This document shows, in pieces, positions 1 to 64,000 of a stretch of DNA of 64,000 nt; position 1 is the first letter of the stretch; the number at the start of each line of letters is the position of its first letter. The translations under genes and the position numbers were made by a program. Under the pieces are notes generated by a model that was not told the DNA's origin, did no database searches, and saw nothing but the letters and a program-made list of their open reading frames with translations. The DNA is taken from positions 34,534,001 to 34,598,000 of the forward strand of contig OX597824.1 of assembly GCA_951406725.2 (NCBI GenBank). Direction: 5' to 3'. This DNA is from Octopus vulgaris (taxonomy: Eukaryota).

Positions 1-417
1 AAGTAAAAGAGAGAGAGAGTATCCCATACAAAATTGATAATAGAGGCCACTGTGCAAATTTCAAAGAATCTGATAGGTTTGTTAGACTCTTCATTATAAA
101 TATTTCCAACTCAGTTTGAGACTTCCATCACCATAATAGTATAAAAGGAATGTAACATAAAAATTACAATGAGCTCAGTTCTTATACTGAGCTGTACAAA
201 GAGATGATACATCATAAACATCAAACAACTTCAGGTAAGTTCTTCATCCCTCAAGCTAAATATCTGATAAACTACAAAATAATAACATTCATACCACTAC
301 CACCCATCACCCAGTAGCTAACATTTTTGTGGTGAGGACATACTCTTACGATATTATAATTCTTATTAATTGCCTAAAGTATTACCCTTGAGTTGTTTTT
401 GTGTTTTTATGTATCTA

Positions 418-802
418 CTAGCAGTATCGCCCGGCGTTGCTCGGATTTGTAAGGGAAATAACTATAAAGCATTTTTAGAGAGTTATAGCCAAAAAATAGC
501 AAAAAAATGGAAAAAAAATTATGGTAAATTTTTGTTTGAGAGTTAAAAAGGTCGAGTCGCGTCCCCTAGACAGTCTGTGGTTTGTGTTTCTGATTCTCGA
601 CCCCATGTCGAATTTATAGATTTTTTTCAGAACTGGGTGAACTTTTCAAAATTTTCGCTACGTTAGTTTTGAATTATGACATTGGGCTATGTGTGTGTCA
701 AGTTTCATCAGAATCGGTTGAAAGCCGTGGTCAGGGTGAGGGTACAACCTGACAGACACACAGACACACACACAGACAAACTGCCGTTTATATACAGAGA
801 GA
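418..802 (-). mobile_element. Non-autonomous Helitron
   Basis: On the minus strand: A|TC start with TATATAAA and (GTCT/GT) microsatellite, subterminal hairpin ccgagcaacgccggg, end CTAG|T, no TSD. Confidence 0.75.
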
Positions 803-1261
803 TATTGTACTCTGTGTGTTTAGAATTAGTTATTTTTATGTATAAAAGTGGTCATGCTGCATGTTCTCTGTTATTTTCTTGTGCTTCTGTTTATCTCTAT
901 CTTTTCACCCCGTAAATATTCGTAGGAATGCAATCTCACTTGATAATATGAAAATCAATAGGAAAATTAATTTTGCATTACAGCTAAGTTTCTAGGAATG
1001 CATTAGTTCCATAAAGCAAGGAATTTCTGTCTATATATATAATGTTGTGTCTAAAGAGAGTCATTATGTCAATATAAGTAACATACACACTGGTACAACT
1101 CCACTCCTTTACTTTGTTATTAGTCAATTGGGAAAATATTGGTTAAAAATACTAATAATGAAGGAAAGGATTGAAATTGAATCAGTGTGTGTGTGTGTTA
1201 ATTATATTGGCATAATGACTCTCACTAGACAAAAGGATCTTGCAAACCAGATACAAAAATG

Positions 1262-1278
1262 AAATGTATATGTATATG

Positions 1279-1310
<32 letters not shown>

Positions 1311-1427
1311 TGTATGTATGTATGTATGTATGTATGTATGTATGTATGTATGTGTGTATGTGTATATGTATATATATATATATATACACTTATATATATA
1401 AGTATGTATGTGTGTATGTATATATAA

Positions 1428-1459
<32 letters not shown>

Positions 1460-1462
1460 GTA

Positions 1463-1547
<85 letters not shown>

Positions 1548-1562
1548 GTATATATATATATA
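1262..1562. repeat. Compound (TATG)n/(TA)n/(CA)n microsatellite
   Basis: Directly visible. Confidence 0.95.
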
Positions 1563-2329
1563 CAGGAATTCTTCACATTAGTAGGTAATGCATTCCTAAA
1601 ACTTTGGCTGAAAACAAAATTTCATGTGTGTGTGTGTGTGTGTAAATCATCTAAGAGTCCATAAGTCAGGAAAAAATGCACTTGTATATTTGTCAACAGA
1701 GTGGGTATATTTATCCAAAGAGTACAGTATCATATATCCATTACAGCCAATTCTTATCAATCAGTTTCATGCTAGGGATTCAACAGAATCTTTAATAGCG
1801 GACACTTACCCAATGTACCACACAATTTGATACTGAACCCACAACCAAGTGGTTGAAATGCAAACTGTTTAACCACACAGCTACACATTTTCAAAAATAT
1901 TTTAATCTGTTTTTCAGTGTGCAAATCATTTCCTACTGTTTGTGGTTTTGCCATTTTAACAATGGTTAAACCGTCAGCAGTAATTTTTTTGTATTGTTTT
2001 TAATTCTGATGAATTGTAACTTAGATGATGTGGGGGACATTGAAAAAATGTTAAAAAGGAAGGGAGCAATAGTTTAAAAAAATTGAGTAGCATTGTTTGA
2101 GAAGACACTGTTCTTTGTTACAATTAATCATCACTATCATCTTATCTTATCTTCTTCCTGGCTACTAACACCCACCTTTATATAACACAGGGTAGCCATA
2201 TATTTTGTCTAAAGCAAGATTCCTGTACTTGTTTCTTTATCATACTCTAGCTTCTCAACACCATGCATAAACACCCCTCCCTCGTACTCCCTTCACATAT
2301 GCACACTTTGTCAAGTGGGGTTTTACTTT

Positions 2330-2551
2330 TACCTGTCTTGTAACTTACTAGGTAACCCCGTTAGTACCAGTGGTATGAAAATAAATCACCCAATTCACAC
2401 TGTAAAGTGGTTGGCATTAGGGAGGGCATCCAACCATAGAAACCATGCCAAAGCAAGCATTGGAGCTTGATGCAGCTCTGCAATTCACCAGATCCTGTCA
2501 AACCCTTCAACCCATGCCAGCATGGAAAATGAACATTAAACGACAATGATG
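2330..2551 (+). mobile_element. SINE family C fragment (ggttggcattaggaagggcatccag...catggaaaa..gacattaaa(gat)n)
   Basis: Same body and (GAT)n tail as copies at 3925-4096, 10052-10198, 12270-12460, 37090-37460, 42560-42695, 48380-49292, 56717-57250, 63116-63500. Confidence 0.7.
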
Positions 2552-2559
2552 GTGAAGTT

Positions 2560-3860
2560 TGAGATTTGGAAATGCTTTGTCAAAATTCTCAAAAGTAATC
2601 TACATAAATTGATATCAAAGGGGAGGAGAGTGGGAAGGGGTGTGCAGATCAGATATTTGTAGTAAGGCAGATGTATGAGAAGTTTTTGGCAAAAGAGAGG
2701 GATGTATATTGGGCCTTTATGGACATGGGAATAGGGATGCAATGTGACAGGTGTTGCAGGTGTATGGAGTAGATGGTAGATTGTTGAGAGCTGTACAGAG
2801 TTCCTATAAAGAAAGTAGGGTGTACGTTTGGGTGAGTGGTGAAGTTAGTGAGTAGTTTGATGTGAAAGTGGGGGTTAAGACAGTGTTGTGTGATGTTTCC
2901 GTGGCTGTTTGATCTATATATTGATGGTGTGGTGAGAGAGGTGAATGCTAGAACCTTTGGTAAGGGAGCCCAAATGGTAGGAGAAATTGCAGAGAAATTG
3001 CAGGTAAGTCAGTTGTTGTTTGCTGATGATACAGCACTGGTGGCAGATTCGGAAGAGCAACTGAGGAGAATGGTGGTAGAGTTTAGAAGAGTGTGTGAAA
3101 GGAGGAGACTGAAAGTGAATGTAGCTAAGAGTAAGGTGATGAGATGTTCAAGAGATGGAATAGCTGGTAGGGTGAATGCGAGTATAAATGGTGAGATGTT
3201 AGAGGAGGTGAGTGTTTTCGAGTATCTGGGATCCCATGTGATTGCAGATGGGGGAGTTGGCTGAGGAAGTGGGATATAGAGTGAGGGAGGAGAGTAACAT
3301 AGTTGGAGTTGTGAAAGATAAAAGGTTGAATATGAAAGTAAAAAGAGGTGTGTATGAGGGTGTGATTGTGTTGACAATGTTATATGGTGCAGAGACGTGG
3401 GGTTGAGAGAAGCAGAAAGAAGGTGACTAGATGTGTTTGAGATAAGATGGATGAGGGGTGGATGGTAAGGTGGGTGATGAAGGTAGAAATGGTAGGGAGC
3501 AAAACCTGAAGCAGACTTTGTTTTCTGTGGATGGAGGGAGTGAGGAAAGCTTTGGTGGCTAGAGGTGCAGGTGTGAGAAAGGCAAGCGGGTTTATAAACG
3601 ATAGGAAAGCTTGGAGAGTGTTTGTGGATGGATGAGTGAATTGATGTTGTTCAAAGGGGTATGAAACCAGCATGATGTGGCAGGGGTAAACCAGCATATG
3701 CTGTTGGGCCCCAGTGGTGATGTCGGAGGTTGCGTTCAATGCCTTTACCCAAGCATAGAACAGGGCTCACCTCTTTGAGCTGGGAAATGAATGGAATGCC
3801 TGGTGTGCGTCTTGTTGGGGCTACCCCTCGTATGGGGAATTTAGGCCTTGGTATATATAA
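2560..3860 (+). mobile_element. RTE-clade LINE 3' fragment (RT pseudogene + 3' UTR)
   Basis: Translation PWLFDLYIDGVVRE..LLFADDTALVADSEEQL..LKVNVAKSKVM..FEYLGS, with stops and frameshifts on both sides. Confidence 0.85.
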
Positions 3861-4173
3861 AACAAAACCATAGTGTAACCTCAACACTTTGGCAATAATT
3901 AAATCTAAGGTTTTATAAACACAGGCTGGCATTAGGAAGGGCATCAAGCTGTAGAAACCATGCAAAAACTGACAACTGGAGCCTGGTGCAGCACCTGGCA
4001 TTACCAGCTCCTGTCAAACAGTCCAATCCATGCTGGCATAGAAAACAGACAATAAATGATGGTGGTGGTGGTGGTGGTGATGATGATGATGATGATGAGG
4101 AGGAGGAGGAGGAGGAGGAGGAGCATACAAGTATCACTTTGTTAGCATTATAATAGCCAACTAAATTAATCCC

Positions 4174-4229
<56 letters not shown>

Positions 4230-5893
4230 TTATTTTATGAATCCATGAAGGATGACAGGAGAAAATAGAAAATAGAAAATAAGTGTGAGTTTGGTTTTCC
4301 ATCATAACAGTATTTTCACTAACACTTTGAATGTTTCATCTCTCTGCAGTGGTTTGTAAGATGTGTGAAGGTCATCTAAACACCGTCTCTGAACTAGTTA
4401 TATCTGAGAAGTGGTTTATTTTAAAACTTCTGTTTGGTTTTACTTTAATAAAATTTAGAAATAAGTAGCAGCAGTCACTATTGTTCTTGTTCTGGCCTAA
4501 ATAAACAAAGTTGCTATGAGAGCACATGAGTGATTATTATTTTAAGGAAAGTTGACAATGAGAAGTTTTAATATCAAGAGAGATAAAAAAAAAATAGAAA
4601 TAAAAAAACAGTTCAGCACACTTATTCCTTATCCTTCTCCTGTTACCTGGTAATAATATCAAAGACTCAGATTTAAACTTAGCTCTGCAAACTAAAGAAG
4701 TATTCTAGGAAACCTATTTAATGTTGAAAGAATTCAAATTCAGGGCCTTATAACTGATGTATTAACATTCTATCAATATTGTAACACTCCTTGATACGTC
4801 ATTTAATCTTGGAAACAACTATCTTGTTGTCTTTAGAATCATTAAAACACCCATTCTTTTTTGAAAAGCATGTAAAAAGATATATTCTAGCAATAGAGGT
4901 TAGATATACAATGGAAAATCCTATGACAATAAAACATTTCGTTGTATTTTATGAACATCCTGTTAAATGGAAATTCCTGTAGTTGATTACTTAGCAATGG
5001 GCTTGAGGTTTTTTGATGGAGATAAGTAAAAAAAAATGACGACATTGTAAGACAATCCCGAAAATTTAAATAAATTATATTTTCAATATTATTAACATTT
5101 TCATTAGGTACAAGAAAACAGATTACTGCCATGTTGTTGCATTCATTCTTTTCCCAACAACTTTACTGAAAAAAGAAAGTAACATTTCTTCAAGTGTTTA
5201 TCAAGTACAAGTTCCGAAGTCAGTACCAATATAAGTATTTTGTGTCAGTTGCTCTCTTTTCTCCTCATAAATATTTCTTTTGTTTTCTTATTTGAGAAAT
5301 GACAAATTTCAGAGTGGAAGAATAAAATAGATTAAATATAATTTCAGTTTTTTAATTGCATTCATTATATGAAACCAAGTTTGTTGGATTTTAATTTGAA
5401 ACGAAGACACCAACAAATATTTAGTCTAAAAGTACTTTGACTGATAATAAATATCTGAGCAAGGTATAAACAGTAGCTGCATGACATTGTGAAGTTTATT
5501 TTCCACCTAAATGTGGCTAACCCTTAAGGGTTGATGCTACTGTAACTTGTAGCCCAGAAAGACATCTCCTCCAGCTAGCTATTGACACACTTTCTGTGCC
5601 CTATCAGTATTTGCAAAGGGAAGTCATCGGTCCCATCTCCAGCCTGACACGATACACACAGACCCAAGTTTCTGAGTATTTACCCGTTATCAGTGTGTGA
5701 CAATCACCAGCTTTCTCTTAATAATATATCAGTGATAATTCTTGACAATTAGACTTAGATACAATGGCTGTGGTAAACTAATCTACCAGTCAGTGGTTTC
5801 TGTAGATTTATGAGAAATGAGCCAGCCAGAAACTCAGTCCATGTTTTGATAAGTCTATGATCTGTGAAGATGATGACAATATGGTTTTATAGT

Positions 5894-7822
5894 TTTTGCA
5901 ATCAGCTACAATATAGCTAAATGGATTTGAAACCAAATTCTACATTTTTATGAATTGTCAAACAAATTTCTGGTGTATTATTTTATCCTCTCTGCACTTG
6001 GAGATTAATGAGAATGAGTTGACCTCTTGATCTTTCTCTGGTCATGGAAGGGTCAAGACAGATAATTCCAGTGAATCTATTGTCCTCATTGACCTACTTT
6101 AATTAGCATTGATCTACTTTAAATACACAAGCAATTTAGCTATCTCTCTGTTTTTGGCTGGTTGCAGCCTGGGTAAGGAGTGAGCCTTCTTGCTATGTGT
6201 GTGAATGTATTATTTATCATTTCTATCTTTCTACATTCCTTTTATTCTGTCTTTCTCTAATAGTAACAGACATGAAACTGTCTTTCATATAGAATGAACT
6301 ACAGACCCACGGAATATATTTTACTGCAACAATTAATTATACGTCATTAATTATAATATATTGCAACAGCTAATATTATAATCAACTTAATACATGGCTG
6401 TCTTCATAATTCTTATTGTTCTGTTCTTTAATCAATTCTTCAATGCATCATTTTAATTTAAATCACTGTCGTTACATTTTAGTGACTGCCGACTCAAGAA
6501 CTCAAGCCTTCTAAACCAATTGCAATCTGTTGTTACAGGTAGCAGCTTTCTACCCCAGATTCAAGAATTACACACCTAAAACAGTTGCACTAATTTCATC
6601 CTCCTTGGCATTCTGTCAGTTGTGATGACGAGGGTTCCAGTTGATCCGATCAATGGAACAGTCTGCTCATGAAATTAACGTGCAAGTGGCTAAGCACTCC
6701 ACAGACACATGTACTCTTAATGTAGTTCTCAGGGAGATTCAGTTTGACACAGCCCTTTGAAAATACAGGTACAACAGAAATAAGAAGAGAGTGTGAGAGA
6801 AAGTTGTGAGAAAAGAGTATTGCAGGGTTCGCCACCACCCTAATTTCATCACAGGTTGATACACAGAAATTGTTACGTTTGACTTAAAGGAATTACAGCC
6901 TTCTCTTCAACCAAACATGCAATTTTCTATGATTGGAGTTGAAGCTTTTTAACAGTTAAATCCTGCTTTTAAAAACCAATGTGCACCTGTCTTAACATGA
7001 AATGCACAGACTCCAATTAGCTACAAGCCTCCAACTAATAAACAAAGCAACATGCACTCTGATTGAATTCCATGGTTCCATGCCAAAATCCCGCAGACAA
7101 CTTTTATCTGGCCACAACACAAATATTATCTACCAAGACAATGCAGCTAATTGCCATGCACTCCGCAGAATAGCCAAATTACATCCCTGCATATTTCTCC
7201 AGGACAGGACCAACAACTTAAACTGCAACTGAAACTGCAAATACAGAGAAATAACTGCTGTTCATGCAAACATCACTGGACTTATGGAAGCCCATAAACT
7301 CTACTTTTTCGACAGCCACACATTTTTCATCTTGAATCCCAAGGTACAAATCCTGCATCTTTCTGGCATTCTTCCACATATTTTGCATACATAAACTGTC
7401 AAGAATGTTTTTTCCCCTTTGCATGTACCTATTCTTTTCTTACATTTCAGCACTAGCTTTTTAGTAAAGGATGCTCTTCCCGTCAAGTTTGTTATTTGAT
7501 TTTTCTTTCCTTCGTTTAAACTATTTTGTACTGTTTACTATGCTGTCTGCATTGCAAACTTTTATTTGTTACACGTTAGCATGTTTATTCTGCGATGTCT
7601 CATTTTCCTTGAGAACTCATTTTCCATGAAGACTCAATTCCACAAAGAGATTCACATGCATTCATATTATTTTTATAATGTATTTTTCTTATTGGTTGCT
7701 TGTATTGCCCATTTCATGCATACATATTGTTTGATGTATTTTCATTGCATGATTTTCACAATGTTTTCTTTGCACCTTTCACAGATTTACTTATTTTTCC
7801 ACAGGTTGATCAGACTTTTCAC

Positions 7823-7873
<51 letters not shown>

Positions 7874-9162
7874 GTTCATATATGCATGCATACTTGCACA
7901 TAGTTACACACTCGCACCACAATATTGTGCCTTTATTGACATGCTTTTCCATGTTTGTACCTAGTATGTATGTTTGATTATGCTCTCTGCACCCTTGTTT
8001 CTAGACACAACATCACTCTGTAAGATCCTCAAGTTGGCCACAGTATAAAGACAAAAAGTTTGCCTGTCTTTCCCAATGCACCAGCAAGTCACTTGCCCTC
8101 AGGACCAGACTCACTTGGCCTCTCTACTGAGTGCCAGAGGCAGTTGGCTTCTGAACCTTTTTTTAAGGCACTTAACACAGCATGCACAGTTCTGCCTGAA
8201 AATTTTCAAATTATATCTACACTCTCTCACCCCAGTGCCTTTCACTGAAAGTATACAGCTTCACCTTTCTTTTGCATATGTATACACAATCCATTACTGA
8301 ATCGCATGCATGCACACTTAACACTGTCCAAAGCCAAAGTCCAGACTGTACTTTTTGCACGCAAAAAGATATTGAACTATTCAGACCCATTCAAATAGAT
8401 TTTTGTTCCATGTGCATCACCTCAGTTTCTTTCTCCTGATACCCATGATTTTTCTTGACCTGGCATCAGATCAGTCTATACCCTCACAATTTTGAACATT
8501 CTTCAATTTGTGCATAGTGCACATGCCTGCAATTTTTCCCAGTATTGATCCTAGGTCTTTGACAAATTATGTGGGAGGAAGAGTGATTTAGCAACCAGCT
8601 TACAGCATAGCTAAGTGGAGTCTTGAATCCACATTTTTATTAGTTGTCAAACAAATTTCTGGTCTATTGTCTTCTTCTCTCTGCTATTTGGAGATTAATG
8701 AGAATGAGTTGATCTCTTGATCTTTCTCTTGTTGCAGAAGGGTCAAGACAAATAATTCTGGTAGAATTTATTGTTCTCAGTTGATGTACTTTACTTAGCA
8801 AACCTAAAAACTCAAGCAATTTACCCATCTCTCTCTTTTTGGCTGGCCACAGCCTGGGTAAGGAATGAACTTTCTTACTATGCAAGTGAACATAGACTTC
8901 TTATCATTTGTGTCTTTCCGCATTCCCTTTATTCTGTCTTTCTCTAGTAGTAGTAGACTAGCTATCATACAGAATGGACCACAGATCCATGGAGTATAGT
9001 TTACTGCAACAATGTGTACTCACAACAATGTAAGGATATCATAAATTTTTGTAACAACCAATATTACAATCTGTTTGAAAAATGGTCATGTTCATAATTA
9101 ATAGTTTTGTTCTTTAATCATTTCTCAGGTACATCATTTTCATTTAAATCATTGTTGTTACA
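5894..9162 (+). mobile_element. Decayed Gypsy-type LTR retrotransposon (LTRs 5894-6476 and 8587-9162)
   Basis: Two diverged ~580-bp direct repeats ending in GTTACA; PBS-like ttttagtgactgccgac at 6477; polypurine tract gggaggaagagtga at 8573-8586; degenerate gag knuckle-like CKHHWTYG..RQPHIF near 7265. Confidence 0.6.
6601..6840 (-). mobile_element. SINE family D, 5'-truncated, inserted in the Gypsy element
   Basis: Matches the 3' half of 39321-39709; flanked by direct repeat TAATTTCATC (6591-6600 / 6841-6850). Confidence 0.8.
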
Positions 9163-9591
9163 TTTTGGTGACATCATCATCATATAGTCATTAGCCATCA
9201 ACTTTATACACCCTGTCTAAATATTATTGTCCTTTTATGGTTGGTAAATGTCCACTTTGTAATAACAGAGTAACTTTAGTATCACTTCTTTTATTTATTT
9301 AATTAATGCCTTGCATACATTTTTTTTTATATTTGTAAGAGTGGCATTTCTTATTTGTTAGAACAAGGGTCTACATTGCTGGGTCCTTTACTACTGCTAA
9401 CATTCTGTTATTCCAGCTCATTGAGTTTTAGTACATCTATCCTTGTTTACCCTTGATTCATTTATCACTGATCTGGGATAACAATTCATTGTGAACTGTG
9501 AAATGCTTATTATGGATTAATTTGTGATAACACAGGTTAGTGGTTAATCAAAGATTCTGCTTGGACCATAAAAATGCACCTCAGCAATCAT

Positions 9592-9953
9592 ACACAGTTC
9601 TCAGTTACCCAGAATGTACTGACTAGCACTTGTGCTAACGTGACTGTACCATGAGGCTGCATATTTTTCTACAGATTTACATACTAATAGGACATCAACA
9701 CAGGATCAGCAAACATGAAAAATATGAAAGCACCACTCTGATGCTAACAAATGATGCAGATGAGTGTACTCTTTATAGGAAAAGGAAGAGATGATAAAAA
9801 AATGCATGACTTTGAAAGTTTTTCGGCTGTGGGCGACAAGTTTGGTGTCAATGAATCTTCTATTTGTTTTATTTATAAACTGCGTGGAGATTATTAATTT
9901 ATGACTGTATTATTTGGAACCAATCCCTTTCAGTAAATGAGGATAGTCAGTGT
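9592..9953 (+). mobile_element. pogo/Tigger-like DNA transposon relic
   Basis: Short translation AVGDKFGVNESSICFIYK resembles the N-terminal HTH of Tigger transposases. Confidence 0.45.
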
Positions 9954-11186
9954 GAATAAGTTTTATCAGTTGTGCTGTGAGGAATTAAGTTCAAGAACTT
10001 TGAATGTTGGTAACAATTGTCAATTTTTATTAAAGATTTGAAATCAATATTATCATCATCATCATCATCATCATCATCGTTTAACGTCCGTTTTCCATGC
10101 TAGCATGGGTTGGACGGTTCGACCGGGGTCTGGGAAGCCAGAAGGCTGCACCAGGCTCCAGTCTGATCTGGCAGTGTTTCTACAGCTGGATACCCTTCAA
10201 AATTCATAATAAAAAGCTCATTAACAATAACTCTTTTTGGAGTTTCTTTTGACAGAAGTAAATGAAAAGGGTCTTATTTGTAAAGATTGGGATGTGGTTT
10301 ATGAAAAGTTTGATCTTGAAAGTCCCTATTTATCTAAGAATAATTCCCATTGTTTTATCGTTGTTTTAACATCCACTTATCCATGCTTGCATGAGTCAGA
10401 TGGAAGTAGATTTTTCTATGCCCCCAATGCCCTTCCTACCACCAATCTTCACCTGTTTCCAAGTAAGGTAAGGTTTCCTTGTGGACCAGACATGCTTTCA
10501 CAGAGGGTTGGAAACAAAGGACACAGTTTGCATTACAGTGACACTTGCTTACAACTATTATGTGATATTGAAGCAAGGAGACAATAATACATGCACACAC
10601 AATCACACATACTTGTATACATATAATGGGCTTCCTTCAGTTTCCATCTATCAAATCCGCTCACATGGTTTTGGCTGGTTCTTGGCCCAGAACGATGTGG
10701 TTGAGGAGTAAACTTTCTTACCACACAGCCACACCTGTACCGTATAAGGAATATAAAGAAAACTGGTCAAGATACAGTATTAAGTGGAATTAGACTTTTT
10801 AAAGAATATCTACACTAACAATAAGCTGTTTTCAAAAGGCATGTTGATAAATATATTTATGTAATACAAGCAAGTAGTTATATGTGTGAATTTATTGCAA
10901 AGGAAACCATTAAAGAAGTTTCTTGGAGAGTATGTAGGTTGTATAAATTTAAAAACTGGAAAAAGTCAGATTGAGGGTTTTAATTTTTGAAGAGATAAAA
11001 TGTCAAGGATGATGTTATTCAAGAATCAGTGAAACAAAAACAGCATCAAGAATTTGGAGATATAATGAAATAACAGACATACTTAAATAATGGCACAGTC
11101 AGCTATTTTTGTGACTGGGAAAATGACAGTCCTTTCAATAAGACAAAATTTACTTGTACAAAATCAATGCATGAAACTACTAGAGA

Positions 11187-11392
11187 TACTCTTTTACTTG
11201 TTTCAGTCATTTGACTGCGGCCATGCTGGAGCACCGCCTTTAATCGAGCAACTTGACCCCGGGACTTATTCTTTGTAAGCCCAGTACTTATTCTATCGGT
11301 CTCTTTTGCCGAACCGCTAAGTGACGTAAACACACCAGCATCGGTTGTCAAGCAATGCTAGGGGGATAAACACAGACACACAAACACACACA

Positions 11393-11428
<36 letters not shown>

Positions 11429-11551
11429 CGACGGGCTTCTTTCAGTTTCTGTCTACCAAATCCACTCACAAAGCTTTGGTCGGCCTGAGGCTATAGTAGA
11501 AGACACTTGCCCAAGGTGCCACGCAGTAGGACTGAACCCGGAACCATGTGG
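11187..11551 (-). mobile_element. SINE family A (tRNA-derived, internal (TA)n, AAAAGAGT tail)
   Basis: Near-identical to copies at 21456, 34641, 45264, 50488, 58862 and 60821. Confidence 0.9.
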
Positions 11552-12993
11552 CTGAAAATAATTTTTTCTGAGTCTAAGTAATTTTGATTTAATCTACAAA
11601 AAATTTATGTGCATGGTTATGGGCGGTGCACTGTCTTTGGTAAGATAACTGTAGGGATGAGATGAACCTGAAGGAAAGGGCTGTGACATCCGACTGAGGG
11701 GTTCCACCAGAATAGGAAGGCAGAGAAAGTGAAGGAAGCAAGACCAGGGTCGTCCTCTTTTCAGCCAGGGGCAGTGGTGGTGAATAGACATGAGTGGATG
11801 AGCAAGTGTGCAGGGATTGGTAGTAGCGGCTGCTATCGTTAGGTAAGATGGGTAGAGCATGTGTTTGGACTTAACACAGCTGGACAGCCAACGAGAGGTA
11901 GGTGAACCATATTTTATTCCCTGCATTACAGTTCCCTCATACCACAATAACAATAAGTACTTGCTACTTAAAATCAAGAAAGAATTGTTGAGCCATCAAC
12001 TAGATTCTAAAACCTTATCACATTCTCTTAGATAACAATGTTATAAAAATGGTAATTAAATTATTTAAAAATAAAGAATTGAACAATGGAAAATGAAAAG
12101 ACATTTTGAAAGATTTTGGAGTAGAATATGGTATTTTTTTTTTTAGATTAACATACAACAAAAGGAACCCATTCAAATTCCTTCTTTCGTATTCCCTAGC
12201 ATAAATCCACATCTCTCTTTACTGTACTCTCACTCAGTTAAAGGGGATCTTAGTTTAACGAGCTACCTAGTAACTTCCTGGTGCAGGTACTATGAAAAAA
12301 GCACTCAGTACACTTTGTAAAGTGACAGGCATTAGGAAGGGCATTCAATGCTAGAAACTAAGCCAAAGCTGACATTGGGGCCTGATGCAGTCCTTCGACC
12401 CATCCGGTCCTATCACACCATCCAACCCATACCAGCACAAAAGATGGATGTTAAATCCTAATAATGACAATTATGATGGTGACTTGAAACTTTATTTGAG
12501 AAAAACAAAAGGCATATGTTCAAGTACTATTTTGAGCTGAAAGTGACAGTATATATTTTTATGGATTCATATGGATACTCTTCCTGTCACCAATGCTCAC
12601 TTTTTTCTAAGTAAGCTGATATGTTCTCATGGCCAGACATGTTTTCACAGAAGATTGCAAATGAAGGACACTGCTTATATGATGGTTGTCTAAGTGGACT
12701 GGAGCAATGTGAAATGAAGTGTTTTGCTCAAAATCAAAATGCATTACCTGGTCCAGGAATTGAAACCATGATCTTGCAGTCATGATGCCATGCACCTTCA
12801 TTTTTCCATATTAAATTCAAGATGTATGATATGACATCTTTGGTGTCATATCATATATCCAGAGATTCTTATAGATTTGCAATCTCCACCCTGTAAAAAA
12901 GTTTCTACCCTTGTTATAAAGTAAGCTTAAAATTGTTTTATAAAATGAATTTTATATGCATTATTTACATTGTCCTCATCTTGTTTTGTTGTT

Positions 12994-13039
12994 AACACAA
13001 CGTTTTGGCTGATGTATTCTCCAGCTTTCATCAGGTGTC
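12994..13039 (-). ncRNA. Second (inverted) minimal hammerhead-like motif (degenerate)
   Basis: Reverse complement GACAC-CUGAUGA-A-AGCUG[loop]CAGCC-AAAA-CGUU-GUGUU. Confidence 0.55.
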
Positions 13040-13086
13040 TTGGGGAAATTTCGAACCTGGGTTCTCATTCGTAAGGTATTTTTCGA

Positions 13087-13124
<38 letters not shown>

Positions 13125-13266
13125 TCACTGCTTCGAATCGAATTCGGAATCGTAGGGTTAGTAGCCCGTGTTCTTAACCACTATGCTATATGCCTGAGCA
13201 AAAGGCATAGTGGTTAAGAGCACGGGCTACTAACCTCAAGATTCTGAGTTCAATTTCAAGCAGTGA

Positions 13267-13304
<38 letters not shown>

Positions 13305-13313
13305 TTTCCCCAA

Positions 13314-13359
13314 GACACCTGATGAAGGCTGGAGGATACATCAGCCAAAACGTTGTGTT
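13314..13359 (+). ncRNA. Minimal type I hammerhead ribozyme-like motif (degenerate)
   Basis: GACAC-CUGAUGA-A-GGCUG[loop]CAGCC-AAAA-CG-UU-GUGUU. Stems I and II and the palindromic ACGU stem III are present; core GAAA reads AAAA. Confidence 0.6.
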
Positions 13360-13801
13360 AACAACAAAACAAGATGAGGACAAATATCCGTCTAATGTAA
13401 ATAATGTACATTATTCCTCATCTCTTAAATATAGAACTGTGAATTTTATATGTTTAAATGACATTATAGGATATGTATAAATGGTATAGAAAATATGAAT
13501 CAGTTTGAAAAATATCTAACAATTGCTATGAAGTAAGAAGCAAAGAAACAGCCATTGTTAAAATATATAAAATGATAGAGACATTTAACTTTCAATAAAT
13601 CCCCATTCACTTGCAATAAATATATCTGAAATGATGATCAATTATTTTATTACTTCTGTTGATAAAATGTAGACACTTAACACGTTAATATAGAGCTCTG
13701 ATTGATGAACACATTCACAACAGCTAATAGCTAATTTATGTCTTGTAAACAAAATATCTGTCAAATAGTGACGGCTTCTAATAATGTGTCAACAGCATAT
13801 T

Positions 13802-14588
13802 AAGGAGAGCTGGCAGAATCGTTAGCACGCTGGGCGAAATGCCTAGTCGTATTTCGTCTGCCGCTACGTTCTGAGTTCAAATTCTGCTGAGCTCGACTTT
13901 GCCTTTCATCCTTTCGGGATTGATTAAATAAGTACCAGTTACGCACTGGGGTCGATGTAATCAACTTAATACCTATGTCTGTCCTTGTTTGTTCCCTCTG
14001 TGTTTAGCCCCTCGTGGGTAATAAAGAAATAGGTATTTCGTCTGCCGCTACATTCTGAGTTCAAATTCTGCTGAGGTCGACTTTGCCTTTCATCCTTTCG
14101 GGGTCAATTAAATAAGTACCAGTTTCTGCACTGGAGTCGATATAATCGACTTAATCCGTTTGTCTGTCCTTGTTTGTCCTCTCTGTGTTTAGCCCCTTGT
14201 GGGTAGTAAAGAAATAGGTATTTCGTCTGCCTCTACGTTCTGAGTTCAAATTCTGCCGAGGTCGACTTTGCCTTTCATCCTTTCGGGGTCGATTAAATAA
14301 GTACCAGTTTCTGCACTGGAGTCGATATAATCGACTTAATCCGTTTGTCTGTCCTTGTTTGTCCTCTCTGTGTTTAGCCCCTTGTGGGTAGTAAAGAAAT
14401 AGGTATTTCGTCTGCCTCTACGTTCTGAGTTCAAATTCTGCCGAGGTCGACTTTGCCTTTCATCCTTTCGGGGTCGATTAAATAAGTACCAGTTTGCGCA
14501 CTGGAGTCAATATAATCGACTTAATCCATTTGTCTGTCCTTGTTTGTCCCCTCTGTGTTTAGCCCCTTGTAGGTAGTAAAGAAATAGG
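13802..14588 (+). mobile_element. SINE family B with one head and four tandem ~185-bp body units
   Basis: Head gagctggcagaatcgttagc; unit junctions aggtatttcgtctgcc at 14031, 14216, 14401; B-box gagttcaaattc in each unit. Confidence 0.9.
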
Positions 14589-15679
14589 TTATTGTATTTG
14601 AAAAGACAATGAGAAGCCAGAGAATTTCTATGAATTAAAACCTTGGGTACATCTTGCAAAGCCAACCCAATTTCATTTAACAGTTCTAATCCACACCCAC
14701 AAGCCTTCACCTTCTAATACACTACAATCATTGATCTTGCTATAGAGGTGATACATGACTACCCCACATTTTGTGTAGGTGGGTCACAGTAGCTGTAAGG
14801 AAGATAGAGATTGTGTTGACAAGGTGTCAGAGCAAACTCTCAAGGTATATGAAAGTGAGTATAAGAAAGAATATCGACAGTGGAATAGTAAGAAGGATAA
14901 TGTGGGCAATTTCATAAGGGTGTGAGAGGAAAGGAACAAATGTTTAAAGGTGAGGGTAGAGGTGGATGCTGTGAGTGATGAAAAAGGGTGGGGATGTAGT
15001 TGATGGTAAATATCAGAATGGAAGGGAGGAGGTGGAAGAGATAGAGATAGAAGTGTTTGAGGGAGGAGAAGGTGACAATTAGCAGCACATGAAGGGTGGA
15101 GGACAGCAGTACCATATATTCATGGACAGATAAAAAATTTGGGAGATGGTGTGCAGAGTGTGAGAATAAAGAGGGAGGGTGATAAACTGGGAGAGATGGA
15201 GGTCAGAGGGTGGCTAAAGTGAGTAGGGCAACAAAGGTGGAAGGATCATCAATAGCGGATATGAGGTGTTGAAAATGATAGCAAATAGGAGAGGTGTTAA
15301 AGATGAAATATGGAAGACCTAAGGTTTAGCTCAGACATGAGGTGGAGACTACTGAAGGCACAGAAAGTGAGGTGATCATTGGAAGTAGCATGGACAGGGA
15401 TGATAATAAAAGTGAGGTTATTGGCAGTGCTAAAGTATGTGCTGATTATCCTCTCAAATGATTGCAGCAGTTGAGTAGTACACTAGTTAGAAGAGTGATG
15501 GAGGGGTGAATATTAGGAAGATGAGATGTGCGTGTGTCTTTCAAGAAGTTGCTTGATGCAGACAAATTGGGTATAGACCCAGCATGGACAAGAACTAGCA
15601 TAATACTTCTAGTATCTCACTTTCACTGTGATGGGTGAGTCTTCCTGAGTACAGCAAAAAAACCCAAAAAAACAATCAT

Positions 15680-15960
15680 TTCAGTTGAGTGGATTTGGTA
15701 AATGGAAACTGAAAGAAACCCTTCAAATATGTATGTGTGTAGGTATTTGTGTGTCTACATTTATCCCCCACCATCGCTTGACAACCAATGTTGGTGTGTT
15801 TGCATCCCTATAACTTTGTGGTTTGGCAAAGGAGACTGATAGAATAAGTACTCAGTTTGCAAAGAATAAGTTCTAGGGTCGATTTGTTTGGCTAAAGGTG
15901 GTGCTCCTGCATGGCTGCAGTCAAATGACTGAAACAAGTAAAAGAATAAAAAGAATAAAG
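15680..15960 (+). mobile_element. SINE family A, 5'-truncated
   Basis: Body and tail similarity to the other family A copies. Confidence 0.8.
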
Positions 15961-16737
15961 TAGATATACCGCCTGGATTTTTAAAGATAATAAAATTGTT
16001 ATAATTATGATTTTTTAAGGAGCATCAATAATATAAGTGAAGTAAAATGGCTGAACCTGGGAACCCGGTCATATGCTTGGTATTCTGAAATATTTCTCGA
16101 ACACGATGTCACTTGACTTTAAAAGACAACAGTAATAAATGTTTCTTAAAATTTAGTACCATGTCTTCAAATTTTAAAGAGATGAGGACAAGTTGAAGGT
16201 CTGTTACCTATTTGAAGGAATTTATATCATAATACAGTAAAATTAAACGAACTGGAAACTGAATTTGGAAGTATATATACAAATAATGGTGAAAAAAATA
16301 TGAAAAATAAGGAAAAATAATTATGAAAAAAAAAAAAAGGATGAATTGGTGTTTTAGCTCACGTTAATTAAAAAAACTAAAATGGGATTTTATTCATCCA
16401 AGATTAGTGGTAGGAGCTGGCAGTATAGGATCATATTTAACTTATCACCGTCATTCATAAACAGAAACAACAGCAGAAGTATGCATACATTGCCTCAGGT
16501 GTATATTATAACAGCAAAGAAACTTGTTGAGAGTTGTCTCTTGCATTTATAAATTATTATTATGTAACGACAGAAATTGATTTGGTACACAATATTTTGA
16601 AATGTCGAAGTCTGCATTTGTAATGATAAAAAGTTTGTTGTAATTGAATACCGTAAGATGTGACTGATTGATGCATGAAGTTTTAAGGAAATATTTATTT
16701 ACCGTTACTTACAAAAACCTTGCCTCGACGGGCAGGT

Positions 16738-17282
16738 TATAATAAATCCAAAAGCATGCAAAGTAAAGTTTATGTTTGTGTCCTCTTCATTGTTTAGTTG
16801 TAAATACAGAGAGAGATAGAATGATGTTGTAAGAGAACAGAATTAGAGCTAGAGAGAATTGTAGGATGTTGTCTCACAGTTGCTTTCTCCCTCTGACTAA
16901 GATTCTAGCTGGTCAGCCAGACTTCGTTGAGTCATCACCGACCGTGACTAACTCCGTTGAGTTGTCACGACTATGATGAACTGATTTTTGCTTGGGGTAT
17001 GCTTGCTTTTATAACTATCTAGAAGGATAGATATATCATTGAAAACAATAGATTTAGTTGGTGGTCTTGTTATCTCTATTCTAGCTTTTGGTGAAGTAGA
17101 AGAGGTTAGAAAGGGTCAAGTGGTGAAGACATTATTTCGGCCTAGCTAAAGGCATCTGAAAAATCTAAAATCGCTGTCAAAGAAAAACCATTGTTCCATC
17201 GTGGGAAAAGTTCTGTTGCAGTGTTAATTTAAATTTGGGTATGGTGAATCGAATCCACTTCATGCATGCAAGATTCACTACA
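16738..17282 (-). mobile_element. Possible solo LTR
   Basis: Minus strand starts TGTAGTGAATC, with a degenerate inverted copy at the other end and an internal TATAAAAG (~17005-17013). No clear TSD. Confidence 0.35.
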
Positions 17283-17722
17283 ATTAAAATATTATAATTA
17301 TTTCTACTTTTATTTTAATGGTCCCCACATTAAATAAGTCAACACCACTTTGATTATTGTTTTTCATGTGTTATTTGCTCTCTAAAGTATCCTAATTTTT
17401 GACACCCTCACTACTTCAGCAAATACGTTTTGATGCTGAGGTCAGAATAAAACCGAAACATACCCCAAACTGTTTCCTAAGCATACTAAGATAATTGTTT
17501 CTATTTTGGGCTCAAGACCAGCAGTTTCAATGAAAGGGAGTTGGTCGACTACATTGACCCCAGTTCATGACTGGACTTTACTTTTTATCCATCACGGAAA
17601 AAAAAAAATGAAGGCTCAAATTGATTTGGGCGCGATTTTGCAGAATGAGTCGGAATAAATGTCTCCTAAAGTATGACACGCTAGCAATCTTGCAAACGCG
17701 ATGTCTACTAACGTTGTTTCTT

Positions 17723-18119
17723 AAAGGGGCGAGCTGGCAGAAACGTTAGCACGCTGGGCGAAATGCTTAGCGGTATTTCGTCTGCGTTACGTTGTGAGTT
17801 CAAATTCCGCCGAGGTCGACTTTGCCTTTCATCCTTTCGGGGTCGATAAATTAAGTACCAGTTACGCACTGGAGTCGATGTAATCGACTTAATACCTATG
17901 TCTGTCTGTCCTTGTTTGTCCCCTCTGTGTTTAGCCCCTTGTGGGTAATAAAGAAATAGGTATTTCGTCTGTCTTTACGTTCTGAGTTCAAATTCCGTCG
18001 AGGTCGACTTTGTCTTTCATCCTTTCGGGATTGATAAATTAAGTACCAGTTGCGTATTGTGGTCGATCTAATCGACTGGCTCCTCCCCCAAAACTTCGGG
18101 CCTTGTGCCTAGTGTAGAA
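17723..18119 (+). mobile_element. SINE family B, dimeric
   Basis: Head plus two body units, same sequence as 13802-14588. Confidence 0.88.
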
Positions 18120-18539
18120 ATGAAATTTGCTTCTTATCAACTTCAATTATTTAACACTAATTATTAATTATTATTTTAAACGCAATGTGTTAATTGTCAT
18201 TTCCTGTATATCCGGTGTGTTTGCACAGAAAATTAGAAATCAAGTTCTTCGTTTTTCTTTTCTTTTTTTTTTGGTTAAGTGTTATACTATATGTAACGGT
18301 ATTTTTTACATATTCACAGTTTTTTTCATATTTTTTTTATATATCCGGGTCATAACCGCAACAAATTTTTCTGTCTTTATTTATTCTGAAGAGTTTCGTT
18401 CTGGTTCATTTCGAAAGACAGACGCCAATATGATGTTGTTGCTGGTGTTGTTGTTATCTCGACCATGATCTGACTAAAGTTATTCTTATTTACCGTATCA
18501 ATATTTCAATCTCGACTAAATTTGTTACAGAAAGACACT

Positions 18540-18620
18540 ATGGAACGATTCTTAACAGCATTTATTCTGACACTGTTGTTTATTCACAACTCCGCCGTGT
18601 GCCCTAAACCTAAATACATT
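18540..18620 (+). CDS. IL17R-like exon 1 (signal peptide [27 protein letters not shown])
   Basis: ATG at 18540, hydrophobic leader, donor GTAAGT at 18621. An upstream acceptor-like tttgttacag ending at 18530 suggests an earlier non-coding exon. Confidence 0.75.
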
Positions 18621-19477
18621 GTAAGTATGACAATTAATGCAATAATTTCATTTCAGCAATTTATGTATTTTATCTCGTTATCTAGGTATTTCTACTTCAT
18701 CTTTTGAAATAACTATCTTTTTAAGACTGTTTTCTCAAGTTATTATTTTTTTTTTTCCTTTAAAATCTCTACGAACTTTATTTTGTTGTCAGTGCTGTAA
18801 TTCGGTAGTCTTGAAATGAATAAGCATCGATTTATTTCTACGAACTTAACCTGTTTAATCATTCTTTACGTTCTGAGTTCAAATTACGTCGATCTAATCG
18901 ACTTTGCCTTAGAGTAGAAAAGTATATTGATCTATATACAGTTATTAATAATACAGTTAACAATAATCTACAAGCAACTGATATTTGATTATACGATAAT
19001 TAAATTTATCACCGTATGATTTTAGGCATTCTTCCGTTAGTACAAGTTCAATCAAGCATCACTCATCTTGTATTGACACCTGTTGGATTGTCAGAGCATA
19101 CTAACAACAACCACAACAGATAAGTTTCGCTAGGTCAAGCCTGCTCGTGCACACCTATAACTAACTAAACGTATCTCAAGAATGACTATTCTGTGTTTTT
19201 CCTTTGAGCAGGGAGCCCCAAACCACGTTCTCCATGCATCCTTATCAAAAGCGATTAGGAAGAATTTGAAAAAAAGTTGGCTGCTATTTCTAGAGCGTCG
19301 ATCGCTTACTCAGGGAGAGCCCCCCCCCCCCCACCTCGTTTGTTTGTCAAACACTAAAGTAAACAACTAAAACGAACATGGATGTAGTTTCAGTTTTAAA
19401 ATATTTACATTTGGTGAAGAAACCTAATTTGTTCTCACACCCCGGAAACCTGACGTAAATGCGCGCGCGGAGCGCAG

Positions 19478-19512
<35 letters not shown>

Positions 19513-19778
19513 TACACACATATATCTAAATCAGGATTTTGGGGGATCATTTTCTGATGAATTAGAATTTTTTGAGTAGGAACATTAGGGTGAATATTTC
19601 TTAAAAAACCCATTCTATCCTCGGTGTGGAATAATTTTTTTCCACAGGTTTTTTCGGGTGCATTCAACATATCTCACCTCCAAACACGTTGCAAGCCACT
19701 TTAATACGGAAAAGAAATGAGTGGAGGGGTGGTGGGGACTCCGAGTTTGCTGCCAACAGAGTTTTGTTTCACACACAC

Positions 19779-19811
<33 letters not shown>

Positions 19812-19812
19812 A

Positions 19813-19883
<71 letters not shown>

Positions 19884-19936
19884 GCGAATGGAAGAAGAAA
19901 ATTTGTAACAAAAAAATTCATCTTTCCATTTCAACA

Positions 19937-19976
<40 letters not shown>

Positions 19977-19979
19977 TAT

Positions 19980-20028
<49 letters not shown>

Positions 20029-20118
20029 CACACATATATATATATATACACACACATATGTATATATATATATAACTATGCATATGTAGATATATATATA
20101 TATATATAAGCATATATG

Positions 20119-20159
<41 letters not shown>

Positions 20160-21620
20160 GCATATATAAATGTATATGCATATATAAATGTATATGCATA
20201 TACACATGTATATGCATATATACATGTATAAGCATATATACATGTATATGCATATATAAATATATTTGCCTATATAAATACTTATATATATATAAATATA
20301 TATATACTAGTTTAAGGTGACCCCCACTATGCGTGGCTGAAGGTGTGATTGTTACTTTCTGTTGCTTCCTTTCTGTTTCTTATCGCCACATTCTCCCTCT
20401 TTGTTTCTCTCTCACTTTCCCATTCTCTTACTCTTCCTTTCTCTTGGACTCTCCATCTTTCTCTATTTATCTCTCTCACATTTATAAAAAAACAAAAGAA
20501 CTTGAGAAAGTTGAGGAAGGAAATAATTTGAAAGCTCAATCATAAATATCAGGCAGTGACAACGGAAAGCACACTTGCCTTTTGTGCGTGCCATTATTTG
20601 AGTGGTTAAAAATAAGAAAACAAAGGATTTCTTTGTTAAATTTAGTACTTATTTTGGAAATTTTTCGACGATTGACCATGCAAATGAAAGCTCTAAACAC
20701 ATGCTACATTCAGTTGTAAATTTCTTTGAAAAAATATGAAAACTGTAAACAATAAAAAATAAAAGGCAAAAATACATAAAAATGAGAAATTTTTTCAACT
20801 TCAAAAATCTTGCCTTAATTTTGAAAATTTAAAACCCATTTTCCACGCTTAAGTTACAAATCCACTTCCACTTTACACTGTTGAAAATTTGATTGAAATT
20901 GGGCAAACGGTATCCAATCTAGACCCCCAAGTGTCCCCAAAAATCAATAAAATCCGTATTTCCAGCAAAGCATCCATTGTAGTGCCCCAAAACGTCTCCC
21001 AATCAATTTCTCACCTCAAATTATCCCCTCCTGTAAATTTTAATCCCCTTCCAGCCCCATTTAGACCCCTTTTTACATAAAAATCCAATTTGTATCAACG
21101 TTTGCCTTCTTCATTTTATACATTAGTTTAGATGCCAATTGCGCCAATTGAATCAATAAAAAATCACTCTTCACACCATAGCAACCGCATCTTTCCAGAT
21201 GGCAAGTTTTGACCTACTCAACTCTCTGCCTCATTACACCTTCTATGCCTGAGTCAATTTTCAGCTCAATCCGACCAATGGTCTGGCTGCCAACCTCTGA
21301 CGTAGCAAAATGTGCGCACAATTTTGACCCAAAGCCTCTTTTATATATATAGATAAATATAAATATATATATATATATATATATAGGTGAATATATACAT
21401 ATATATATATGTAAATATAAATTTATGCATATGTAAATATAAATATATAAATATAGGCATAGGAGTGGCTGTGTGGTAAGTAGCTTGCTTACCAACCACA
21501 TGGTTCCAGGTTCATTCCCACTGTGTGGCACCTTGGGCAAGTGTCTTCTACTATAGCATCAGGCCAACCAAAGCCTTGTGAGTGGATTTGGTAGACAGAA
21601 ACTGAAAGAAGCCCATCGTA

Positions 21621-21667
<47 letters not shown>

Positions 21668-24227
21668 CTGTGTTTGTCCCCCCAACATCGCTTGACAACC
21701 GATGGTGGTGTGTTTACGTTCCCTGTAACTTAGTAGTTCAGGAAAAGAGACTGATAGAATAAGTACTGGGCTTCCAAAGAATAAGCCCTGTGTTCGATTT
21801 GCTTAACTAAAGGTGGTGCTCCAGCATGTCCGCAGTCAAATAAATTGAAACAAGTAAAGGAGAGGAAGAGAAAGAGAATATATGAATATGTAAATATAAA
21901 TATATACACAAACACAGACACACACACACACACATATATAAGCCATGGGTTATGGTCTCTCTTGGCTTGCCGGGTCTTCTCAAGCACAGCATATTTCCAA
22001 AGGTCTCAGTCACTAAGCATTGCCTTGGTGAGGCCTAATGCTGGAAGACCTAATGGTCGAAGGTTGTGCTTCACCACCTCATCCGAGGTCCTCCTGGGTC
22101 TACCTCTTCCACAGATTCCCTCAACCGCTAGGGTGTGGCACCTTTTCACACAGCTATCCTCATCCATTCTCACCACATGACCATACCAGAACAGTCATCT
22201 CTCTTGCACACCACATCTGAAGCTTCTTAGGTCCAACTTTTCTCTCAAGGTACTTACACTCTATCAAGTATTCACACTGACATTACACATCCAGCGGAGC
22301 ATATTGGCTTCATTCCTTGCAAGCTTGCACATATGCTCAGCAGTTATGGCTCATGTTTCATTGTCATGTAGTATGGCTGTTCATACACATGCGTCATACA
22401 GTCTACCTTTTACTCTGAGCGAGAGACCCTTTGTCACCAGCAGAGGTAAGAGCTCTCTGAACTTTGCCTAGGCTATTCTTACTCTAGCAGTTACACTTTC
22501 AGCACACCTGCCCACGCTATTGACTTGCTCACCTAGGTAACGGAAGCTATCAACTATTTCTGGTTTTTCTCCCTGGAATGTGGCGGAAGTTGGTCTCTTC
22601 ACATCTTCAGTGTTTATTGCTCCAGAGCATCTGCCACATACAAAAACTATTTTCTTAGTTAGCCTTCCTTTGACATTGCTGCTCCTCTTATGTGTCCATA
22701 GCTTACACTTGGTGCATCTTATAGAGTTTCTACCTACGTCTTTTCTACAGATCGAGCAGGGCCATCTACCTGAAGGCGTTTGTGATTTTTCTACCTTCCT
22801 ACTTATTAGGACTTTGGTTTTAGCTAGGTTGACTCTAAGGCCCTTCGATTCTAGTCCTTGCTTCCACACCTGAAACTTCTACTCCAGTTCTGATAGTGAC
22901 TCAGCAATTAGAGCAAGGTCATCAGCATAGAGGAGCTCCCAGGGGCATCCTGTCTTGAATTCCTGTTATTGCTTGGAGGACTATGCTAAATAGGAGGGAG
23001 CTGAGGACTGAACCTTGGTGGACCCCTACCTCTACCCGGAATTCTTCACTGTACTCGTTGCCAACCCTCACCCTACTAGCAGTGTCCCTGTACATGGCTC
23101 GCACAGCTCTCACTAACCATTCATCTATCCCTAGTTTCCTCATTGACCACCAGATAAGGGATGTGGGGACCCTGTCAAAGGCTTTCACCATGTCAACGAA
23201 AGCCAGTTATAGGGGCTTATCTTTGGCTAGGTATTTCTCCTGCAGCTGCCTTACCAGGAATATAGCATCAGTGGTACTCTTCCCTGGAACGAACGCAAAC
23301 TGCATCTCATCTAAACTAACTCTCTCTCTAATTAGTTGGGCTATGACCCTCTCTGTAACCTTCATTACCTGATCCAACAGCTTGATACCTCTGTAATTAT
23401 TTGTATCTAGGGTGTCACCTTTACCTTTGTAGCAGTTGACTATTATGCTGCTGCACCAGTAATTGGGTATGACTCCTTCGTGTATCACCTGGTTAACTAT
23501 ACGGGTGACTAGGCTATAGCCGACACCGCCAGATATTTTGAGCATCTCTGCAGTGATTCCTGATGGGCCTGGGGCTTTCCCTGTCTTCATGCTTCTAATT
23601 GCCTCATCTACCAAGGAGCTCTCAACTTGGATAGCTGGTCCCTCTGTTGGGTTGACATTCAGCAGACTCTCTTTATCCCATTCATTTTCTTTATTGAGCA
23701 ACCTTTCATAGTGGCGTTTCCAAGCCTCTCTCTTTGCATCCTCATTTAGTGCACGTGAGCCATCATCCATGTGAACACATTTCTCTCCTACCACATCACA
23801 ATTCTCTCTCACACACTGTCTTGCAACACGAAATACCTCAAGTCTTTGGCAAATTTTTTCTTATCTGCTTCCCCTCTGGCTAAATAGACCTGTCTCCTAG
23901 CTTCCCTTTTGGCAGTCTGATACAATTCCCTGCTACCACCATTTTTCCAGTCCTTCCAAGCCTGTCTCTTTTCTCTAATAGCCCTGTCTACAACATTGTT
24001 ACATTTGGGTCGAGAGGGGATTTTGCACCAGCCACAAATCTGGTCATTTAACCTCTCAGCAGGTTAAATGTATTGTAGGCCAATGATCCTAATGTTTTAA
24101 TTTTCAAATTTAGTTAATGGAGTTTCTTCTACAAGAAAAATCATTATTTTATTTTTTTAATAAATATTGTTTAATTCTGTTTATATACTATTAATAAACT
24201 ATTAATATAGTTTATTAATGTACATTT

Positions 24228-24265
<38 letters not shown>

Positions 24266-27200
24266 CTTGGGATGGGATGCATGAAAATTTATTGTTATAT
24301 GTAGATATACATCTTATATATAGACATACACATACATTTTTTCATACATGTACATACATACATACATACATACATCAGTGGCATATGGTGATTGTTGTAT
24401 TGAGTGTACTGCCACACCCAGCACCACCAAATTTCATGCAGATGCATAACAAAAGTGTTCTATTAAGATTTGTGATTAAATTGAGTAAGGTTAATATTTA
24501 TAATGAATTTGTCATTTTGAATGGGTATGCAGCACACGCTTAGCACATCTGGATTATATGCCCCCTGACATACATACTTACATATGTACATGCATGCACA
24601 ATATTTTATGAAATGGGATTTACTTGATTTGGTTTGCAGTCATATATTTCATTTTCATGAAGGTAACAGAAAAAGTCTATAAGGTTACTCGAACTGTTAA
24701 AAACAGCAACCAAATGTCCCTAAAATCACAGTCCTAGATACTAATGAGCTCTACCTCTGCTTATAAGTTGACTTCATTATGATTACAACTGCAGTATATT
24801 TTCATTGTTAGTTACTAAATGTTTTAACTAAATTTAAATTCCATAGGAATAAAATATTAAAAAAAAATCTCTGTTTTTGTCTTTTCAGGAACCTTATTAT
24901 CTTTATCAGACAGATTGTAAGTATTTTAATTAAACTGTCTTTCAAATTAAAAAACTATATTAGAATCATTTTTATCCATGTTAATGCACCTTATTTCTTT
25001 TAGAGGCTTGAAAGAAATGTAAAATTTATCATTTTGCATTTTTCAATTATTTTACATCAGCAATCCAATCATAACCACCACCACAGAAACTCTCTTTGAG
25101 ATACTGAGCATTTGGATTGTCATCACTAATGTTGATGTAATGAACAATAGATCTGAAGATATTGTTGTGATTTTAGAGAGAAGAAAGTAGATGTGTGCAG
25201 GCTCAAAGTGTTAATAGGGAGGGAAGCTTCTGCCAGACTCTTCACAGGCAATGAACACTCGTAAAAATTCTTTTAGTTGAGTAACCACATGACTGTAGGT
25301 TGAGAATGTGTACTGCAATCGTAGAAATTGAAAAGAGTGGTTGAGGTAGTGAGAGTGTGTGACAGAATAAATTTAAAATTAGATGAGAAACAAAAGCAAT
25401 GGTTATATCTACTGAGACACCTCAGTCTGGATTGAGGGATGAATGAAAGAACTATTTCTGTGACATCCACTTGTCAAGGTTGGTGACTTTAATTTACGTG
25501 TTGGTACAAACATGGTAAAGTGGGCATAACAATGGTGATGACATTAGCAAATAGTGACTGACAGAAAATTCAACAAAATGTTTGTGCATGTGTGCAGGAC
25601 TGGATTCAACCCAAAGGGGACCTGGGGCACTTCAATTTCATTGGGCTCCTCAGAAACAAGACTTAAAATCAATGAAAATCACCAGATTTAAATCTCAAAA
25701 CCCATATATTGCCTGCAATTGAATTTGACAAGTCAGCAGAGTAAGTTTAAATGCATCTATTAATGCAAAATTTTGTCATCTAAACTAATTACAGCAAATA
25801 TTACCAACTTATTGCTATGTACTACTTCAATACCTACACAAAATCTTTCTTTCTGCATTTGGCATTCAAAAAATCTTTAACGAATTCTTCAAACTGTATT
25901 GTCTTTAGGACACTGCTCTCTCATTGTGGTCCTCAGGTAATTCTTTATCAGACCCAATTTACTAAATGACCTCTTTCCAGAGCAATTTGTGACTATTAAG
26001 CTCAAAAATATTTTAAGAGCTACATCAATATAAAGAAAGGTTTCAGCAAGCCCTTCATTATAGATTAAAAGTGCCTGCTGAGATGGGGTAAAACTTGAGC
26101 TTACAAAAAGCTACAAACTGTACAATTTCTTCTATGAACACCTCATTAAGATCACAAGGGAAAGCAGTGATAAGTTTCACAGCTTCAGATTTTATTTCTG
26201 CATCAGGTAAACTACCTAAGTCCACTGTGACTTTAAACTTGTCATGCCCTGATTGATAGGTTACCCAGCATTTTTGTAAGGCAACAGACAACTGATCTAA
26301 AATAATATTGAATGTTCTGTATCTCATCGTCCTCAATATCTCTGAGTGTATTTTCTCTTGCAGAAAGGACAACTGCTTCAAAGGCTGATGCTAGATTTAT
26401 ATCACGTTTATTTCTCTTCCTTGATCTATCTATTGTTGCTTTATACTCTGTGTTTCCACACATGTTCCTGGCATCAAGCTCCAATTCTTCATACCTATCT
26501 TGAAGCAATTTCAGAAAGCTTTCCAAAGAATCAATAAGATAAATCACTTCATTCAAATCAACATTAACTCCTTGAAAAACTTCATTTGTACTGTAAAACT
26601 GTACAAGAATTATATGCCAGATTTTAGCTATCAGAGCAGTTTCAAGACAATCAATTCTGTCTGCTTGTGTCTGAACTTCATATCTTGCTTCAGGTGTTTG
26701 TTCTAGATCATCTCTGAGTGTATTTTGGATGCAACTATGTCCATCAATGAGGGCTTCAGTAGCATCAGTTCTTGCTGACCAACATGTTTCTGACAGAGAC
26801 TTCAAAGTTAGCGCTCTTTTATTGCCTTGCAACAATTTCATTAAATTTGCCCGTCTGTGCATTGATGCAGAAAAAAAGGTGTATAACATTTGTGTGAAAC
26901 CAAAATAGTTAACAGCTTCGACACAGCACGAAGCAGCAGCTTGCCCGATAAGATTCAATGAATGAGCAACACATGGAATAAAAACTGCAACCAGATTCTT
27001 TTCTTTGAGTGTAGCTTGCATTCCTGTATAATGACCAAACATATTACTGGCATTGTCATAGGACTCCCCTGCAGTCTTCAAAATTTATACCCTATTTCTT
27101 TTTAGGAATTCTGAGAGAGGTGTAGCCAGTACTTCCACTTTGTGGGAACCAGTTTGCAGGAAAGTTAAAAACCATTCTACCAGAAATAACATAACACACA

Positions 27201-30200
27201 ATAACTGTTAGCTAGTCAACATGAGTCCAGTCTACAGAAACAGAGAAGTACTTGGCAGTTTTAAGTTCTGCAACAATATAATTCTTGACATATTTTGCCA
27301 TTAATAGAGCAATTTCTTTGTAGATGGTAGGTGACAAGTATGACTGCTTGCCACTTCTAGGATTGCCAAATTTTTTCAAGTGGCCCATTAGAAATGGATC
27401 AAATTATGCTATAAGTTTCATAATTCCTAGAAAATTCCCATTGTGTTTAGAGCCTGTTATCTCTTCACAACCTCTCAATACTAGACCTCTTTCAGCTAGA
27501 AATATTGTCACAGCCACAACTTGGTGCGAGATTCCCTATATAAAAGGTTGAACTTCAACACAGAATCTCTGTGGCCTTGACTTTGTTCAAGTGTTTTCAT
27601 TTTCTTCTCTGTTTTTTTCCAGTCGTTAAAGCCTTCCTTGTTGGAAAACTTGTCACGTTGGCTTGACGTCAAGGTATAGTAAAAGCAATAAACTGCACTC
27701 TTTGATGAGCTGTACAGGAGTCACTTTCTTAAAAGCAGTTCACCATTTTCATGAATTGTATAAAACATTGAATTTATAAAATAACAACAGTGCCCAACCA
27801 GTTTATCTTCACCTGATTGATAATGATGTCAAGATTCTGGGTAGGAGTCAGTCATTTTTATTTTGACATATGGCTGATTTTGTCTGAAAGAACATGGACA
27901 CATACTTTTCTCAGACAGAAAACCATATGGCTGGGTCTGGATCCCATGATGCCATCTTACTAGTCATGACAGTAGATGATGGTTCTTCATCATTAGCTTC
28001 TGAGTTTTCTTTTTTTGAAGCAAAGAAAATTTCTGTAAGGCATCATGTATTTGCAAATACAACAGCATTGTTTTTCACTTTTTTCTTTAGAAATTTTTCT
28101 CTTCTTAGCTCTTGACAGTTGAATTTTCCATGGCATTCTTAGATATTCTGAGAGTATAATATATAATCTGAATAGAAGCAAATGAAAATAGTTTCAGAAA
28201 TAAAAGGAAGCTGGAACTGATAACAGCAATATAGAATCACTTCAGTTAACCCTGCCACAGGTATATTAAGACAGGCACTTTGCAAATACCTGTTACACTT
28301 GTGTAAGTAGCCCTGCTGCCAAAGTTAATCAAAATTTAATAGAAAAGAGTTTTAGGGAAACAATAAATCAAGGATTACAAATTAAGGATTTGGTTTCCAT
28401 AAAATTATTTTTCTTCAAAATTGTTTCACTTGAATTGAATTGAAAAGGTGCCAGAATCACTTCAAAAGATATAATTTAAGAAGAAATTTTGTATTTCATA
28501 GATCTCTCTTTAAACTATCTGATAGCAATTTTTGAGCATACAACTTTACTTTTACTTTTGTTACATTTGCAGATGCAATGGCCCTAATCATTTTGTGAAG
28601 GAAGAGGGTATTATGGATTGCAATTAAGATGTCTTGCTATTAGTTATCCTTGGGCTTATTCATTTGTTTGTTTCAACTTTTCTTCATTTTTTTATACCTC
28701 TACATAAAATAAAAGGCAACTCCAAAATTAACTAATGTTTGGTAGAGATAGTTAAACATTGGTGGGTATAGACAATCTGAAAGAATAATTAGCCTCTTCA
28801 TGCAAGATTGTTGGGAAGTGGAGTGGCCACCCTGTATTGAGTGCACTATTTCCTTCATAGAAAGGAGCTCTCAATATTAAGGGGTGGGGCCGGGGCAATT
28901 GCATATTTGGCACCCCCATAAATCTGGCCCTGTGTGTGTGTGTGTGTGTGTGTATACATACACACATGCACAGTCAGACAGGTTATTTGTGATATACATA
29001 AAGGTCAGAAGACATTGTAAATTTGCAGCCTTTTAAATATCTTAAACAACAAAGACTGAATTAGTGTTCTTTAGTAAAAAAATATTGTTTTGTGTGAGTG
29101 TTTTACCATCGATTAGACAGGTTTGACTGTGTCATGTCAATCTCCTTCATCACCTAGCACCTACAGCAACAGAATAAAGTCTACCAACTCTGCTGTTGTT
29201 TAGTACATAATGTTATTTTTAGTATGTCTTCACAGCTAACTGGATGTTTTTTTTCTGTTAGAACCCATTCCACAACATTGATACTTTTTATCATGCTACT
29301 GAAAATGGAAAAATTGTTTGATGTAGGACCAAAGTCTTCTCTCTAATCTTTCTTTGTTCCTTTCTTTCTCCTTTTTGGCAAGTTTTTTACAACTAGATTC
29401 CTCTCCTATCACAACCACTTAATATAAACTTGATTGACTGCAATTTGTTATGCCATGGGTACTTGAGGGATTGTGTGCTGTGAGCCCCACTTCACCTCTG
29501 TTCATTTATTTGGCATGGTTTTCACCTTTAGACACCCTTTCTGTTGCCAGCCTCATTGTCGACCAGGTTAATTTTATCATATAACCAGCAGCTCTAGAAT
29601 GTTTTGGGATAGACTAAATATCCCCCTCTATCTTGCATCAGTTTTTCACTTGAAGGACTATATATTTCTCTACCAATTGGCTGACAGTGGCAACTGGGTA
29701 TAAAATGATGCTTCCATAATGTATGTAGATAGGATAGGGTTTATAGATGCAATCTACAAATGAGGCTATCTCTCTAACATTGCATAGTTTAGTTGTGAAG
29801 AGAGTATATATTGATAGAATTTAAAGTAATTAGTGGTAGGTGTAGAGGGGTGTAGGGAAATATAAAATAAATGGTACTGTTTCTATAATTTATAAACAAA
29901 AACTTTATGTTGATGATTCAGATAAACTCATTTAAACAAGATTTACATATTTCATGTGATCAACTAAATTAGAAAATAATGATAAGAATGGTTGATTATC
30001 TCAACTAAGTGCTGCAGCCCCTCATTCCATGCTTTTTCTCCTTATATGATATCCAAGAGTGTTAGCATATGGCTGAGTAGTGAGGGTGTTGCCCTTGTAA
30101 TTTCAAAACTGTTGATTTGATTCCCAGACCAAGTTGCACATGGTGATCTTGAAAAACAAACAAACACTTCATCTCATGTTACTCTGCCAATACTTTGATA

Positions 30201-33200
30201 TCTGATGTGTAGCATCATGTACACGGGTACATGGAATGTTTATTTGATGGAAGGAGGGGGCTTATGTACAGCACAAACATTTGATCCTTATAAACAAATC
30301 ATTTATGCAGAAATTGCTGAACCATCATCTGTCATCTACAACAGGAATGTCCATGCATATCCAAGAGCTATTGATGATGTAAAAATTGTTTTTTTTTCTA
30401 TAATGTCAATAGATTTCAAAGAAATATTTTCCATGTTTCAGGTTGTCAGGAGGATTTGGATGTTTTCAAACCTTTTCCTAATGGAAAGTACCCAGAAAAG
30501 CCAAAGATTCTTGAACTAACAGATTTCCTGCGAAATGAAAAAAGAGGAATAAAAGCTGTGTGGAATGCAAGTAAGAAAATTTCTCTAAAATTCTATAAGC
30601 CATTATTATGTTATAATCAAGGTGCATATACTTCAAAAAATGTTTACTGCATAGACAAAGATTCCATTTCCTAAAGCTAATTAAAAAATTTTGTTTTTAT
30701 ATAGATTCTGTACTAAATTTTATGTCAGATCTAGTTCTTAAAATGTGAACATTGTAATGTTTTATCAGTTATTATTGTATAACATTTTCCAAGACCTAAA
30801 TAATAAGACAATTTTTTTGCTAGCTGGTTCTGATTCTCAATAAAATTTATTTTCTTTTGGTACAAAGACTTTTGTAAAAGGCAGAAATGTTGCAAATTCT
30901 TGCTGCTTCTTCTTGTTATAAATATGCAAAAAAAAAAAAAGATTAAAGGTAGAAAATAAAAAAATATATATAGTGAGTATGATACTCTTTATAGCAGTAA
31001 AACACACACACAATATTAAAAATAGTTATAAAGTTATGTCACTGTATGTGGTTGTACAAGTTAGTTTTGGTAAAATCTTCAAGCCTGTAGATATGTATAT
31101 TTTTGGAATCATTGTATGAGTAAATTATATATATATTATTTTGTTTTAATAGATTTAACCCATTTAAAAGGATTTAAAATTGAATATGAGTTTAAAGATT
31201 CTGGTAAGAAAATCTGTAGAATTTTGGACTTTTCTAAATTTCTGAGGAAGAACAAATCCATTAGTAATGTGAGTACAATTCTATCTTTAAAGAATCTTCC
31301 CTTAACCCCAGGAAGGTGGTCATCTACATGGAATATATTACAGACCCTGCATGTTGTATTGTTGATTTGCTGGAGATGAAATTATTTTTTAGCCTTAGTC
31401 TAGCTGACTTTTGATCAGAAGTACTTCAGTCTTGACCACCTTGTATTTTATTCATACAGAGTGTTTCTAGGAATACACTACCAAATACTTTCATTTTAGA
31501 AACAGGATGGGAAGTGATTTGAGGGGTATTTAACTTTTATATTTAGTAGGTTAAGCAACCATATAGAAGTTCTCTCATTAGCTTGGTGAAGTTGAACTAA
31601 ATTTTAAGGTTGATTATAAAGATAATGTTAGAGACAAAGGGACCGATGTGGACTTTTGGAGTGAAAGTTCTATTTTGGATGTTGCTGGAGGAAGGGACTT
31701 CTGACGAAATGGTTTGGTAAATATTTGTTCCTTTTGAAGGAAAAAATTGGAAAATTAAAGTGAGATGTGAATGTTTTTTGGCTTGGACTGTAGAAAGTAG
31801 AAGTTGTTGAGCATTGAAGATAATAAAAGAGCTAAAAAGAAGAAAAGTTCCTCATTAAGTTCACACGTGTGTAATATGTATGTAATGGCTCTGCTTCTTA
31901 GCTATGACTTAGTGAAGACTAACATCAACAACAGATTTGAAGTAAGCGTGTATAAAGAAGAATTATCACATTTCCTTGTATTTAAAAGAGTAGGCATTCC
32001 TTGTTATATAAATGGTAGAGCCAGAGATATTGAGAAAAGGTAATTGTGACTTCAATATTTTTGATGAAAAAAGTAATTGAGACAGAAGTGAGGAGAATCA
32101 GTGAGGTTCTAATATACACAGGTAAAAAAAACTATGAATGTTGTTGACAATGATAAATGTCAATGAAGGTGAGAAGTGCAAGAAGCTTTGGTATAAGGTA
32201 TTAAAATGCCTGCTAAATATGTTAGTCACTTCAAATGATATCAAAATTAATATAAATGAGCCGACAAAGAATTGTTTAAATAATCCTTGTGGAGGATTAG
32301 ATTTAGACAATGAAAAATATGTAAAAATGATAACAGAGTAAAATAGCTGAATGTTTTAATTTTTTAAATATAATTAAAATTATTATAAAATTTGATTGAA
32401 CTGAGCAATATTTTAAATATTCTATTATATTAGTAGAATTTAAAAAATTTATTTGCAGCATAACTTTGAATTTGAAATACATCCTGTAAGAAAAAATAAA
32501 GAACTTTTGGTTCATCTTCATCCATTGCCAGAATCTGGAAACAACTATCCTCCTGCTCAGGAAGTTGATACATTCAGTAAGGAACCATAAATTATTATTT
32601 ATTTAAAATCTTGGAGGAAACTGGTGGGGGCATCATCATCATCATCATCATCACCATCATCACCATCATCACCACCACCACCACCTCCTCCTCCTCCTCC
32701 TCCTCCTTGGAGGAAACTGGTGGGGGCATCATCACCATTTTTACCACCACCACCATTATAGATCTCTTGGCATGATCTTGGAGAGGGTTGTATCATCAGG
32801 GTCAATGGTTCTTGTTTGGAATTTCTGCAGCCTAGATGGGCTAAGGACGATTCTCACCATATCACATTTGATTTTTGGCATGATTTCATTGGCTGGATGC
32901 TCTTTTGAACACCAACAACTTTACAGAATATACTGTTACCTTTTATCATGGCAACAATGCTAGACAGGTTGTCATATCTTTGATAAGACTAAAGAATTAT
33001 CTGTATGCTCTCTATATTTATTCTAGACATTGTAACCAAGAAGAAAGGGATAACATCGACAGAACCATAGTAAGAGAGTAAGAGAAGAGTGAGTGAGAAG
33101 AGGGAAGCAGAGTAATGTGTGAGTGAGGAGGTATGAAACATGATGGAAGAGAGATAGTGATAAAGACCTACATTTTGGTTATTGGTAAGGAGGTTGAATA

Positions 33201-36200
33201 GAAAAAATACTAAGAATGGCCTGATAGTGAAATCTGAGAAATAATCTTAAACAGACTGAAAGAAAGATGGTAGCATCTGTTGTCCCAAAGAATGTTTTAG
33301 ACAGGATTCCATGCTTTGTGCTCTGGTAGGCACTTAAGGAAGCTACAGCTAGATGAATATGGTGTCAGGGTTGTACAAACCATAGTGACAGTTTAGTAAT
33401 GAGTTCAATTTAACAGACAGTTGATTATCTTCTGGGCTCAATTATCAGCCCCACCTTATAGATGTTTAGGCCATGTCTGAGGAACTTAATACTGGCTGTT
33501 CATGGCAATTCCTATCTAATTGCACAGCATTATATTAATAGGAAGAATGACTTCTTTCTGCTGTTCATGATTCTAAACATTCACAGACATTTCTGCTGCA
33601 AGTTTCTGACATGTGAGAGAGCATGTTAACCGCTACTGTTAAAGATGAGATTTGGTAATAAAGGTATTGAAGCCTGTTGGTGGGAATGTCTCTTGTAATA
33701 TTGTGGGAACAACAATCATTCAAATATTGACATGAAAATTGTAACCTTAAATATTTTCTTTTCTGCTTGAATTTAGTCAACCTTGGCCTACTTTAATAAC
33801 ATTTACTATGTTCACATAAATGGTTTTCCTTTACTTTTGCAGTGTGCCGTGAATGGTTAAGTGAAATGGATTATTCATTGAAAGATGATATGTTAATTGT
33901 GCAGTTTAAACAAGGACCTTCAAAATGTAATATAAAAATGTATAATTTAACACTTTATGATGGACAGTCACGCATTTTAAAGGAGGCAGCTGTCAATTCT
34001 TCCAAGGTTTGTCATTTTTCTCTGTTGCAGTGTTATTTGTAAATTATCAGTAATGAAATAGAAATATTTCTTTTTTAAGGCAAATTATTTCTCTGTCTTG
34101 AGTCATATTATTCGTTAATTCATTCTATGTAGAGATCTGTTACATAGAACTCATTCTCTTGTATTGGTTTACTGATTTACCATGTATTTGAATTCCCTGC
34201 CATAGAAAATGTAGAGGCTTTTAATATAGATTTTATAAACTCTCATTAAAATGTTCTCAGAACATTTTATCTGGGATTAACATCATTGAAAAGATGCAAG
34301 TGAAATAAATGTAAGCTTATTGCTTTCTTCCCTAAACTATTTTCTGAGAGAAGATCTCATTTTAAACTTTTTGTCATCAACTATTACCATATTCTACATG
34401 AAAACGGAAATAAAAATTCTATCTTATTAAAAAATTATTTTAATATGGACATATTAAAAACCAGTTTTGAAGAGGCTCTGCTAAATTACTTTATACCTTC
34501 ATGTCATTTAACTACATATATTCTTTACAGATAATTTTTTTTGTTATCTTCTTCAGACACTCTCCAAATTAAAACACAAATTTCATGGATTATGTCCTGG
34601 AACCTATGAAATAAGTGTAAGTTATTCTCCATATTGGTTTTTACTCTCTTTTTTACTCTTTTACTTGTTTCAGTCATTTGACTGCGGCCATAGTGGAGCA
34701 CCACCTTTAATCGAGCAACTCGACCCCGGGACTTATTCTTTTGTAAGCCCAGTACTTATTCTATCGGTCTCTTTTGCCGAACCGCTAAGTAACGGGGACA
34801 TAAACACACCAGCATCGGTTATCAAGCAATGCTAGGGGGACAAACACAGACACACAAACACACACACGCATAAATATATACATATATACGACGGGCTTCT
34901 TTCAGTTTCCGTCTACCAAATCCACTCACAAGGCTTTGGTCGGCCCGAGGCTATAGTAGAAGACACTTGCCCAAGGTGCCACGCAGTGGGACTGAACCCG
35001 GAACCATGTGGTTGGTAAACAAGCTACTTACCACACAGCCACTCCTGCGCCTATTGGTCGTTGTTTACATTTTTAAAAATTATAATGTTCTAAATTATAA
35101 TGTTCTAAAAGGATTCTGTTAATTTGGATAATAGCATAAATTATCTTTGGTCCTCACGTCGCTGGACATTGGCAAACTTCCTCTTTTCTGCTTCACCCTT
35201 GGCTATGTATACCTGTCGCCCAGCCTCCCTTTTGGCTACCTGATACAGTTCCCTGCTACCCCCTTCCCTCCAGGCTTTCCAGGCCTGTTTCTTTGCTCTA
35301 ATGGCTTTGTCTACCATACTATTCCACCACCATGTAATTCTAGGTCTGGAAGGGACTTTGCACCATCCACAGACTTGGTCTGTGGCACTCAGTAAGCTCT
35401 CCCATGAGAATTTCCAGCTATCTTCTCACCTAAGATATCTTAGAATTTGTAGGATTAAGTTGGATCCGTTAATAATAATAATAAAAAGAAAAATAGCCTA
35501 AGGACATACTGGTGGATTTATGTGTTAGGTGTAGCCTGGTAAAACAAACCATCACGGCAGAAACACATGTAGAGTTGATATCATTCCAAGTATCTGAAAA
35601 TCTACAAATATCCATAGAGTGTGCATTACAACAGGTATCAAAAATGGAGTTAGTAAATCATTTTAATACGTCGTTTAGTATCATTTCATCATTCTATATA
35701 ACCAATCTTGCATAATATCGTAACCATATCAGTACCTAAAAATTAATTTCTATGTGTTATGCAAGATTTTTTTATTGCACATGTTGGAAATGACCCCCTT
35801 AGAACTCCATCAAAAATATTATTGTTTTATGGTATTTTGAGGAATCATTTAAAATGAATTTTGGATTTGATCAATGCTTTTGTTATTTGGACTCTAACAG
35901 ACAAATTCGATGACTGGCTATTGTCTGAAGAAGCAGAATTTGAAGACTACCTGCGATTGGTATATGTTTGCTAGGATTTTCATCCTCATCATTTAATGTC
36001 TCTTTTTCCATGCTGGAATAGGCTGGACATTTTGGCAGGAACCAATAAGGCAAACTACATATACACAAACACACACACACATGAACTACACTTTAATTGA
36101 AATAAAGTTTTCCCCCAAATTAAACATATCTAATATAATAAATGTGAATGTCAGTGTGTCACACTTTTTCTACTTTAATAAATCCTTTCAACTGGAAGCA

Positions 36201-38101
36201 CAAGGCCTCAGATTTGGGGTGAAGGGATTAAGTCGATTACATTGACCCTGAAAAAATGAAATGCAAAGTCAACCTTGGCAGAATTTGAACTCAAAACCTA
36301 ACGGCAGACAAAATACCACCAAACATTTCACCTGACATACTAACTACATCTGCTTTGGCATGGTTTCAACAGCTGAATGTCCTTCCTAATACCAGTCACT
36401 TAACAAAGTGTATTGGGTGCTTTTCTGTGGCACCAGCTCTTGTGAGATCACAAGTGTGGTATAGTATTGAGGGAAGTGAAAGTATGACAGAAGTACAGGA
36501 GCAGGTGTGTTGCTGAAAAGGTGAATACATGTGGCTTCTCCAACTGGAAAGAGAGAAAGATGTGAGGTTAGGTACAAGGATATGTTATGATGAAAGTATT
36601 GAAGCTTCTCTCTCGTTTGTTTTGTTTGTTTATTTCAATATTAATTCAGTGGATGTATTTTTTTATTTTCTTTTTTAAAGGTTGAAATATTTGATGAATT
36701 TTGGAATGATGATGAAAAATGTATATGTAGAGCAAAGAATGGAAGATGTGGTGTCCAATGTTATCGGTCGGTGTCCGATAAAATTAAAAGTAAGCAAAAC
36801 TAAAACAATGCCAAAGGGAAAACATTATTAAAGGTTGATGGATGGAGAGGGATATAAGATCCGTGGGAGTTTCAGAGTAATGTAGTTGTATGATGGTGGC
36901 AGTCATGAATAAGTTGCTTAATGGACTTTTTGGGAATAAGACAGAGTATATGTAATGGGAGAAATTAGGGGTGATAGGTAGTCAGCCAGTTCAGATAGTA
37001 GAGGTAGATGAAACAGACTGTGAGGTCATAATTTGAAAACAGGTGAGTGATCAAATATCATTTTTGAATAAAGGGTTGCTTTATGAAGTCATCATCATCA
37101 TCATCATCATTTAACGTTCGCTTTCCATGCTAGCATGGGTTGAATGATTTGACTGAGGTCTGGTGAACCAGATGGCTGCACCAGACTGCAATCTGATCTG
37201 GCAGAGTTTCTACAGCTGGATGCCCTTCCTAACGCCAACCACTCCAAGAGTGTAGTGAGTGCTTTTAGGTGCAACCGGCACGAGGGCCAGTCAGGTGGTA
37301 CTGGCAATGACCTTGCTTGAATGTTTTTTCCTGTGCCACCAGCACAAGTGCCAGTAAGGCGACGCAGGTAACGCTCTCTCTCAAATGGTGTTTTTTATGT
37401 GCCACCGACATGGAGGCCAGCTTGTTGCTCTGGCAATGATCACGCTTGCATAGCGCTCCCAGCGCTCCACCCATGAGGATGCCAGTCATTGAATTTAATT
37501 TTGATTTCACTTGCCACAACAGTGAAATCGAAATTGAAATCAAATTCGATGACTGGCATCCGTGCTAGTGGAACACCAAATGTTTCTATTCTCTGCTGTC
37601 TTAAATGTAGGTATGTAGGGTTGAAGACACTCTTCCAATTGTGGAAGCAGTAATTTAGTGTAAAACAGACTTGTATGTTGTGTAGAATTAGCTGTTAGTT
37701 TGAGAGTAAATGTTTGAAAAGGCAACTCAGCAATAATTGTTCTCAATCAAATGGAACGAAAAGATCCGACTGGATCAATAACTTTAATTTAACATAGACA
37801 TTTGCCAAGGGATAAAGATTAGTGTTATTAAACCAGGGTAAGTGAAACAAAAGGATGTAGTTATAAGTATTCTCTAATATTATCAACTAAGCATAGTTGA
37901 AAATCTAGTAATCTTTTATTTCAAATCACACCTGGTAGGATAAAAACAACTTTGTAATTTACTTACATGATAGCGTATATTTAGATTTATAACATCTAGA
38001 TGTCAAAGGAACGTCTGCAGCCTCTTGGCTTCCCAGACCTCGGTCGAACCGTCCAACCCATGCTAGCATGGAAAACGGACATTAAACGATGATGATGATG
38101 A

Positions 38102-38147
<46 letters not shown>

Positions 38148-41100
38148 TAGCTTAAAAGCTAGTATATAGCTTTTAAGCAACTGACCCTGAATGGGAAGAT
38201 CTGCAAACAGATCTCTGACTTGTTTTGGAGAATTTGTTGCAATTGCTTCCTCCAGAGTCATCCCAATGATGATCATATTCATTGCAAAAAATCATGTGAA
38301 AGAAATCGCTGAATACACTCGCAATAATGAAAACATAGGAATCCAAAATTTCAGGATTGCAGGTCAGGATTCGGCTCGGAATGTTTTTAATTTACTCATG
38401 GAGTCAGCCTGATTCCAAAATGGTAAGATCTGTTGCGCTACACCGCTAGGAGTAAAGTTGAAAAAGTGTGACACACTGACATTCACATTTATTATATTAT
38501 ATTAAGGTGGTGAGCTGGCAGAATCATTAGCACATGAGGCAAAATGCTTGGTGGTATTTTGTCTGCTGTTAGGTTTTGAGTTTAAATTCTGCCGAGGTCA
38601 ACTTTGCCTTTTATCCTTTCAGGGTCGATAAAATTAGTACCAGTTATGTACTGGAGTCAATGTAATCGACTTAATCCCTTCCCTCAAAATATGAAGCCTT
38701 GTGCTTCCAGTAGAAAGGATTTATTAAAGTTGAAATAGCGCGACACAATGACATTTACATCTATTATATAAAATCCGTTCTGTCTGTCTGTGTGTGTGTC
38801 TTCTAGGATCTCGGGCATCCTCCATCCGATTGCGCTCAAATTTGATATGTAGATACCAACAGTATCAGGGTGTATATAAGTCTTGAAAAAATTACAAAAA
38901 TCGATTCCAGGTGAAAATGCGATTGATAAAGCCGTGGGAACGTGCTTTTGTAAAATCGTTTTCTTGGAATAGAAAAAAAGTCTATCTTTATTTCTTCTTT
39001 TGTTGGTGTCTCAAATTTAGGTTAAATCAGTGTTTCTCAAAGGGGATGCCTTTGGGACGGTCAGGCAAGTTGTTTTGAGAAAATTTGGTTTAAATGTTTG
39101 ACAACTTAGCAACGTCCATTGGACGGGGGTGGAGGGTGTTGCTCGTTTATTATATTAGATATGTTTAATTTTGGGGAAACTTTATTTCAATTAAAGTGTA
39201 TTTTGTGTGTGTGTGTATTAAAGAAAGCAAAAAATAAGACAAAAATGATGGTGTTCAGTATGTTGATGACAGGAATTTGTTAGAGAGACATGGTTCAAAC
39301 AAGTTGCACATCATCTCTCTGTAGTGGAGGCGCAATGGCCCAGTGGTTAGGGCAGTGGACTCGCAGTCGTAGGATCGCAGTTTCGATTCCCAGACTGGGC
39401 GTTGTGAGTGTTTATTGAGCGAAAACACCTAAAGCTCCACGAGGCTCCGGCAGGGAATGTTGGTGATCCCTGCTGTACTCTTTCACCACAACTTTCTCTC
39501 ACTCTTACTTCCTGTTTCTGTTGTACCTGTATTTCAAAGGGCTGGCCTTGTCACTCTCTGTGTCACGCTGAATATCCCCGAGAACTACGTTAAGGGTACA
39601 CGTGTTTGTGGAGTGCTCAGCCACTTACACGTTAATTTCACGAGCAGGCTGTTCCGTTGATTCGGATCAACCGGAACCCTCGTCGTTGTAACCGACGGAG
39701 TGCTTCCACCACATCATCTCTCTCATTCTCTCACATACCCACTCTTTCATTATTACTCCCACTGCCACCATCAACACTATTACTTTTAATAAAACATCAT
39801 CAACTCTTCCTAAATTTCTTTGTCTCTCTCTCTTTCTCTCCTTTTCTTTTTCCTTCTCTCTGTCTTTGCCACCACCCTCACTGTCTCTATGCCTACTATT
39901 ACTCTCACCCCATCATGAGGGATAGTAGGAGTGTCATTGAATAGTGAGAGAGGGGGTCTAAGTGTGACACACTGACACACAGAAATTAGTTTTTGCATTT
40001 ATTGTACTAGATATATATATAATGATTTGAAACTAACATTTATTGAACCAATTTAACAATACTTTTGTTTCTTGAGGTTAAATTGATATTTTAAAATGTT
40101 ATTTCTAATTTTGTCTTTGACTTGTATTTTATTTTCTAGTTTTGAGTTCACCATGTACAGTGCCATCACCAACAAATGTGACTACAGCTAAGATGGGTTT
40201 AGCAACAAAACCTAAGAGCTCTTTTAAGTTAACCATATTACTTGCCATTATTGGTGCTATGATTGGTCTGCTACTTTTGATTCTTAGTTTCTACTGTTTC
40301 AAGCGTGAGTATACAATCTTTGTTCAGACTTATACACAAGCAGGATCACCAAGATTATCTGTATGATTACATAATCATAAGCAGATGAGTTAAATCTCAC
40401 ATATAGGACACCAGTCTATTTCAGGAAATATTTCTTGTAGATGTAGTTCCTATTTTATTACAAATTGAAAACCTAAGGCCATATTAATGTGGATTCAAAA
40501 TTTACAAATGTATTTCCTACTTAGCTCTTTCACCTTTGTAATATGTTGAAATGTGGATATTTTTATGAGCTATTCTTTTTATGTATATGTTTTGATGTAT
40601 GTTTGATGAAGGAAATTGTTAATACTGTTCATAAATAATAATCCATTAAATATTATTTAATAATCCATTAAATATTATTTAATAATCCATTAAAAATACT
40701 TGATTCCTAGTCTTGCAAGCCAAAACATTTCAAGCTGCTGGTTCACACATTGCAGAACATTGGTAAACTTCTTTTCTGCCTCACCCCTGGCTAAGTATAC
40801 CTGATTCCTAGCTTAACTTCTAGCTGCTTGATATAGTTCTTTGTAACTGCTACCTTTCCAATCCTTCTAAGCCTGTTTCTTTGCTCTGAAACAGGCTACA
40901 CTGTTCCACCACCACATCACCTTAGGCTTGTTTGGCACTTTGCACCAGCCACAAATTTGGTCTCTAGCTCTCAGCAAGTCATCCTGTAGGAACTTCCTGC
41001 TATCCTCTATATTACATGTCTGTAGTTCCTCCTCTTTCTCATTAAATGCTTCAGTTAGGGATCTCTAAATCTCTGACTATTCAAAGATCCTTAAGCTTCC

Positions 41101-44100
41101 ATATCTTTCTTTTCCAAACTGGCTTGCTTCTTGGGATCCTTTGCACCAGTAGCTTGAAGTCACTAATGAGTAACCTATGCTGTAAGGTACCTTCTTCTTT
41201 AGGAAAGGTCATTGCATTTTTGAGCAGCCATGAATCCCACTTTCTGGTGAGAATGTAGTCAATCTGGCTAGCATGGTCACCGGATTTGTAGGTTATCAGG
41301 TGACTGGCTGGCTTTCTGAAGTTGGTGTTGCAGATCATTAGGTCATTTGCTTCACCGAACTCCAGCAGCCTTGTTCCCTCCTCATTTCAGGAATCAATTC
41401 CATGGCACCCATTCACCCTTTAGAAGACATCAGAGTACTGCCCAACATGTCTATTGAAATCACCAGCCACTGTGTATAGATACACAGATAAGGTCACTGT
41501 CATTTATCTTCGGAGACAAAAGAGTGTCATAAAAGCAATCCTTTTGTTCATTTGGCAAACCTGGCTGAGGGGTTTAGGCCATGATGATTGTTGCTCTGCA
41601 AAACTAGTCTAAGCATTAATATCCTATTACATACTCGGACTACTTCAGTCACCTTATTTACCCATTTCTCTGCTAGAAGTATGCCAATATTTCCTACCCC
41701 ATTGCGGTTGTCCTCCCAGAAGAATTTATACCTATGCCTTTTGCCAGTGAGAAACCTGGCTGAAGCTCTTCTCCACTGAACTACTTGGATGCAACACACA
41801 TCAACACATCTCCTTTCAAGCATCTTAACAATTTCACTAGACCTATCTATCAATGTGCCTACATTGACAGTGACAACTCTGAGGGAATGTACAGGGAGGG
41901 ATAACGCTAACCATTCCGAGAGTGTAGTGGGTGCTTTTTTCGTGCCACTGGCATGGGGGCCAGTCAGGCGGTACTGGCAATGACCTCGCTCGAATGTTTT
42001 TACACGTGCCACCAGCACAGATGCCAGTGAAGTGACATTGGTAATGATCATGCTCGAATGGTGCCTCATTTAATTAGTAGAGAACACCAATTGCCACAAT
42101 CTCAAATGATTGCAAGTAGCAGCAGAGCAGAGATATTCTCCATCAAGAAAATGTCTATACTAATCTGAAGTTGAAGAAAATTCTGAGATTAATTTTTACC
42201 ATTCCTAAGTCATCTTACAACAGTTGTATATAGCAAATTATTATATTCATCTTCTCTTTCTTCATAAAAAATTGTTTGGAACTAGCAAGAGTTAAGTGAA
42301 TGCAGTCAAATGAAATGTAAATATATTCAGAAAAAAATAGAGTTATTCAAGAATATCAGTTAATATCAAAGGAAGCAATGTGCTGATTAAACAATAAATC
42401 ACAAAATTTCTAGTGGTTTTTCTCTGGCTTTTGATGAACCATTTTATGTGTCCTATATATATATACACATTTAGTGATATGCATTTTCATATGGCTTTGT
42501 TCTAAAATAAATTAAGACAAAAAAATTGCTATCTAAAGGGAATTTTATTTATCATTTTAGGATGTCATTCAGCCATAGAAACCATGCCAAAACTGATATT
42601 GAATTACAATGCAGTCTTTAGACACATTGGATCTTTTTAAACCATCAAACTCATGTCTGCATGGGACACAGACATTAAATGATGATGATGATGATTTTTA
42701 GTCAATCTATAAATGTAATCCCATAATTTGAAACCAGTTTGACAAGTTCCAATGTACAAAACCCTCAGCCTTTGAGTCACTCTGTAACTTCTGTTGATTA
42801 ATAACACACACACACATGCATGTGCATAGTTTTCTGAGGAGATTGTATTGGTCAGAAAGAAAATACATTCAATATAAAATAATAAAGTAGATATAATTTT
42901 CTTACAATATTATAAGTAAAGAACTGTGTTTGGCCAAGCAAGTTTGCAGGACACTTTCATGTGAAATTCTACTTTTCTAAACATAAATCATGATTAAACA
43001 GTTGACTGGATTAGTTGACTGGAAAAAGTAAAAACAGCTCTTTTGTTTTGAAGGTACAAATATTAACATCCAGTCAGTTCGAAGGTAAAAAGTAAAAACA
43101 AATTGCTTGGCTTCAACAAAAGCCAGAAGGAAAAATGAAATTACAATTATGCTAAAACAGAAAAATTATATATGTATATACATACACAGATAATATGATT
43201 TTGCTTAAGCATAGCAATACTAATAAACAATAGTTTGAACTTAATATACATATGCATTAGAACATGTATAGAATAAAATAATTGATGATAACAAGGGAGC
43301 AGGAGTCATATAATCCACCCACATTTCTCTACCACATCTTGATTTTCCTCTGATACACCACCTTGCAATCCAGAAGTCCCCATACCTTTGGTTCTCACAG
43401 TGTAGAACATTGACAGACCTCTTCTTCTCGGCTTCTTCCTCAGCTAAATAGACTGGTCTCCTTGCTTCTTTTGTAGCTACCTGGTAAAGTTCTCTGTAGC
43501 TACCAATCTTTCACATCTTCCAAGCCAGCCTCTTCAATTTTTTTTGTTCTATCTACTTCCCTCTTCCACCACCATATCATCTTTGGCGACTGGAAATTTT
43601 CACCAGCCATAAATATGGTCTATAGCCTCAATAGATTGTCTTGTAAGGACTTCCAATTGTCCTCTATGTCATACATCTCTCTCCCTCCTTTTCATTAAAT
43701 GCTTTAATTAGTACATCTCTAATTATCTGATTGTTTGTAGGGTTCCTAAACTTCCAAGTTTTCCTTTTCCAGATTAGTTTGTACCTCTTAGACTTAAGTC
43801 TGAATCATTTACTACTAACCTATGTTGGGAAATATTTTCTTCATTAGGAAAAGATTTTGCAATCACAAGCATCCCTCTATTCTATTTTCTGTTGAGAATG
43901 TAGTCAATCTTGGCTCTTGTGCCTGCTAGATTCATCAGTAACCAAGTGGCTGGTTATATATATATATAAAATGAGAAGTCATACAGAATCATGTCCCTTG
44001 GTTTCACTTGAACAGTATCATAGCATAGTCAAATGTATTCTAACTTATAGCTGTGTACACCCATGTATATGAGATAGAGAGAGGTGGAAAGAGGTACTAT

Positions 44101-47100
44101 GTTGTTGCTAGTTTAACTAACGATGGTAGTAGATCTCTCCTATTCACTCTACCATGCTACCTTTGTAATTTGAAATGGCTTTAGGCTTGTCTCACCCATT
44201 TCTCAATCACATATTCTTTCTCCTCTTTGCCATAATGTAGGATGCCTTAGGCCATATATTGGTCCAATAATTTTTACCACTATCCTTATTCCTCTACTAC
44301 TAGGCCAAAGTATAAGGAATTGCTTTAGATCTGTTTGTATACAATACACCCCACTCCATCACTGAGTCTTTATCATTGTCCGCCTCTGTTACTATCTTCA
44401 CTACTCACTCTCCTTTCTTCTACCACCTCTCTCCCCTCTCACTTTCTCCATCTACCCACCCAGACCCTTCTTTTGTTATTAATCATTATCTTTGTTGGTG
44501 TAGGCCAGTAGTTCCCAACCACTTTTGAACTATGGACCTCTTTGATTCCTATTTTACCCAGGAGGACCCCAACAGCTTTTCAATGTTTAAAAAAATCCTC
44601 TTATATTTTTATGATTAAATATTATTAGGGATTTTATTAAATATTTTGTGTATTGTAGAAGTATAATTAATTTATTGCACATAAATTTTAACAACAAAAT
44701 CTTGTATGGACCCCCACCAAGAGTCATGTGGACCCTGGCTGAGAGTCACTTGTCTAGGCTCTAAAGGAAAGAACACATCATAGTGTAGTGAAAATGAAAA
44801 TGTTTTTAGCTCTATAAGGTACTGGGCAACCTCATTAATCCTGGAACCACAATAAAATGCACTCGGCACACTCTGTAAAGAGGGTGGCAAATGAGTGAAG
44901 ATAGTGTAGAGGATTGAAGGGTCTGTATAGTTTTGCAGAAGATATGACAGTTTCTTTTATTCCAGGGCCATAATTATGTGCACCCCATACATTCTGCAAA
45001 CTGGTTGGTGATAGGAAGGACACCCAGTTATAGAAACACAAGCCAAAGACGAAATATACAAGCAAGACATGGTCTTTGACTCATCTAGGAGAGTAGTGAC
45101 TCTGAAGATAAACTGATGCAGTTTGTATCTTGTTTAGCCTGTGCTAGCATGTAAAATAAATTATTTCATCTAGTTTCAGCTCACAAGCTGTGGCCATGCT
45201 GGGGCACCGCCATTTGTAAAGTAACTATGATCATATTCATGTGTGTATGTATATATATACATAGGCGTAGGAGTGGTTGTATGTTAAGTAGCTTGCTAAC
45301 GAACCTCATGGTTCCGGGTTCAGTCCCAATGTGTGGCACCTTGGGCAAGTGTCTTCTACCATAGCCTCGGACCGACCGAAGCCTTCTGAGTGGATTTGGT
45401 ACACGGAAACTGAAAGAAGCCCGTCGTATATATGTATATTTCTATGTATGTGTGTGTATATGTTTGTGTGTCTGTGTTTGTACCCCCAACATCTCTTGAC
45501 AACCGATGCTGGTGTGTTTACGTCCCCTTAACTTAGTGGTTCGGCAGAAGAGACCAATAGGATAAGTACTAGGCTTACAAAGAATATGTCCTGGGGTCGA
45601 TTTCCTCGACTAAAGGTAGTGCTCCAGCATGGCCACAGTCAAATGACTGAAACAAGTAAAAGAGTATACATATGAATGTATGTATCTATTTATATGTACA
45701 TGTAAAAATCATACAAATAACACAAGTAAAATCTGACACAAAGGGAAACCAAATAAACAAAAATACCAAGTGGTTGCAGATAGGTCTTAGTAAAGATAAA
45801 TGTATAGAGAGACAGGATGGTAAAAGACATTGAGAGACTATGTAAGGCAAAGGTGGAAAATGATAGAGATAAGATTTTTGAATAAGTCATCATGTAGTGG
45901 AAGATAAGTGATATGAAAGCAATGGCAACACCTATTATGGTCCATTTTCAATTTGCTGACAGTCTATAAACACAGGTGAGCTAACACCAGCATTAGATGT
46001 CAGCTTTGTTTAAAGAAAGAAGATAGCAATACTATGTCAAAATGAAAGTTAGCACAACAACATGAACAATTTGCTCTGCATTTGTTTACATGAACAGGAG
46101 TATTATTTCCTCAGAGACTCTAAGCCACCAAATTCAATCTAATTAACAAACATGATACAACTTAGGTAGTTTTCCTATTGTTCCATCACTTTTTTCTCCC
46201 TCACTATTTTTATATGTCTTCTCTTAGTTACTATAGCATCTCAACAATCCCCCTCACTATCCATTACTATCACAGTCCTACTTGCATATAAATTTTTACT
46301 CCCCCCCCCCCCTTCATCGCCACTCTTTTCTCCATCTCTCAGTAGTGTAATCTTTTCAGTAAACTATGTATATTTTTAAACATTTTCTCAAGCAAATATA
46401 TTGCTATAACTTTGATAGCTTTATCCCCATTTCTATACAATCTGTTGTCAATAATACCAATCCCCATATAACCCAAATCCTCATCAATAAAATTCTCCCC
46501 ATATATTTTCCAATTGGTTTTAGAAAAATTTGCTATAAACATTTTTGACATAGAAAAATTCACTGTAAAAAAAATAAACAAATTGTAAAATGACTAAAAT
46601 TAGCTGTTTTCTTAAAATGGCAACATCCACTAACTTTTCAATTAGAGAAAAACATTTTCTTTAAAATGAGTTATCAGGTTTACAATCTGCTTATGTACAG
46701 TGAAATTTCCTAAAATTTTCCCACAATAAAAATAATTACAGTGAATTTTGCCAACACATTTTCTATGCCACCGGTTTGACATCTATTTCTTCCTTCTCTC
46801 TAATATCATTGTTTAGATATTTATACCTCAAAGCCTTCTTTGTCCCCATGTCTGTGTGTGCACATGTATGTGACTCCAAAACCAGTACATGGGAGGGGAG
46901 GGAGGTTTTTTTCTTTGATTGCTACTATTTTTTACTTATACATTCACAATGTTTTTGTAATAACATTTTTCAACTTTCCAGTTTCTTATGAAACCCTGAA
47001 TAGCTGTATTTAACAAGATTGATAGTTTTTACCTTAATAGTCATCACTCTCTTAGCTGATCAGTTTAAGCTTTACCACATAATATATCATTATAGCTATA

Positions 47101-50100
47101 CTTTTATAGGCACAGGCATGGCTGTGTGGTCAAGAAGTTTGCTTCCCAACCATGTTTCCAGGTTCAACTCCACTGTGTGGTAGCTTGGGCAAGTGCCTTC
47201 TATAATAGCACCCCAGGCTGACCAAAGCCTTGTGAGTGGATTTGGTAAATGGAAACTGAGTGAAACCTGTTACACACACACACACATGTGTGCAAATGCC
47301 ACCTTGCCTTGACATATTATTGTTGTAAGCAAGTATCACCATAATATAAGGAGTGTCCTTCATTTCCAATCTTCAAAGACATGTCTGATCATAATGAATT
47401 ATCTCCAAGCAAGGGTTTGTGACAGGAAGGGCATCCAGCTGTATAAAATCTGCCTTGACAAATTCCATCCAAGTGTATGATGTTAAAACAATGATGACCC
47501 CCACCTCTTTAAGAGTTCACATTTCCACAATCCTGTCTCCTGGATCCTCCATTTATGAACTTTTAACAACATCACCTTGGCATTTCGTTCTTCTTTTCCA
47601 TTCTATACATCTACATGTCCCTGTGGTGTATGTGTGCTTCAATTAATACATAGTAAAGCAATTGTGATTAAGCACATTCATATTGCTTTTCGAATGATGG
47701 TCGTAAATACTCATAATGCTACACTTTTACACCCTTACAATGAGAGTTCATATTATAATAATAATAATAATAATGAAATTATTGTATACAGTGTTCAGGT
47801 GCACCACAACTTGTCAGAAAGTGTGTATAAGGTGTATGCAGTAATGTAAAAATGTCTGGAAAGCGAACAATGTAGGAGTCAGATACATGCTTGCATGTGT
47901 ATGGAGGGGAGGAAATCAGGTGTAGTGTTGGCGAATCTCAGAAAGCATGGAAGTTTTGAAGGATACAGTGCTCCGACAACTAACAACCGATGCTGACAGT
48001 TTGTTCCATACTTTAGTAACTCTTAGCGTGAAAAAATGTTTCTGAAAGTCATGGGAGCTGTGCTGTTTTCTGAATTTGTAAATGTGTCCACGGGTGTTAG
48101 ACGGGTGGAGTTTGAAAAGGTGCTCAGAGTTATTGTTCGTAAGATGGTTGATAATTTTATGGGTGTCTGCCAAATCAGCTGCCAGACGTCGGAATTTCAA
48201 TGTATCCATGCCCAGTGAAGTAAGGCGTTCAGAATATGGCAAATGCCTGATGGAGGGTATTCTTTTGGTTGCACGTCGCTGAACGGCTTCCAGATTACAG
48301 CAACCTTACTACTTAGACCCCTAAATTACACATTTTTGATGTCATCTTCTTGCTGTTTTACCTCATTTATTTTATTCCATCTGTCTGGCCCCCGTGTCGG
48401 TGGCACGTAAAAGCACCATCCGTTCGTGTTCGTTGCCAGCCTCGCCTGGCCCTGTGCCGGTGACACGTAAAAGCACCGTCCGTTCGTGGCCGTTTGCCAG
48501 CTCCGTCTGGCCCCGTGTCGGTGGCACATAAAAGCACCGTCCGTTCGTGTCCGTTGCCAGCTTCGGCTGGCCCCCGTGCCGGTGACACGTAAAAGCACCG
48601 TCCGTTCGTGGCCGTTTGCCAGCTCTGTCTGGCCCCGTGTCCGTGGCACGTAAAAGCACCATCCGTTCGTGTTCGTTGCCAGCCTCGGCTGGCCCCCGTG
48701 CAGGTGACACGTAAAAGCACCGTCCGTTCGTGGCCGTTTGCCAGCTCAGTCTGGCCCCGTGTCGGTGGCACGTAAAAGCACCATCCGTTCGTGTTCGTTG
48801 CCAGCCTCGGCTGGCCCCCGTGCAGGTGACACGTAAAAGCACCGTCCGTTCGTGGCCGTTTGCCAGCTCAGTCTGGCCCCGTGTCGGTGGCACGTAAAAG
48901 CACCATCCGTTCGTGTTCGTAGCCAGCCTCGGCTGGCCCTGTGCAGGTGACATGTAAAAGCACCGTCCGTTCGTGCCATTTGCCAGCTCTGTCTGGCCCG
49001 TGTCCCGTGCACCATCCGTTCGTGTCCGTTGCCAGCGCCCCGTGACACGTAAAAACACCATCCGTTTGTGGCCGTTCGCCAGCTCTGTCTGGCACCTGTG
49101 CAGGTGGCACGTAAAAAACACCCACTACACTCGCGGAGTGGTTGGCGTTAGGAAGGGCATCCAGCCGTAGAAACACTGCCAATCTGACTGGGCCTGATGA
49201 AGCCTTCCGGCTTCACAGACCCCAGTTAAACCGTCCAACCCATGCTAGCATGGAAAACGGACGCTAAATGATGATGATGATGATGATGATGATATATCTG
49301 TCCACCCCTTTATTGTTCACTTGTCTACTGGATCCATACTATTGCTCCTCACTCCAATGCATCATTGGTCACACACACCCTCCACTCAACCTTACCAAAT
49401 TTCTACATTTACCACCTATTCTTCCTTATCTCTCTTACTCATCATATACCCAACACTTGTTCTTCATTCATTATATTCACCCCCAATCCATTCCCCATCT
49501 CTCATTCTTCCATAATATCTTACAACCTCTACTCATTCACACTCCTATTTCCTTTGTCCCTACTTTCTTTAACTCACCTTGTACTTCAAGGGTCCATCCA
49601 GACATCTCACCACTACTTTTTATCTCTTCCCAGCCTCATCCTGATCACCCCTATCCTCTCTTCTAAAATATAAATAGCTATGTAGCCTCACCACTGCAAG
49701 AAATATGCTCTGCTCTGGCTCTCTTATTTTAACCTTTCATTTCCTAGCTTAAGGTTGCCTCTCTTGGGGTTCATAGTCTTGCAAGTTGGTACCATGAATA
49801 ATGCATAAAAAAATCCTAACAAAATTTAGCAATCCTGTGAATGGGTAATACATGTCACAGAATCCAGGAAACCAGGTTTATGATCTTATGGCTTGGGAAG
49901 GACTTTTGATCTCTTTTTGATGCATGTACATAAATACATACATACGTATATGCTAACCTTGTATATATGGCTATGCGAAGGTACATGGCTTAGTGGTTAG
50001 GCTATTTGGCTCATGGTCATAAGGTCATGAGTTCAATTCCTAGCAATGCATCGTGTCCTTGAGCAAGACACTTTATTTCATGTTGCTCCAGTCCACTCAG

Positions 50101-51058
50101 CTGGCAAAAATGAGTAGTGCCTGTATTTCGAAAGGGCCAGCCTTGTCACACTCTGTCACACTGAATCTCCCAGACAACTATGTTAAGGGTACATGTGTCT
50201 GTAGAGTGCTCAGCCACTTACACATTAATTTCATGAACATTGATTGGATTAACTGTTCCATTGATTGGATTAACTGGAACCCTTGTTGTAACTGACAGAG
50301 TGCCAGTTTTTATATATGGCTCCATCCATCCATCCATCAGGTCATTAAGAATGAAATGTCCGATTTTCTAATGCACCAAGTTTGACAGTCATTAACTCTA
50401 ATGTTTTATCCTGACAATTCTTTGTTTTACAACATTGAAAAGTTACATCATCATTTTTTGAAATGTAGTTCATGGTGTCTGATTATATTACTCTTACTCT
50501 TTTACTTGTTTCAGTCATTTGACTGTGGCCATGCTGGAACACTGCCTTCAGTCGAGCAAATCGACCCCAGGACTTATTCTTTGTAAGCCTAGTACTTATT
50601 CTATCGGTCTCTTTTGCCGAACCGCTAAGTTACAGGGACGTAAACACACCAGCATCGGTTGTCAAACGATGTTAGGGGGACAAACACAGACACACACATA
50701 TATATATATACATATATATGATGGGCTTCTTTCAGTTTCCGTGTACCAAATCCACTCACAAGGCTTTGGTCAGCCCGAGGCTATAGCAGAAGACACTTGC
50801 CCAAGGTGCCACGCAGTGGGACTGAACCTGGAACCATGTGGCTGGTAAGCACGCTACTTATCACACAGCCACTCCTACGCCTATTGTGAGTTTTTTCTGG
50901 TAAATCAATTTTTGTGATCAAAAATTTGTTTCCCAACCATGTGGCCTCAAGTTCAGTTTCACTGAGTGGCAACTTGAGCAAGTGTCTTCTACTATAGCAG
51001 CAGGCCAATCAAAACGTTGGGAGTGGATTTAGTAGATAAAAACTCAAAGAAGCTTGTC

Positions 51059-51094
<36 letters not shown>

Positions 51095-54000
51095 GTCCCC
51101 TTTCTTGACTTTATGTGATAGTTGTAAATAAGTGTTACTCTCATGCAAACAGTGTCCTTCATTTCCAATCTTCGGTGGAAACATGTCTGGTCATGGAGAA
51201 ATATTACCTTGCTTGAAAACAGGTGCGAACTGGTGTCATTTAGCCTTAGAAAGTCTGCCTTAAAAATCCCGTCCAAACCAAGTAGATATGGAAAAGTAGA
51301 CGTTAAATAATGATGATATGTATGTGTGTGCGTGTGTGTGGATATAAAAATTAAATAAGACATTAAAATAGAAGGCTGCAGAGCTCTAGCCTTTTGAAGG
51401 AATTTTTTTTGTTTTGAAGTACGTTAACGCTCTGCTTATTTTACACAACCTAGGGGAGGTAACTCATCGAACAGTCAATGTCATTATTATCATCGTATCA
51501 TCATTAATGTACCTTCAAGTAAACATGTCTCAGAAAGCACTGTGTTGAGTCAAAAATTTTGTAATATTTTGGTAAGTTATTTGCTTTATTTGTCAAGTTA
51601 CAACAAAAGCAGCCTAGCATTCAAAGTTGAAGCCATCATGTTGCACCGTCTGCCAATTCTTTTGATCCCATGCTGACACTAGTTCTTGTAACAACTTCAC
51701 TGGAGCTTTCATCTCCTCTTGGTTGATCAAATGTCTTGAGCAGAGAAAGTGAGCCACGGATTGGAAAAAGTAATGATCTGTGGGAGCTAGGTCCAGACTA
51801 TATGCTGGGTATGGCGTTAGTTCAATTCCCTCAAGTTCCTGTAGTTTATTTTAGGTCATTCAAGCAGCATGAGGTCTTGTGTTGTCCCACTGCAGAAGAG
51901 CTTGCTTTCTGTTAACCAATGCTGGTATTTTTGCTGCACTATAACAAACATACATGAGATGCTGAGCTCATCTGATACTCCTTGAGTTCTGCTCATTGGA
52001 TTTACCTCTATGGCTTCGAAAACAGCCTTGGAATCGATAGTTGTACTGTGATTAAATGTGCCTTCTCCTTTTGCACAACAAATGTTTTTGGTAGCTTCCA
52101 CAACATTAAGGCCCAGTTTTAACTCATGAAACATAAGTTCCCACATTATATTACATTGCACGTTCATTTGTGCAGCTTTCAAATCACATACAGAGTGAAG
52201 CAATTGTACAATGTGCTAGCACACCAACTACTACAGTGCTACCGACCTCAGCAGGTACCTTCTACAGCTTGAACTGCTTCAGTTATGTGATATACATTGT
52301 TATGTATGCAAATATTGTTACATGGTCGGGTCGTCGGTGACTAAACTGGTAACCCCCCCAGGCTTGCTTGGTGAGGCGGGTGATTGTTGGACACCCTGCA
52401 GGACAAAAAAATAAGACCCGTCAAAGGGCGGAAGAACTACAGCATAGTCAACAGTCATCAAACAGTGTGTGTGTGGAGTGCTTTTTAGTCAAAGGCTCTG
52501 GGTGCGGTCTCCTAAGCTAACCCCCTACTCTGGCCCAGGCAACCGGGTAGTATACGCCTACTGAAAACCACAGATCCTTTTCCCACTTTTGCGATGGTTT
52601 AGATGGCACGGGCAGGAGGGGTTTGTCAGCTATAGTTGGCAACCCTCCTAGGAGAGGGTAACTCTGACTTCAAACCTACGGCCCGAGGATCTCACTGTCA
52701 CCATCCCAGCTCGCAAGGCCATGGCAGATGACCCTCATGCTTAAAAGGTGGGGCCAGTTTGCGCACACTGCACTTCACCTTAAAATTCCCTAGAGCAGGC
52801 CAAAGGACATGTCCATGTTCTGTGACCAGCCATCCTAAAAGCCCTGTAGTGATGGGAAAGGGGCAAAAGCGGCAGGTGGAAGATGTCACTGGAAGCTGTA
52901 GTCTTGACCCTACATGTAGGTGGCTCAGGACTTTGGTTGTTGACCTGGACGCGAGGACACCACTCAGCAGTAAATATTGCAAAACTTTTGACTTGCTTCA
53001 GTATTATAGAAGAAAGCATGGAAACAGAAAGATGAAGAAAGATAGACAAAGGTTGTAAGAATGTGTAGAGAGTGAATGATTGATAGGGTTTGTGGTTGTT
53101 CAAATCTTAATAGAAGTGCTTGGTGGCAGGAGTTATAACAGCAATAGGATTATATTAGCAATAATGATTAACAAAATAATAATTATATATCAATAGAGGT
53201 TGTAATAATCATGACAGTAATAGTAATACTACTATAACTAATTGTGATATTGGTTTAATAAATACTTATTAGAGCTAGGTGGACTAAAACAGATTCATAG
53301 AAATAAAACAGCCTAAATTCTCTGATGAATGGAAGTTTACAGTCTGTCTTATTATTATTTATGTGTGTGTGAACGTGAGACTAATGTGAGCTTGGATTCC
53401 GTCCTACTGTGTGACATCATGTCTTCTACTGTAGCCTTTGGCCAGCCAAGACCTTCTAAGTACATTTGGAAGATGGAAACTGTGTGTGTGTGTGTGTCTT
53501 TGTTCCCCTCCATTTCTTGAAAACTGGTGTTGGTTTGTCTATATCCCAGTAATATAGCAGTGTGGCAAAAGAGACCAATAGAATAAGTACCAGACTTAAA
53601 AAATAATTAGTTTGACTAAAACCATTCAAGGCACTGCCCCAGCATGGCCACAATCCAATAACTGAAACGCATAAAAAGATCAATTTAAGAAGTAGGTGAC
53701 TAGGTTAGTAAAGTGAAGTGTCTTCGAACATGGCTTAGAGTTATTATTATTGGGAATGAACTATTTCTCTAGAAATTCAATAACCTTTTGTTTCAACAAC
53801 TGATATCAGATTTTAATCAAGTTTTAAAGTTCTTGCATGTCAAGTGACCACATAGCAGCTTCCCTTCCTCTGTGGATGATTATGTCTATTTTGAAATCTC
53901 ACTTTTGTGAGCTGAAGTTTAATTGTGGCTGGTTTGGGAATTATATTTTTCTGGAGCCATGTAAATTGTGTGATTAATTCTATTGATCTTGTATTTAGTT

Positions 54001-54795
54001 AAAGAAATTCAGTCCTTTAATTCTAGTATATTGTTGATATTTTATTATTGATTGTTTGAATTTATATTTTCAGGAACAGTCCAAGAGAAAAGAGGGCTGA
54101 TATTTTATACAGAGGACCATTCTTACCACTGTGAAGCCATTGATAAGTTTATATCTTTCATGAATAAGAGTAAATGTAAACTAGAAGTTGCTGCTCGGCT
54201 AGTGAAAGGTGGTGATCCATTAAGACTGAGTTTGGAAATTCAAAAGTCTGATTTTATAATTCTTGTTTACTCCAAAGCTCTTCACAAAAGAATTCAGGCT
54301 TGGAAAAGCAACCAAGATTACATAAATTTTTTAAAAGAGGATAACTCAGCACTTTTGACAGTTTCCCTTCTCAAGGAACTTAAAGCAAGCAAAAAACTTA
54401 TCATTTGTAAGTTTCCTCAGGCACCAAACTCTGGTATCAGCAGTGAATTTCCTTCAGTTAAGTGTTACACTCTTACAAAAGAATTGAACTTGCTTATTCA
54501 ACAAATCCATAGAACAGGGGTGGATCAAGATCTCGCTATTCTTGTCAAAAGTAATAAACTCAATCATAAATTTAACTCTTTGACAAACACAATCAAGAAT
54601 GCTGCCACATTTGAAGAAAATAGTTCCTATTGGTTTGAAGACAAATATATTTGCCCCAAGAAAATGGAGTCTTTAAATGAAATGCCTGATTACACTGAAA
54701 AGTTTCTTGTCGATGGATGTGAACATAGTATTTATTCCATCCCTATAAGTTACATGTTTGAACAGATAAATGTAGACAATGACACAATTGCTTAA
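18540..54795 (+). CDS. IL17R: IL-17 receptor-like / SEFIR-domain type I membrane protein, 10 coding exons: 18540-18620, 24889-24916, 30442-30570, 31153-31268, 32459-32576, 33843-34006, 34557-34616, 36681-36789, 40140-40304, 54074-54795 (563 aa)
   Basis: All introns are GT-AG with compatible phases (0,1,1,0,1,0,0,1,1), giving an uninterrupted 1692-nt frame. Signal peptide [21 protein letters not shown]; FnIII-like motifs [44 protein letters not shown]; [26 protein letters not shown]; SEFIR-like [37 protein letters not shown]; post-SEFIR motif [12 protein letters not shown]. Orthology to RA versus RD is not resolved, and extra small exons in long introns cannot be excluded. Confidence 0.88.
19770..20306. 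repeat. Compound (TA)n/(CA)n/(TATATGCA)n microsatellite block
   Basis: Directly visible. Confidence 0.93.
20307..21353 (-). mobile_element. Non-autonomous Helitron (intron 1)
   Basis: Minus strand A|TCTATATATATAAAAG start; end ..ccacgcatagtggggg..CTAG|T; no TSD. Confidence 0.65.
21456..21858 (+). mobile_element. SINE family A, full length
   Basis: Head ggcataggagtggctgtgtggtaag, B-box-like ggttcattccc, family tail. Confidence 0.9.
21940..24064 (-). mobile_element. RTE-clade LINE ORF2 fragment (RT pseudogene with PHD-like insertion)
   Basis: [64 protein letters not shown] motifs, broken by frameshifts and stops. Confidence 0.92.
24889..24916 (+). CDS. IL17R-like exon 2, 28-nt microexon (EPYYLYQTD)
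   Basis: Strong acceptor ctgtttttgtcttttcag and donor GTAAGT. Required to convert phase 0 to phase 1 between exons 1 and 3. Confidence 0.72.
25595..28932 (-). mobile_element. Full-length decayed hAT DNA transposon (ZMYM1-like/DUF4371-type transposase pseudogene) in intron 2
   Basis: TIRs CAGGACTGGATT / CAGGGCCAGATT; 8-bp flanks CATGTGTG / TGTGTGTG. Transposase motifs [39 protein letters not shown] and a C-terminal dimerisation region, with many stops and frameshifts. Confidence 0.88.
30442..30570 (+). CDS. IL17R-like exon 3 ([43 protein letters not shown])
   Basis: Acceptor tgtttcag, donor GTAAGA, open frame. Confidence 0.8.
31153..31268 (+). CDS. IL17R-like exon 4 ([39 protein letters not shown])
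   Basis: Acceptor ttttaatag, donor GTGAGT. LKGF..E..C motif typical of the first IL-17R FnIII domain. Confidence 0.85.
32459..32576 (+). CDS. IL17R-like exon 5 ([39 protein letters not shown])
   Basis: Acceptor atttgcag, donor GTAAGG; VxxHPLP motif. Confidence 0.8.
33843..34006 (+). CDS. IL17R-like exon 6 ([55 protein letters not shown])
   Basis: Acceptor ttttcctttacttttgcag, donor AAG/GTTTGT; C..W..VxF..P..Y pattern of the second FnIII domain. Confidence 0.82.
34557..34616 (+). CDS. IL17R-like exon 7 ([20 protein letters not shown])
   Basis: Acceptor tcttcttcag, donor GTAAGT; FxxLxPGxY FnIII motif. Confidence 0.82.
34641..35052 (-). mobile_element. SINE family A, full length, ~25 bp downstream of exon 7 donor
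   Basis: Family A sequence; short flanking repeat TATTGGT. Confidence 0.9.
35150..35465 (-). mobile_element. RTE LINE fragment (endonuclease-RT linker)
   Basis: Similar to 23850-24060 and 40760-41050 (TWWWN-type region). Confidence 0.6.
36681..36789 (+). CDS. IL17R-like exon 8 ([36 protein letters not shown])
   Basis: Acceptor ttttcttttttaaag, donor GTAAGC; Cys-rich membrane-proximal segment. Confidence 0.82.
38150..38500 (-). mobile_element. Small Helitron derivative with RepHel remnant
   Basis: Translation [20 protein letters not shown] resembles the Helitron RepHel TLxEA..PxxLRxLFA motif; 3' hairpin gcttaaaagcta..tagcttttaagc. Confidence 0.55.
38504..38722 (+). mobile_element. SINE family B
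   Basis: Head ggtggtgagctggcagaatc and family body. Confidence 0.8.
38760..39145 (+). mobile_element. Helitron-like 5' fragment nested in an older element
   Basis: A|TCTATTATATAAAA start followed by (GTCT)n/(GT)n, as in 418-802. Confidence 0.5.
39321..39709 (+). mobile_element. SINE family D, full length (tRNA-derived head)
   Basis: A-box tggcccagtgg, B-box gtttcgattcc; 14-bp TSD CACATCATCTCTCT at 39307-39320 and 39710-39723. Confidence 0.9.
40140..40304 (+). CDS. IL17R-like exon 9 (Ser/Thr/Pro stalk + transmembrane helix)
   Basis: Acceptor tattttattttctag, donor GTGAGT; 24-residue hydrophobic helix followed by K/R. Confidence 0.85.
40760..41900 (-). mobile_element. RTE LINE fragment, AP-endonuclease region
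   Basis: [46 protein letters not shown] motifs with disruptions. Confidence 0.85.
43330..43955 (-). mobile_element. Older RTE LINE fragment
   Basis: Diverged homology to 40760-41300 (IDYIL, QHRL, WKL motifs). Confidence 0.6.
44506..44751. mobile_element. hAT-Charlie-like MITE
   Basis: TIRs CAGTAGTTCCCAACC / ggctgagagtcactt; 8-bp TSD GTGTAGGC / GTCTAGGC. Confidence 0.7.
45264..45665 (+). mobile_element. SINE family A, full length
   Basis: Family A sequence. Confidence 0.9.
47753..48293 (-). mobile_element. CR1-clade LINE 3' end
   Basis: [39 protein letters not shown]-terminal motif plus (ATT)n tail. A second 3' fragment lies at 58520-58762. Confidence 0.85.
48380..49115. repeat. GC-rich ~60-bp minisatellite (alternating A/B units, ~120-bp higher-order period) inside a family C SINE
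   Basis: About 12 copies of ..ggcccc(c)gtg..ggtg(g/a)cacgtaaaagcacc(a/g)tccgttcgtg..ttgccagc; joins the SINE C tail at 49120-49292. Confidence 0.93.
49978..50305 (+). mobile_element. SINE related to family D
   Basis: tRNA-like head tggcttagtgg..gagttcaattcc; 3' body shared with 39321-39709. Confidence 0.75.
50488..50881 (-). mobile_element. SINE family A, full length
   Basis: Family A sequence. Confidence 0.9.
51560..52310 (-). mobile_element. Mariner (Mos1/SETMAR-like) transposase relic
   Basis: Translation [26 protein letters not shown] resembles mariner HTH1; degraded [10 protein letters not shown]-like motif near 51785-51815. Confidence 0.65.
52320..52970 (+). mobile_element. Probable 5' UTR / start of an RTE-like LINE
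   Basis: GC-richer structured segment with ggcaaccctcctaggagagggtaactctgacttcaaacc; recognised by pattern only. Confidence 0.35.
54074..54795 (+). CDS. IL17R-like terminal exon 10 (SEFIR domain + C-terminal extension)
   Basis: Acceptor ttatattttcag, 240 codons to TAA at 54793-54795; SEFIR-like motifs and a WFE tail motif. Confidence 0.9.
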
Positions 54796-55809
54796 AAGAT
54801 TCACAGGTTGGATTCGTTTGTTTCAACAAAGATTTGGTTCCATTTTTATATTTTTATATCTCATCCTGGATCCTTCCTGCTTTTCTTTTACCTTTTCACT
54901 CTACCTCTTTTCTTCTCTTACCTGATGTTCTGCATTTTTCCTTCTCTTATAGAAACAAAAAACAACAAAATCCACATTTAACTTTAAAAACCAAAGAACT
55001 TATTTTATACTTTTGCCTATTTCATTGACATGTTAGAGAGAGAAATAATTATATTTTTATGAGCAAAGTTTCCAAAATTAAGACAGTTTTATTCTGGCTT
55101 ATTGAAGACTCTTAAGTTGTAAATTAATTAACTCTTAATGACCCTGAATAGGATTTTCTTGTGATAATGCAGTTTTCTGTTGGCTCCTCTAGAGTTAGAG
55201 GAAAATTTGAATTCATCAATTCATGCAAATGAAACACTTAATTATAATTAATCTGACAGCATCATTAGAGCATCAGAAAAAACTGCCTTGCATCTATTTC
55301 TTCTCAGTTCAAATTGCTCCAAAGCCAACTTTTCTATGGATATGTCGCTAAATAGAGGGAGTAACGTGGTGGCTCAGAATGGTGATCAGTGTAAAATATG
55401 GATGGAGAGGGCAGTGTAAAGAATGAAGGATGACTATCAAGAGAAATAATTCCAGATAGTGAGAAAATATAAGTTGTGTCAGGGAAAAGCTGGTGACATC
55501 AATGCAGTCTTCTTACCTATATTCTATATTTGATTCATCTTGTGCCCAGTTTTTCTCTCAGCACATTTGCTCTATGTCTTCCATGTACACCCAACAAAAC
55601 ATGCTTGCTTCATTTCTTTCCAGTCTACTCAAATCCTCTGCATTCAAGCCACATGTTTCAGAGCATTGCAAACATCATACAATAACTCAGGGAAAAGGCA
55701 TTTGTTGTCCCCAGTGGCTAGTAATCGTGTGTGTGTGTGTGTAAAATTGAGGATCTCAATGATCCTGGCAATTAACTCTAACATGTATTTGGCTAATAGA
55801 GTACTCAGG

Positions 55810-56042
55810 AAGGTGGCGAGCTGGCAGAAACGTTAGCATGTCGGGCAAAATGCGTAGCCGTATTTCGTCTGCCGTTACACTCTGGGTTCAAATTCCGCTG
55901 AGGTCGACTTTGCCTTTCATCCTTTCGGGGTCGATAAATTAAGTACCAGTTACCCACTGGGGTCGATGTAATCGACTTAATCTCTTTGTCTGTCCTTGTT
56001 TGTCCCCTCTATGTTTAGCCCCTTGTGGGTAGTAAAGAAATA
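55810..56042 (+). mobile_element. SINE family B monomer
   Basis: Family B sequence; flanking repeat TAATAGAGTACTCAGGA on both sides. Confidence 0.9.
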
Positions 56043-56361
56043 TAATAGAGTACTCAGGATGAATTCCGGTAATATTTACCAGCTATCAATCAAGCAACGG
56101 AATATTAATTAGTTAAATTAACTAGTTAAATGAAATTAAGTACTCTGTAAATCCAAAGTATGTAGCAAAAAACACTGCACATTTCTCATTGTATAAAATG
56201 TGAAAAAGGGGCAGGGTTTCATCATCATCGTCGTTTAACATCTATTCAAATTATGCTATACATATTTCTTCTTCATGGGGATATAAAATATGCTACCAAT
56301 TCTCTCTAATCTCTGAATATGTACATATGTATGTGTCTGAATCATGATATATATATATATA

Positions 56362-56615
56362 TATAATCAAAATAAGCAACAAGAATAACTCCGGTAATTT
56401 GGTACAATTGTTTCGCACTGCATCATTTTATTAAATGTTGTAAGTATTACAACAGATTTAAGTGTGAAACAATTGTACTAAATTACCGGAGTCATTCTTG
56501 TTGCTTATTTTGATTATAATCACCCCACAAATTTTTATGGATAACACCATACAAAATTCTGGTGCATCTAAATTAAGTACCATATTCGTTTGAATCTAAA
56601 TTTTTGCTGAACTTA
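56362..56615. repeat. Inverted repeat (58-bp arms 56362-56419 / 56461-56518) with one-sided extension, embedded in (TA)n
   Basis: Arms match with 3 mismatches. Confidence 0.85.
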
Positions 56616-56682
56616 TATATATATATATACAATTACATATGTATATATACACACACTCACATTACATGTCCATGCCTGTATA

Positions 56683-56716
<34 letters not shown>

Positions 56717-57410
56717 CCATCATCATCATCGATTAACGTCTGTTTTCCATGCTGGCATGGGTTGGACAGTTTGACTGAGGTCTGGACAGCCAGCAGCTGC
56801 ACCAGGCTCCAATCTGATCTGGCAAAGTTTCTACAGCTAGATGCCCCTTCCTAATAACCACTCCGAGAGTGTAGTGGGTGCTTTTTATCTGCCACTGTCA
56901 CAGGAGCCAGTCAGGACAGCCTGGCATCGGTCACGTTCAGATGGTGCCTTTTATGTACCACCAGTACAGAAGCCAGTCAAGGCGTACTGGTATCAGTCAC
57001 GATTGGTTGGTGCTTTTATGTTCCAATGGCACAGGAGCCAGGTCAGGTGGACTTGGCATTGACCACGTTCGGATGGTGCTTTTTACGTGCCACTGGCACG
57101 GGAGCCAGTCTGGAGGTATTGGCATCGGCCACATTTGGTTGGTGCTTTTTACATGCCACTGGCATGGGAGCTAGTCAGGCAGACCTGGCATCAACTAAGT
57201 TTGGATGGTGCTTTTTACATGCCACCAGCACGGGAGCCTGTCAGGGGGCACCTGGTCCAGCTACGATACTGATTTTACTTGATTCAACAGGTCTTCTCAA
57301 GCATAGCATATCGCCCGACACATCAGGGGTATTCTTAACAAGGCTGGACATGCATGGTTGTGATCTCACTTTAGTTGCCAAGTCTTCTCAATCACAGCAT
57401 ATCTCCAAAA
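56717..57410 (-). mobile_element. SINE family C with diverged internal tandem repeats and RTE-like segment
   Basis: (CAT)n tail, family C body, about 6 degenerate ~60-bp units. Confidence 0.8.
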
Positions 57411-57465
<55 letters not shown>

Positions 57466-57990
57466 ATTGAAAAAATTCGTTATAGGTATAAAGATCATAT
57501 AAAATATAAAAATAGAGAAAATATGTTAAAATCAAAATTGAATTTAATACATAGGCACGTTTCAAAAGACAATGCAAATATGTAAGAAAAATTATAATAA
57601 TTATAATTAAAGTTATGCATTGTCATTCTCATCAGTGAGAAGAATTTTAGGAAGAACATCAAAAAGGTTATTAATAAAATTAAATAAGGAAAAACGGGTG
57701 GGGATAATAGGGAAAAATTAAACCGGATATTTACAAACAAGTTGTAAAGGGGAAAAATATTATGGTATGCAAGTCTACTTGTGCAAAAATTTATAACTTA
57801 AAAAGTCTAACGGATATATTTTAAATAATAGTAAAAGATCGAGACGAAACATAATGTAAATAAAAACACGTGTGTCTAGAGGATATAAACAACACGTTCA
57901 CTAACAGAAAAAAGCCATAGAAAATACATATTTATATTGAAAACGAAAAAATATATTACAAGAAGCTTCTAGCTAATTAACAAAACTATA

Positions 57991-58274
57991 TTTGGGGATC
58001 TTTCGGTACAAGTACCATAACTGCCAATTATAAACCCACGTGAGTTTATTTACATTTCTGAAGAAAAAAGAAACCCTTTTCCCCTGACCCTAACCCCACA
58101 TATATAAAAAAAAAAAACTTTACGGAAAGTGATGATCTTCACTTTGCGTAAAGTTTTTTATATATGTGGGGTTAGGGTCAGGGGAAAAGGGTTTCTTTTT
58201 TCTTCAGAAATGTAAATAAACTCACGTGGGTTTATAATTGGCAGTTATGGTACTTGTATCGAAAGATCGCCAAA
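57991..58274. repeat. 284-bp near-perfect foldback (MITE-like)
   Basis: Arms 57991-58132 and 58139-58274, 6-nt loop TGATCT; differences limited to a few substitutions and A-tract length. Confidence 0.93.
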
Positions 58275-58861
58275 AGTCGACCATCACAACGAACACAGAA
58301 TGAACATATTTGGGTAATTCAAAAGAGTCTATGACTCAAAAATTGCCTGGCGCAGGGGAGATAATCAAATATGAATAAGAACAAACAAATATACGAAGGA
58401 AAAAGTTATCTTCCCATACACATGCATTCATGTTTGTATATGTGTGTTTTTGTGTATAGTCTTACGTGTTAGGTGTATCCGTATTTATTCCTTGTGAATT
58501 AATAATTTTTTTCCTTCATATAATAATAATAATGAAATTATTGTATATACAGTGCTCAGGTGCACCACAACTTGTCAAAAGTGCGTATAAAGCATGTGCC
58601 TTAATGTATAAACGTCTGGGAAGTGAACACTATACGAGTCATATACATGCTTGCATATGTATGGAGGGTAGAAAATCAGGCGTAGTGTTGGTGAATCTCA
58701 GGAAGCATGGAAGTTTTGAAGGATGCAGTGCTCCGACGACTAACAACTGATGCCGGCAGTTTCATTGGTCGTTGGTCATAAACCAATTCCTCACTATTCA
58801 TATGGAGTGTGTCACTGGCTCCCAGTCCACTGCAGGTGTTTGCATTTGTACTTTATCTTTA

Positions 58862-59245
58862 TCTTTTACTTGTTTCAGTCATTTGACTGCGGCCATGCTG
58901 GAGCACCGCCTTTAGTCGAGCAAATCGAGCCCGGGACTTATTCTTTGTAAGCCCAGTACTTATTCTATCGGTCTCTTTTGCCGAACCGCTAAGTGACGGG
59001 GACGTAAACACACCAGCATCGGCTGTCAAGCAATGCTAGGGGGACAAACACACACACACACATATATACATATACATATATACGACAGGCTTCTTTCAGT
59101 TTCCGTCTACCAAATCCACTTACAAGGCATTGGTCGGCCTGAGGCTATAGCAGAAGATACTTGCCCAAGGTGCCACGCAGTGGGACTGAACCCGGAACCA
59201 AGTGGTTGGTAAGCAAGCTACTTACCACTCAGCCACTCCTGCGCC
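58862..59245 (-). mobile_element. SINE family A, full length
   Basis: Family A sequence. Confidence 0.9.
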
Positions 59246-59420
59246 TGACAGCAATTATTTACAAACTCTGAAACTCGATGACGATAATTATTCAAATTTT
59301 TATTTGAACATATCTAATTCTCTAACAACTGTTCAAATATGATTTTATGAGTTCTATTGAAGTTTGTCATTTTAATATTACTATATATCAAGGTGATGAG
59401 CAGGCAGGATTGTTAGCACA

Positions 59421-60033
59421 TGTAGCGTAACTGATATCCTCACTGTTTGAGAGAGAAATACTTTATTAGGAATAATCTCATGGTAGATTACAACCATCTT
59501 TGGCTAGTTTGACCCTGTTGTGTCCACTGCTCTGATTGGTTGGCATTTGGCGTAGTTTGTCTTTTGACTTATTTTGTGCCAGTGTGTAAGCCAACCAGAC
59601 GCGGTCGATACAGCGATGTGGTCCGTCCCGTAAATTCCCGAAAGATGACAACTGTGGCTAGTATAGGTAGGGGCTGCCAGCGGCAAGCCTGTGCCAGTCA
59701 CCCAGAAGTAAAAGCCGTAACAAGGTTTCCGTAGGTGAACCTGTGGAAAGATCATTAGCACGCAATGCAACTGCGATCCGCCTACAAAACTACAAGTCGC
59801 GGCCGTGCCCCCTCGCCTGAGTACTACCAATCGTGCCAGTGTGTAAGCCAACCAATCACAGCCTTCGGATAAGATGCTTCATTTGAGCCTACCCCAGGTT
59901 TTAAAAGAGGCCACCATTCACTGTTCCAGGTCTTTGGCTCTAGACCTTCTAAGGTCTAGTCACTGACCACAGAGCTACTCATCCATGTTCCAGTTTCAGG
60001 GACACAAACAGTGAGGATATCAGTTAAGCTAAA
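59421..60033 (-). mobile_element. Solo-LTR-like (or Ginger-like) element inserted in a family B SINE
   Basis: 29-bp inverted termini TGTAGCGTAACTGATATCCTCACTGTTTG; 4-bp TSD CACA; host SINE head at 59389-59420 resumes after 60038. Confidence 0.7.
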
Positions 60034-60659
60034 CACACCAAGCAGAATTCTTAGCAACATTTGATCCATTTTTACATGCTCTCTTCAAATTCTGCTGAGG
60101 TCAACTTTGCCTGTCATCCTTTTGGGGTTAATAAAATAAGTACCAGTTAAGCACAACTCACCTCTCCACCCAAATCATTGGTCTTGTGCCAAAATTCAAA
60201 ACCAATATTACATTAACATAATTTTTTTCAATCATTTAACTATATACAACAGTTCTTTTAAATTTAAGAATGATTAATTAATGTTTTGTAAAAAAATCTT
60301 TTATCATAATATTTGTCTTTCTATTTTGATAGCATTTATTTTAAATACTCATTCATTTTCACTGCAATCTATATTCTTCTATTTTTCTGAAGATGAACTT
60401 GTGACACATGGTGAAGTCTATTAATTCTCAATTTTGATATTTTCCTTGAGATTATGGACAGAAACATATCTGAATTTATAAGAAGAGAAATTCCTTAGAA
60501 AATGTTTAAGGTGGGAATTGTTTCAATTTCTTTTCATTCATTAAATTTTTGCTTGTTTTCTATTTAGTTGATGTTTTTAAATAGACTTTGGTTTTTAAGT
60601 AGATATTTTTGTTTTAATTAGTTTTCTTTTTCTTTTTTTGTTAATTATATTTTTGTTGG

Positions 60660-61222
60660 AGGTGCAGATATGGCTCTGTAGGTAAGAAGTTTGCTTCCCA
60701 ACCACATGGTTCTGAGTTCAGTCCCACAGCATGGCACCTTGGGCAAGTGTCTTCTACTGTAGCCCCAGGCTGTCCACAGCCTTCTGAATGGATTTGCTAG
60801 AGGAAAACTGACAGAAGCCTTTCTCTCTTTACTCTTTTACTTGTTTCAGTCATTTGACTGTGGCCATGCTGGAGCACCGCCTTTAGTTGAGGAAATCGAC
60901 CCCAGGACTTATTCTTTGTCAGCCTAGTACTCATTCTATTGGTATCTTTTGCCGAACCGCTAAGTTACGGGGATGTAAACACACCAGCATCGGTTGTCAA
61001 GCGATGTTTGGGAGGGACAAACACAGACACACAAACATACACACACACATACATATATACGATGGGCTTCTTTCAGTTTCTGTCTACCAAATCCACTCAC
61101 AAGGCTTTGGTCAGCCTGAGGCTATAGTGGAAGGCACCTGCCCAAGGTCTCACGCAGTGGAACTGAATCTGGAACCATGTGGTTGGTAAGCAAGCTACTT
61201 ACCACACAGCCACTCTTGTGCC
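60660..61222. mobile_element. Two family A SINEs in inverted orientation (+ head 60660-60820; - full copy 60821-61222)
   Basis: Family A sequence on both strands. Confidence 0.85.
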
Positions 61223-61384
61223 TGTAACCATTCGCACAACAACAATCCAATACTCCAACACAGAATCAATGAGACTAACGCTCCCACAGTTCGACCTCAA
61301 CTATCTACTGGCTCATCTTATTTATAAAACTCATCCATTCCACTGACAGTCACTTGCGTGGGTGTCAGTTCACTCCACAACAGT

Positions 61385-61966
61385 CCTTATGGATCATTTT
61401 CAACCAGGAATGGGCTTGCTGTTGATTGAACTTGTCTCACTGTAGCATTTCATGACATTATAGATAGTCTTAGGCGGTGAGCTGGCAGACACGTTAGCGC
61501 ACTGGGCAAAATGCTTAGTGGTATTTCGTCTGCCGTTAAGTTCTGGGTTCAAATTCTGCCGAGGTCGACTTTGCCTTTCATACTTTCGGGGTCGATAAAT
61601 TAAGTACCAGTTATGCACTGGAGTCTATGTATTCGACTTAATCCCTTTGTCTGTCTTTGTTTGTCCCCTCAATGTTTAGCCCCTTGTGGGCAATAAAGAA
61701 ATATATAGATAATGTTGGGTCAACACCAACCTTTGAAGCCACATCTTTGGTGCTATAATCTGCTTTTTTCAGAGCTACAGTCTCACTTTCCATGTTAGCT
61801 GTCATACTGAAACGTTTTACTTGCTGAATGTATACAAACAAAGGTGTGCACATGAACAATTGAATGTTGAACAGCACATTTTAATCATTTTTGTGCAATT
61901 TCAAACTAAAATTAGTAAAATAAATTTATTTAAATAACCGTGAATTCTTTAAGGCACATCCTGTAT
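61385..61966 (-). mobile_element. Tc1-like transposon relic interrupted by a family B SINE (61471-61701, +)
   Basis: TA|CAGGATGTGCC terminus; translation ..LKKADYSTKDVASKVGV..[SINE]..IYNVMKCYSETSSINSKPIPG resembles the Tc1 paired-like HTH. Confidence 0.6.
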
Positions 61967-63115
61967 ATATGAAATGGACAGAAATAATAGATTTATTTAT
62001 TTATTATAGGCTTACAGTTATTTCAGATATGTGTTTGTGTGTATTTATAGTTCAGTAAGTATCAGGCTTACAAAGAGGATAAGTACTGGAGTCAGATTGG
62101 ACCTTCATCTTTTATGTATCCTGTACCATAAAAATATCCATAAAGTAACCTGTACCTGCAAATATTTTAGGGGCATCACTTAGCCTCTCTTCTAGTTTTT
62201 AGTTGAGGACAAAACAACCTCAGTCCCACTATCTTTCTCAATGCTTTGTATGGGTCTTCTAACTAGTCTTCTCCTTTTCTCCTTTCCAACACTTTCTATC
62301 TCTAATTACTCCATATACTCTGATAATATTTGAATAGTATGTGATAATGAGGGAACAAATCTTATTACTAGTTTTTACCTAGTATTATGTATTTGTGGTA
62401 TCTGATTGTATCTAACCTATAGAATAGCAGCCTATACACCTTAGTTAATTTTCCAAGTCCACTAAGTCCATAAGTAATCCTTATACTGAGTGCTGCACAT
62501 TATAATGAACGAACAGTAGTGACTTATACATTCTAATTAACTAATAATATTCACGACACTTATAAAACAAATTAAAAAGTTAATTAATAGATAACTGCAA
62601 ACCCTGTAGCTTATTATGATACCTGATCTGGTGTACCCTCTTCTTTCTGTATTAGGTGATATATATTAAGTAATTTTCTTATTCTTCAAATTCCATAATT
62701 GAAATGACAGGTGATACCTGTTATTTCCTTACACACTATTTATAACAACTATACCAATAATAATTTCACTTCAGGCACACACATCTTATTACAAGCATGT
62801 TTGTTTATCACCTTTAATTATCACCTTTATATTACCTTTATATTAACATCCTACTTCTATATTTCTTTATCAGATAAAAACAATAGCACAAGACACTACC
62901 AATCTGCAATTATTAGAATTTATCATGAGTTCCAATCCAACCCTCCACCACCATAACCACTATCCCCCATATAACTCCATAAATTCTGAACTGTATCTCT
63001 CCCCTCTTCTCTTTGAGCTTTAATCTTTAACAACAGTATGCTGCACTCCTATCTGATACTTAATTGCCTTTAGTTACCTTGTCTTGGGTTCAATTCTTGC
63101 TATTCTCATTCCTAA

Positions 63116-63500
63116 TCATCATCATCATCATCATCATTTAGCGTCCGCTTTCCATGCTAGCATGGGTTGGATGGTTCAACTGGGGTCTGTTAAGCCAGAA
63201 GGCTGCATCAGGCCCAGTCTGATCTGACAGTGTTTCTACGGCTGGATGCCCTTCTTAACGCCAATCACTCCGTGAGTGTAGTGGGTGCTTTTTACGTGCC
63301 ACGGACGGATGGTGCTTTTTATGTGCCACTGGCACGGGGCCAGGCGAGGCTGGCAACGGCCACGGACGGATGGTGCTTTTTACATGCCACCAGCATGAGG
63401 CCAGTCGGGGCGGCGCTGGCAACGGCCACGAACGGATGGTGCTTTTTACGTGCCACCGGCACGGGGGCCAGGCAAAGCTGGCAACGGCCACAAACGGATG
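63116..63500 (-). mobile_element. SINE family C with ~4 internal tandem units
   Basis: Same unit as 48380-49115 in reverse orientation. Confidence 0.85.
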
Positions 63501-64000
63501 GTACAATGAATAACATGAAAATACATATGTAATTACCTACACGTCATCTCTAGTCTTTGACAAGGAACCAGTCTAGCTAACTCCAGCTTCCATCCTCTGC
63601 CTGTGATCGTCTATCTAACAAGTGATGTTGACTATAAATATCATATTACCCCTACTCACTAACTAAATCCTTTCTATATTTCCAACCTTTTAATGGTCAT
63701 TACTGCCTGCTTTGTTCTTCTCCCATTCGTGGTCAGCTTCGGCTGGCCAATAGGCGTGTTCCCACTGCATTCCTGAATGTTTTTATATTGTTTTGAAATT
63801 CTATGTATCATCTGATGGAAACAGTTTTTTTGCTATGATGTAATGTACTAATCCTGCTACAAAAAATGTGTTAGAAGCAGCTGTAAGGAACTGACATTTA
63901 TCTATTTTCTGTTATTTATTTATATACCATAGGGATTCATGACACATCAGGCATCCTAAAGTATACCAAACAATGTATGATCAACACAATGTGTGCTTTG

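Follow-up and report, generated by a model that had tools for sequence, protein, structure and literature searches.

A truncated head-to-head pair of Penelope terminal repeats with a tRNA-like head and a hammerhead motif in the genome of Octopus vulgaris

A 481-bp insertion in the genome of Octopus vulgaris is almost certainly a truncated and inverted pair of Penelope terminal repeats (pLTRs). In the reading favored here, held with somewhat better than even confidence, the two 5'-truncated pLTRs are joined head to head and derive from an autonomous element of the Penelope/Poseidon type, whose tRNA-like head probably drives RNA polymerase III (Pol III) transcription of the element, including its open reading frame (ORF). 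The insertion is situated in a stretch of 64,000 nucleotides of contig OX597824.1 (positions 34,534,001 to 34,598,000), called the window below, in which no second copy of the insert was found.

The initial annotation of the window described a single insertion of this length with a perfect 13-bp target-site duplication (TSD), and the exact coordinates bear this out (Table 1). The insert is built from two head-to-head arms, each having a tRNA-like head, an (AAT)n tract and a minimal type I hammerhead. The inverted identity between the arms is 98% over 82 nt for the hammerhead and body, and 88% over 108 nt for the heads and (AAT)n tracts. The inverted repeats are as first described, but the two arms are unequal. 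About 36 nt of the spacer, including the ORF start codon, have been lost from the right arm, whose head begins at +9, while the left arm retains the spacer and has a short deletion near its 3' end. Seven filler bases separate the two heads. An extension of the right arm, originally put at about 30 bp, measures 31 nt and is confined to that arm; it is called the tail below. The window copy is a decayed insertion. Both of its hammerhead arms have the same rare changes, namely G12-to-A, a loop change and an extra A in the body, and the heads are 14% different. These shared changes could have come either from a mutated source or from gene conversion. G12-to-A occurs in both arms in 2 of 50 pairs.

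Table 1. Organization of the insertion, in window coordinates
Feature	Positions	Strand	Basis
Left TSD, 13 bp	12946..12958	+	Identity with 13440-13452
Left arm 3' pLTR body; tail-less end where the tail would begin; short internal deletion	12959..12993	-	Arm alignment; 35/45 inverted arms stop 25-35 nt before the tail end
Left minimal type I hammerhead; G10.1-to-A, G12-to-A; predicted cut after 12999	12994..13039	-	Motif match and alignment
Left spacer with ORF ATG 13068-13066; frame open through the hammerhead	13040..13087	-	Sequence and translation; RT ORF of L298 opens at the same ATG
Left (AAT)n tract	13088..13120	-	Sequence
Left tRNA-like head, -1 to +75; A box still equal to consensus, B box decayed	13121..13196	-	Sequence and family alignment
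Filler at the head-to-head junction, 7 nt	13197..13203	.	Sequence
Right tRNA-like head, +9 to +75, 5'-truncated within the A box	13204..13270	+	Sequence and family alignment
Right (AAT)10 and remaining spacer; ~36 nt including the start codon absent	13271..13313	+	Sequence and family alignment
Right minimal type I hammerhead; G12-to-A; predicted cut after 13354	13314..13359	+	Motif match and alignment
Right pLTR 3' body; encodes N-terminal ORF residues in the full element	13360..13408	+	Family alignment, translation
31-nt Penelope tail, right arm only; ORF continues from the tail in tandem copies	13409..13439	+	Genome matches, tandem loci
Right TSD; contains the first T4 run (13444) downstream of the right arm	13440..13452	+	Identity with left TSD

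The insertion belongs to a large family, as had been supposed. The exact 31-nt tail has 3054 matches in the octopus genome (G000) and its reversed control has none. A DNA search of the same genome returned 2147 candidates, 40 of which were scored, at 93-96%. Seventy tail-anchored loci were drawn in coordinate order from the tail matches on one contig (C1). An inverted arm is present in 45 of them, and in 35 of these 45 it stops 25-35 nt before the end of the tail. ORF sequence is carried by 10 of the 70. Among the 36 insertions that have both ends clear and no ORF after them, 28 are flanked by a TSD (score of at least 8, one being an uninformative TA repeat), mostly of 11-14 bp, compared with 2.3% of mismatched flank pairs. 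The TSDs that the initial annotation proposed to look for in other copies are thus present. Inverted copies, one-sided tails of 30-40 bp and TSDs are known footprints of Penelope insertion (PMC8557442, PMC3846280); what is out of the ordinary is the presence in the pLTR of a tRNA-type head with A and B boxes.

The head-to-head junctions differ from copy to copy, and many of them read as microhomology or as a short fold-back at a GCCC/GGGC hairpin. For this reason the palindrome is not the mobile unit for which it had been taken. Copying of the palindrome as a unit is ruled out by the varying junctions and by the divergence of the arms, which is 6.5% within loci versus 6.6% between loci. The two arms of one insertion have a common loop allele in 40 of 47 pairs, where 28.2 were expected, and there is a small excess of private changes shared by arm pairs (12 versus 5.2). 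Both arms of an insertion therefore appear to come from one source and to have since diverged like unrelated arms. Two further features of the tail were observed. A solo 30-nt tail of the family lies within another Penelope copy (L064:6625-6654), an extreme truncation, and at L161-L190 the tail is preceded by one to four copies of a 9-nt unit, with the reading frame preserved.

Each arm is the pLTR of an autonomous Penelope/Poseidon-type element that is 2.65 kb long and has an ORF of about 835 residues. The parts of the element follow one another in the order ORF end, 33 nt, head, (AAT)n, ATG, hammerhead, body, tail and rest of the ORF. The first leads were reads extending upstream of the head and one locus (L018) where a GIY-YIG-type ORF end precedes the head. 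When the genome was searched with ORF-end DNA, the head was found about 33 nt past the ORF stop in 30 of 30 loci. This is the autonomous Penelope ORF sharing the 3' arm that the initial annotation suggested looking for. A search with the RT domain gave 20 loci, of which 13 have the head downstream and one more has the hammerhead and body. In the 30 loci of a search with ORF-start DNA, the tail directly precedes the ORF body in 21, a full head-to-ORF tandem is seen in 5, three of them preceded by another ORF end, and no repeat sequence precedes the ORF start in 7.

The pLTR is also part of the coding sequence, its 3' 154 nt encoding the N-terminus of the RT protein. At one locus (L298), 137 codons are free of stops from the spacer ATG through the hammerhead, body and tail into the ORF, and this N-terminal frame is 46% identical (E 2e-28) to a full-length homologue of 847 residues from another record. 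The RT domain is recognized by Pfam as RVT_1, and the RT and GIY-YIG-type motifs align with full-length homologues. The GIY-YIG-type C-terminus has 2980 homologues; the Pfam GIY-YIG profile gave no score on the family protein. The single frame of about 835 residues is a composite inferred from many broken copies, there being no intact ORF and the longest stop-free frame among 20 loci having 569 residues. The extra Zn-finger found between RT and EN in Neptune/Nematis is absent from the family and its homologues and is present in a family of this genome that encodes 781 residues. The pLTRs form partial tandems and encode the ORF start, as in Penelope/Poseidon elements, and it is on domain order and motifs that the family is assigned to this clade. 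Searches for DNA of relatives in other species gave 8 distant metagenome loci, at 34-42% identity and with no visible head, nothing related in viral contigs, and one weak prokaryotic match.

Three other Penelope-like (PLE) families were rejected as partners of the repeat. The young Neptune-type family of 781 residues, reached via the Pfam GIY-YIG profile, differs at its 3' end and has its insertions in TA repeats. An old Penelope family lies beside the solo tail in L064, and in its other copies the tail is attached in 0 of 29. A young Penelope family of 717 residues shares the 3' end as its own terminus in 0 of 50 loci, one of which held an unrelated neighboring copy. Some of these families have features of their own. 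The Neptune-type PLE (L061-L068; L064:81-1517, 1439-3781) has an upstream frame of about 480 residues that overlaps the RT/EN ORF, two ORFs being unusual for a PLE, and a variant hammerhead-like motif at its 3' end. The 717-residue family (L141-L160) has many intact ORFs, often in head-to-head coding pairs. An old Penelope family (L081-L110, about 2220-2500 in ORF orientation) has a hammerhead-like motif with a very long stem II region. Short hammerhead-like motifs also occur at L147:709 and 6418, L153:5854 and L155:329, in other sequence families with unrelated flanks.

The initial annotation read the unit as a non-coding, SINE-like parasite mobilized by a Penelope RT. The Penelope machinery of that model stands, but the unit is the coding pLTR of the element itself. 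ORF-linked and unlinked repeats (56 heads and 42 3' modules linked, against 100 and 177 unlinked) have no diagnostic differences and form no separate subfamily, 3 of about 240 positions differing at nominal p <0.01. Of 40 heads, 33 lead into the Penelope 3' module and 7 are broken off, none being attached to another body, so that the head is not a free SINE. The unit moreover includes the start of the ORF, and its open frame is homologous to a protein of another species. A tRNA-derived SINE would be non-coding and would share only its 3' end with its partner, whereas here the whole unit is the pLTR of the partner. Nor do the copies behave as retrozymes, being dispersed, inverted and tied to a coding element. 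It is accordingly very unlikely that the units form a SINE or retrozyme family of their own that bears a Pol III head and a hammerhead, parasitizes the Penelope RT and has solo units as source genes. As a separate non-coding family this model already fails, and its weaker form is the re-amplification of solo pLTRs in trans. The low number of tail-anchored loci with ORF sequence is in its favor. A solo unit has the promoter, both sites at which reverse transcription would start and no internal run of four T residues (T4), and its transcript would end in the flank. Furthermore, the schistosome Sm-alpha is a tRNA-derived SINE bearing a hammerhead (PMC6765202, PMC2770079), and pLTRs alone can mobilize sequence in trans (PMC3846280).

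The window hammerheads have a 5-bp stem I, CUGAUGA, one bulged A, a 5-bp stem II and a palindromic ACGU stem III, with cleavage predicted after GUU. Neither core is intact, AAAA replacing GAAA in both. The majority sequence of the family has the features of a minimal type I hammerhead (CUGANGA..GAAA..UH, stems I and II, a bulge after A9, G10.1-C11.1 and a palindromic stem III), and the GAAA looked for in the family consensus is present in the majority of 49 arms, which has an intact core. Individual copies often keep it as well. The CUGAUGA..GAAA core is intact in 117 of 192 arms that span the motif, and G12-to-A, a CpG site, is found in 31 of them. Core positions are conserved no better than the rest (0.951 versus 0.946). 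The covariation expected of stems I and II did not materialize within the family, as 97.9% of cells are paired with 0 compensatory changes (28 distinct rows). These properties are as expected of copies that decay neutrally; their divergence is about 3.5% at non-CpG sites. The peptide encoded by the ribozyme is kept in the distant 847-residue homologue. Minimum-energy folding recovered stems I and II and not the catalytic dimer, and no RNA read ends were found at the predicted cleavage site in the libraries, which are fragmented. The proposed check with Rfam failed to score either a tRNA or a hammerhead, at E up to 10, on the window stretch and 7 other copies, and ARAGORN made no tRNA call for the window head or the family head. 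The tRNA and hammerhead assignments rest on motif matches and alignment.

The head of the family has A and B boxes that match the consensus and have tRNA spacing, in a cloverleaf that has decayed. It aligns best with tRNA-Arg(TCG) (z 8.2) among 30 tRNA loci of 6 amino-acid types, a sample that has Asn, Gln, Ser and His outside it. The tRNA-like head with its two boxes was thus correctly recognized at the outset, and, being common to the whole family, it was not inserted in this one copy only.

Most copies stop at a 5' wall near the start of the head. Of the 56 arms reaching +25, 42 end within -20 to +25, and 4 of 60 end at +26 to +75. In a set of 65 arms, the ends are spread over -7 to +10, 12 of them at -7 or -8, and the interval from -9 to -25 is empty. 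Of 40 copies in an independent set, 35 start at 0 to -7 (11 of them at -7), none at -8 to -45, and 5 continue into the ORF end. Exact patterns placed 40 nt apart have 2521 genome-wide matches at the head start and 777 just upstream. Exit from the element at -7 is also found in reads of two RNA runs and in contigs under two other species labels. The wall reads as the start of an RNA near position -6. It coincides at -7 with a 12-bp imperfect palindrome, and 6 of 11 junctions at -7 in the 65-arm set are palindromic; part of the accumulation at -7 may be microhomology.

Alternatively, the wall might not be a transcription start at all. The template would then be host or upstream read-through RNA, and a GCCC/GGGC hairpin at -7 to +5 would trigger fold-back or template switching, as many junctions indeed read. 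Palindromes at the 5' ends of pLTRs, and self-priming, have been described in Adineta elements (PMC3846280). However, a hairpin of 5 bp would have to stop about 85% of the cDNAs that had passed the 75-nt tRNA-like structure nearly without loss, and the ends, spread over -7 to +10 with an empty stretch from -9 to -25, are those expected of run-off at an RNA end. This explanation is regarded as highly improbable.

Transcription of the coding element by Pol III is likely, as judged from its sequence. The sense strand of the 2655-nt majority unit, which contains one known 1-nt error near 660-710, has 0 T4 runs where 4.7 are expected. The probability of having none is 0.012 in a base shuffle, 0.087 under a dinucleotide model and 0.036 in a synonymous ORF shuffle, and the statistics are modest. 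Runs of three T residues are near expectation (13 versus 16.7). All of 9 control PLE ORFs have T4 runs, 2-16 each and mostly above expectation; 16 and 9 were counted in the genome's two other intact PLE ORFs, and 2-9 in 7 distant relatives. The range in further control ORFs is 1-8, and 3 and 1 occur in two individual decayed family copies. An absence of T4 runs would be predicted if Pol III transcribed the whole element. The Phe content of the protein is low, 2.4%, compared with 2.2-3.2% in the close homologues (P0001-P0023) and 4.7 and 6.3% in two other PLE families.

The same element might instead be transcribed by Pol II, using an initiator at -6 and a TATA box located where the ORF stops. 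In that case the tRNA-like head would be a captured passenger or give short side transcripts, and the lack of T4 would be due to chance or be a by-product of the low Phe content, which the close homologues also have. Such an arrangement is unlikely, if still a serious contender. A TATAA is situated at -34, 28 nt before the 5' wall, which fits Pol II in the manner of the Adineta Pen2a pLTR with its TATA plus Inr (PMC3846280), the P values for T4 are only 0.01-0.09, and a capped RNA accounts for translation. That last point counts against Pol III, which leaves unexplained how an uncapped RNA, with a 2-codon upstream ORF preceding the main ORF start, is translated. Such RNAs are also believed to be restricted to about 1.3 kb by the processivity of Pol III (PMC10886601). 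On the other hand, the A and B boxes have stayed at consensus with tRNA spacing despite the decay of the cloverleaf, the Pol II start would fall exactly where a tRNA-type promoter places it, and the control ORFs do have T4 runs. Three raw RNA runs contain 6080-8148 family reads each, in about equal numbers in both orientations, with no strand bias and no accumulation of starts or ends. This is expected of copies inside host transcripts and so has no bearing on the polymerase. Among the indexed sequences that contain the family, none is listed as RNA. At L025:1363-1637, several T-to-C changes are present at 10-30% in RNA reads and at <1% in contigs of another run, a pattern that A-to-I editing of a hairpin would give, but other types of change behave likewise.

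Under the preferred reading, in which the head promotes Pol III transcription of the coding element, the RNA would start about 6 nt upstream of the head and, lacking a terminator, would run through the next ORF and pLTR. By analogy with Poseidon_Ac (PAc) of the green anole, the element protein would nick both target strands and reverse transcription would start inside the RNA at two sites 31 nt apart, the end and the start of the tail, giving one arm with a tail and one without. The tail starts and ends 123 and 154 nt after the ATG, a geometry that matches PAc. Priming in the 5' pLTR of the transcript would at once give a SINE-like cDNA of about 275 nt by run-off at the RNA 5' end, and it is proposed that short copies outnumber coding ones for this reason. 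Microhomology, or fold-back at the GCCC/GGGC hairpin where the RNA starts, would then link the two cDNAs head to head. The hammerhead might cut only as a dimer or with the help of the protein, and its cleavage is likely to be dispensable for insertion.

The element resembles PAc in many respects. Both have a single ORF, with an RT together with a GIY-YIG domain at the C-terminus, that starts in the pLTR, a hammerhead cut just after the start codon, a tail between two internal RT start sites within the ORF start, and AT-rich targets (PMC11167929). In PAc, the ORF begins at the hammerhead, and the two positions within the RNA at which reverse transcription is initiated delimit the tail. The two target strands are each cut and extended, a dimer is predicted for the protein, and hammerhead cleavage needs the protein and is dispensable for insertion (PMC11167929). 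The octopus element differs in that its ATG lies 34 nt before the catalytic core and the cut 70 nt after the ATG; moreover, the account of the PAc pLTR consulted here describes no tRNA-like head or (AAT)n (PMC11167929). Pen2a_Av of Adineta vaga is similar too, with an ORF of 842 residues between pLTRs of about 220 bp, an adjacent inverted pLTR, a one-sided tail of 31 bp and a TSD of 9-10 bp (PMC3846280). Its pLTR encodes the first residues and has a 5' palindrome and a TATA-like box (PMC3846280). Unlike the octopus head, its promoter was read as TATA plus Inr, that is Pol II, and the term tRNA is absent from the text of that paper (PMC3846280).

The family hammerhead is of the minimal type I known from metazoan PLEs. 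It has no loop 3, a palindromic 15.2-16.2, an extra base between 9 and 10.1, G10.1-C11.1 and a short stem I, and such motifs are expected to function as dimers with low activity (PMC4209133). It differs from them in its stem II of 5-6 bp, the GUU cut triplet and the loss of G12 in both window copies (PMC4209133). A tRNA-derived Pol III promoter beside a hammerhead in an abundant retroposon is found in Sm-alpha and Sj-alpha of Schistosoma, but these are non-coding tandem repeats, whereas the octopus unit is a coding Penelope pLTR with a minimal hammerhead, inverted insertion and a tail (PMC6765202, PMC2770079). The TRIMp3 elements Cassandra, Helenus and Ajax likewise have a Pol III promoter derived from a small RNA within the terminal repeat (PMC10886601). 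Those LTR elements are non-autonomous and no longer than about 1.3 kb, in contrast to the autonomous 2.65-kb PLE with an ORF described here (PMC10886601). The literature searched, beyond whose scope lay subscription papers, Repbase and Dfam, contains no report of a tRNA-type promoter in a Penelope pLTR. In a 2026 annotation of octopus repeats, the word ribozyme does not occur in the text, nor hammerhead in one supplement (PMC13282606). The octopus element OR2 is a CORE SINE (PMC4758252).

The window contains a few other features. An open frame of 247 residues at 54052-54795 (+) has a SEFIR domain (Pfam PF08357, E 7.7e-6) and is probably an exon of an IL-17-receptor-like host gene. The frames at 2866-3264 (+), 23207-23860 (-) and 26242-27084 (-) comprise two fragments of LINE-type RT (RVT_1) and a frame of 280 residues that has no Pfam match, which we take to resemble a piece of a hAT transposase.

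Pol III promoters are known from non-coding SINEs and TRIMs, the length of which is thought to be capped by Pol III (PMC10886601). A coding element read by Pol III would be unusual among protein-encoding elements and would raise the questions of how an uncapped RNA is translated and what role the hammerhead has. It would also show that terminal repeats of Penelope elements can be among the abundant "SINEs" of repeat libraries. If Pol II is used, the finding is a modest variant, a Penelope family with a captured tRNA-like piece. A bolder form of the Pol III proposal, with a little less than an even chance of being correct, is that an autonomous coding retrotransposon has swapped its promoter for a tRNA-derived Pol III one and purged the terminators from its 2.5-kb ORF, so that one transcript gives both the RT/endonuclease and, by internal priming in the 5' repeat, SINE-like copies. 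A Penelope element would in this way lead directly to a SINE, with thousands of SINE-like copies. The copies, numbering in the thousands, also locate both internal RT start sites and the 5' end of the RNA with single-base precision, which makes the origin of head-to-head Penelope insertions testable.
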